A stretch of DNA of 64,000 nt, from NCBI RefSeq assembly GCF_009914755.1, contig NC_060934.1, one strand, 5' to 3'. Both the position numbers and the translations under genes were made by a program. The stretch comes from the human T2T-CHM13v2.0 reference genome, Homo sapiens. The notes beneath the pieces were generated by a model. The model was given only the letters and a program-made list of their open reading frames with translations, made no database searches and was not told where the DNA came from. This document shows, one piece after another, positions 1 to 64,000 of this stretch (the first letter of the stretch is position 1; the number at the start of each line of letters is the position of its first letter).

Positions 1-558
1 GGCAGCATCGACTTAGAATCACACAAGAGAGGCTAACATTTCTCTAAGGCACTGAGGAGGGAGAACACAGCTCCAGTTTTGTTTGGTTTTTGAGGGCAAA
101 AGGGGCAATGGGGAACTGAGTGAGGTGAAAGAAAACTTCACCAAGTGGATGGTGGGAGGGCAGCCTCCGACCAGGGGTGGGATTTTTCCAGGTGGAGTAG
201 GGGGAAGCTGGGGAGGGTTATTTAACAAAAGACGCCCAGAGGTGGGGAATTCAGTATACACTTAGAGATGAACTTTTAGGGTGTTTGACTTTGTGTGGTC
301 GTTTATTCAGGAAGGAGCTGAGGGCTGCTGCTCCAGCCTGTGAGTGGATAAGCCATGGTCCCTGATGGGGAGAAGCTCAATGGATTGGTCAGGTGGATGT
401 AGAGGTGCTGTGGTTGCACAGGGAAGGGAACAGCAGGTGATTCCTAAAGCCGGTGGCAACTTTAGGGAGAAGGTGACTGTTTGAGGGGAGGGTCACAGAC
501 CAAGGATGTGCAATGGCAGAGAGGCACAGTGTGGCCTGGCCAGGGAAGGTAGCACTTA

Positions 559-850
<292 letters not shown>

Positions 851-1119
851 AAAACCAAGATTTTTAAAAAGTCATTTAATCTCATTATTTTGATGAAGCA
901 TAGATATTTTTGTAGTATTAATAAATATAGTTCTGCAGACACCGCTGCTGATACCCAGGCAAACAGGGTCTGGAGTGGACCTCTAGCAAACTCCAACAGA
1001 CCTGCAGCTGAGGGTCCTGTTTGTTAGAAGGAAAACTAACAAACAGAAAGGACATCCACACCAAAAACCCATCTGTACATCACCATCATCAAAGACCAAA
1101 AGTAGATAAAACCACAAAG

Positions 1120-2136
1120 ATGGGGAAAAAACAGAGCAGAAAAACTGGAAACTCTAAAAAGCAGAGTGCCTCTCCTCCTCCAAAGGAACGCAGTTCCTCA
1201 CCAGCAACGGAACAAAGCTGGATGGAGAATGACTTTGACGAGTTGAGAGAAGAAGTCTTCAGATGATCAAACTACTCCGAGCTACAGGAGGAAATTCAAA
1301 CCAAAGGCAAAGAAGTTGAAAACTTTGAAAAAAATTTAGACGAATGTATAACTAGAATAAGCAATAGAGAGAAGTGCTTAAAGGAGCTGATGGAGCTGAA
1401 AGCCAAGGCTCGAGAACTACGTGAAGAATGCAGAAGCCTCAGGAGCTGATGCGATCAACTGGAAGAAAGAGTATCAGTGATGGAAGATGAAATGAATGAA
1501 ATGAAGTGAGAAGGGAAGTTTAGAGAAAAAAGAATAAAAAGAAACGAACAAAGCCTCCAAGAAATATGGGACTATGTGAAAAGACCAAATCTGTGTCTGA
1601 TTGGTGTACCTGAAAGTGACAGGGAGAATGGAACCAAGTTGGAAAACACTCTGCAGGATATTATCCAGGAGAACTTCCCCAATCTAGCAAGGCAGGCCAA
1701 CATTCAGATTCAGGAAATACAGAGAACGCCACAAAGATACTCCTCGAGAAGAGCGACTCCAAGACACATAATTGTCAGATTCACCAAAGTTGAAATGAAG
1801 GAAAAAATGTTAAGGGCAGCCAGAGAGAAAGGTCGGGTTACCCACAAAGGGAAGCCCGTCAGACTAACAGCTGATCTCTCGGCAGAAACTCTACAAGCCA
1901 GAAGACAGTGGGGACCAATATTCAACATTCTTAAAGAAAAGAATTTTCAACCCACAATTTCATATCCAGCCAAACTAAGCTTCATAAGTGAAGGAGAAAT
2001 AAAATACTTTACAGACAAGAAAATGCTGAGGGATTTTGTCACCACCAGGCCTGCCCTAAAAGAGCTCCTGAAGGAAGCACTAAACATGGAAAGGCACAAC
2101 TGGTACCAGCTGCTGCAAAATCATGCCAAAATGTAA
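1120..2136 (+). pseudogene. L1 ORF1 (full 1017-bp length) with in-frame TGA stops at 1264, 1447 and 1507
   Basis: MGKKQSRK... through ...QNHAKM*; the stops are at CGA codons. Confidence 0.93.
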
Positions 2137-2199
2137 AGACCATCAAGACTAGGAAGAAACTGCATCAACTAACGAGCAAAATAACCAGCTAACATCATA

Positions 2200-6010
<3,811 letters not shown>

Positions 6011-6419
6011 ACAATGAGAACACATGGACACAGGAAGGGGAACATCACACTCTGGGGACTGTTGTGGGGTGGGGGGAGCGGGGAGGGATAGCATTAGGAG
6101 ATATACCTAATGCTAAATGACGAGTTAATGGGTGCAGCACACCAGCATGGCACATGTATAGATATGTAACTAACCTGCACATTATGCACATGTACCCTAA
6201 AACTTAAAGTATAATAATAATAAATAAATTAATGCAATTTAGTTATTTTAAACTATATATTATTGTTAGTATAACCTGATCATATTCCTTTTTAGGCATT
6301 GATAACACACAGTCTATCTTAGCTGGTGACAATGTATATGATTCATATATAAATAGACAGATCTTGGGGATGCTTTTCTAACAGATCAAAAGGCATGAAG
6401 ATATGTAAAGAGCATGCCC

Positions 6420-7290
6420 TGGTGATGGATGATAAGGGAGGAAAGCAGATGGAAGGGTGTCACCAAGAGCCAGGCAAGAGATGCTCATGTTCTGCACTAG
6501 GGTAACAGCAGTAAGGGCGAGAGGACCTGGAGATCTGGGCGGAGCTGGATCAAGGGGATTTGTTTGAGCTTGGAGAAGGAATCAAGGGAGAGTCTGAATT
6601 CAGTCACAAGTTTAGGGGAGTGAATGGACATGAGAGGGTCCAATTATAGAAGGTGTTGGTGTTTGGGTGGATTTGAAGGGTAAGAAAGAAAGGGGAAATT
6701 TGTATAATTCCTAGTTTTCTCTCTAGAAGACTGGATGGATGACATGTAATTCACCAAGAAAGAAAAGGAAAGAGTGAAGTAGGGAGCAAGTTCAACAGAG
6801 AGAGTTTTGGACCTGCTGTCTTTGAAGGACTCATGCATTTACTTGGAGGTCTCAAGCAGGAAAGTGGACGTAGTGTCTGCAGCAGGAAGAAGTGCAGGTG
6901 GGCCATATTGACTCTACAGCGAAGACCACAGTCATCAATGAAGTTGCTCGTGGAGGATGTAGAGTAAGAAGAGAAGAGGACCAAGCACTGAATCACGTGG
7001 AGACAAGCACACGTAAAAGAAAAGAAGGGAGTGAAGCTGCAGAGAGAAGCAAGCTGTGGAAGCCGGATTCTGCAAGAAGCAGATGGAAATCGGGAAGGAA
7101 GGTTTGCCGTGGAAAAGACCCGGCACCCAAAATCTGTAGACAGGAATACATCAGAGTAAGGCAGCCACACCAAGGTGTTGCAAGGTGAAGAGGAAAGAAA
7201 TTGAGATGGCTCAGGTGAGGCTGAGGGAGTGACAAAGGAGACTGCTGCTGGGGATGGCAGTGAGGGTGGTCTGAGCAGAGTGCATTTGGG
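6420..7290 (-). mobile_element. Old L2 LINE fragment(s); boundaries approximate
   Basis: Degenerate purine-rich similarity to the reverse L2 consensus. Confidence 0.5.
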
Positions 7291-7861
7291 CATATTTCAG
7301 AATTGTTACAAAGGGGAATTCAGTAATTGAGTTGAGTCCGTCCTCTTAAGTCCCCATCACTCGTGCTTTGATGAGCTTTGGTTTCACTTCAAATGAAAAT
7401 GGTTTATAGCATCAAAACCTGTATCTGTGCCAAACTGAATGAAACATAGATTTCTACGATCAGAAAGTTATTTAATCAATAAGCCTCGCTCTGTGAGTTC
7501 AACAATGCCATGTAAGCTAAAAGACATCATTCCTCATGGAATAGAAGCCAAGGCTAAATTCAAATTACATATCACCCAACCACAGGGCAAAGCTACATAG
7601 TTCTAGGACTCAGATGGCCACAACTCCTTTGGCAATGACAGGAACTTGCTGCTGAATAATTTTACCCAGGAAATCAGAGGTCTGCCAGAGTCTTTATCAA
7701 ACAACCATCTCCAATCACACGTTTATTAGTTAGTTCATCCATTTACTCTTCTAGAAGGTATCTATTAGCACCTTAATATGCCAACACCTGCACTAGGTCC
7801 TTAGATGTAAAAGTGAACAAGATCACACAAATCTACCCATGAGAGAAGATGGCATAGCACC

Positions 7862-8033
7862 ATGTACACTTTGGATGGACATCAGTTTCCTGGCTTTGAC
7901 ATTGTACTGCAGCTACATGAGATGTGACCACTGGGGGAAACTGGATGAAGGGCACAGTTGGGAGATATTTCTGGACTATGTTTTGCAAATTCCTGTGAAT
8001 CTACAATTATTTCGAAATGAAAATTTTTAAAAA
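7862..8033 (+). mobile_element. Old L1M (L1MC/MD-like) 3' end
   Basis: gtttcctggctttgacattgtact...ggggaaactggatgaaggg...tgtgaatctacaattattt followed by an A-rich end. Confidence 0.7.
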
Positions 8034-8309
8034 GTGAATATGAATCTGTCCATGACTGCAGAGCAAATATCCAGTCATGCAGGGAGATTTGAAGATGAAA
8101 AAGCAACCAGAACAAGTGCTGTGCCATGGGAAAGACCAAGTGGGAGGGGTGTCACTAATCTCCCTGGGTGGGCAGCTGGGGAGGATTCTGTGAAAAGGGG
8201 GGAGGTGGGTTTAGTTGAATTGATGGATGCCTTCTGTGCAAATGTCACTTCTTTGTGTGTCCAGAATGTGACAGCAGTGTCTTCTTCTTATTTTTTAATG
8301 GGGGCAGGG

Positions 8310-8480
8310 GTGAGTTTTAACTTTCACACTCTTTCTCATCTAATGCTCACAATAACACAATGACATCAGCATTATACCCATTTTACAGAAGAGGAAATGG
8401 AAGTCAGTGAGACTTTGGCAATCACTCTGTGCTTACATCAGTGGTGGCTTAGAAACTCAGTCCAGGTCTTCTGACCCCAC
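8310..8480 (-). mobile_element. MIR
   Basis: Core cccattttacagaagaggaaa. Confidence 0.65.
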
Positions 8481-8805
8481 AGTTTCACCACTTGACTTGG
8501 GTGGACGCTTGCTCCACCTGGCTCTTCACTAGCTGTTCCTTCTGGTAGGTCTGAGCAGAGTGAATATGTTTTAAGGCTGGGGGAAAGGAAATGCCAAACT
8601 CTGCAAGCCTTGGAGAGATGTGATTTGTAAAAGTAGCGCTCCCCACAAAATAATAATAGAAACCCACATGCATGGTGGCGTTTATGAGATACTTAAGAAA
8701 ACAGGTACAAATCTTGAATGAAGATATTTAAAACCTTCTGATTTTCAGGGGCTAAAGAAGCAATGGCATGTGGCCAGGGCATGGTGAGGTGGGAGCAGCC
8801 TGTCA

Positions 8806-9075
<270 letters not shown>

Positions 9076-10091
9076 TTATGTATCTATCCACTTGCACACC
9101 AAGTGGGGTGTAGACAAAGCAGATTCTGCAAGGGCACGCTGGCTGCTATGGATTCTTTCTCTGATTTACCAAGGGGTGCAGCTCAGTATAAGGAGGACAG
9201 AGCACCCATACCCATTGGAGACCCTTGATCCCAGGACTTTCCTGAGGGTAATGACGAAGGAGGAAAACCTAAAAAATATACTTACTGTATGCCATTTTCT
9301 ACATATTTGTGAATGAATTATACTGCACCTAATTCCAAGTCCAGTTGATGAAGTTTGTTCCTAACTAATACTGAACCCCTTGAGAACCGGAATCCATCCA
9401 ACGCCAGAATGTCATGCCAACAAACTTCTGTTTCCTTGGAGAACTAGTATCCTCTTAAAAGAACCCATTCCATTCTTAGGGAAATGTAACTGATAATATT
9501 TTTTAAAAAACAATTAACCGAACTTTGCTTCCATGTGATGTCACCTATTGGTCCAAGGGGGCTTTCTATTGTTACCATATGTGACACCCCAAATATTTGA
9601 AAAAAATGACATCAAGTTTTCTCTTCTCTCACCAAGATCAGGGACTTCGCTCCTCATGATGTGGTTTTCAGACCCTTTTGACCTTGTACCACAGCTGCAT
9701 GAGATGTGGCCACTGGGGGAAACTGGATGAAGGGCAAACATTCTGGCCTCTACCTTCCAAATATCTTGAATTTGTCCGTTTTCTTCTCGACTGACTTGGC
9801 TCAGAATGAAGCCAGAATCCTCCAGAGAGACAATCTGATTGGTGCAGGTTACAGCGGCACCCAGAGCTCCATTACCATCCTCTTGCCTTTTGCCACGGTG
9901 GACTAAGATCCTGCACCATATTTTTCATAGTTTCATCACAGTAATGCCCAATATTGAGTTTATTGTAAACTAAAACCTTCAGGTGTTTTTCTGCTTTCCT
10001 TTATGAAGTGCCATTATCCCAGTTTCTTCTCATTCTGTACTTGTGAAATTGATTTTTTAAAGATAATTCAGGTGCTTCCCTTGATATCAGG

Positions 10092-10377
10092 TTTTTTTTT
10101 TTCCCCTGAGACGAGGTCTTTCCCTGTCATCCAGGCTGGAGTGCAGTGGCATGATGTCAGTTCACTGCAGCCTCAACCTCTTGAGCAAGCAGTCCTCCCA
10201 CCTCAGACTCTTGACCACATGTGTGCCATCGCCATGCCTGGCTAATTTTTAAAATTTTTTGTAGAGACAAGGTCTCACTATGTTGCCAAGGCTGGTCATG
10301 AACTCCTGACATTAAGCAATCCTTCTGCCTCAGACTCAAAATGCTGGGATTATAGGCGTGAGCCACTGCGCCTGGCC
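10092..10377 (-). mobile_element. AluJ-like
   Basis: Diverged reverse Alu dimer. Confidence 0.9.
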
Positions 10378-11597
10378 AGCTCTGAGGGATCTAGGTCAAT
10401 ATGGGAAAGGTTCTGAAAGGCTGCCATGTGAAGCCAGCCCCCCATGGGGGTGAGGAAGGAGTGCCAAGGAAGACCAGTGAGGACCCCTGGAGCCAGCTGG
10501 AGAGGGCAGAGAACCCAGAGGCCCAGGGTATTCTGAGGCATGTCATGCTTACACCCTATGGGGCATCAGGACCCAGGGGAGAACTTCAGAGTCCACAGCC
10601 TGTGCATGTCTCTGCAAGCTTTCATCTGTCAGAGGAGAAGCAGGCCATCATGGCATCAAGCAGAAGAGAACATCCAGGGGCACCCTTTCATTCCATCATG
10701 AGGTTAACGGAGGCAAAGCTTTTCTATTTGGAAGAGGTGGAGTGGGCATCACAGTTGGCTTCCCAATCCCAGCATTACGGCCGGCTGGCTCCGCCTCACC
10801 ATTTCCCCTCTGGCAGCCTCCAAGACTCATCCAAGGAACAGGGACCATGACACTTGCCTTGCTTGTCTCATGGGGTCCTGTAACGTCCAATGAGAATCAC
10901 GTGAAAGCATTGAAAGTGGCTTCAAACACATGGGTTGGGCCCAGTTTTATTGTCAATAAAATATAATCTTAAGGTTCTTCTTAGTTCTAATACTCTAAGA
11001 TTGGAAGTTCTAGATTCTTCTTTCCACATCTGCATACTTTCCGGCTCTGTGGTTTTACATTTGACCCAAACCAGGGCTTACATCATCTTTGAAGATGCCG
11101 TCGATTTTGTGGTTCCTCTGGCAGATGGTGAGTGACGCCACCACACCTGCTTCTCCACATCTCATGCTTTTCATCGACCAACAGCAGCCTTGCCCCTGAA
11201 GCTGGATGCACCTGTTGAATATTCCTCCATTTTCCTATTGCTGTGCCTTTCCTGGAGTCACTTCTTCCATCTGCAAAGCCTCTTCCACTCTAAAAAGTCT
11301 ACCTTCACAGAAGAATTTTTGTTTGCCATCTCCCCTACTTAAGTCTGGTGATATATTTTTTCCTTTCAGCTCTTGCACTTTTAATTGGAATAACATTCAC
11401 TTGGACATTTTTTGAATGTACAGCTTGTGTCTTTTCATCTGTTCATCCATTCATCATCAATCCATTCTACCTCTGAAGAAACCCCAGAAAGTGGCTCATC
11501 AGGTTTCTGGGGGTTGGGACTTCTCTATGTTTAGTACCCACTGCCATGCTTGACAAAGACCTGCACATCCAGAGCACACATGGTCTGTGATATCAAC

Positions 11598-12022
11598 TGT
11601 ATGGGTGGAATGGTGGCCCCCAGAAGATATGTCCAGGTATGTTCATGTCAGAACCCCCAGAACCTTGTAGATGTGACCTTATTTGGAAAAAGGGTCTTTT
11701 TTTCCAAATGTAATTAAGTTAAAGATGTAATTAAGTTAAAGATATCAAGGTGAGATTATCCTTGATTATCGAGGTGGGCCCTAAATCCATCAAGTGTTCT
11801 TAGAAAAGACAGATGGGGGCAAGAGAAGGCCATGGGAAGACAGAGGCAGAGACTGGGTGATGCAGCCACAAGCCAAGGAATGCCTGCAGCCACCAGAGGC
11901 TGGTAAATCGAGGGCTTGGTGGGGGCATGGCCCTGCCCACATCTTGCTTCCAAATGTCTAGCTTCCAGAATAAGCCACCAAATTTGGGGTAATTTCTTAT
12001 GGCAGCCCTTCAAAACTAATGT
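11598..12022 (+). mobile_element. MLT1-family (MaLR) solo LTR with an internal 17-bp tandem duplication (11708-11741)
   Basis: tgtgaccttatttggaaa...gtgggccctaaatcca...aaactaat motifs. Confidence 0.8.
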
Positions 12023-12570
12023 ATCAGTTTTGTGAACAAATTCAGAAAATTATTATCCTATGAGGTCAAAAGAAAGAAATGAATTGAATCCTTTTGTTAA
12101 TTCAGTTGCCAAATTAAAAGTTTAGGTGAGTCAAATTACACACAGACAGTTGAATAATTTCTTACTATTCAACTTATTATAAGGCAACTTATTTCTTATT
12201 ATGCAGCAGGCCAGTTTTAAAGCCAGCATACTTGTCTGGTGACCTATCCTCAGTTATAACTATTTGATGATGACTTTCAAGGGTCTCCTGCAACCTAATG
12301 AGCACAAAAAATAAACTCATTTTTTTTTCTTGTTGGTGCCTAAGAAGGCTTAAAGAACATAACTTCCATGCATGGGCAGGGTAAGACTCGAAAATGGGTA
12401 CAATTTGTTGTGATAGTAAAGCTACTTATGGACATCTATTGCTTTTTTTTTTTTGTTCTGAGTGTTAATAATTTACATGGTGACATGATAGAAAGAAGCT
12501 TTGTGACACAGGGAAATAAAATGCCCCGAGGCATGTGGGTTTAGGTTTCACGGGGTCCCTTCCAGTCTAA

Positions 12571-12935
<365 letters not shown>

Positions 12936-12954
12936 CCTTTCATTTATTTATCTC

Positions 12955-13442
12955 CCCACCCATCCATCACCATCCATCCATCCATCCCATCCATCCATCC
13001 AACCATCTGTTCAATTTACCCATCACCCATCCATCCATACCCATCCATCCATCCGTCCAACCATCTGTTCATCCATCCGTTGTCCATCCATCCATCATCC
13101 ATACATCATCCATCCACCCATCTGTTCATCCATTCCTCATCCATCCATCATTTATCCATCCATCCATCCAGGTACATCCATTCATCCATCCATCCAACCA
13201 TCTGTTCATCTACTCATCATTCATCCATCATTTATCCATCATTTATCCATCCATCCATCCATCCACATCCATCCATTCATCCATCCATTCAACCATCTGT
13301 TCATCCATTCATCATTCATCCATCATTTGTCCATCCATTCAACCATCCACACCCATCCATCCATCCAAATATCTGTTCATCCATTCATCCAACCATCTGT
13401 TCACTCATCCATCATCCATCCATCCATCTATCCATCCACCCC
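12955..13442. repeat. Degenerate (CATC/TCCA)n repeat with a recurring ATCTGTTCA landmark
   Basis: Directly visible. Confidence 0.95.
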
Positions 13443-14437
13443 ACACAATTTAGTCAGTGCCTAGGTACAAAAATATTTTAGATACATTGCAGGCCTTACA
13501 CATATAAAGAAAAATTTAAAAAAATTCTGCTAAGAGTTTTTAAATAATATTCTGGTGAGTATTTCTCAATTTCCTGAAGATTAAAAAATTATAAAACAGA
13601 TTCTTAATCTATGATTTTGTAGATAGACCAAAAAAAATTACATTCAAAGAGGCTGCTTAAGAATACTTACTTCTCAAACCTCCTCTAAGCCTTTAGTTGT
13701 GTGACTCCAAATAGGGCAACCCTCACTTGACTGCACCCTCAGAAAATGGAGAGATCCTTCCTTGTTAAGTGAATTCTACACTCTGTAAGCACCAAAGCTT
13801 CAATACTAATTATCTGCTCTCCAGCAGCTCAGCCATCCTCCTCACTAGATCCTTTCTTTTTTTTCCTTTCTATTTTTCCTCCTAATCTGCAGTGAGTTGG
13901 AAATCTGACAGTAAGCTTGTAAAGGTTTGTATGTTAAATAAGTGCCAACTACATTTTGAGAAAAGAAGTGAGGAGATTGAGATACAATAGTGTCAATCTA
14001 AGAGCTTGGACAGAAGAACGTGAAATGATGTCATACAGCAGAGAAGAAGAAAATTCCATAAGCATTTCTAGGTGGCTCAAAGCAAAGACAAGCAAAAATA
14101 AGAGGTATGAAGGGGACAAAAGAGAAAGAAACCGTAAGGTATGATAAGAAAGAGAAAACAGGACAGTGAAAATGGGAAAAGGAAGGTGAAAGAAGGAATT
14201 CAAGTGAGAACCAGCATAAAGGACAGAATGAGCTCAGCACTTTCCTGCTGTTGAGACTGGAATGTCTTCCTTGGTTGTAAGTCATCATCCACGTAATCAT
14301 TGTGGGCAGCAGACCTATGTGTGGAGCTTACTCCCAGGAAATCACATGGGCTGTCTCACAGCACTCGGTGCAATGATTAAATTAACTGAGCCAGGAAAGC
14401 CGATATCTTAGCATTTGTTTCCACAAAGCAAAATTTA

Positions 14438-14659
<222 letters not shown>

Positions 14660-14858
14660 CTACACATAAGAAAGTAGAGGCTCAGACACCTCCAGCCTCA
14701 GTCCTAACAGCATAAAACAGAGCTGGCATCTTAAGTGAGTCCTGCCTGTATCTAGTACTTGTTCTTATATTTTAAACAATAATGCTCACATTGTCATTTT
14801 TTTTGTTGTTTTTGCTATTGCTAATAAAACATACACAGACATTAAAAGTAATAGTATA

Positions 14859-15155
14859 GGCCAGGTACGGTGGCTCACGCCTGTAATCCTAGCACTTTGG
14901 GAGGCCCAAGCAGGTGGATCACTTGAAGTCAGGAGTTCAAGACCAGCATGGGCAACATGGTGAAACACCATCTCTAGTAAAAATACAAAAATTAGCAGGG
15001 CATGGTGTTGGGCGCCTGTAGCCCCATCTACTCAGGAAGCTGAGGCTTGATAATCACTTGAACCTGGGAGGCAGAGGTTGCAGTGAGCTGAGATCACACC
15101 ACTGCACTCCAGCATGGACGACAGAGCAAGACTCTGACTCAAAAAAAAAAAAAAA
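14859..15155 (+). mobile_element. AluS with TSD AAAAGTAATAGTATA
   Basis: Full dimer, A-tail, TSD at 14844-14858 and 15152-15166. Confidence 0.95.
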
Positions 15156-16446
15156 GTAATAGTATAGATAATAGGCAAATAATTTCTCCCTTTGTTTTAA
15201 ACTCTGGTTGGCACCCATAGACCTGTATGCACCATTCTGAATAGAACTAGCTGGTTTATTTTCGTACTGAGAACCTTTAGCCTGGGCAACACTTACAGCC
15301 CATGAGGTGGAAAAGAGGATATTAGCAGATGCAAGATAAGTTACACTTCATCTTCAATGGTGACAAGGTTAAAGGAAATGAGTTTACCCCATCACTGGTG
15401 GGATTAAGGTCGGATATAAGAGATAGCTTCCTGGAAGGGAAGCTTGCTGGATCTTGTGGAAGAATGCAAAATTCTCCTTCCTGGAAGGCATTTAGGACAG
15501 GATGGATAGCGTGGGTCCGGGCTGGCTGGAGACGACAGTGGACTAAGTGAATTCTTTCCGGCATGAAAAATGCCCGATGATTTCTCTGCTGCAGAAATCC
15601 AGTAAAATTACCTCTGGGTGCATTGCTGAGGTTTCCCAGAGCAATGATCTCAGCAGAGTGCTACCCACTAGATGTGATAAACAGCCATTCCAGCCAGGGA
15701 TTTTAAGAAGCTGGCGGACCAAATCCATTTCTCAACCCACTTCAACCTAAACCACTCAAAGTGTTCATGCAGATGGGAGGGAGGGATTATTGAGCGCTGA
15801 GCAAAGGAAGCTAGCATGTACTCATCATTTTCCAAGGAGCCCAGTGGCAGAGCTTTCTTTTACTTGCATGTCATGGGGAGCAGGAAGTGGGACCCAAAGG
15901 GAACAGCATGGGCAGGAGTGGTGGTGAGAACTGTGGATGCAGGTGCAGTCCCACCAGGTACACACAGCCTGCCCCGTCTCCAGGTGTCTCAGGCTGCCGG
16001 CACTAGGAAGGAGAAGCTTTGTTCTCAGATGGACTAAGTGCCTCTTCCTGCTCCCTAAAGCTTTATGCCTCCACATCAGGCTTTCCATAAGATGCCTCAG
16101 CTACAAGCTCCATCCCTGGGGACCACCCTTGAGGTCTGCAGTCCATTTCACTGCTTCCTTTCCAAAGGGTACATATTTGCTTCTGTGCTCAGGTTAGTTA
16201 GAAGCCTGATGAATCGGGATGGTTCCTTAAGAAACTAAGTAGTTAGTTTTAAATCACAGAGAAATGAAACCAAACTGACACGAATTTCAGTTTCACAACC
16301 TGGGAAAACTGTCGCCTTGCTCGATGTATTCCCAAGGGTTCACCTGGCCCTGGGATTCAGGCATGCCAAGTGGGAAAAAAGGAAAAAAAAACCAGCAAGA
16401 ACTGACAAGAACAGTGGAAAACTCCCAAACCCTTTAAAGCCTCTTA

Positions 16447-16882
<436 letters not shown>

Positions 16883-18999
16883 ACAGTTCCAATTTTTAGC
16901 TCTTTAGAGAAAATACAACAAGGAGGACTACTTTTTAAATGGATTAGATCATTTCAGGGGAACTAATTCTGTTGTGAAATCACTTATCAGAAGACTGTCA
17001 AAATCATTTAAACAATCTATGTTTTTGAGCCCCAGGAAGCCTGGGGAATCTAGGTGGGATGCCCTGTGGCATCTAGATGCTTGCGTGTTACAACCCAGCA
17101 GATGAGCGGGGGGCACAAGGGAGAGTCCAGTTGACCTGCTGGCCAGACAATGGGATGGTGCCAGGCACTTAGGGCACTTAGCATGTGCCGATTGTATACT
17201 TATTGAAAGTGACAGGGTGCAGGGTGATAAGGAGAATGTGTTTTGGTCTCTGACTCCAAGGGCGGAGCTTGAAAACATTCATTCACTCAACACTCAGTAA
17301 TTAGCTACTGAGCATATTCTGTGGGCGTGGCGTGGGGGGAGTGGGCGGGTCATGTCAGTCATTCCTCCCTGAAGCTTGCAATCAAGTTTAACCTTATTTT
17401 TCTCCAGTCCTGACTTAACTCATGGCAGAGGCAAGCCACAGTTTATGACGGAGTTCTTCTGGCAGAGGACATGATGTATGTCAGTAGAGCTGGGGCCCTC
17501 GAGTGGCCACAGTCAGAAGTAGGGCTGGGTGGTCTTCAGGCTGTGGTGGGCATATCAGCCAGGATTGTAACCAGCCTCAGCAACTCAATGATGTGAGACA
17601 ATTTTTTTTTCCAATAAATGTATTTATAACACTTTAGAGAAACCTGATTTTTTAAAGGGTTGTAATGCATCACAGAATCAGTAATCCATAAAGTGTGAGG
17701 ACCTTCGGTGCGTCTGGGCATGAATTTGCATCTGAAAGTCTCACCTGGGTGGTTTCTTAACAGAATTAACCTTTACGTTTTGATGTGAACCCAACCGAGG
17801 CCGTGGGGCATAGGAGGTAATAGTAGAAACATTGTTCTGGTCTGACAGTGAGACTCCTTGCCTGGTCACCACAGAATGGGGAAACCAAGTATTGTGGCAA
17901 TTATCTCAATAATCCAGGTCAAGGTAAGCATCCGTCTTTTTTCAATGTTAGTTTCCGATCTGATTTACTAATTCCATATATCTTTAAGTGAAGCCCACCC
18001 TTTTCTCTTCTGGACAGGCCCAAATTCTCAGCTGACATAAATCATGACTTAACACAGATTTCAAACCCAATTTGAGAGTCGTCATTGGCTTTGCCTGCAC
18101 ACACCTGCTTTCTCATGCTACCTCTTGCTCTCATCAGCACCACAGAAAGAGCTTCTGTTCTAACCTCAGCTTTTTACTCAAACTATAATGGCCCTATACA
18201 AGCCACAAAGGTGGAATCTTCTTTTAAGTAGTCACGAGAGCAAAGCGTATGAAAGTGTAGAGCGAAACCATTTCCAACAGTGCTTGAGTGAACGGTTTCT
18301 TCTAAGTGTTTGGATGCTTACAAATTCCTAGAAAGGCTGACATTTCAGAATTTAACACTGTCAATTTAGATGTGGAGAAAGTGGTGGGAGGGGACTGGAG
18401 GCAACAGTTCAGCCCCACTCCCATGCATTCCACACACCTTCCCACCTATTCTCAGGTCTGAATCAGACGCCACACTAGTGGTGAGCATTGGGGGGGTTGA
18501 ATTGGCCATTAAAGTCTAAGAGATCACAGGGCACAGTCAGTGTTTACTACCATGAGGGTGAGAAGAAGACTACGTTATTAGTGATTATTAATTAACAGCA
18601 ATGGAGATTTATAGTATGTTGGATGCCCCACATTTAACCCTCCCAAGAGAACTGCAGGCTCCACAATAAATCTGTCAAATATCTGTTCTGCTCTGTGATA
18701 AAATTAGCACAAATGTATGCACATACAAACTACACGGTCCAGAGGTTTGGATTTTGAGGAGCACATTTTGAGGGATGGATAAGCCTTTTAAAAGCTGAAT
18801 CCAAAATCCCATCATAAAAGGTAAATACAAATATAATAGGCTCAAACTTTCATAAACAGCTGGGGAAGGAGAGCTCAGAGTTGAAGGCAACCCACAGCTG
18901 ACTAGAACCTCTGCAGAACCGCAAGCAAAAAGAAGTGTCTGCCTGCTGGAAAGACTCTGGGCTGGCATAGATAGAAACAAACCAAGAAGAATGAGACTC

Positions 19000-19190
19000 A
19001 GAGTAATTGCAAAGAATGTGGGCTTCATCCTTACTCAGCCCTGGGTTCAAAGCCCCTCTATTTATAACTCTGGAGACGTGACTTAACCTCTCCTGAGCTT
19101 CATTTAGTTTGTGAAATGGGGTAGTAATACTCCTACCTCCTAGGGTTGCTGTGGGTATTAAACAAAATAGTGTGTGTGGAAATGAATCTC
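19000..19190 (+). mobile_element. MIR
   Basis: cctgggttcaaa...acttaacctctc...gtgaaatggggtagtaatac. Confidence 0.7.
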
Positions 19191-19431
19191 TGCATTGGTC
19201 CTCAGTGAGCAATTGATAACTGATGGCAGCTGTCCTTCTAGGAAGCAATTTAAAAGCCAGGAAAGACAAAACCAAAACCAATCCAAAAACCAGCAAATAC
19301 TTCCCAGAAGAAGCAAATGAACAGTTCTCTGGCCGATGGCTCTCGAAAGAAAGAAGAAAACAGAATTAGATTCCCTCCTGGGCTGCCGTTTAGGTTCTGG
19401 CCACCTGCTGAGAGAGGATACCAAGCAGGCT

Positions 19432-19463
<32 letters not shown>

Positions 19464-19466
19464 GAC

Positions 19467-19525
<59 letters not shown>

Positions 19526-19528
19526 GAC

Positions 19529-19563
<35 letters not shown>
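19432..19563. repeat. (GA)n microsatellite with GACA interruptions; reads (CU)n in the PRKCQ pre-mRNA
   Basis: Directly visible. Confidence 0.97.
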
Positions 19564-19566
<3 letters not shown>

Positions 19567-20057
19567 TGGGGAGGGAGGGAGGGAGAGAATGTGGCCTGTG
19601 TTGGGTTAATTGTAAATGTCACTTACTAGTCTAGACCTCACGTCTTTATGGCGGGTAATACATTAACCGAGGCAAATGATTCTTTCCGGTGGGTGAGAAT
19701 TGAAGCTGTGATGGCATTGGGGGATGGGACATGCCAAACGCGTCCCAGTCTTGCCGACTGTCAACAACTCCTGGCAAAGCATCTGTCGAATGGAAATTCT
19801 AGTCTGTGAGAAATGAGACTGTCGCTAATCAGCTGTGTGATCAGGTAAATCCCACCATCACAGGGCCTTGGTTTCCTCCTCTGAAAAATGAACCCTGTCC
19901 ATGAAAATGAGAGAGTCACCATTACCTACAGCTTTGTTGTGATTTCCAGACAACTGAAGGCAATAAACAATGTTGACATTCTGTAGATAGGTGGGTAATC
20001 AAAGCTGTATGACTCTTATGTTTGTGTTATTGATGTTTTAAAGAAATGGTATTTAAG

Positions 20058-20179
20058 TTGGGTGCAGAGGTGCATGCCTGTAATCTCAGCTATTCATGAA
20101 GCTGAGGCTGGAGGTTCACTTGAGCCTAGGAGTCCAAAGCCAGCCTGGGCAACAGAGTGAGACCCTGTCTTAAAAAAAA
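20058..20179 (+). mobile_element. FLAM (Alu monomer)
   Basis: Single Alu arm ending in an A-tail. Confidence 0.8.
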
Positions 20180-21959
20180 TGATGATTAAATACAAGATCA
20201 AAGTGATAGATTTAACAAAATCAGTTGTATAATTCTCATAGGACTGCGTTTGCATACACAAATATCATTTGGAGCAGATAAAGGTCCTAGAGCTGTCAAA
20301 ATATATCATTATTTAAAACACAAGATAGTTCTTTAAAGGGAGGAATAGGACATTTTGTGAATATTCTAGAATTAGTAAAGGGTGAATTGTAAAAGTGGCC
20401 TCAAAAGTTATTTAATACAACCTAGCTTCTACACTGCTTTCTTCTTACAGTGATTACACTTTTCAAAGGAGAGAATGAGAATAAAGAGAATGGAAAAGTG
20501 TTTAGTTGTGATGACTATTCAACACAGCTAATCAAATATTGAGTAAACAAGGAAATGGCTGGCAAATGTGCATATATTATAGGATGAATGACAGGTTTAT
20601 AGCATTAAAGAAATAAACTCATGATTTTTATCAGACTAATAACAGTTAATTTTGTAAATGCACTGAGAACTTGGCAAATATCATGCAAATAAGATCAGAT
20701 TTATAGACTCCCTCTCCAGAAAAACAAGATGGGAAAAGAAGGAAAAGAATAATTATAGTCATTTTTTTCGAGGTATCTTTTTTCTCCGAAGGCTAGTAAA
20801 CCAACGTAATAAATTTTACACAAGAGAATATTTGCAATCTCTGCAAAATAAATAAAATTAAGATCAAAATATTTATGACAAAACATCTAAATTTACCATC
20901 ACACCTTTCAAAGTATCATATGTTAAGGACACGTAACAAATGTTACAACAGCGAAGACTGTAGTACAACAAGATGAAAACCAGAGATAGAATTCAACTCT
21001 TCTTTGGGACATCTCATAGGACAGCCGATGGAAAGAGTTGGGAATTCTGCTCTGAAGAAGAAAGGGGAGCTATCGTTCATATTTAAAATTAAATGAAAGA
21101 ATTCATATAAAGTATTTAGCCCTGTGCCTGGCATATAGCAAGAACTCCTTATGTATTAACTTTATCACATACATTGTTATTATTTATCACACAGGGAAGA
21201 AAAGCATTAAGTTGCATTATAATCAGAAAAAGGACAGCCCCAACCTTTGCAAGATTTGGAGCGAGTGTGCAGAGGGAGGCCCCACACTGTGGGTCCCCAG
21301 GTTTAAGTGTTATTAATCAAGCTCACCAACAATTCAATTAAATATGCTCTACATTCCTATATGTTCTGTCTCTTGGGAAATATAACTTCATAATGACCAA
21401 GAAGGATCGTGACAAATTCAGGATCCCTCAAAATTCTGCACCAGTTAATTGGCCATATCGGGAAAGTCTCCTCCTGCCCCTTTCAAGGACAGAACCTAGG
21501 GAGATGTCTACACAGGCTTGAGGCTGTTTAGGTATGGAATTCCGAGGTCCTGGGGAGTAGTTTAGGAACAGAGACGACCTCTTGGCTTCACAGGAAGGAG
21601 TGTGGTTTGAGAAAGGCCAAAGGGAGGATTCTAAGTGAGGGGCTGGGCGGAACCCCTCTTGCTTGGGTCTAAGGTTTAGGACATGGAATGAACAATTTTC
21701 CAATTAAATAAGTTGTGAGTTGGATTTGTGTTTAGGTATCTTGAAGTCTCAACTTTACTAATAATTTTGGATTGACCACAGAAAAGAGCACTCTCCTGTG
21801 ACCAGCTAGGCTTATCTTCTCTGGAGCTCCATTTCCTTTGCTGCAAAATGAGGGGATCTGACTTGATAACCTCTACCACCCCTCCCTACTCTAAAATTCT
21901 TGATCCATGGAGTCTGTCATTATAAGGAAAACAAAAGAACATAACAAATCATTAGTTGT

Positions 21960-22072
21960 CAATGGAATATTACTGAGCAATGAAAAATGAGTTCTCAAGC
22001 CACAGAAAGAAAAGAAGAACCCTTAAATGCATATTCTTAAGTGAAAGAAGCCTATCTGAAAAGGCTACAACC
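21960..22072 (+). mobile_element. Old L1M 3' fragment
   Basis: aatggaatattac...aagtgaaagaagcctatctgaaaaggctac. Confidence 0.65.
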
Positions 22073-22792
22073 TGAATAGTCTCCCTCTTGTCTGGTTTCT
22101 CCATCTCTGGCTCAAGCATTTCCCATGATTCTCATCCCTTACACTCTGCAGTCATAATGAGCTTCCATCTTCTGAAAACTCTTTCTGGAAGATTTCTGTA
22201 TCACCACTGAATCTGCCTATCCACCACTCACTCCTTCACACTGTATTGTCTGTTCCTCCTCCATGACACATTCCACACTCAGTTTTTGATTGTCAACTCT
22301 TCACCACATTAAATATATGATCCTTTCTCTCTTGAAATTCTTTCCTCTCCTGTCCTCCGATACTCCTAACTCCTCTGTTCCTCTTCTTACCACCCCAAGG
22401 GATCCTCCCTATCACCTTTCCCCCCTGCTCTTCCTCCTACTTTGTAAAAGAGGGCTTTTCTGTGGTTTAGCACTTGAATTTCTGCAGTACGTTGATTCTG
22501 ACGCTCATATATTCCCACAGTTTCCCCTGAAGAGTCCCATGCGTGTCACCTCCTCAGGATGGGAACTGTAATCACCTCAAATACAACGTAATGTTGGGTC
22601 TAATAAGGAAACTCCACTCTGCTCCACTTTAGGAAGAAATCGTTGCTAGGAACAACACATATTAAACTGCTCTATGCTATTTATCAGATATTTCTCTAAG
22701 ACTGGTGGTGGAGAAGAGGTTCCTGAAATGACAGAAGTTTTAAGGGGGAGAGACAAGGAGATGGAGAAGAACGATTTTGCCATCAAGGATCA

Positions 22793-23092
<300 letters not shown>

Positions 23093-23565
23093 CTACAGTG
23101 GGTACAAGATCATGTGAACTCTGGGATGAAGGGGAAAATAATGAAACAGGAGGTCAGAGAGGGGTGGGAAGAGGGTTTGTCAAAGATAGACTTCTCCTCT
23201 GCAGTTCTATTCGGGACCAGCCTTCCTGGCACCTGAGTTAGCCAGTATGATCTACAGTCAGACCATTTATCTTTCTTTTTCTCTTCCGCTCCCCCCTGTG
23301 CCCAGCCCCTGAACATTATCTAGCACTCTACGGGCAAATGAAACAAAAGAAAAGAGCGAAACATGCATTTGGTATCAAGGAATGTATTATTTACATAGAC
23401 AAGGTATTATTTAAACAGAACATATGAAAGAAGTCACAGAAGACACCCAGCAGTACAGGAGCAAAATCATCTTTCTGGGTCACGTAAGCTGAGAAGCCTG
23501 AGCGTCTGAATGACAAGTAGGATTTAGTGTATCTGAGCGTGATTTATAGAGTAGGTAGTTTGTCA

Positions 23566-23944
<379 letters not shown>

Positions 23945-24156
23945 TCACAGAAGGCATGCACTTTCCTGAGGCACTCTCTTGAAGGAGATGTCAAATGCTC
24001 ATGTCTTCTGGGAAGCTGGTGACAATACTTTTGGGACTTTGTGAGAATGGCTGACAAAGGAATGGGCAGATAATATGGGCCATGAGCCTGGAAGAATATT
24101 ACAGAGTCACATCAAGATGAGAACAGATCTGTGAGCTTAAAAAGTGGGCGTGTAGG

Positions 24157-24548
<392 letters not shown>

Positions 24549-24660
24549 TCATTGCCCGTTATTTCCTGTGTATTTGGACGAGAAAACTGTAAGGAAACAT
24601 TGTGAGTGCAACATTAATTTCCCATAAATTACTGTGTGAAAATAAATAACATTTAAAAGG

Positions 24661-25513
24661 TGTTAGAATTCCTAAAATGCGTTTTACGCCTTGAGAGAGA
24701 TGCGACTGTGATCTGAGTCACATATGGTTACAACTTCTGTTTCTCAGATTATAGATTAACTTGCTTCCTTTTTTCTCTTGTTCTGTACAATGACTAGAGA
24801 GAATTAAACAATTGTCAGGGACAAACACTTCCTGACTTCTTTTATTCTTTTTTTCTTTTTGAGACGGAGTTTCACTGTTTCGCCCATGCTGGAGTGCAGT
24901 GGTGTGGTCTCAGCTCACTGCAACCTCCGCCCCATGGGTTCAAGTGATTATCCTGCCTCAGCCTCCTGAGTAGCTGGGATTATAGGTGCCCACCACCCCG
25001 CCTGGCTAATTTTTGTATTTTTAGTGGAGACAGAGTTTCGCCATGTTGGCCAGGCTGGTCTCAAACTCCTGACCCCAAGGTGATCCACCCGCTTCAGCCT
25101 CCAAAGTGCTGGGATTACAGGTGTGAGCCACCGTGCCTGGCCGCCTCCTGCCTTTTTAATTAATGAATCTTGTTAAAGATTACCTTTTCCTTTTTTTGTC
25201 CTATTTTCCTTAGACCAGATGACAGAAAACCCATGACTATAGCACACTCTGTAAAAGATGTTAAATGTCCCTTTCCCAAAAAGAAACACTGCCTGTAACC
25301 AAGTTCCTGGAACTATGCACCAGCCTTGTATGAAAAAATGTAATCCTGCTAAAAATGCCTCTGTCTCTCCCTATGGAAACCCTAAAGTTCCCTCCTTTAC
25401 AACTCTGACTTCATTCTTTTGGGGTGTTTCCAGGTGGGCCATCCTCAAACTTTGAGTTTGAATAAATTCTCTTTAAATTAGATTCTGGCCTTTTTGATTA
25501 TTTCAGGTTGACA
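24661..25513 (+). mobile_element. ERV1 (MER4-group-like) solo LTR interrupted by an Alu
   Basis: TG...CA ends, AATAAA near 25461, terminal ...tttcaggttgaca; subfamily uncertain. Confidence 0.65.
24840..25143 (-). mobile_element. AluS nested in the LTR
   Basis: Reverse Alu dimer. Confidence 0.93.
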
Positions 25514-28165
25514 GCTGTAAATCGACTCATTTTTGTAAATTTGCTATAAAATCTAACATTTGCCAAATCACAGTTTGGTTACATAGCAGGGGAACCTGCA
25601 GAATGTCTGAGTGATCCCCAGTTTCTGAAATAACAACGTGTAAGCGTTCTCAGGATCAGAACGCCGCCAGAGGACGTTAAAGAAAAGAGGCTTATCTGTC
25701 ACTACAGATGGGGGCAGCATGAAAAGTTAATTCTTGTCTTAGTGCAGGGACACGTCTTTGGAAGGATGTGGTTTCCGTGGGTTTTCTTTTCTTTGCTACA
25801 ATTGTGGTAATTTCCAGGGCTCCTAGCTCAACTGAAAGGTTCATGGATTGCAGCATTTTTGAGAGCTTCAGATGAAGCAGTTTCTGAATAAAATGCTTGA
25901 AATTAAAAACTTTCTTAGATGGATTTTGCCTTAAAACTATGGAAATACCAGGATGACATACTTTTTAAAAAGTATCAAGTTCAAGGAGTTTTTCTTTTTA
26001 ATTTTAAATGATAATAATATCTTGTAGTTAGTATGGTACTTTCTCCAAAAAAGATCCAAACTTCTCTGCAAGTGCTATTATTGTTATTATTATTATTTTT
26101 CACGTTATCCTTAGGAAGCAAAAAAGGAGAACCAGTGTCACAAAGAAATGTTAGGTGACTTGTTCAAAGTAACTCACACACTCATGCCCTGAAGCCATAA
26201 CCGGAAGTAGAGCTTTGTGTGTTCTATGAATAGAAAGTGAAACTCAGTTTTCTTTTTCATAAAAGAAAAATTTCAAAGTGATATTGACCAAGAATGTTCA
26301 ACTGGTGCATATTGGGAGTGTGGGAGTCAAGGGCAGTGATGTGAATCCAGGAACACTAGCGTTCTGCCTCTTGGCATCACCCTGGGAGGCCTCTCTTCAG
26401 AGGCCTGCAAAACCACGGCGGCCTGCCCTCAAATCCAACCTGAGGGAACGACCCAGAGACAGAGCTGTTCCTATAGGATCTAGAGCTACTTAGGTGTGAA
26501 ATAGTAACACTACTTAAATGTCAGAATACAGATCGGCCTTTCAGAATTCAAAGGAGACACAGAGGAAGGTAGACTTTAGTTCACTTTTAATTTTTAAGGG
26601 AAAATTATTTCCTTGAAATTAAAAAGAAATAGCATCCTTACTGTGTTAGATGCATCTTTCCTTTCCAAACAAATTTTAGAAATAAATCCTCTTATTTTTC
26701 CACAGTTTTATCAGAGATAGAACACAGAAACTTTGGATACTTGAGTTATTAATCTTTCTTTTACTGCAGCATAACTAAAAAGAGGGAAACTGTTTCAGTG
26801 TTTATTTTTCCCTGTGTTTCAAAGTTTTATGGTTAATTATTTTTTTCTAATTGTTTTAAATCTACTTGTAAGTGGATAGTTAAAAGATTTATGACAACTC
26901 TTCTTGTAGACAAATTTTATTGTGGATTTTCCTATTTTTTTACTTTTTAAAATGTAAGTAATGGAAACTGTTAAAAATCTAAGTTGGAAATCTAGTAGTG
27001 CAAAAGTTGGCTGGCATCCGCACTGAAGGGGGTACTGAGAAGGGATCGTGCAATTTCAAGCCCTGCAGACTTTGTAAGACAGAAAATGTAAATATTAACA
27101 ACAAAGAAATGTTAGAAAAAAAGTAAAAGAAAGAAGAGCTAGCCCTTCTTTCCTCTTGCCAAGACAGCAGCCTCTCAGAATGCTGATCTACGTTAGACCC
27201 TGAGCCAGTAATTTATGCCAGAGCCTGGATGATGTACAAAGTCATTTTGATCTAGCACACAGAAAATTCATTGTGAAGATTCTTTTGATTTGAGCCTCAT
27301 TCAGATTCAGGTTCAGATTTCATGAATTATCCTGTACATCTATGTCCCCAGACGGTGCCGTCCCATTAGGGCCCCTGGTTTTACAGCTCCCAGCCCCTCT
27401 GCCTGTAACTCTTACTCTCTGTCCTGGGCAGGGGTAAAGTGGGTGCCTCAGAGCCCTGTTGATAAACGGCAGAGCTGGGCTTGAACTTCGGAATCCAAGT
27501 CCACAGGAATTTTCACATTTTGTAGCTTCCTAAATGGCTTTATCATATTTTCACCCTTCCATAGGTGATATATCCCTCATCTAGGAACTTTAAAAACTTT
27601 AACAATTTAATCCAAATGACCCTAATTAATAACAAGTGAATACCTGTCCTCAGAATCTCCTGAATAATCTGGTATTCAACAGGTGCGCTCTTTGGAGGCA
27701 GAGAGCAGATGAATAACTTCCTTTAAAAAATAACAATGCCCTGGAGAAGTACATAGTTAATTTATCTTATCTGATGTCTACACTAGTATACACAGGTAAC
27801 TGTCCTCCCAAGAAAGGTCATTCCCAACATGTTCCCAGAACAAAGCATTATCCATATCACGTATCAATCGTTGCCTTTTGCATTCACTTGTGGTATTTAA
27901 TCAGTTACTTTGACAAGCAAGGTTTGAATAATTAAGACATCTCAAAAACAACAACTCGGGGTGTTGGAAAAGGTGATTCAAGCTTCTTCCTTTGTTTCTT
28001 TCCTCTTTCTAAAAGGACTCAGTTCCTTGAGATCTGAGTCTTGAGCCAGTCAGATTTACATTTCATGTAAACATTCTCTGCTGAAGTTTTTTTTTCTCTC
28101 CCAGCACCAATGCTGTGGATGCACTTGTGGCTCAGGTCTTGGTAAAGCATCCCAGCTGCACGGAA

Positions 28166-28294
28166 CTCATTTATGCCTAGTGTTCCATTATTGGAACGCT
28201 AAGCATGTGGGAGTTATTTATATCCTACTGCTCAAGGTCATCACCAAGGTCTGATTTCAAAATTCAAAAAGTTGCAACCTCAGGCATAAATGGG
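28166..28294. mobile_element. MER85 (piggyBac PGBD3-derived MITE)
   Basis: TIRs ctcatttatgcct / aggcataaatggg, TTAA on the right (28295-28298), internal palindrome GTTCCATTATTGGAAC. Confidence 0.92.
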
Positions 28295-28954
28295 TTAAGG
28301 AGATCTCTCATAAGAGGGACAGAAACAAATGCTGCCTGAAGCTGTGATGGACAGGCAAGAGAAAGGAGCATACCTATCTTCTACAAAGTGGGATTCCCAA
28401 TAGCCTTCCCCGTAAGACATGAAAACTGTCATACATGCAAATCAAAAAAAAAAAAAAAAAATGGGGAAAAGGCACCAAGAGAAGCACAACTGCCTAAGTG
28501 CCCAGAAGCCCAGTCTAAAGTGTGTTTATAGTAACATACACAGAAAGATATAATAAAAATAAAATCAGTTATAATCCTACCTCCCAATTAACAACTGTTA
28601 GTTTTTCATTATTTTTCATGCTTATACATGCAAATGTTCTTGCTTAAAAGGAAATACTATATATTCTCACTTATGATTTCATAAACAACATTCTGTATTG
28701 ATGTTTAAGCATTTACATCATCATTTAAAATGGTTATATAGTATTATTTTCTCTGACCATATAATAATTTATTCAATAAATCTGTCATTGGGTATTTGTG
28801 TTGTTTCCAATTTTTCGCTACTATGAAAGCTTTACAGTAAAAATCTTTATTTATGGCAAAAAAGAAAAAATGTGTTTAGCAGTTTGCTACAAGCCTCAAA
28901 ATACTGCAAAGGGAAAAGATTACAGGGAGCCCCAGCATGTGCAGAAAATCTAGA

Positions 28955-29084
28955 CAACAGTACGGAGAGGGTGGCAGAGTTTGTCTCCTTGCCTGCAGGT
29001 GACATACCTTCACCCTCCCAACAGCATGGAGAGGGTGGCAGAGTTTGTCCCTTTGCCTGCAGGTGACATACCTTCACCCTCCCA
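28955..29084. repeat. 64-bp tandem duplication (2 copies, about 4 mismatches)
   Basis: caacag...ggagagggtggcagagtttgtc...caggtgacataccttcaccctcc occurs twice. Confidence 0.95.
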
Positions 29085-29716
29085 GGCCAATGGGTATTTA
29101 TCATCTCCAGGAGGGAGTTTCTAGTACAAAATCTCTTCTAGCCTTCATCATGGGAAGTTCCAGCCTGCTCCCTGCAGCAGGAAGCGGGCCTGCATTCTCC
29201 TAAATAGTTGACCAGGACACCTCACTCTTTTCTACTTCCTCTCCTGCAGCCACACCTTTCATGCCCAAGGCCCTTTCTGCCCATTCAAATTCCTCTTTCT
29301 AGTTTCTCTCAGCTCTGGTACTTTGTGTCTGCCTTCTGATCTAATATTACTCATACTGTTAGAAATGCAGCCTTGACTCTTATTAGAGTGTGAAGTTCTC
29401 AAGGTCGGGAGCTGTATTATATACTTCTGTATCCTCCACAGTGCTTTGAGCACAGCATATGCTCAGTAAGTGCTTTGCCATGGTCTGGCTTCTCTTTATC
29501 TTAGGTAAGTGCATTTATTCATTGATTTGGTTATTGCACATATGCTGAGAATCTACTGGGAACTGCAGAGGTGGTGATGGATGCCCCAGTTGCCATCCAC
29601 TTTCCTCATTCATTCCCTGGTTCCCTCATTAATTCTTCCCATGGCTCAAGTCTCCTTAGAAGTTTTCCCTCATTCACTCTCCAGTCGTCATGGCTTGAGA
29701 TAGAAAATGGGAAAAG

Positions 29717-30216
<500 letters not shown>

Positions 30217-30942
30217 TTAGTGTTATTTAAATCAGAACAAAAAATTAGAGATGTTCTAGTTAAATCACGTTGTAGAATATCCAAAGACGTAAGAAAATGT
30301 TCAAAATAGAGTGTAACAAATGCAGAGTACAGTGCAGTAGGTATTTACAGTGGGTTGCTATTTTTGTTTTTAGAAGTCCACTGCAGAGAGAATCTATAGA
30401 AGGAGAAACTTCAAAGTATTAATGGCGAGTATATCTTAAGTGGTGGGATTATAAGTGATTTTCTTCTTTGAGTTTATAAAAATTTTCTACAATGATCCTG
30501 AATAATTTTGAGTCAGGAAAGAAAAGGATAATTTTTGTTTTTTTAAGGAAAAAGGAGACCAGGATGCAAGTCCTCCCAGAACGGCACAGCCTTCTGGCAA
30601 ATTCAGCATAAGGAAAGGGTCCCAACGCCGAGTGGGAATGCAGACGCATCCAACCTCCACCTCCCAGCTCAGGGGCTTGCTCACTGATGAGCCCACTCCA
30701 AGGCTGCTTTTTCTGCCAGCCTTGAAGAGAAAAATAATAGTGTACGTGCGTTCTGATCTATTTTCCAACTTTTATCTCTTCCAGTACATGCAGGGTAGAT
30801 GAACAAACACTTGTTACATTTTCCCCTAAGTCACGGACTGCTGAGAAGCCTGGTTGTTATGCTAAATGAAACCAAATTCTAAAAAACAGGAAAACAGACA
30901 AACAAATCTAGAAGTAAAGATCTTTCCCAATTGATGACACTA

Positions 30943-31296
<354 letters not shown>

Positions 31297-31765
31297 CTAG
31301 AAGGAGAGGGAAGAAGTAACTTTATTTTAGAATTTGGATTCCCATTTCTTAAAAAAGAGACAGAGTCCTGAGAGACACCTGTGTTGGGTGGGAAAAGGGG
31401 TTCCTTCTCCAACCCCCATCCATCCTGCATAGGCCATTCCTGAGACAAAATGGAGCACTTCTCTGGTTTCGGACATGACATCACTATTTCATACTATCTT
31501 TGTACTCTTTCCAAGGGTTCACAAAATTATTAAGCAATTGAATGGATTTTTAAAAGTGTGCCCTGCCTGCTCAGGGATCTGAGTGAAGGTACAATAAAAA
31601 TCCAGAGAGATAAAGTGCACAGTGAAGAAAGAAGAGTTGAGTGTGGAGAGGAGAAACTGTACTCGAAACATCACTGCAAGTGCACATAAATCCTAGCTTT
31701 ACGTTTTACCCAGTTTTTCCAGGCCAAAAGAAGAATGGAGGGATATAGTTCTCCTTGTGTACTTA

Positions 31766-32103
<338 letters not shown>

Positions 32104-32145
32104 GTAAACACCATTTTCTCTGACAACACAGCAATGAATTATTCA

Positions 32146-32558
32146 TAGCAGAATGTATGGCATGTAGTAGGTCCTAAAATGTGACTGACACTGGGTTCAA
32201 AGGATAACTTGCTCAGATTCTTCGAGCTACTAGGGAAAGATTTAACTCCGAAGTTTACTTTCCCACTTGATTTCGTGGCTCTCGTATCAAAGGACACCAA
32301 AATGGGAATGAAACATTTTAGGACCTACTGTGTGTCATACACTCTGCTACCTACTTTACACTTACGACCTAATTGTATTATCTAATTTAATTCTTAGCTC
32401 ATCACACTCTGCAAGACAGAAGTTAACAACATCAACAACAAACACTGAGTTCAAAGAATAACTTGCTCAGATTCTTGGAGCTATGAGGGAAGATTTAACT
32501 CCAAAATCTACTTTTCCCACTTGATTTTGTGGCTCTTATATCAAAGGACACCAGATGG
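32146..32558. repeat. MIR-derived segment with a local direct duplication (~115 bp) and an inverted duplication (37 bp)
   Basis: 32188-32305 matches 32442-32558; 32146-32182 is the reverse complement of 32313-32349. Confidence 0.88.
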
Positions 32559-34447
32559 CATATGATGGAGGGTTTCAACAATTTTAGTTTTTGCAAATGA
32601 TGCAGCAACACACTGTTGGCAATGGTAAGGGCATGGCATTTGGATACAGAAAATTCTAGCTCTAGTTTTATTTCACAGACATTTATTAGCTGTGGAAATG
32701 TGGGCAGATGAATTAGCCCCTCTGGGCTTCAGTTTCCAATTACTACTGCATTCTCTAACTTACAGGACTGTTGTGAAAGTCAGGTAAGATGAGACCTGGG
32801 AAAGTAGACTCTAAAATGATCTCTGAATCACAGTTGCTAAAATTCAGTCATTTGTCATTTGTTTCTGTTATTGACTTTTGGGAAAGGCCGAAGTCAATGA
32901 TGTGACAACAGCCCTGAACATGTAAGTGTCTAGGTTTAAAAGCGACGGAGCAGGTTCGTAGCTTGAAGGTAGCTGACTTGATAGAAGGGAAGGGATGAAA
33001 CTTAGATGGGAATTCAGGCAAATGAATGATGCTCACATCCCCAGAGAACACACAATTTGTTTTCTTAGGCTTAAAAGTTGTTTGAGAACAAGGGTATAGA
33101 GGTCTTGGTGAGGAAACATACTTTCCACATAAAGCCAGAAGAGAGAGAAAAGACAAGTTTTGGAGTATTCTCAGTGTTGTGAGAAAGAGAAACAGCCATC
33201 CTGTCTTGCTTTGATATCTCCCCCTCCTCTCCTCTCCGTGTATAGGGACCCAGGGTCCTGATGAAAAGAAGTAGACAGCTTTGGACTTGGAGTGGGGGAA
33301 ACCTGGGGCTCCCAGCTGCACCTTGGGATACCGACTAAGGCTTGTAGGTTTAACTTAATGTCTTCCTTATTAACCTTATTCAAATGTGGAAATCCACATG
33401 GGAACAAAGAAAGATAAACATTTCATTAACAATTAAAAGTCCTCTTTTAGTAATTGCTTCTTTCAGTAAAACACCCTAAAACCAGCCATAAACTAAGAAG
33501 CCAAAAAGACAATTTCCATCTATATAATGTGCTTTCAATTTTTGGTAACAGGTTATAATTGCACATTAATTGCTGCTAAATTACAATGAAGACTGGCTGT
33601 AACATTGCCTATTATGCTCAGATTAGCACCAAATGAGCCTACTGTGGTTCATATTATTGTGGAACTGAACAAAAAGAATTCATGAATATCAGCTACCATG
33701 TGCTGGACAGAGTCGATTCTGCTGAAAGGCAAGGCATCAGTGTTTAAATCCAAACCCCAAATGGAGCTCAATATTATTCAGCTGTGGTGACCGCTCAGTT
33801 GCATTTTAGTTTGTTTAATATTAAATAAACTGGGTAAGACATCCTGCCAAAGTCTGGTGAGCAGTTGTGGTGTATAATGCTGCCTTTGGCTGCACAGATT
33901 CATAGAACAGTCATCTCTGATTAAAATTTTCCTGGGAGTCCCATCCAAGAATGTAAAACAAATAGGAGCCCCGTTAATACATGAGATACCCTTAATATCA
34001 AAAATTACCTAAAAGCCTATATTCCATATCATCCCTCCTTAAATCACCAGCTTGAAAATTTTCTGCAGTCACCGGTAGTTGGTTATAATTTCTTAAATTA
34101 TCTCTTCTTCCTTCTTCTCACCTCCCCTTTTTTTTTTTTTTGCTCCTCCTCTCCCTCTTTCCTTCGTCTCCTTGTCATCTGTGAGTGATGGAGACAACCC
34201 CCCACCTGCATGTATGGCAGGAAGAATTTAGAGGAGGGACTTTCTCCACAATTTTTTTCCAGGACTCTCAAGCTACAGTTTTCTTATGGGCTGAATTGTG
34301 TCTATACTGAAGTTCCAATCCCCAGGACCTTGGAAAGTGACTGTATTTGGAGACAGGACCTTCAAAGAGGTAATTAAGGTTAGATGAGGTTATTAAGGCA
34401 GGTCCTAATCCAATATGACTGGTGTTTTCACAAGAAGAGAAAATTTA

Positions 34448-34566
34448 AGCAGAGTGTGGTGGCACAACTGTAATCCCAGCTACTAGGGAGCTGAGACAGG
34501 AGGATCACTTGGGTTCGGGAGGTCAAGACCAGCCTGGGCAACACAGTGAGACGTCATCTCAAAAAA
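34448..34566 (+). mobile_element. FLAM/Alu monomer nested in MLT1
   Basis: Single Alu arm plus A-tail. Confidence 0.8.
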
Positions 34567-34771
34567 GGAGAACACTTGGATGCAGACATGCACAGGAGGA
34601 AGATGATATGAAGGCATGGAGAGAGGGCGACCATTGCAAAGCATGGAGAGGGGCCTGGGAAGAAACAAGCCAGACAACACCTTGATGGTGAACTTCCATC
34701 CTCCAGACCTGCGAGAACATGAATTTCTGCTGTTTAAGCCAGCCAGTATGTGAGATTTTGTTATAGCAGCC

Positions 34772-35128
34772 TGTATTAGTCTGTTATCACACTGCTAATA
34801 AAGACATGCCCGAGACTGGATAATTTATAAAGGAAAGAGGTTTAATGGACTCGGTTCCACACAGCTGGGGAGGCCTCGCAATCATGGTGGAAGACAAAGG
34901 AAGAGCAAAGGGACGTCTTACGTGGTGGCAGGTGAGAGGGCATGTGTAGGGAAACTCCTCTTTATAAAATCATCAGATCTCATGAGACTTACTCACTATC
35001 ATGGGAACAGCACAGAAAAACCCATCCCCATGATTCAATCACCTTCCACTGGGTCCCTCCCATGACACCTGGGGATTATTACAATTCAACGTGAGATTTG
35101 GGTGGGGACACAGAGCCGAGCCCTATCA
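34772..35128 (-). mobile_element. THE1-family solo LTR
   Basis: tgtattagtc...tatca ends; 5-bp TSD CAGCC/CACCC. Confidence 0.88.
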
Positions 35129-35564
35129 CACCCCAAGGAAACTTATACAAGCTGGAAGATATTTAATAGAGAGAGAAAAAAATCACATGCAAACTAAAAC
35201 AACACTCCAGGCTTGAGAATGAAGCAAAAGAAGAGAAAACAAAATGAAACAAACACAAACACCGTGTGAAACAGGAAGTGGCTGAGGCACCTTCCTATTT
35301 CTTTGGTGCCCAAAGACATCAAACTCATAGGCGTGTGAGATGTACACTCTCCAAGCAAAGTAGCTTTGGAGACACAGGTTTCCAGAAAGCTGAGGCTACT
35401 ATGGGCCTAGAGCCCTCGGGGTCCCTATTTATTCAGCGCTCCCTCAGGAAAGCTGTCTCTGACACTCACATGCAATCCTAGTGGCCCTATGAGTTTAATT
35501 TCTTTGACCAGGAACTTGGCTCATCAGTTCCTGGAGTTGGGCCATAGCATTCTCCCGTGCATTA

Positions 35565-35783
<219 letters not shown>

Positions 35784-36258
35784 CTAGTTACTGAGAGCAC
35801 ATGCTTTCTCTTCTACTTCCCATGCTGAGGCTCCATCATAGTAATTGGGGGTGTTTAGAGGGTTTCCTACAGTTCAGGCAGCTTTAATACCTTTCCATCT
35901 GTCTGTGAGGGCAGCACCCCCTGTCTGTGAGCCTGGCATTTGGATTTTGGAGTGTGGACTATGTCTCTTTCTTCAATAGACTGGGAAATAGTTCAACTTA
36001 AGAAACAAATTCCAATCAGTAAAAGACCATATATGCAAAATACACAAGCACTGTTAATAATGCCACATCAAGGACATCTAGGGATTTTAACCAAATTTTA
36101 GGAAAAAAATGATTTTCAATTCTTTGCATGGCTCACAAACACAGTGGCATCAATTTCTACAATTTACAGCGTGAGAGAGACAGGAAATGAAATCTAGCAG
36201 ATTTTTAAAGATCTGAACTGCATCATTCATCCCAGAATTCAAGTCAAGATGCTGCCTA

Positions 36259-36562
<304 letters not shown>

Positions 36563-37282
36563 GATGCTGCCTATGTTGATCATTGCTAAGACATAGTCTC
36601 CTTGACTGCCTGGCAACCCCTCCTAAATGTAACCCAAACCTTTCATTTACATTTTTAAGTTGATTGGAAGTCAGAGAAAACATAAGAGAAATTTTTAGGA
36701 ATTTCCCCCTGCCTACAATAGTCTCTATATTTTTAAATCCCTAGGTTTATCTTTCATACTCTTCCAAGGACACTAAGTATTTTAGAATGTATGCTGAAAC
36801 GACTCAGGTCTCAGAAACATGGGTCATATCCACTCATGAACTGCTTTCAAACAGTAGGCTGGAAAAACTGCCATAATGTCATGAAAGTGGCTTTGAGTCC
36901 TTCTCTTTCCTACCCTTAAATTTAAGTCTCAAAGGTGCAGAGTAAGAATGTCTTCTGTGGCCTTCCCACCATCAAATTTTAAGACAGATTTATTTCTGTG
37001 AAACCATTTGACACTGACAGAATGTAACATGCTGAAACTCTAAGAAAACATTTGTGGTTGTTCCCTCCAGACCTATCCCATTTTCTAACCCCCACCTCCT
37101 GCCTTTTACAAAGGTAAAAGGTTTTAGTTTCTTTTCTAAGAAGTGGGAGCCTCTTAGTTGGTAGCTGGAGGTGGATCACCTATCAGACCAGGTAAGCTGA
37201 TAACTTAAATCCAAGGGCATTAGGTTAGGGTTAATTGAGATTAATGACTGACAGTGATTAGACTGCTGATCAGGACAGCTAC

Positions 37283-37400
37283 CTCTTTTTCCCGGTGTCG
37301 GTAAACATGGCGGCCTTGCTTCATTTTTGATGGAGCATGGGAGACCAATTTCAACCGGACCTTCTCTGAAGATCTGTTCAGTATCTCTTAAGCAGCGAGC
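37283..37400 (-). CDS. PRKCQ: PRKCQ exon 10 (118 bp), V3 hinge with the proline-rich motif ARPPCLPTP
   Basis: cag|GCTCGC acceptor and G|GTAGCT donor; ORF 37176..37436. Confidence 0.96.
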
Positions 37401-38165
37401 CTGGATGACAAACAGAGAGTCAGACCACCCACCCACCCACCATTGATGGAACAGCTCAGCCTGCTAACGATGGGGACAAAGGCCATTTAAAATGTTTAAA
37501 TGCATAGGGTCACCAAAGATCTCCTTATCCTCAACGTTCTTTTGGAACCCCATATTCTGGGAGAGTCTATCTACTGTATTTTATGCATTAGCCGAACACG
37601 TTTGCCTCCTTCACACTTTTCTGGGGCTGACAGGATTCTCTCATGCTGTCTACATCATTCCATCACAAATAAGGACAGGTAGTTAATGGATGGGAAAACA
37701 GCTGATACAGGCAATGCCAAGTCTTAAAGAGGGTTTATCCTTGGATCTAGGAATTCAGCTAATGCCAAAACAGTAAACAGCAGGCCAAATTTGCCCTGGA
37801 CTCGGTGTTCCATGAGGATGATGCTAGCACATAAGTGTTTTCCCCCAGGCTATTCTATAACCCGAATATATTCACATAAAGCTGTCAATGAATCTTCAAT
37901 AACTTTAATGAATTTATTTGTTTCTGCAATGCTCATGCCATGAAGAATTTAAGATTTTATAAAGATCTGCATAATACAAATGCATTAAATAAATATCTCA
38001 AAGATAGGGGGTGTGGGCATGGATATGAAAGCCAAGGGCAAGGCCGGTGCTCAGAAATACATCCGGGCATTTCCCATAGGGCTGCCACAGGTGAAGCAGC
38101 AGAAGTGCATGGACATCCTTGCTGAGCGGCCATGGCGGGAACGTGTCCACGGCACATGCTCCTAC

Positions 38166-38275
38166 CTGTTGAGTGCTCTCAATCATGGCCAGCGCTTCAG
38201 CCATTAGCTTCTGGTTTATGCCACAAAGGTTGGCCACCTTTGTCTGGCATCTATGATGCACATTCATGCCACATG
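38166..38275 (-). CDS. PRKCQ: PRKCQ exon 9 (110 bp), [10 protein letters not shown]...ESTQQ
   Basis: cag|CATGT acceptor and CAG|GTAGGA donor; ORF 37998..38333. Confidence 0.97.
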
Positions 38276-38449
38276 CTGGAAGGAAGAAGGCAGATAGTGA
38301 GCAAGAGTGGAAGAACCCCCTGGTGCTAAACAACTCTCTCTGGAGGTAAGACAGAGCCTTGCGGATAGGGAGGAAAGCCTAAAGTGCCACGGCTGGGAGG
38401 AAGTTGACCCTGGCTCTCCCTGGTAGTGATCCTCGTGCTGGAAGGGAAG

Positions 38450-38874
38450 TGAGGTAGGAGGTGGGACTCAACTCTGGAGGTGGGGTTCAGACGCCAGACC
38501 AAATTGAAGACTAGCTAAAACAGGGACAGGGCAGAAGCAGCTTTCCAGAAGATGCCCACCTGCGTGCCATGTCAGTTTAGTGTTGCCATGGCAACACCCA
38601 GACGTTACCACCCTTTTTCCAGGAACTTAATTTGCATGTAGTTAAAAGTGGTATAAATAGGATTGCAGCACTGCCCTGAGCTGCTACTCTCTGCCTCTGG
38701 GGTAGCCCTGCTCTGCAGGAGCAGTCATGGAGCTGTAACACCAACAGAACTGTAATACCGTTGGCCAATGAAGCTGTTTTCTTCTACCAACAGCCGACCC
38801 TTGAATTCTTCCTGGGCGAAGCCAAGAACTCTCCTGGGCTAAGCCCCACTTTGGGGCTCACCTGCCCTGCATCA
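38450..38874 (+). mobile_element. ERV1 solo LTR (LTR19/MER41-related), antisense to PRKCQ
   Basis: TG...CA ends, perfect 4-bp TSD GAAG, TATA at 38652, MER41-like 3' end gggctaagcccca...gccctgcatca. Confidence 0.85.
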
Positions 38875-39846
38875 GAAGAATATTCCTGCCCACTCCAGTC
38901 TGGGTCCAAAACATCCCCTTTCCCACCTGGGCCATGAAGAGCTTCCCCCAGCCTTTAGGTTGAAGCCCAGGAGGCAGCCTCAGCCTGCAGATGGATATCA
39001 GACGGTGGAGCCGGAGTGTATATGTGGGAAGGGATGGAGTAGGAGGAGGCTAGCAATGCCAGGAGAGGTCACGGCAGAACACACCTAGCAAGACTGGACC
39101 AGGCATGAGGACCTCAGCTTTGAAAAAAAAATCACAAACTCTACACACGGTGTGGAAACATAAAGCCACAGGCTTCACCAGTGTGGGCTTAGATGAGGAG
39201 GCCAACAGCAACCGGGTGTTTGAGCACATTCCCCAGTTTCCAGGCCCCTGTACCCATGCCTCCTGAAAACCTCGTGTGATTATGGGAAGGGTAGAGGGCC
39301 CCAAGGATTACTAGATGAGAATGTTAACTAAGTGGATCTCACAGTCATAAAGAAAGTGATATTTCTTGCACGCATGAACTGATGGCGTAAATTGACATCT
39401 ACAACCTGTTATGAAAGGTAACTCGAAGAAAAAGAACCAAAGTTTTCTGTCATCTTTATAAGTCACATAAGATGTTAAAGAAAAAGAAAGAGGAGAGGGA
39501 AATACTCGAGCACCTGTCAGGTGGGTGGAGAACGGGGTGCTGGTGGCAGCTTGCACAGCGTGGACACTGTGTGACCTTGGGCAAGTCATGAACGCTCTGG
39601 GGGCTCCCGATTAAGGATCTCCAGCACTGGACTCATGATCTATACAGGATTCTAGCTTGGGGATCCTACAATTCAGGGTGAGTATTCTGATTCATGAATC
39701 TTGAAAACAGTAGCATAGAATCTAACTTCCATTGCCAGTGACCAAGAGATCCCTCTTGGACTGGAGAGCGTGTGCCCATGTGACTGTGTAAAGACAATTA
39801 TTAGTTTTAGAAATTCAAATTTTGCTAATGAAACATCACCATTAAA

Positions 39847-40153
<307 letters not shown>

Positions 40154-40489
40154 GAAACATCACCATTAAAATACAGAAAAATCAGATATAAAGATTTCCA
40201 AACTCCAGCTGACAGAGTCTGCGAGTAGAGAGTGTTGTAATAGAAGCAGGCACCAGGTGCTATGACATCATGCAGTCTTAATCTTATCTGCTGATTTGCA
40301 CATGTGTGTGCAAAGAAGCTTAGCACAATGACTGGCATCGAGCAGGCGCTCAACAAATACAACTTCCTTTTCATCTTCATCATTTATTGCATAGATGTAG
40401 ATATTAAAATATTTAGGTGAAATTTGGGCAACCCTCACCTGTAGTTTTCACTGGTCCACTCTTCTTCAAATAGCTCAATAATAAAATAA

Positions 40490-40814
<325 letters not shown>

Positions 40815-40908
40815 AACTATTAACCATTACTAGACCGAGTATATAGGCATAGATATAGCCAGAAAAATTCACCTGAAGCAAAATCTTTTCTGCATATTTA
40901 AAATCTTT

Positions 40909-41211
40909 GTTGTTGTGTTGTTGTTCTTGAGACAGGGTCTTGCTCTGTTGCCCAGGCTGGAGTGCAGTGGTGCAATCATAGCTCACTGCAGCCTCAAACC
41001 CCTGGGTTCAAGCCATCCTCTTGCCTCAGCCTCTTGTGTAGCTGAGACCACAGGCGTGCACACCACTACACCCGACTAATTTTTTTATTTTTCGTAGAGA
41101 TGGGGGTCTCACTTTGTTGCCCAGGCTGGTCTCAAACTCCTGGGCTCAAGCCATCCTTCCGCATTGCCCTCCCAAAGTGCTGGGATTACAGGTCTGTTAC
41201 CGTGCCCGGCC
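40909..41211 (-). mobile_element. AluJ; TSD TAAAATCTTT
   Basis: Reverse dimer with a (TTG)n-like tail. Confidence 0.92.
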
Positions 41212-41629
41212 TAAAATCTTTACCATAGAAAGGATTTTTTTTTTTCATGATTGTGCTCCAAATTCCACATTGTCGGCAAAACTCGCATAACTCACATTCG
41301 CCCTATTTAGAAGGTGTTAGGTTTCAACTTCGGTAGCCCCAGCTCCATTTTCTTATGCATCACCGTGACACCAAGTGAGGTTGTCAGCTAGGATTGAACA
41401 TAGAGGGATGGAGTTTTACTTTGCTCCTTAAAACTGTAGCCACATCTAGGCTTCTCTGTGACTTGCATGGCCGCGAAGAAAGGCCACCACCATCTCCACG
41501 AGAAGGTCCTAAGTCTTTGTTACTAACCTATCAGGCCGTAACTCAGTTTCTTGGAGGGCAAAGAGTCCCTTTGGATGACTATTTTCTTGGGAATTATTGT
41601 GGGGAGAAAGAGAAGGCAGGGTAAAAGGC

Positions 41630-42190
41630 TAAGGAGGCCCTACTTAAGACGACGGCCTGCAAGGAGGCAGGATGAAAGGGAGGCAGAGAGGGAGGGAAGA
41701 GAGCTGGAGAAGAGGGCGAGGAGAGTCGAGAAAGGAGGACGCGGGGGCATGCGGGGTGAGCGGAGCAGGCGGGGTGAGCACAGTGGAGGGGCAGGGACCC
41801 GGGAGTGTCAGAAGCAAGAATGGAAAACAAACCAGGGCAGGGGAGGGAGAGGAGAGGGGACAAAAGAAAAAGGGGAGGGGAGCACTTGAAATGTAGGTGG
41901 TAGGAGAGAGCGGGGAACGGAATGGAGCGGAAAGGAAAGAGTATTCGAGGAAAGAAATGAAACGAAGCAGGCAGAAGAGCCATGAAATAACGCCCAGGAA
42001 CCCCTGGGAAGTTCTAAGCTGTGCCGCGGCGCTGCTGGGACCAGCTCTTCTTGCAAGTGGATTCTCGGGCTCCCAGGACAGAGAACCCGACCTGAGACCA
42101 TCACAGGAGAACCAAGAGGCGAGAATTTCTCCTGTTTCTGTGGATACCGTCAGGATGCAGGATGCCGGGACACTACGTTTTGTCTCTGAC
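41630..42190. promoter_or_regulatory. GC/CpG-enriched, G-run-rich non-repeat segment in intron 8 (candidate internal promoter or enhancer)
   Basis: Local CpG excess, GGCGGGG boxes and strong purine skew relative to the flanks. Confidence 0.45.
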
Positions 42191-42574
42191 CTCCTAATGA
42201 ACTCTTAATACCCTGCCTATCCATGTCTTCTTGAACAGGGGTGTAGAGAAAAGCGTGTCAGTGTCCTTTGGGGCCAGGAACGGATTCTTGAGGCTAATGT
42301 TGGCCTCCTGTGATGTCTGCTTTAGGTAATGATTTGAAAACCTAACCCCTCCTGCCTCCACTGAGAGGTCGCTCTGGGTTCCACCAGACATGTGAACAGG
42401 ATTGGGATGAAGAAGGGGAGAATGCGGAAGATGCTGTGCCGCCTTCCATCACGTACCTCATTGCTCAAAAGAGAGGACATACATTAGTCAGTAGCACTGA
42501 TCAAAATAGGGCTGCCAAGAAAAAATAAAGTGGCTTATATATTTAATACTTCATCATAAGAAAAGGTCTGTGCT

Positions 42575-42900
42575 CACCAGGCATGGTGACTCACTCCTGT
42601 AATCCTAGCACTTTTGGAGGCTGAGGAGACAAGATCGCTTGAACCCAGGAGTTTGAGACCAGCCTGGGCAACATAGCAAGACCATATCTCTAAAAAAAAA
42701 AAAAAACAAAGAAAAACAAAAAAAACAAAAACAGGCATGGTAGCACATGCCCATGGTCCCAGCTACTTGAGAGGCTGAGGTGGGAGGATTGCTTGAGTCC
42801 AAGAAGTCAAGTCTGCAGTGAGCTGTGATCGAGCCACTGCACACCAGTCTCCAGTCTGGGCAACAAAGTGAGACCCTGTCTCAGAAAAAAAGTAAAAGAA
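42575..42900 (+). mobile_element. AluJ
   Basis: Diverged dimer. Confidence 0.9.
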
Positions 42901-43813
42901 GAAGAAAAAAATCAGAAGCTGTCTGTATGCAACAGGTGGTTCTCCTTTTGTGGCTCTATTCTCTGGGCTCTGCCCACGTCTCTCCCCAACCAGAAAGCAG
43001 AGTGCCTTGTCAGTTCTTGAGGGTTTTTTTTTTTCTTCCCTAGTCCTTAATCCTAGTGTAACAGCATCTCAGCTTCTAAACGTTATCGCCTTAGCAACTT
43101 GGAGTTGTACAGCAAGAAAGCCTTGCCTTGTTTCCTTTTTTGATGGTAGGTCTGAGAAACTCCATCAATAATGAATGGCAGGTTAGGCTCTGCTGCGATC
43201 CTGGCCTTGGAGGAAAGACCAGAAAACAGGCAATGACGGTCACAACTGGGCCAGCCTCTTACTGGGCACTTGGAGTTCACAGCAATGGTTTAGGGATGGA
43301 TGCTCAAGCTAATGTTACAGAATTTCTGTGCAGGACCATGTGTCAGCCAAATGAATGTGCTGGGCTTGCTCCTTGATGAGATGACAGAAAGAATCTTACT
43401 GGCTGGTGCAAAGGAGAAGGGTTAGGGTACCACACAGCTAGACCTGTTGGGATTAGGAAGGGGCAGCCCAGAGCCCACTGAGGAAACTAGTAGTAGAAAG
43501 ACCAGTGAGAGGAGAAACACTGTCTTCATTTCCCCCAGGGCTATGGTACGGCAGAAGGTGATGGAGCTAGGAGTTTGACCTTGAACCTGAACTGTTGTGC
43601 TCTTTTCTGGGATGTGTGGGTGGGGGTGTTGCAGGGTGCAAGGAAAGGAACATAGTGGCTTATTGCCCCAGAAGACCATACTTATGATCATGACTTGTCT
43701 GGGCTGGGTGTGGAAGTGGTACCCCCTACATCCTCCCTCCAGTTCCCCAGAAAGCCTTGCTCCATCCCCTAGGGGGTCCACGTCGGGCCATGCTCATCCC
43801 CCACTGGACTCAC

Positions 43814-43943
43814 CATCACACTTGAGTCCTTGCCGTGCCAGTCCCCACAGCAGGGTCCCACAGTGTTCACAGAAGGTCGGGCTCTTGTAATTGTAGACTT
43901 TAAATCTGTGTGGCATGTCAATTTTGAATCTCTCCTTGTGGAA
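43814..43943 (-). CDS. PRKCQ: PRKCQ exon 8 (130 bp), C1B FHKERF...GLKCD
   Basis: cag|TTCCAC acceptor and G|GTGAGT donor; ORF 43794..44036. Confidence 0.97.
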
Positions 43944-44519
43944 CTGAAAGAAAGGCAGAAGGTGAAATCTGTGTATTCCTGGGGCCCCGACTTTGGATGT
44001 TCTTGCAGATACCTTAGCATAACTAACAGAGATCATAATGAAAACGCTGGCATTGTGTGCATTTTAAATCATCATTGTCACTTGTCAAGCCCTACAGTCA
44101 TGCCTGAAGAAGGCAGGCAGCCTCAGCAACTGTACGTGACGGGGCATGCTTGCCTTCTGCATGTAGCAAGAACCTTGCAGACAGCTGAAATCTGAGGCAT
44201 TCACACAGACAGGCTAAAAGCTCAGGAAGACTGCATGAGGGTTATTTTAAAAAGTGCTAAGGAAACAGTGCTCCCATTTAAATAGATGAAGATTCCCTTC
44301 CTGTTTTACTATAAATATTTCCTTTTCTCTTTCAGTCCAGAACTAGTGCTTTTAACCTTTGGAAGATGTAAAAAAAAAAAAAAAAATGCCTTCTTTAAAG
44401 GAAACATTTCTATGGGTTTATCAGTATTACTGCCTAATGTGAGAAGCATTTTCACACCTATTATTCATGAACTGAGGTGGCAAGAGGAGGGAGCAGTTCC
44501 TGCCAGGTGCGGTTAACAA

Positions 44520-44720
44520 ATATGTCACACGCATCATCTATTACATAGGTGGTATCTCACGTAATCCTCAGAATACCCCTTTTGAAGTCGCTTCTATTAG
44601 TATCCTCCTTTGACAGACGAGGAAATGAAGCACAGAGAAGGTAAGAAACTTGCCCAGGACACGCAGCTCTAGAGCTGGGATATCTATAAGCTTGGCAGTC
44701 AGAATCAGAGCCCAGCCATT
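44520..44720 (-). mobile_element. MIR
   Basis: gacagacgaggaaatgaagcacagagaaggtaagaaacttgcccagg. Confidence 0.7.
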
Positions 44721-45277
44721 CTCTTTTCTGTCTCAAAATAAATGTGAAGGCTTATCGGGGTAGGGAGAGGGGAGTGGGAGAGGGATGCTAGTGATCGACA
44801 TGGAATTTTTTTAAAAAACAGTTTTCCAGAGTTTAAATCAAACTTATTGCAGGAACAACAAAACACTTGGATAGTTGGATTCCTGGTAAGAATGTCAATA
44901 TTCTTGTGCAGGATAAAATGCTTTATTTTCTAAAGGTTTATAATCTCTGCAGAAGTTTCTAATTCAACAGTTCCTTTGGGAAGGTGCATAGCAAAGATGC
45001 CTTATTCATCAGCACAGCAATAGATCTAACGTTCCCGCCAGGGGTACTGGTCAGCGTTGGTTCTTTAGAAAGCCTGTGTAGAATCGATTAAAAATTGCTC
45101 AGCACTTACTACAGCCATTTTCAACCAAGAAAAAAATAATTTTCGGGACTCACTTATATTCCACAGTTTAAATATGGACAATTAATAGGTCAAGGTCCAG
45201 GCTGGAAGGGGACCACTTCGAATCTTGAATGCAGGGGCAAACAGCTCAAGACACCATGGCTGATGAAGACGCTATGT

Positions 45278-45599
45278 ACACGCTTTCCAGTATGAAAACC
45301 AATGAGCTACATGGGGCTGGCGAACACTTGAAAGGTGGTGAGTTAGAGTTGAGATGTGCTGGACGTGTAAAATAATACATCCTGGAGTTTGAAGACTTTT
45401 GTATAAAATTACTTAAGATATCTGAATTTTCAAATGTCGATTTTTTGTTGAAATGATATTTGAACAGATTGGATTAAATAAAATGTATTATTAAAATTAA
45501 TTTCACCCATTGCTTTTTCCTTTATTTAATGTGGGCTACTTGGAAATGTAAAATTACACATGTAGCCCTCATTCTATTTATTTCTATCGGACAATACTG
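45278..45599 (+). mobile_element. MER33-like hAT-Charlie DNA transposon
   Basis: cacttgaaa...gagatgtgctg...ttaaataaaatgtattattaaaattaatttcacc...ggacaatactg. Confidence 0.8.
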
Positions 45600-46049
45600 C
45601 TCCAGGGGTAGAGGAACAAAAGAATCCCAAAGATGATGTCCCCTTGAGTGAACAAGAAATCAAAATATCCTGGGAGAAGATAATATCACAGACATTTATT
45701 TATGTAGCTGACAGTTTCTCAAGACTTTGTACCAGGAACTTTGTTAGTCATTGAGGTTAACAGTGATTCAGAGATTTGCGTTTTTTTCTAGAAAAGCTGA
45801 AGGCATCAAGTAAAGGAAGAAGTCTGGGAGGTGAAAATTTGATCTAAGCAAGCAAAAACATGGTCTGAGAGATTGTGATCTTAATTTTAGTACCAGCTCT
45901 GCCACGTACAGGTGATCAAACATGAACAAACTACTTTAACCTCTTTGAGTCTTAGCAGAATCACCGGTTAGCACAAGTTTATCTCCTTCTGGTTCTAAAT
46001 GTTAGGAGAAATTCTACTCTGGAAAAACCCAGCCACTTCGCCTTCTCTG

Positions 46050-47850
46050 AACCTGCCCCTTTGTTGGAGAAAATCATACTCCTGAGCAGGCTGACTCCGT
46101 CAAATTCAAATGGACTTTCAGCTCTGCTCCACAGTCTGACTGCTTTTCACGAGTCACCTTGCTTTCTCTAAGATAATTATCTCATAGATCTTCCTTTTTC
46201 CTCGAAGGCACTTGTTGCTTTCTCTTTTCCTTCCTCCAGCCATCAAACTCCATGGGGGACACATGCAGTCTAAGGGAAGCGCCTTTGTGTGCCCATCACC
46301 AAAGCTCCACACCTATCCCCATCAGCAACTGTCTTGCCCTACTCCCTTCCGGTTAAACTGTGGAAGCTCCAGGGACCAGTCTCCACCAGAGCTCAGGCCC
46401 TCTTCGCTTCCTGCCAACAGACTTGACTGTTTTGTTTATCTGTCTCTCCAGCTTTATCCATCTCTCCCTGGCCACGGGAGCACTTGCCATCCTTGGGGTC
46501 TCATTTCCCAGCCACTGTTCTCTGTCCATCATCTCCTTCATGGTTCACCTTCTTCATAATATCAACTTACAGGTTGTTTTCATGTCATCACCTCAGTCAC
46601 CCTTCATGCAGGTCAATCAGACTAATGCCTCCAAGATGCCCCTGACATTTCTCTGATTTAAGCCTGTGAAGATCTGCACGTGGGCCTCAATTTCAACACC
46701 TCAACTGCACAGAACACAACCCACCTCTTCTTCTTCTGGTTTCTGTAACTTCATAGACTCTGGGTGTAGGAGGAGCGGTCTCTGAGCCCAGTTTCTCAAT
46801 GTCTATCTCTGTCCTTTATCTTCTACCTAACATCTCATTTTAGATTCCTTTGTAGTCAGTCCTGAACTTTCTCTATTTCCTCACTAGGCAATCTCTTCAG
46901 CAACTTTAAAATCTACCTATATGATGGTCACTGTCAAATTTATAGGGTTGGGCCCTTGTCCCAGAGGAATTCCAAGCTCATGTGAAATTGTCTATTTGAT
47001 GCTTCAACTTGGATGTCCACCTCTCCGACTCAACATGTCCAAACTGGAAAAATTCATCTCTCCTTCCAGTCTTCTTCACTCCGTCGTGGCTCTGTTATCT
47101 ACCACACTGCTCGGCCTCGGGCAGAAGCCAGAACCTGCGGCATCATCCTTATATCCACCTCTTTCATCTAATCTTTTGGCAAATCCAGTCATTTCTAACA
47201 TCAAAATCACCTGAGAACCTGCCCCTTTGCTCCACCTCTGCTGACGTCTCACTGGTATAAACCACCAACCTCCCCGCTTGGAGGATTCCTTCCATCTCCT
47301 CTGGTTTCACTTTCACATCTCAACGCACTATTTCTACTACAGCATCCCAAAGTGGGCTTTCTACTACAAGTTGCACAAAATACAATCATTTTTCCAGGCT
47401 CCAAAGAAACCCCGCATGACCCAGGCCTTGGTGCATTCCCCAGTGTGGGCTTCCAGTCTGCGCAGCCCTTGCAGCTGTCACCACACTGGTCCCATTTCAG
47501 TTCCTGGAACACGTTGGACTCTCCCTCAGCAGGGTCTTCCAGCCTGTAAGGAGCTTCCTTCCTCCTGCTCTTCACCTAACCAGCTCTGTCACTCTTCAGC
47601 TGTCAGTTTCAATGTTCCCTCCGTTGGGGAGATTCCCGGACCACAGAGTCTCAGTAGGCCACATGCTTACTCTCCACCTTGCACCTTGTTCACTATCTTT
47701 GTAGCACTTAATATAAATCGAAGCCATACATAGCTGTTTATTATCTGTTTCTCCAACTTCGCAGGACCACGTCTGTTTTGTGTTATGCTGTCATTGGAAG
47801 AATGCGGTATCTTCCATGAATCAGATACCCAGTGAGGATTTGTGGAATGA
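46050..47850 (+). mobile_element. L2 LINE fragment; boundaries approximate
   Basis: cttggatgtc...ctcaacatgtccaaactgg and a 3' end ...atttgtggaatgaa. Confidence 0.65.
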
Positions 47851-47898
47851 AAAAGGAAACGGTGGGAGAAGGAAGTCAAAAGATTTCATAATGAGTGA

Positions 47899-48430
<532 letters not shown>

Positions 48431-48799
48431 AATTCATAATGATACACTGCCCATGTGCTAGCCCAGTTTCCCCCCTCCATTAGGTAAAATGTAATTTGTC
48501 TTCCGATTATACCTCAACGTTTACTCTAAAAGAAATATTTGCTTCTCAACATAAAATTATGCCTCTGTTATTATCTCTAACCTTGTAAATGCCATGTTGC
48601 TGTATCTTATCATCATTTGCCTTTATTTACTCTTTTACTGTCACTTCTAGCTGGGGGTGCCACAAGGATTATTCTCATATAATTAATCTAAACTATGCTT
48701 TCTGGCCACTTTCTATGCCATTTTTCTGGAAAAGTAGAGCAATGAAAATTCTTCCTGTATATAATTTGTGTATATTTAGGAGGTACAAGTGCAGATTTC

Positions 48800-48975
48800 T
48801 TTTTTTTTTTTCTTTTCTTTTTGAGATGGAGTCTCACTCTGTTGCCCAGACTGGAGTGCGGTGGCATGGTCCTGGTTCACTGCAACCTCCGCCTCCCGAA
48901 TTCAAGAGATTCTCCTGCCTCAACCTCCTGAGTAGCTGGGATTACAGGCTTATGCCACCAGGCCTGGCTAATTTC
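48800..48975 (-). mobile_element. 5'-truncated Alu (right arm only)
   Basis: Poly-T plus right arm, ending at the central linker. Confidence 0.88.
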
Positions 48976-49164
48976 TAATTCATCCTCTGGTTTGGGTAAT
49001 TCAGTAAGAATCATTATTGAAGAGGAAAGAGTTTTGGGGAGATGGATGTTCACTGATAAATGGGAGGATGCAAGTTCTGGCATTATTCTGAAGAATTCGT
49101 GGGCTGTAACATTTAACGTTCTGATAAAAATCACTGCACGTCAAAGAGGAGTGTAAATACTCAC

Positions 49165-49250
49165 CATGGTTTCTCGGCTATTGATAGCTGATCCTGTGCA
49201 CTTTGCTATAACTTTATCAATACACTTCTTGTGAATTGCTGCATTGCATT
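49165..49250 (-). CDS. PRKCQ: PRKCQ exon 7 (86 bp), CNAAIHKKC...SRETM, includes Thr219
   Basis: cag|AATGC acceptor and ATG|GTGAGT donor. Confidence 0.96.
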
Positions 49251-49349
49251 CTGAAAAGAAGAAAAAAATCACAGCTTAAGATTTTCATAGCCTAAGGAAT
49301 AACTAAATAAAAAGAATGATGGTAATGCAACCAAAACCCTCTTACTTAC

Positions 49350-49381
49350 GTCGGCACTGGTAGCCCTGTTTGTTCAGGCCC
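49350..49381 (-). CDS. PRKCQ: PRKCQ exon 6 (32 bp), GLNKQGYQCR (C1A)
   Basis: cag|GGGCCTG acceptor and C|GTAAGT donor; frame-consistent. Confidence 0.95.
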
Positions 49382-50525
49382 CTGTAATAAAGCACACGCT
49401 GATTTATTTCAATGTTGGCATCAACATCAGCACCAACAGCATTTAAGAGATGGATGAGATCTCATAACCCCCTAAGATCACAGAGCAGTTTCTGATCAGC
49501 AGCCCTGTTGTATCATTTGCCAAGAGTATTAACAGAGTGTTTTTCATTTGAAGCTGCGTTTTAAAAAGTTTGATAATTAAATAAATGAGAACTGGCTGAT
49601 TTATCATCCTTGTATTTTCCAAACATATAGAGATTAAAATGCATGAATGAAAATGCATGCATCACAGACTCTTCGTAGCACGTTTCCCTGTGCTAGATTT
49701 AAAAATTCATGGCCTCGCTGAGCTCACTACAGACGAACAAAGACATCTGTAACATTTTATTTCCTCTTTCTGAGCATCTGAGAATATTTGCAACCAACAA
49801 AGTCTCACATGCAGGACCGATTCCTGAGTGACATCCATGATTAGAGAGAAAGGAGGTTCAAGTGATTAGACGAAAGCAGGCTGATGAAAACCCGCCAAGT
49901 CGATCTGGCATGTGGATACCCTGGTTACACAGGAGCTGTGCTTTAACAGTTTCTGCAGTAGCCTAAAGGGAAGAGTATCCCTTAATAGGCTAGGATGCTG
50001 AGAGCCAGAAACAGGAGTTATTTCAAGTCTCCACTCTGTCATAGCCTTTGCTATGTGGTTACTGAGGTTTAAACTGATCTGTTTGATGGCTATTAAGATA
50101 CCCAAGAGCCTCATAAGCATTTAAACCATTAGCTACAATGGCAGAGTGCTGCCTGCTGGAAAAAGTAGCACCAGCAGGGTTGGGCCATTAGGTGGGGGAA
50201 GTTTTGACTATAAAACTGGAAAACTGTTTGTAATAAAGATACCTTTCACTTCTGTTCCTTCCCACTTACCCCCAATAGCCCCCCCATTGAGGCAGAAACT
50301 AAAATCCCATGGGCATTTTTCCTGACTAGACCTGGCTTCCTCATGCACCTCTTTTATTGGATCACACCATTTGAACCTTCTCAGTTCAGGCAAGGTCCCT
50401 GACAACGCTGAGGTAGCATTTACTCCAGCACACCCCCCACAGTGGAGCATGCCAGCGTAGAGGATTAAGAAGACGCAACAAAATGCATAACCCGAAGCTT
50501 GGAGGGAGATGCCAAGTTACTGTAC

Positions 50526-50688
50526 CAGACAAACTCGTGGCAGACAGAGCAAAATGTGGGCTGTGGGAAGAAGGTGGCAGTGAACTCGTGGCACTTGACG
50601 TGGTGGACCTTTGCCTGCTTGATGGCACCCCGGCGCTGATGCAAAGCAAAGAAGCCTTCCGTCTCAAATTCATTCATGTCCTTTGTGT
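50526..50688 (-). CDS. PRKCQ: PRKCQ exon 5 (163 bp), pseudosubstrate (RRGAIKQAK) and start of C1A
   Basis: tag|ACACAAAG acceptor and TG|GTACAG donor; ORF 50465..50677. Confidence 0.96.
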
Positions 50689-52494
50689 CTACAGGAAGAG
50701 AGAGGGGAAGAAAGTGAAGTTCTGCAAAAGGACGACTCCTATTCTAAGCTGGGTCAGGAGGGGAGGGAGATGGGCAAGGGATGGAGGAGGACCAGCTCTG
50801 AGTACCTGCTGTAACATTCCAGGTACTCATTATGGTGGGTACCACACTAAGCATCTTTCCTCAAATTCTACAACACAGATTCATCATAGGGCATATTGTT
50901 AGAGGGTGAAAACAATGTTGGATTGCTGGCTCAATCCTTCGCTCCTCTTTGACTGGGCTGAGCGATATATCCTCTTCAAGTTTCAAAACCAGAGATTAGA
51001 ACTTTGAAGGGATCTATCAACCTCTCTTTGTCACCATCAATGATGACTCAGTCAGAAAAGGCAGGAAGTGGCAAAGGCTTTCCTGTCTGTAATTCTAGAG
51101 AATCACATGGTTACTGACAGCCTCTTGGGAACAGCATTTCAGAGGTGCCAGGATGCTTTATAGCAGGTTGTTGGAGACATGCTGGAGTAGACTAGGGGGA
51201 GCTGACCAGGATTTTGTGTGAGGAGAAAGGAACTTTGGGACATTGTGTCCTGGTTCCTGATGTCCACAGTGATCAGACACACCAGCTGCCAACCATATTT
51301 ACCAATGTGAAAAAGGCCAGAAAATTAATAGCTCACTGCATTTTTTTGGTGTCTAGGTAATCCTGTGCATTACCTAGTCATCAGCATCAAACCATCAGAT
51401 TCAATCTATTCATTTTACTCTGGGCTCATAAATATTGGTGAAAGTGCTTTGGATAGTCACTGTTTACAGTGCCCTATACCTGAATGACATCTTTCCAAAG
51501 GGTTGAAAAACTAAGATAGTCAAATTATGAGAATGCTCAGGATGCCCTTGCTGAAGCCCAGGTCCTCATGAAACACCAAATTGTAAGGCAGTCATGGTTA
51601 AACAGCACAGTGGACACAGCAGGTGAGAGAGAATAACACAAGGAACAGTAAAGAAATAAAAATATCCACTGCTGTAACAAAAATGATACACAAATAAATA
51701 TGTGAATAAATAAATAAGGATAATGAATTTAAATCCCAGAGTTATAATTTTGTAATAGCTTGAAGACTCTTGGATTACTTCTTCTATTTTGTTACAAATA
51801 CAAAACATTGAGGTTTCATTTAAAAAGCAGGTTCATCATATTTCACAATGAGTTAATAATATTCAAACTAAATTTCTTCTATTGTGGCTAAGCAGTGGCA
51901 GTAGCCTGACAATGCGTTTGGGGCAAATTATCTTCCAAGATACCTTATTGTCCAATCCCTAACAGTGGCTAGATTAGAAACACTCTAGGTAGACAAAGGA
52001 GGAGCTGTGTGGGTAGAAACCTCCCCCAGGAATCCAGCCACATCCCAGGACACATTGTAGGACTGAAGTCTTTTCTGTAGTGTCCGCAGATTTGTTTTAT
52101 GGCAACCCCAACTTCCAGACAAAAAGCATTTCCAGTAACCCTCTAACAGTTCCACAGATGGGACATAATACTTTGCCTAATACTTTAAGAGTAGGTAATT
52201 TTGGTCTTTTTACCTGGAACTAGGCTGGAAATAATAGATTTGGCTTGGTAAATGAGGGGTTAAATTAAGGATCACTGAGTTAATCACCTTCTTCCACAAG
52301 TTCTGGTCTAAATGTCCAAATCTATTTACAACTTGTGACTAGTATAGTAGGTCATTTGTTTATAACATGTGACTTGTTTCTATTTTGGTCCAGATGAAAT
52401 AAAATAAAATAAAAATAAGTATAAATACACTTTTAAATGCAGGGAATGAAAGTGAATTATTATGGGGACCCTATACAGGTTTTTACTGTAAAAA

Positions 52495-52620
52495 TCATAT
52501 ATGTTTATATGTATATTAAACATATTTTGTACATATATCTATACATATATGTTTATATACATATATGTCTACATATAGTTTATATTTTTATAAACTATAA
52601 ATATATAGTTATATACACAA
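52495..52620. repeat. TA-rich low-complexity tract
   Basis: Directly visible. Confidence 0.7.
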
Positions 52621-53669
52621 TTTCTACATTAGACTATAGTACTATAATTTTTTTAAAATATCAGGAATTTCTAGAAATGAATTAATACCCTGTTATTTTC
52701 TGTGATTTTCATTATTCTCTATTTCAATCATTACAAAAGAATAAATGTAAAAACATAGAATTCTTTAATTTTTTTTGTATTGACTATATTTATTTCTCTA
52801 TTTACTGGTTTGAATGAGCTCATTGGTTTTTGCAGTTTTTTTTCTTTTATACTAATGGATTCTAATCTATTTATGTGGTCTAACCTATCACTTGTTTGTA
52901 GTCAATCAAATTACAAGTTTCCTGAGCAGCTGTGAGTAAACTGCCTTGCTGAGTGTGCTGAAGAAACACATTATTCCTCACCCTTGCATGGCTAACAGTC
53001 AAGTCAGGGAGACGTGGCACAGGCACAGAACAGCCAACCTTAAGAGGCAATATATGATGGTGTGGAATAGGCTCCGAGATATGTGTACCCATATTTTTTA
53101 GGAGGTAGGAAAAGAAATGGCAAAAGAGACCAAGAAGAGGCAGCTGAAAAATTAAGAGGAAAACCTGGACAATATCACATCAGGCAAGCTGAAAAGAAAT
53201 GAAGTTTTCAGCATTGTATGATAGAGAGATATCAAGGAAATTGAAGGCTAAGAAGCAGGAACCACTTGTGAGAACTCATAATCTTGGAGACCCAGAGTCT
53301 TAGGGTCTAAGAATAGAAGTAGAAGGGAAGAAAAAGAAACTGATAAATATAAACTACTTTTTAAAGGAATGTGTTAGGGAAAGAAAAAAAAACTCAAGGA
53401 GGTAAAAAGGTGAAAAAAAAGAAGAGATGGTGTTCAAGATTGGGGAAGATGCATAATGCAGTATGTCTTGGGAATAAGGAAGAAACTGCAGAGAGAAGGA
53501 AGAGTTGAGGATGTCAGAGGTAAAGTTTATTGATAGAGCAGGACTGCTGGGATGAGAGGTGTGCAACCAAGAAAGGGAGCAGCTGTCTCTGAGGCAGAGG
53601 AGCAGGAGGAGAAGGCGGGAGGAAGCAACTGCATCCTAAAGTGTAGAGACAAACAGAAGACAGGGTCTC

Positions 53670-53990
53670 GGCTGGGCGTGGTAGCTTACAACTGTAATCC
53701 CAGCACTTTGGGAGGCCGAGGCAGGCAGATCACCTGAAGTCGGGAGTTTGAGACCAGCCTGACCAATATGGTGAAACCCCGTCTCTACTAAAAAAAATAC
53801 AAAATTAGCTGGGCATGGTGGAACATGCTTGTAATCCCAGATACTCAGGAGGCTGAGGCAGGAGAATCGCTTGAACTCGGGAGGCGGAGGTTGCGGCGAG
53901 CCAACATAGCACCATTGCACTCCAGCCTGGGCGACATGAGCGAAACTCTGTCTCAAGAAAAAAAAAATACATAAAAAAATTAAATAAAAA
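53670..53990 (+). mobile_element. AluS; TSD AGAAGA(CA/TG)GGGTCTC
   Basis: Dimer with TSD. Confidence 0.93.
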
Positions 53991-55895
53991 GAAGATGGGG
54001 TCTCTACCACTTATATTGGAGGCAAGGTCAACCTCCCAGAATCAGAGGAGATTGAGGCATCCCCAGAAACCAAGGAGGATGGGAATGGTAGGAATAGCCA
54101 TTGTGTGGGAATCAAAAAGAAATGAAGGAGATTTCTAAGTGCCAAGGTGAGTCCAGCTGAACAGTTCAGCAGGCATTCATTGTGTACTTCCTGCATGCCT
54201 CACCAGAAACTTGGCACCACAGTTAAAGGAATTAATGAGACGTGTTTTGACAGTGGCTGTTCTGCAAGGAGTTAAGAGTCCAGAGGGAAAGAAAATCGAT
54301 GTGTCAGAACAGAGGTATTCACAGGATGCTGTGGGACCACGGAAATGAGGAAACTATACCAGCTAAGGCAGGTGGAGGTAGGTGAAGGAGAGAAAGAGGG
54401 AAGTTGGAAAAGAAACGTCCTGGCAGAAATGTTTCTGTGCTGAATTCTGGACAGGTAACTCCTACTAATGTGTGGGAGAAGGTATGGTGGGGAAAAGCCA
54501 AAGGTGCTCTCTCTGGGTGGAAGGGAACAAGCAAAGCTACAGAGCTAAGGTTCCTCAGGGTGTGGGTGGGGGTCCAGCACTAGCTGGGCATTGCCAGAGT
54601 GCAGAGGGTGAAGCAGAAACGATCAGCAGTCACTTCCAGAAGATGTGTAGGTGTCAGATCAGTTTGAACACTTTCCTGCAGACAATTTGCAGATGCTGGA
54701 ACACTGCAGTAGGGGCAGAGGCTTGATATGGTCAGATTTGAGCTTGGCATCGTTACTTCTAGGACCACCATAGGAGAATGGATGGGATATGGCAGGAGGT
54801 AGTAATGATGTAATTAGATGATGAAATGGAAAAAATATTGACTAGACAACACGAACACAAATGATTGACTGATGCATTCATGTGGAAGTTGAAAGAAAAG
54901 GAGGCTATAAAAATTACTTCCAGGTTTTGTGGAGTGAGTTATTATATAATTAAGTACGATAGTAAGTTACAAAAGAAATAGGTTACTCGTGAATGTGGCA
55001 AATGTAATTTTGGATACTTAGTTTAATTTGACCCCTTAAAATGTGTAAGTACAGGAAATCTGGTCAGAGAGGTCTGCTAAGAAGCCAAACATAGAGTCTG
55101 AACCATAGGAATGTCATCTAATACCATCTGTTTGTAACACACTTAGCTGTATGACTTTTTCTAGCAAAGCCGGGGAGAATGAGAGGGGAGAATGCAAGGT
55201 TTGGAGATCAGACTATCCATGGCAAAGGGGAACTAATGAGAGCAGAGTGCTGACAAAGGCTTATCATGGGAACCAGGCTAGGTAGAGTTAATGCCAGAAA
55301 GTGGGCTAATAAATAGGGTAAAAGAGAAACTGGACTAAAGGCTAGTACTTATTGTCTGAGAATAAGGGCAGAATTGCCAGGGGAGGAAGATGAGCTCTGA
55401 AAAAGCAAGTTCTGAGTGTGAGTCCCTGGAGGTGGAGAATTCTGAGTGATGATATGTGGGTTGAAGGTTGGTTACTGAATGGATAGAGAAGCACAGGAAG
55501 GTGTGAAATAGAAAGTTGGCAGGGGGGCATGAGATGACATTGGGGAATTCTGAAGTTACAAGAGTAATAATAGGAGAACAGAGGAAGAAGAGAAAAAATG
55601 ATTCCTGCTCAAAAACCCAACAGAAGGGGATTTCAAAGAGAAAGAACAAAGTAGTCTGTTATGGAGAGCTGAGCCATTTACTTCCTGGTGAGGTAGAGGA
55701 GGTGAGGCTTCCATGGAAGAGAAACATGGGAGACATGGTATTATCTCAAGTGTTATCCAAATTTGAATTCCTTATCCCCCAATCATTTTCCTCCTCTTTC
55801 CATATCTCCCACTTCTGTGACTACCATTTTCCCAGTCTAGCTATTTTAAGAGATATTCTCAACATTTTTTCCCTTCATTCAACTTACATTTTTAA

Positions 55896-56203
<308 letters not shown>

Positions 56204-57006
56204 TAATTTTTAAAGAATTATAAAGCATTTCAACTATGTACACTTAACAGGCATTCTGTAGATATTTCATCTACTCTACCATGAAATCTCTCTGCAACAG
56301 TATTTTCTTTTAGACTGTTCCTTTTATTTTATTCCTGTAGCTACACCCTTAGAACAGATTTTTATCACCTCTCCATAACATAAGTGAAATTTTGTAGACC
56401 AATACTGTGTAATTCCTTGAGTAAGAGAAAGTATATTCTTCCCATTAGTTCAAAGCATGACCCAAGACTATGCACTCCTCTTGCCCTCCAACATCTGTCT
56501 CTGACTCTTCATTCTGGTTTCAGCAGGAGCCTGCTGGTCTACCTAGGCTGTTCTCCCCACAGCCCTCACACAAGGCATATTCTTGCTCAAGCCTTCACTT
56601 TTTCCTCCTTGTAAGGCCATCCCTCTTCTTTAGAAAACTCAACTCTTGCTAACCTTTAATGCCCACACTGTGGAACTTACTGAAATGAAAGCAACACACA
56701 CTGATCTCTTGGTTAATCAGTATTTGTGTGGTTTAGGTTATAATTTTATCTAATTGTCTAATCTGTACCACCTCTGGGTATATGTTCCCTGAGGAGAAGA
56801 ACACGTTTTGCTTTTCTGAATCCTTCAGAAGACGATTTCTTATACTAATAATGAGCTTTCTTAAAAGAATGCTCTCCTCCTTGTCATCAACAAGGAATTT
56901 TCTAGTTAGGTTATTCCATAACTTTGGTTTTTAAAATTAGATTTTTTTGACATATAAAAATTTAGAGATGGAGTGTCAATTTGGATCTAGATATAAAAAG
57001 TTTTAA

Positions 57007-57318
<312 letters not shown>

Positions 57319-57522
57319 AAAGCTTTATTCTTAAAACATTTCCTAGGCTTATGTCATTATTGTTTACGGAATATCATTGTTTTTGCCCGATTGAATTTGC
57401 TCTCTCATTCTAATAAAATATTTAAGTTCCACAGGAATAGAAGGACCATCCATGGAATTGTTTTTCAAAGCAGGGATCTTAAAATCATTTACCAAAAATA
57501 CTTGCATTCTGATGAAGGACAC

Positions 57523-57800
57523 TTTTTCTCCTTTCTTTCTTTCTTTCCTTCCTTCCTTTCTTCCTTCCTTCTTTCTTTCTTTTGAAGGACCCTTTTTCTC
57601 CTTCCTTCCTTCCTTCCCTCCCTCCCTCCTCCTTCCTTCCTTCCTTTTCTTTCTTTTTCTTTCTTTTCTTCTTTCTTTCTTTCTCCTTCCCTTCCCCTTC
57701 CTTCCTTCCTTCCTCTCTCTCACCCTCTCTCTCTCTCCCTTCCTTCCTTCCTTCCCTCCCTTCCTTCCTTTCCTTTCCTTTCTTTCCTTTCTTTCTTTCA
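57523..57800. repeat. (CTTT/CTTC)n polypyrimidine tract, the expanded tail of the adjacent Alu
   Basis: Directly visible. Confidence 0.95.
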
Positions 57801-58068
57801 CTGTATCATCCACACTGCAGTGCACTGGTGAAATCACTGCTCACTGCAACCTCAATAACCTGGGCTTAAGCGATCCTCCCACCTCAGCCTCACAAGTAGC
57901 TGGGACTACAGGCACGCACCACCAACTCTGGCTAATTTTTGTATTTTTGGTAGAGAATGGGTTTTGCCATGTTGCCTAGCCTGGTCTGGAACTCCTGAGC
58001 TCAAGTGATCTGCCCACCTCGGCCTCCCAAAGTACTGGAATTACAGGCATGAGCCACCATGCCCAGAC
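57801..58068 (-). mobile_element. AluJ
   Basis: Diverged reverse dimer. Confidence 0.88.
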
Positions 58069-58334
58069 AAGACCCTTTTTCAATTTACATTGGGTCATGA
58101 TTTAAACTAATGGGAGGAATGTATTTCTCTTATTCAAGGAATTAAACATCATTGATACTATTATTTAGGTCAGCACTTTCACATTTTATGCAAATCTGGT
58201 TATTCGGATATCCTGCAATCACTCTATTTCAGCCAACTCAAAAGTTGTACTATGTGTACTGTATATCTACACCTTCCAAGAGGAAAAATAAATAAAATTT
58301 CAGAGTACATTTTTCCCATCTCAGTAATTCTTTC

Positions 58335-58790
58335 TTTCTTTTAAAAAAATTTTATTATGGAAAATTTCAAATATACCTAAAAGTTGAGCAAATACTATAA
58401 TCAATTTTCATATATCAATCATTCAGTTTCAGCAATTATTAACTGATGGCCACTCTCTTTCAATACACCCTGTCCATCCTACACCCCATACCATTGGATT
58501 ATTTTGAAGCAAAACTATGGTATCATATTATTTTATCTAAAATATTTCAGCTATTCACTGGTTTTTCTTCAGATCGAATAAATCTTTCGCCTTTTACTAA
58601 AATATTTCAGCATATATATGTAAAAGATCAGTGTGCCTTTTAAAGAAACATAACCGCAATATTATTATCACACCTAAAAGATGAATTCACCATGCCTCAA
58701 TATCATCAAATATCTAGTGAGTGTTCAAGTTTTCTATGATTATTTCATAATATTGTTTTCTCTGATGTATTTGTTTGAATTTAGACACGG
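58335..58790 (-). mobile_element. Old L1M (MC/ME-like) fragment
   Basis: tttattatggaaaatttcaaa...ggattattttgaagcaaa...aaacataaccgcaatatt. Confidence 0.6.
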
Positions 58791-59558
58791 AGGAATTATA
58801 TATGGTAAGCCGAAACTCAGAAAGCACCATAAATGTATAAAGTTAAACTTGCTTCTTCTTGGTAGTAAAATTAATTTAGGAAAAAATGAAGTGAATTTAC
58901 CATCAGTAAGTTTACATGTCCATGCTGTGACTTAGGATTTTCTAAGTAGGGGGATTTGATTCACATACACAGCCCTGACAGCCTGTCTCAGCACATCGTA
59001 CCGGGAAATTTCACTTCTGTGGCCAAAGTCCACATGTAACATGGAATCAAAACCCTTTAGCAATGTGTTTTCTCACCTTTTCTTGTTCCTAAAAGGACTT
59101 GAGGTGACTAACTTCAAGTGTTAGCATTTTGTTACTAATTTTATGGAATATATTGATTGACTTCTTACTTATTTTGTATTCTACTGATAATATGGTAGCT
59201 TCTTAGAGCACATCATTTAACCATAGACAATGTGTACACACATAACCACACATCAACAGTCTTTTGTATTTAGACTGAATTCCCAAACTAAACTAAAGAC
59301 AGAGTATAAGAGCTTTGGGCATATGGATTCACATCACTTAAAACAAGTGCTATAAATGTTTTATATTTCTACGTTTTTCCGGCCCAGATAGTGTCTTTTA
59401 AAGTCATGCCTGAGCACCTCTGAGAATTTTAAAACAATTTTGTGCCTCTCTTTTCTCCTGATTCTCTTCTACAATAATTGCAAAGGTAAAATAAGCTGCA
59501 TTTGAGGAGAAGGCCATGCCCTCCTCACCCCCAAACAGGAAGAAGAAATGTCACTTGC

Positions 59559-59619
59559 CACTCATTTCCAGAAAGTATCTTGCATTCATTAGCATTCGGC
59601 CTTGAGGTTTCAGCTCTAA
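59559..59619 (-). CDS. PRKCQ: PRKCQ exon 4 (61 bp), LELKPQGRMLMNARYFLEMS
   Basis: ccag|TTAGAG acceptor; non-canonical G|GCAAGT donor; 61 bp keeps the frame into exon 5. Confidence 0.95.
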
Positions 59620-61600
59620 CTGGTTGGGAGAAGGAGAGAAACATCAGTCAGAATGTGAAACAAGCCCTGAGTTCAATGACATCACTGGCTACTGACGATG
59701 GCAGGAGATTTCCACCACAGAATACAATCATTGTTACTCTCCACTGTACTCAAACTCATTGTCATCAGACGACTGTAGCAACCGTGACAATCGCCTTTCT
59801 TTTCTTAAAACATCCCAGCAATTCATTAATTTTATTTGGAGAGAAAAACTTACATAAGGAAGAAATAAAATCCTAAAACAGATTCTATTTGGTTTTCTTG
59901 CCCTGTAATGCTGCGTATCTGAAGGACTGTCACAGGGCAGACCCAGATCTTCATCATGACAAAAGAATCACAGGCACTGGGACTGGCTTCCTTGGGGAAA
60001 AAGCTCTTCTTTTGGAGGGAAAGATAAATCCTGCCTCTTTGAGGCCGCCTCCAGGCCCCTGTCTTCTTTTCTACCTGGGATGCATGTCTAGGTTAATCAG
60101 GGCATTCAATGGGGATGGCTTTTCTCTTTCACAAAGAGAGATTGTATTTTTAGGAAAGTCTTGGATGGTCCACTAAAGAAAATTCTAATTACACTGATCT
60201 GGGAAGGAATTTATAAATGTATATAAATACATACTTCAGTACTGTATTATTATGTAGAAGAGGGCGGAACAAAGTGTCATTTTAAGGGATGATGTAGGAT
60301 CTCCCATAAAGTGACATAAGGAGAAGAAAGGACAAATCCAAGTTCAAGACAAGCTGAGCACTGTTGTTAATCTATTAAACCATCCCACTATGCCATTAAC
60401 AGACCAAAAAGAATAAGAAAGAAGATGACTTGAAGGTCATTATTGGTCATTATGTCCATGGGTTATCCACGTGAGCCGGAGTAACTAAGAAATAGCAAGT
60501 AATGTCCTGTGGAACTCAGGATTGAATCTGAATCGTGGCTAAATAATTTTCTGGTTATGTGACCTTGTGCAAGTCACTAAGTCTTGGGAAATCTCTGAAA
60601 AACAGACATAATAGCAATGCCTATGTCACAGCATTACTGCCATGAGAATTTTATGATAAAATAAGCTTGCATTGCTGCAACAACTATAAATTTTCATATG
60701 AGTTTCAACAGATTAATGAAAAGAAAAGTGCTTTTGACATGGCATGTATGTACCATTGTTCTCTGGCTTGTGAATAAGGAGTAAAGATGGAGGCAAAAAT
60801 GGAGATGGAAGAGCTATGGTAAGGGGCCTGCTTCCAAATGGAATAATGAAAATTGGCACCAGGTGACCACAAGGTTGGCAGTATTCAGTACTTAGTAGTG
60901 ATGGAAGAAATTAAACCAATTAGCTACTGGAAAAACAGCACCCATAGAAAGCCACATTCCAGCACATTTTGGGGAGTGAATGGGAGACAACCATGAAAAC
61001 AGTCACAACCTTGGGAAAACAAAAGGTGTCTCTCAATACGGCGTTGAGAAACATGAAAGGCAAATTTGAGAGAATCATTTTCTTTAGAGAAATTAGTGTT
61101 GGAAAAGCAGATTCCAATAGAAGCAAGGGAAAATATAAGTCCCAACAACCTGTTGGCTCTTAAAATAAAAGTAAATTAAGAAATAACCTTGGCAAAAAAA
61201 TAAAAAAGAAAACAAAAAAACCCACCAAAGCTTAAAAGTGCAAAAAATGTGCTAGTTGGTTAAATGAGCATCTGAATGCCACCATGTGCTTATGTCTAAA
61301 TAATCCTAGAATGCAAAGAAAAGTCTGTTAAGGATGAAATCAGCAAAATCCTAGGCAAGAAATCATATGCAACTTGAAGAGATACAAATAGAACAGCAAC
61401 CTGCCTATCAGTGAAGACTACTTAACAAAAAGATACTCACCCTCCGACTTATCCTTTCATTAATTGAGAAGGAAACATGAATAGAATCGTATTTTTAAAA
61501 TTGGGGAATTGACGACTCTTTAAAAAAAAAATTAGGTAGACCAAATAAACTGGTCTTCCTCAGTTTCTCCCATTCCTGCTTCTACCTAATAAAATAATTA

Positions 61601-61832
61601 GGCTCACTGCAACCTCCGCTTCCCAGGTTCAAGTGATTCTCCTGCCTCAGCCTCCCAAGTAGCTGGGATTACAGGCACCTGCCACCACGCCTGGCTAATT
61701 TTTGTATTTTTAGTAGAGACAGGGTATCGCCATGTTGGCCAGGCTGGTCTTGAACTCCTGACCTCAGGTGAACTGCTCACCTTGGCCTCCCAAAGTGCTG
61801 GGATTACAGGCATGAGCCACCACACCCGGCCC
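61601..61832 (-). mobile_element. AluS lacking its 3' ~50 bp and poly(A) tail
   Basis: The reverse Alu starts abruptly at ggctcactgc with no poly-T. Confidence 0.88.
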
Positions 61833-62091
61833 CAGGAACCCTTTTCCCAAGCCAACACACAAGTGCTGAGTAGATACTGCCCAACTAAATTACCTGGACA
61901 TATCTAAGCATGGGCCTGAGCACCTTTTAAAAAAAATCTTGGCATATATTTGTCTCTAAAGATTACTTTAGTGATACGAGCAAAGATTTTTATACTTTCT
62001 TAAAAAGCATCCATTTTTTTAGGTCAAAAATACAAAACTGACACAAAAACCTAGTTTTTAGGCTTGTATCATTCCCATTTGAAACCTGTGA

Positions 62092-62205
62092 CTTGAAAAT
62101 CTTCTGGGAGGATTTCTTAAAATCTGAGTTCTTGAAAATCTTTTGGGTGGATTTCTTAAAATCTGAGTTTAAAATCTTTTGGGTGGATGTTTAAAAATCT
62201 GAGTT
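62092..62205. repeat. 39-bp minisatellite, about 3 copies
   Basis: cttgaaaatcttytgggwggatttcttaaaatctgagtt repeated at 62092, 62131 and 62170. Confidence 0.92.
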
Positions 62206-63117
62206 ATAGAAAGTAAGAAGCAGAAAGTCAGGATTCTCTCCTTTGGCACAGATGATATAAACATTTGAAAACATTTTCTGGATTTCAGATCATGTAAAAG
62301 CAGTTTCTTACTGATATATTTTCTTTTATTTTGTGCCCCAGAAATTTTCATTGGAATTTTTTTAACGCTTTGATTATTTTACTCCTCCTTTTAACATTTC
62401 TAAATATTTACTACCATAATCCAGGTTTTTGACAACTTGGTGTGCTAAGATGAATTGTGTATGATGCACTTCTTAGTCAAAGTAAGCTAAGTTCATTACA
62501 GCTGAAAAAAATTGTAGGAATTGTCAAAGTATAGAGAGAGAAGACCAAACATTAAATGGATCTTTGTTCTATCCTCTCGCATTCTGATAGCTTTTTACTT
62601 ACTTTAAAAGTGTATTGATGAAGTTTAATAAAATTAAGATTTTGATATCTTAACGTGTTCTGAGTCTACTGGGTTAAACAAGTAATTTCTAAGTTAAAAA
62701 GCATTAGAGTTGTTGTTTCATAAATCTTGATTAAGTTTTATATACAAATATTCTTCCCAAAACTGAAAAAGTGAATGAAACTGACAACTGGATTGATAGA
62801 CAAAAACTCATCCCCCACTTAAGGGGAATTTGAGATATTCCAAGCCTGCTTTAACAGTTTTAAATAATTTATCATAGTCTAAGAGACTTTCTACATCTCT
62901 TTGATGTAGGCATCAAAGAGATCTGAAGATGTCAATGTGTTCTACAGCCCATAAAGAATAACCATCGCCATTATCAAATCACCAGTAGGAAGTGGTAGGG
63001 AGCCTGGTGACCTGAGGCCAGTGTAATCACACCCTCAGATTGACATGGGAGTTCTGAGCCAGTCATCGGCTACCATCATGCTTATCCCTTATGTGCATAC
63101 ACTTTATGCAACGTTAC

Positions 63118-63317
63118 CCATATTTCTGTCTTCCCGTTGTTCTTCCTGCACCTCTCAGCCAGCGAGTAGAGCTCCACGGTGGTTTCAGAGATGAGGTCCA
63201 CGTTTTTGCCTTTCACAATGATCTGCATGACTCTTCCCTTGTTGATATGGGCATCAAAAGTGCTGTCCCAGGGTGGGTACATGGTAGGCTTTTTCTGGAT
63301 ATACATCTGCCCGTTCT
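63118..63317 (-). CDS. PRKCQ: PRKCQ exon 3 (200 bp), C2-like domain ENGQMYIQKK...KTEIW, includes Tyr90
   Basis: tag|AGAACGGG acceptor and TGG|GTAACG donor; overlaps ORF 63082..63306. Confidence 0.97.
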
Positions 63318-63581
63318 CTAGGAACAGAAACGTAAGGTCTCATTATTCCTTCAGCCAGGCCTGGAAAATAATTCAGTTCAACTCAACAGTAGCACCTGCT
63401 CCCTCTGTTCTCTGGGATATAGAATTCTGTTGGGAAGACAAAAGTAGCACATAAACAATCAGAGACAATATGGGACAGAATGAGACAGTCCCCGGGTCCA
63501 GATGCAAGGTGATGCATTGAACCTTATAAGTCCAGCGTTGATAATTCAGACAACAATCTGCTAATGCCTTGGACTGGAAAT

Positions 63582-64000
63582 TGTTACCAAAACACCAGGC
63601 ATTCTAAGTTCTGCTGCTCACCGCACAGAAAGCCAATGACTGAGATGACGAGAATTGCCAAGGAAGAAGGCTTTAGTTGGGTGCTGCAGCCGAGGAGATG
63701 AGAGCTCAGTCTGAAGTCCATCTCCATGACCAACTAAAACTAGGGATTTATATAGCAGGGAAGAAATGTAACTTTGTATGAGAAAACAGGAACTCGGGAG
63801 GGGTAAGTAAGCAATCATGATGAACCAGGGGCCTGGCGCTTCAGTCTCTGGATGCCATGATCTGGTGAGTTTCAGTTCTTTAATATTTTTTTTGAGAGGT
63901 GTGGGGATCCTTTCTTGAGGAAGAAACTCAGATAAAACAAATGTAAATTCCAAGCTTTAAGATCAGAAGGGTCCATTTCTATAATCAGCCAAAAACAACT
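63582..64000 (-). mobile_element. LOR1-like ERV1 LTR in the same orientation as PRKCQ; runs off the window end
   Basis: Minus-strand 3' end ...cctggtgttttggtaaca; TATATAAA at 63754-63747; resembles the recalled LOR1 consensus. Confidence 0.75.

What the first reader, a model, noticed from the sequence alone, without database searches (positions are those of the whole stretch)
63616..63755. Sense LTR supplies TATA, ATG and a splice donor in frame with PRKCQ exon 3
Seen on the minus strand: TATATAAA (63754-63747), then GTC-ATG-GAG-ATG-G (63727, 63721) opening a stop-free 35-codon frame MEMDFRLSSHLLGCSTQLKPSSLAILVISVIGFLC plus one G. The donor is GCG|GTGAGC (63622/63621). Phase 1 matches exon 3 (G|AG AAC), about 300 bp downstream, and the LTR poly(A) signal looks degraded (ACTAAA). 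Established (recalled): a LOR1a LTR acts as an alternative IRF5 promoter in Hodgkin lymphoma. Inference: an LTR-driven PKC-theta could carry a hydrophobic new N-terminus. Because the ATGs sit right at the predicted TSS (~63724), translation might instead start at Met44 and give a truncated C2-like domain.
Basis: partly seen in the sequence, partly recalled or inferred. Interest (0 to 1): 0.7.

Follow-up and report, generated by a model that had tools for sequence, protein, structure and literature searches.

The report
Ordinary solo LTR in PRKCQ intron
A 446-base remnant of an ancient retrovirus lies in the same direction as the PRKCQ gene just upstream of its third exon and still carries promoter-like, start-codon and splice-like motifs, but these are inherited family features and nothing found here shows that the cell uses them.

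Summary
The natural exon 2 also ends in phase 1.

The stretch is a 446-bp solo LTR (window 64027-63582, minus strand) with TG..CA ends and a 4-bp duplication. It belongs to a high-copy family: 1362 first-look candidates, 40 of 40 scored at 80-84%. In a tree it is a sister subfamily of the LTRs at the published LOR1a sites of IRF5 and IL13RA1.

TATA, the second ATG, the open frame and the GTGAGC motif are family features; all together they survive in 11 of 39 other copies. Only the first ATG (0 of 39) and the change of the family's ATTAAA to ACTAAA are private.

No evidence of use was found. RefSeq has no exon there, four literature searches found no report, and two TE-transcript catalogues have no entry. 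CAGE and junction data could not be reached.

Verdict: a real but ordinary solo LTR with untested latent promoter potential.

The parts
63582..64000 (-). Solo LTR, 446 bp in all. It begins (TG) at window-equivalent 64027, 27 bp beyond the window's end, and ends (CA) at 63582. It is in sense orientation to PRKCQ and lies inside the 3821-nt intron 2.
   Evidence: blastn against 7 other copies bounds the homology at 64030..63577. 20 of 39 copies align from position 1 and 33 of 39 end at 446. TG..CA ends were read. It is the only copy of the family in the window.
63578..63581 (-). 3' copy of the 4-bp target-site duplication ATTT. The 5' copy is at window-equivalent 64031-64028, outside the window.
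   Evidence: Read in L001. Among 23 of 39 other copies with TG and CA aligned at both ends, 7 have identical 4-bp flanks. That a 4-bp duplication is the ERV1 hallmark is established knowledge.
63747..63754 (-). TATA box of the LTR (TATATAAA), at the end of U3.
   Evidence: Identical in 22 of 39 sister copies. TATAWA is present in 30 of 39 of this subfamily and 17 of 21 of the LOR1a-type subfamily.
63725..63727 (-). ATG1, private to this copy. It lies at or just upstream of the predicted start site.
   Evidence: 0 of 39 sister copies and 0 of 21 LOR1a-type copies have ATG here; AGG is found in 26 and 15 respectively. The start site is inferred from the TATA spacing only.
63719..63721 (-). ATG2, ancestral to the family. 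It lies within a few bases of the predicted start site.
   Evidence: ATG in 35 of 39 sister copies and 18 of 21 LOR1a-type copies.
63623..63727 (-). Stop-free 35-codon frame (MEMDF...GFLC) through R and U5. No known protein family matches it.
   Evidence: Pfam gives no match. From ATG2 the same frame is open with the same length in 21 of 39 copies. The hydrophobic stretch LAILVISVIGFLC has a mean Kyte-Doolittle value of 3.02 over 13 residues, and 1.71 over 19.
63672..63677 (-). Degraded LTR poly(A) hexamer, ACTAAA.
   Evidence: ATTAAA in 34 of 39 sister copies and 16 of 21 LOR1a-type copies; AATAAA in the IRF5 copy.
63616..63624 (-). Donor-like site GCG|GTGAGC in U5 (GT at 63621-63620), in phase 1.
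   Evidence: GTRAG at this place in 26 of 39 sister copies and 9 of 21 LOR1a-type copies. The same 9-mer, inside a 22-nt block with no mismatch, is found in the IRF5 LTR. Strength.
63118..63317 (-). PRKCQ exon 3, entered in phase 1. It encodes PKC_C2 profile positions 37-102 of 109.
   Evidence: Hub annotation.
63304..63306 (-). Met44 codon, the first ATG after the LTR's two in a hypothetical LTR-initiated mRNA. Its context is weak.
   Evidence: C at -3, T at +4. The next in-frame ATG is at 63282-63280 (Met52, A at -3).

Best explanation
The stretch is the R-U5 part and core promoter of a 446-bp solitary LTR. It is what remains of an ERV1-class (gammaretrovirus-like) provirus that inserted in sense orientation into PRKCQ intron 2 tens of millions of years ago and was later reduced to one LTR.

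It belongs to a ~446-bp subfamily that is sister to the LOR1a LTRs. The TATA box, the second ATG, the stop-free frame, the ATTAAA-type poly(A) signal and the GTGAGC motif in U5 were all carried in by the virus and are seen in many sister copies. Only the first ATG and the weakening of the poly(A) hexamer arose in this copy. The fit of the donor's phase to exon 3 is a one-in-three coincidence.

Most likely the LTR is silent or negligibly active in normal tissues and is drifting neutrally. It therefore has a latent, untested capacity to start a PRKCQ transcript, not a shown one.

Shown: identity as an LTR, its limits, its family relations, the motifs and the frame. Inferred: the start site (from TATA spacing), the age, and the silence.
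For: - LTR identity: 1362 first-look candidates, and 40 of 40 scored hits at 80-84% over about 320 bp. Homology is bounded at 64030..63577. TG..CA ends and ATTT|...|ATTT flanks. All 39 other copies examined are solo, and 7 of the 23 with both ends aligned have identical 4-bp flanks.
- Family: the LTRs at the published LOR1a sites align at 70% (IL13RA1, over the full length 1-446) and 73% (IRF5, positions 262-415). In the tree of 62 rows, the 40 PRKCQ-type rows form one side of a 100/100 branch, and IRF5 and IL13RA1 fall on the other side.
- Inherited motifs: counts. The complete ATG2 + open frame + phase 1 + GTRAG set survives in 11 of 39 copies.
- Neutral drift: this copy agrees with the commonest base of its relatives at 394 of 445 columns (0.885; median of the others 0.865; it ranks above 23 of 39). 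In the core promoter the figure is 0.863 against a median of 0.878. Terminal branch 0.13 against a median of 0.1. K2P distance to the others 0.233.
- No sign of use: no exon of any of the 9 RefSeq transcripts lies in the LTR (hub table). Of the 13,123 rows of TE-fusion Table ST3 of PMC10614793, the only PRKCQ-like row is PRKCQ-AS1/AluSx. No chr10 entry near 6.511 Mb appears among 16,462 TE-derived transcripts from 2596 long-read data sets (PMC12326599 file 3). Searches found no paper reporting it.
Against: - Absence of evidence is weak here. I had no CAGE, RNA-seq junction or methylation data. The main catalogues (Jang 2019, Brocks 2017, Shah 2023, Babaian 2016) are not held.
- PMC12326599 file 3 lists only cell-type-enriched transcripts. 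My hg38 position rests on an offset estimated from a recalled gene end.
- The motifs are in good shape. The TATA box is intact. The donor ranks in the middle of PRKCQ's own donors. No ATG outside the PRKCQ frame lies in the would-be first exon. The poly(A) signal that could abort such a transcript is weakened.
- A relative with the identical 9-mer and near-identical TATA block is a proven promoter at IRF5 (PMC5134097).
- The 39 copies compared are the best-scoring 39 of 1362 candidates, so they are biased towards copies like this one.
Confidence: 0.8

Rival explanations
1. The LTR is a real, context-dependent alternative promoter and first exon of PRKCQ, used for example in tumours, germ cells, placenta or after DNMT/HDAC inhibition. 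Transcription would start about 30 bp after the TATA box. The 100-nt LTR exon would splice from 63622 to exon 3. The protein would either begin at ATG2/ATG1, with a 33-35-residue hydrophobic leader replacing residues 1-39, or more likely begin at Met44 or Met52. In every case the first third of the C2-like domain is lost.
For: - TATA, donor and phase are all present, and the donor is of ordinary strength.
- No out-of-frame ATG lies before Met44, and the poly(A) hexamer is weakened.
- The sister family's IRF5 copy is a proven promoter and carries the same 9-mer (PMC5134097 passages).
- Intronic sense LTRs do drive truncated kinases: LTR16B2-ALK and MLT1-ERBB4 (PMC5134097 passages).
- Mouse Prkcq already has a testis-specific mRNA with its own exon between exons 7 and 8 (PMC2193906 passage).
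- Very short 5' UTRs favour leaky scanning (abstract of PMC13219423 as shown in the listing).
Against: - No annotated exon (hub table), no entry in the two catalogues searched, and no paper.
- The same motif set exists in many sister copies (11 of 39), so its presence predicts little.
- The copy drifts like its relatives.
- The IRF5 copy's activity is ascribed in part to an IRF element created at its own insertion junction (PMC5134097 passage), which this copy does not share.
- Exon 3 encodes PKC_C2 positions 37-102 of 109, so the product would lack a foldable C2-like domain and its stability is doubtful.
Confidence: 0.08
2. The LTR acts as an enhancer or other cis-regulatory element of PRKCQ (for example in T cells) without producing a stable chimeric transcript.
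For: LTRs of this general group carry transcription-factor sites (PMC5134097). PMC11602805 (section 17 read) lists PRKCQ among T-cell genes whose gene-neighbouring DNase sites hold 10% or more TE sequence in T-cell lines only.
Against: That paper does not name the element, and 'gene-neighbouring' need not mean this intronic site. The RefSeq functional elements in the window are at 11285-11454 and 26130-26309, not here (hub table). No conservation above the family background. No chromatin data could be examined.
Confidence: 0.07
3. The LTR is occasionally exonised inside normal PRKCQ transcripts, either as a cassette (poison) exon or as a premature terminal exon. This is how a LOR1a LTR is used at IL13RA1.
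For: Sense orientation. Candidate acceptors at 63735 and 63685 lie upstream of the donor. There is a precedent of a LOR1a LTR used as an alternative terminal exon (PMC7617988, abstract and passages).
Against: The candidate cassette exons are 112 nt (frameshift) and 62 nt (in-frame stop), and neither is annotated. The poly(A) hexamer is ACTAAA instead of the family's ATTAAA. PRKCQ's exon 2 donor and exon 3 acceptor are strong.
Confidence: 0.03

Closest known systems
LOR1a LTR as alternative promoter of IRF5 (Hodgkin lymphoma, B-lymphoblastoid lines)
   Same: Both are ERV1-class LTRs of a related family in sense orientation to the gene. The T2T element at the IRF5 site shares the TATA block and a 22-nt block with the identical GCG|GTGAGC 9-mer. 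[quoted passage not shown]
   Different: The IRF5 LTR lies upstream of the gene and yields the full-length protein. It falls in the sister subfamily in the tree and keeps AATAAA. Its activity is tied to an IRF element formed at its own insertion junction. For PRKCQ no transcript is known. Which donor the IRF5 chimera uses I could not read, because the original paper is not held.
LTR16B2-ALK (ALK-ATI) and MLT1C/MLT1H-ERBB4: intronic LTR promoters giving N-terminally truncated kinases
   Same: A sense solitary LTR inside an intron. Translation would start at an in-frame ATG of the next exon, giving a kinase without its N-terminal regulatory part (PMC5134097, passages read).
   Different: Those LTRs are ERVL/MaLR, their use is shown by RNA and protein data, and the truncation removes whole extracellular and transmembrane regions. 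Here only about 40-50 residues of a C2-like domain would be lost, and use is not shown.
IL13RA1-LOR1a isoform
   Same: A LOR1a-type LTR in sense orientation contributes exon sequence to an immune signalling gene (PMC7617988, abstract and passages). The T2T element at that site aligns to the whole PRKCQ LTR at 70%.
   Different: There the LTR supplies an acceptor and a terminal exon, not a promoter or donor. It lies downstream of the gene and belongs to the sister subfamily.
Mouse PKC-theta II (testis)
   Same: An mRNA of the same gene that starts from its own exon inside the gene and so lacks N-terminal coding exons (PMC2193906 passage citing Niino 2001).
   Different: It is a mouse isoform, the exon lies between exons 7 and 8, it removes far more of the regulatory region, and no LTR origin is stated in the passage read.

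Membership tests
ERV1-class solitary LTR | Dispersed multi-copy element with sharp, shared ends | tested here: met
   1362 first-look candidates; 40 of 40 scored hits at 80-84% on 16 different contigs (chromosomes). 20 of 39 copies align from position 1 and 33 of 39 end at 446.
ERV1-class solitary LTR | TG...CA termini and a 4-bp target-site duplication | tested here: met
   ATTT|TG...CA|ATTT. 23 of 39 other copies have TG and CA aligned at both ends, and 7 of these have identical 4-bp flanks. That 4 bp marks ERV1 is established knowledge.
ERV1-class solitary LTR | U3-R-U5 order: TATA box, then poly(A) hexamer about 70-80 nt later, then U5 | tested here: met
   TATATAAA at 63754 and the hexamer at 63677. 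Both are conserved in the family.
ERV1-class solitary LTR | Linked internal region with primer-binding site and gag/pol of the class | tested here: inconclusive
   None of the 39 copies examined is followed by a shared downstream sequence; all are solo. The only shared flank, L006/L031, is an X/Y duplicate. No proviral copy was found, so the class rests on the duplication length and on kinship to LOR1a.
LOR1a (RepeatMasker/Repbase name) | Homology to elements that papers name LOR1a | tested here: met
   70% over positions 1-446 with the only matching element in the 60 kb fetched across IL13RA1's expected 3' end and beyond. 73% over positions 262-415 with the element about 5 kb upstream of IRF5's first IRF-domain exon. 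That these are the published elements is inferred from position, because the papers give hg38 coordinates or no coordinates.
LOR1a (RepeatMasker/Repbase name) | Groups with named LOR1a copies rather than apart from them | tested here: not met
   In the tree of 62 rows, 40 of 40 PRKCQ-type rows are separated by a 100/100 branch from the IL13RA1 and IRF5 elements and 20 relatives. The best-40 lists do not overlap. Lengths are about 446 against about 498 bp. A sister subfamily is indicated. 'LOR1b' is only a guess from the name list in PMC5753468.
LOR1a (RepeatMasker/Repbase name) | Assignment by RepeatMasker/Dfam | not testable with these tools
   No repeat library is on hand, and the hub table gives no family names.
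LTR-derived alternative promoter of a host gene | Sense LTR with promoter motif, a donor and a compatible downstream acceptor | tested here: met
LTR-derived alternative promoter of a host gene | Annotated or published transcript starting in the LTR | tested here: not met
   None of the 9 RefSeq transcripts has an exon there (hub table). Searches and catalogues found none.
LTR-derived alternative promoter of a host gene | Start-site signal (CAGE/5'RACE) and LTR-to-exon junction reads | not testable with these tools

The most novel reading that the evidence does not exclude
The LTR is a silenced but competent alternative promoter. On derepression (T-cell or other tumours, germ line, placenta, DNMT/HDAC inhibition) it starts a transcript whose 100-nt LTR exon splices in frame to exon 3. 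The result is a PKC-theta whose C2-like regulatory domain is broken. It would be either a chimera with a 33-35-residue hydrophobic leader that could mislocalise the kinase, or a form starting at Met44/Met52. This would add a serine/threonine kinase of T-cell signalling to the short list of LTR-truncated kinases.
Probability: 0.07. Interest if true: 0.55.

Novelty: already known. Interest (0 to 1): 0.2.

Why it matters
PKC-theta is a central kinase of T-cell receptor signalling, and its N-terminal C2-like domain is regulatory. A cryptic LTR promoter that removes part of that domain would be a new route to deregulated PKC-theta, and a possible tumour-specific junction or peptide, in the manner of ALK-ATI or LTR-ERBB4.

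As things stand, the finding shows that a complete-looking TATA + ATG + in-frame donor set can be plain inheritance from an LTR family. About a quarter of the sister copies examined (11 of 39) keep the same set. Such arrangements near exons should therefore be ranked by expression evidence, not by motif completeness.

Tried and rejected
- Papers not held: Jang 2019, Brocks 2017 and Shah 2023 by DOI, and Babaian 2016. Their supplements may bear on whether a PRKCQ-LTR transcript exists and on which donor the IRF5 chimera uses.
- Reference lists of PMC12350819 and PMC11359688 gave no usable ids for these papers.
- One search was a badly framed search: none of the 20 papers listed (of 265 found) holds PRKCQ. 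I took nothing from it except one abstract on short 5' UTRs.
- PMC6368290 names PRKCQ only in a list of genes within a rearranged segment.
- PMC11602805 names PRKCQ only in a gene list on TE-rich DNase sites.
- No PRKCQ in the supplements of PMC12060413 (1 file, 9,735 characters) or PMC6771403 (7 files; file 1 not searchable).
- My first look in PMC12326599 by gene name was pointless, because its tables carry no gene names. I repeated it by coordinate.
- I guessed that sister copy L016 on X was the IL13RA1 LOR1a. This was wrong: the receptor's Ig-domain exons lie about 1.4 Mb away.
- Rfam gave only two sub-threshold chance matches in 62500-64000.
- Pfam finds nothing in the LTR-encoded peptide.
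- The window file carries no soft-masking to consult.
- MaxEnt splice scores could not be computed. I used consensus matches and U1 pairing energy instead.
- Rejected idea: that loss of the poly(A) hexamer shows selection. 5 of 39 sister copies also lack ATTAAA, so the loss is unremarkable.

Full report
**1. The observation**

- TATATAAA at 63754-63747.
- ATG at 63727 and 63721.
- A 105-nt frame without a stop (MEMDFRLSSHLLGCSTQLKPSSLAILVISVIGFLC), then G at 63622.
- Donor GCG|GTGAGC, with GT at 63621-63620.
- ACTAAA at 63677-63672.

A script join of 63622 to 63317 continues as ...GFLC-E-NGQMYIQKK.

To test the phase independently, I located the upstream coding exon with the PKC_C2 profile (PF21494) and read it. 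Its ATG is at window-equivalent 67256. It encodes 39 codons plus a G, has donor CAG|GTAAGC, and gives the junction codon G|AG. Exon 3 is therefore entered in phase 1, the first ATG in it is codon 44, and intron 2 is 3821 nt long.

The exon 3 translation equals residues 48-113 of chain 2enj_A, 'Protein kinase C theta type'. 'Exon 3' fits the hub's count: 18 exons, 13 of them in the window. The coding exon just upstream starts a few bases before the ATG, with exon 1 presumably at the gene's 5' end. I did not see the full exon list.

**2. What it is**

A search of the window's own assembly with 63560-63900 gave 1362 first-look candidates. All 40 scored hits are 80-84% identical over about 320 bp.

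Comparison with seven copies and their flanks bounds the homology at 64030..63577. The sequence there reads ATTT|TGAAAC...GGTAACA|ATTT. The element is thus 446 bp long, runs from 64027 to 63582 on the minus strand, has TG..CA ends and has a 4-bp target-site duplication. It runs 27 bp past the window's end.

All 39 other copies examined are solitary. 23 of 39 have both TG and CA aligned, and 7 of those have identical 4-bp flanks. A 4-bp duplication is the mark of ERV1-class elements (established knowledge). No proviral copy was found, so the internal region was not examined.

**3. Which family**

No repeat library is available, so I used two loci where papers place RepeatMasker-named LOR1a LTRs.

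- *IRF5.* The IRF-domain exons lie at C7:130255053 and 130258761. A partial sense element about 5 kb upstream (L043 524-711) matches positions 262-415 of the PRKCQ LTR at 73%. It has a near-identical TATA block, and a 22-nt block GGCTTTCTGTGCGGTGAGCAGC aligns without a mismatch.
- *IL13RA1.* The receptor's Ig-domain exons lie at C23:117.12 Mb. In the 60 kb fetched across the gene's expected 3' end and beyond, one element (L048 2554-3051, sense) aligns to the whole PRKCQ LTR at 70%.

That IL13RA1 element has its own set of about 498-bp relatives at 81-84%, and none of them is among the PRKCQ copy's best 40.

A maximum-likelihood tree of 62 rows puts all 40 PRKCQ-type copies on one side of a 100/100 branch. 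The IL13RA1 and IRF5 elements fall with 20 others on the other side.

The PRKCQ LTR is therefore a relative of LOR1a in a sister subfamily. PMC5753468 (passage) lists LOR1, LOR1a_LTR and LOR1B_LTR under LOR1I, so 'LOR1b' is a guess, not a result.

On age, the terminal branch is 0.13 and the mean K2P distance to the other copies is 0.233. This suggests an insertion some tens of millions of years old (inference, using a recalled neutral rate). It agrees with the review's remark that LOR1a copies predate the split of New World and Old World monkeys (PMC5134097 passage).

**4. Inherited or local?**

The comparison set is the 39 best-scoring hits, so it is biased towards copies like this one. 'Sister copies' are the 39 other members of this ~446-bp subfamily; 'LOR1a-type' are the 21 members of the ~498-bp subfamily.

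| Feature | Sister copies (of 39) | LOR1a-type (of 21) |
|---|---|---|
| TATATAAA identical | 22 | 15 |
| TATAWA present | 30 | 17 |
| ATG1 | 0 (AGG in 26) | 0 (AGG in 15) |
| ATG2 | 35 | 18 |
| ATTAAA hexamer | 34 | 16 |
| GT at the donor | 29 | not counted |
| GTRAG at the donor | 26 | 9 |
| ATG2 + open frame + phase 1 + GTRAG together | 11 | not counted |

The arrangement was brought in by the virus. Two things are private to this copy: ATG1, and ACTAAA in place of the family's ATTAAA. Loss of the hexamer is not unusual, since 5 of 39 sister copies also lack it.

The GTGAGC lies about 35 nt after the expected cleavage site, inside a U/GU-rich run. Its conservation in two subfamilies could therefore reflect a poly(A) downstream element as well as a viral splice donor. 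This is inference and was not tested.

**5. Chance**

On the window's minus strand there are 113 GTRAG sites. Six arrangements of ATG, 30 or more open codons and a phase-1 GTRAG occur, against 5.5 +/- 2.1 in 100 simulations. With a TATAWA within 60 nt upstream, only this one remains, against 0.09 expected. Descent from an LTR explains the excess. The phase match to exon 3 has a prior of one in three.

**6. Would it work?**

- *Donor strength.* It matches the consensus at 6 of 9 places, against 5-8 for PRKCQ's 13 donors in the window. Its pairing with the U1 5' end is -8.3 kcal/mol. That is rank 7 of 15, and 49 of 3336 GTs on the strand are as good or better.
- *Start site.* TATA spacing puts the start near 63724 (inference). 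ATG1 would then be at or before the cap, and ATG2 within a few bases of it.
- *Translation start.* No other ATG occurs in the LTR exon. The next are Met44 (C at -3, T at +4) and Met52 (A at -3). Very short 5' UTRs favour leaky scanning (abstract of PMC13219423 seen in the listing), so a start at Met44 or Met52 is the likelier outcome.
- *Product.* Exon 3 covers PKC_C2 positions 37-102 of 109. Any product would lack about the first third of the C2-like domain.
- *The leader.* If translated, it has a 13-residue stretch with a mean hydropathy of 3.02. That is short for a membrane helix: the best 19-residue window scores 1.71.
- *Use as an internal exon.* This would break the frame, giving 112 nt, or 62 nt with a stop.

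**7. Evidence of use**

None was found.
- The hub's RefSeq table shows no exon of any of 9 transcripts in the LTR.
- Full-text searches gave nothing relevant: PRKCQ + LTR + alternative promoter, 3 papers; PRKCQ + transposable element + chimeric transcript, 0 papers; PRKCQ + LTR + intron, 5 papers; PRKCQ + endogenous retrovir-, 19 papers with 15 listed, judged by title and abstract start only.
- Table ST3 of PMC10614793 (13,123 rows, held uncut) has only PRKCQ-AS1/AluSx.
- File 3 of PMC12326599 (16,462 TE-derived transcripts) has no chr10 entry at 6.5110-6.5115 Mb. My hg38 offset rests on a recalled gene end, and the table lists only cell-type-enriched transcripts.
- The supplements of PMC12060413 and PMC6771403 hold no PRKCQ (one file unsearchable).
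- The copy's drift from its relatives is typical. Agreement with the commonest base is 0.885 against a median of 0.865, and 0.863 against 0.878 in the core promoter.

Against my reading: the key catalogues and all CAGE and junction data were out of reach. The motifs are intact. A relative with the same 9-mer is a proven promoter at IRF5 (PMC5134097 and PMC12326599 passages).

**8. Comparison with the known**

The nearest cases in kinship are LOR1a-IRF5 and IL13RA1-LOR1a. The nearest in outcome are LTR16B2-ALK and MLT1-ERBB4. Mouse PKC-theta II shows that the gene tolerates an internal first exon (PMC2193906 passage).

Membership as an ERV1 solo LTR is met on ends, duplication, copy number and motif order. 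Membership in LOR1a proper is not met in the tree. Membership among 'LTR promoters of host genes' fails the one testable criterion (an annotated or published transcript), and the decisive criteria could not be tested.

**9. Verdict**

But it is an ordinary solo LTR whose complete-looking motif set is inherited. I put about 0.8 on 'silent or negligible, drifting', 0.08 on real promoter use, 0.07 on an enhancer role and 0.03 on exonisation. Interest is low (0.2). If the junction were found in tumours or germ cells, it would rise to about 0.55.

Noticed in passing
window 59557-59558 (minus strand, just below exon 59559-59619): The donor of this PRKCQ exon reads GTG|GCAAGT, a GC-AG intron instead of GT-AG. 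It has the second-weakest predicted U1 pairing (-5.2 kcal/mol) of the 15 donors compared.
   Followed up: no
window 63315-63317 (minus strand): Exon 3 begins TAG|AG|AAC. The hub lists other transcripts that use an acceptor 2 nt further in (exon 63118-63315). After exon 2 this would shift the frame, so those transcripts presumably have another upstream exon or are non-productive.
   Followed up: no
L043 668-689 (G000:C7:130249968-130249989) and window 63635-63614: A 22-nt U5 block (GGCTTTCTGTGCGGTGAGCAGC) is identical between the PRKCQ LTR and the LTR upstream of IRF5, although the two are only 73% alike overall. It might be a poly(A) downstream element or a viral splice donor.
   Followed up: partly
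L006 (G000:C23:90417945-90418272) and L031 (G000:C24:4870037-4870362): These two LTR copies have the same flanks and almost no difference (branch lengths 0 and 0.012, 100/100 support). They are one insertion present on both X and Y, as expected for the X-transposed region (recalled).
   Followed up: no
L007 (G000:C23:134438267-134441588): This sister copy matches in three pieces spread over about 1.3 kb, so it seems to be interrupted by later insertions. It also has the longest terminal branch of its group (0.29).
   Followed up: no
PRKCQ as a whole: PMC11602805 (Table 4, section 17 read) lists PRKCQ among T-cell genes whose gene-neighbouring DNase sites contain 10% or more TE sequence in T-cell lines only. 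The element concerned is not named there.
   Followed up: partly
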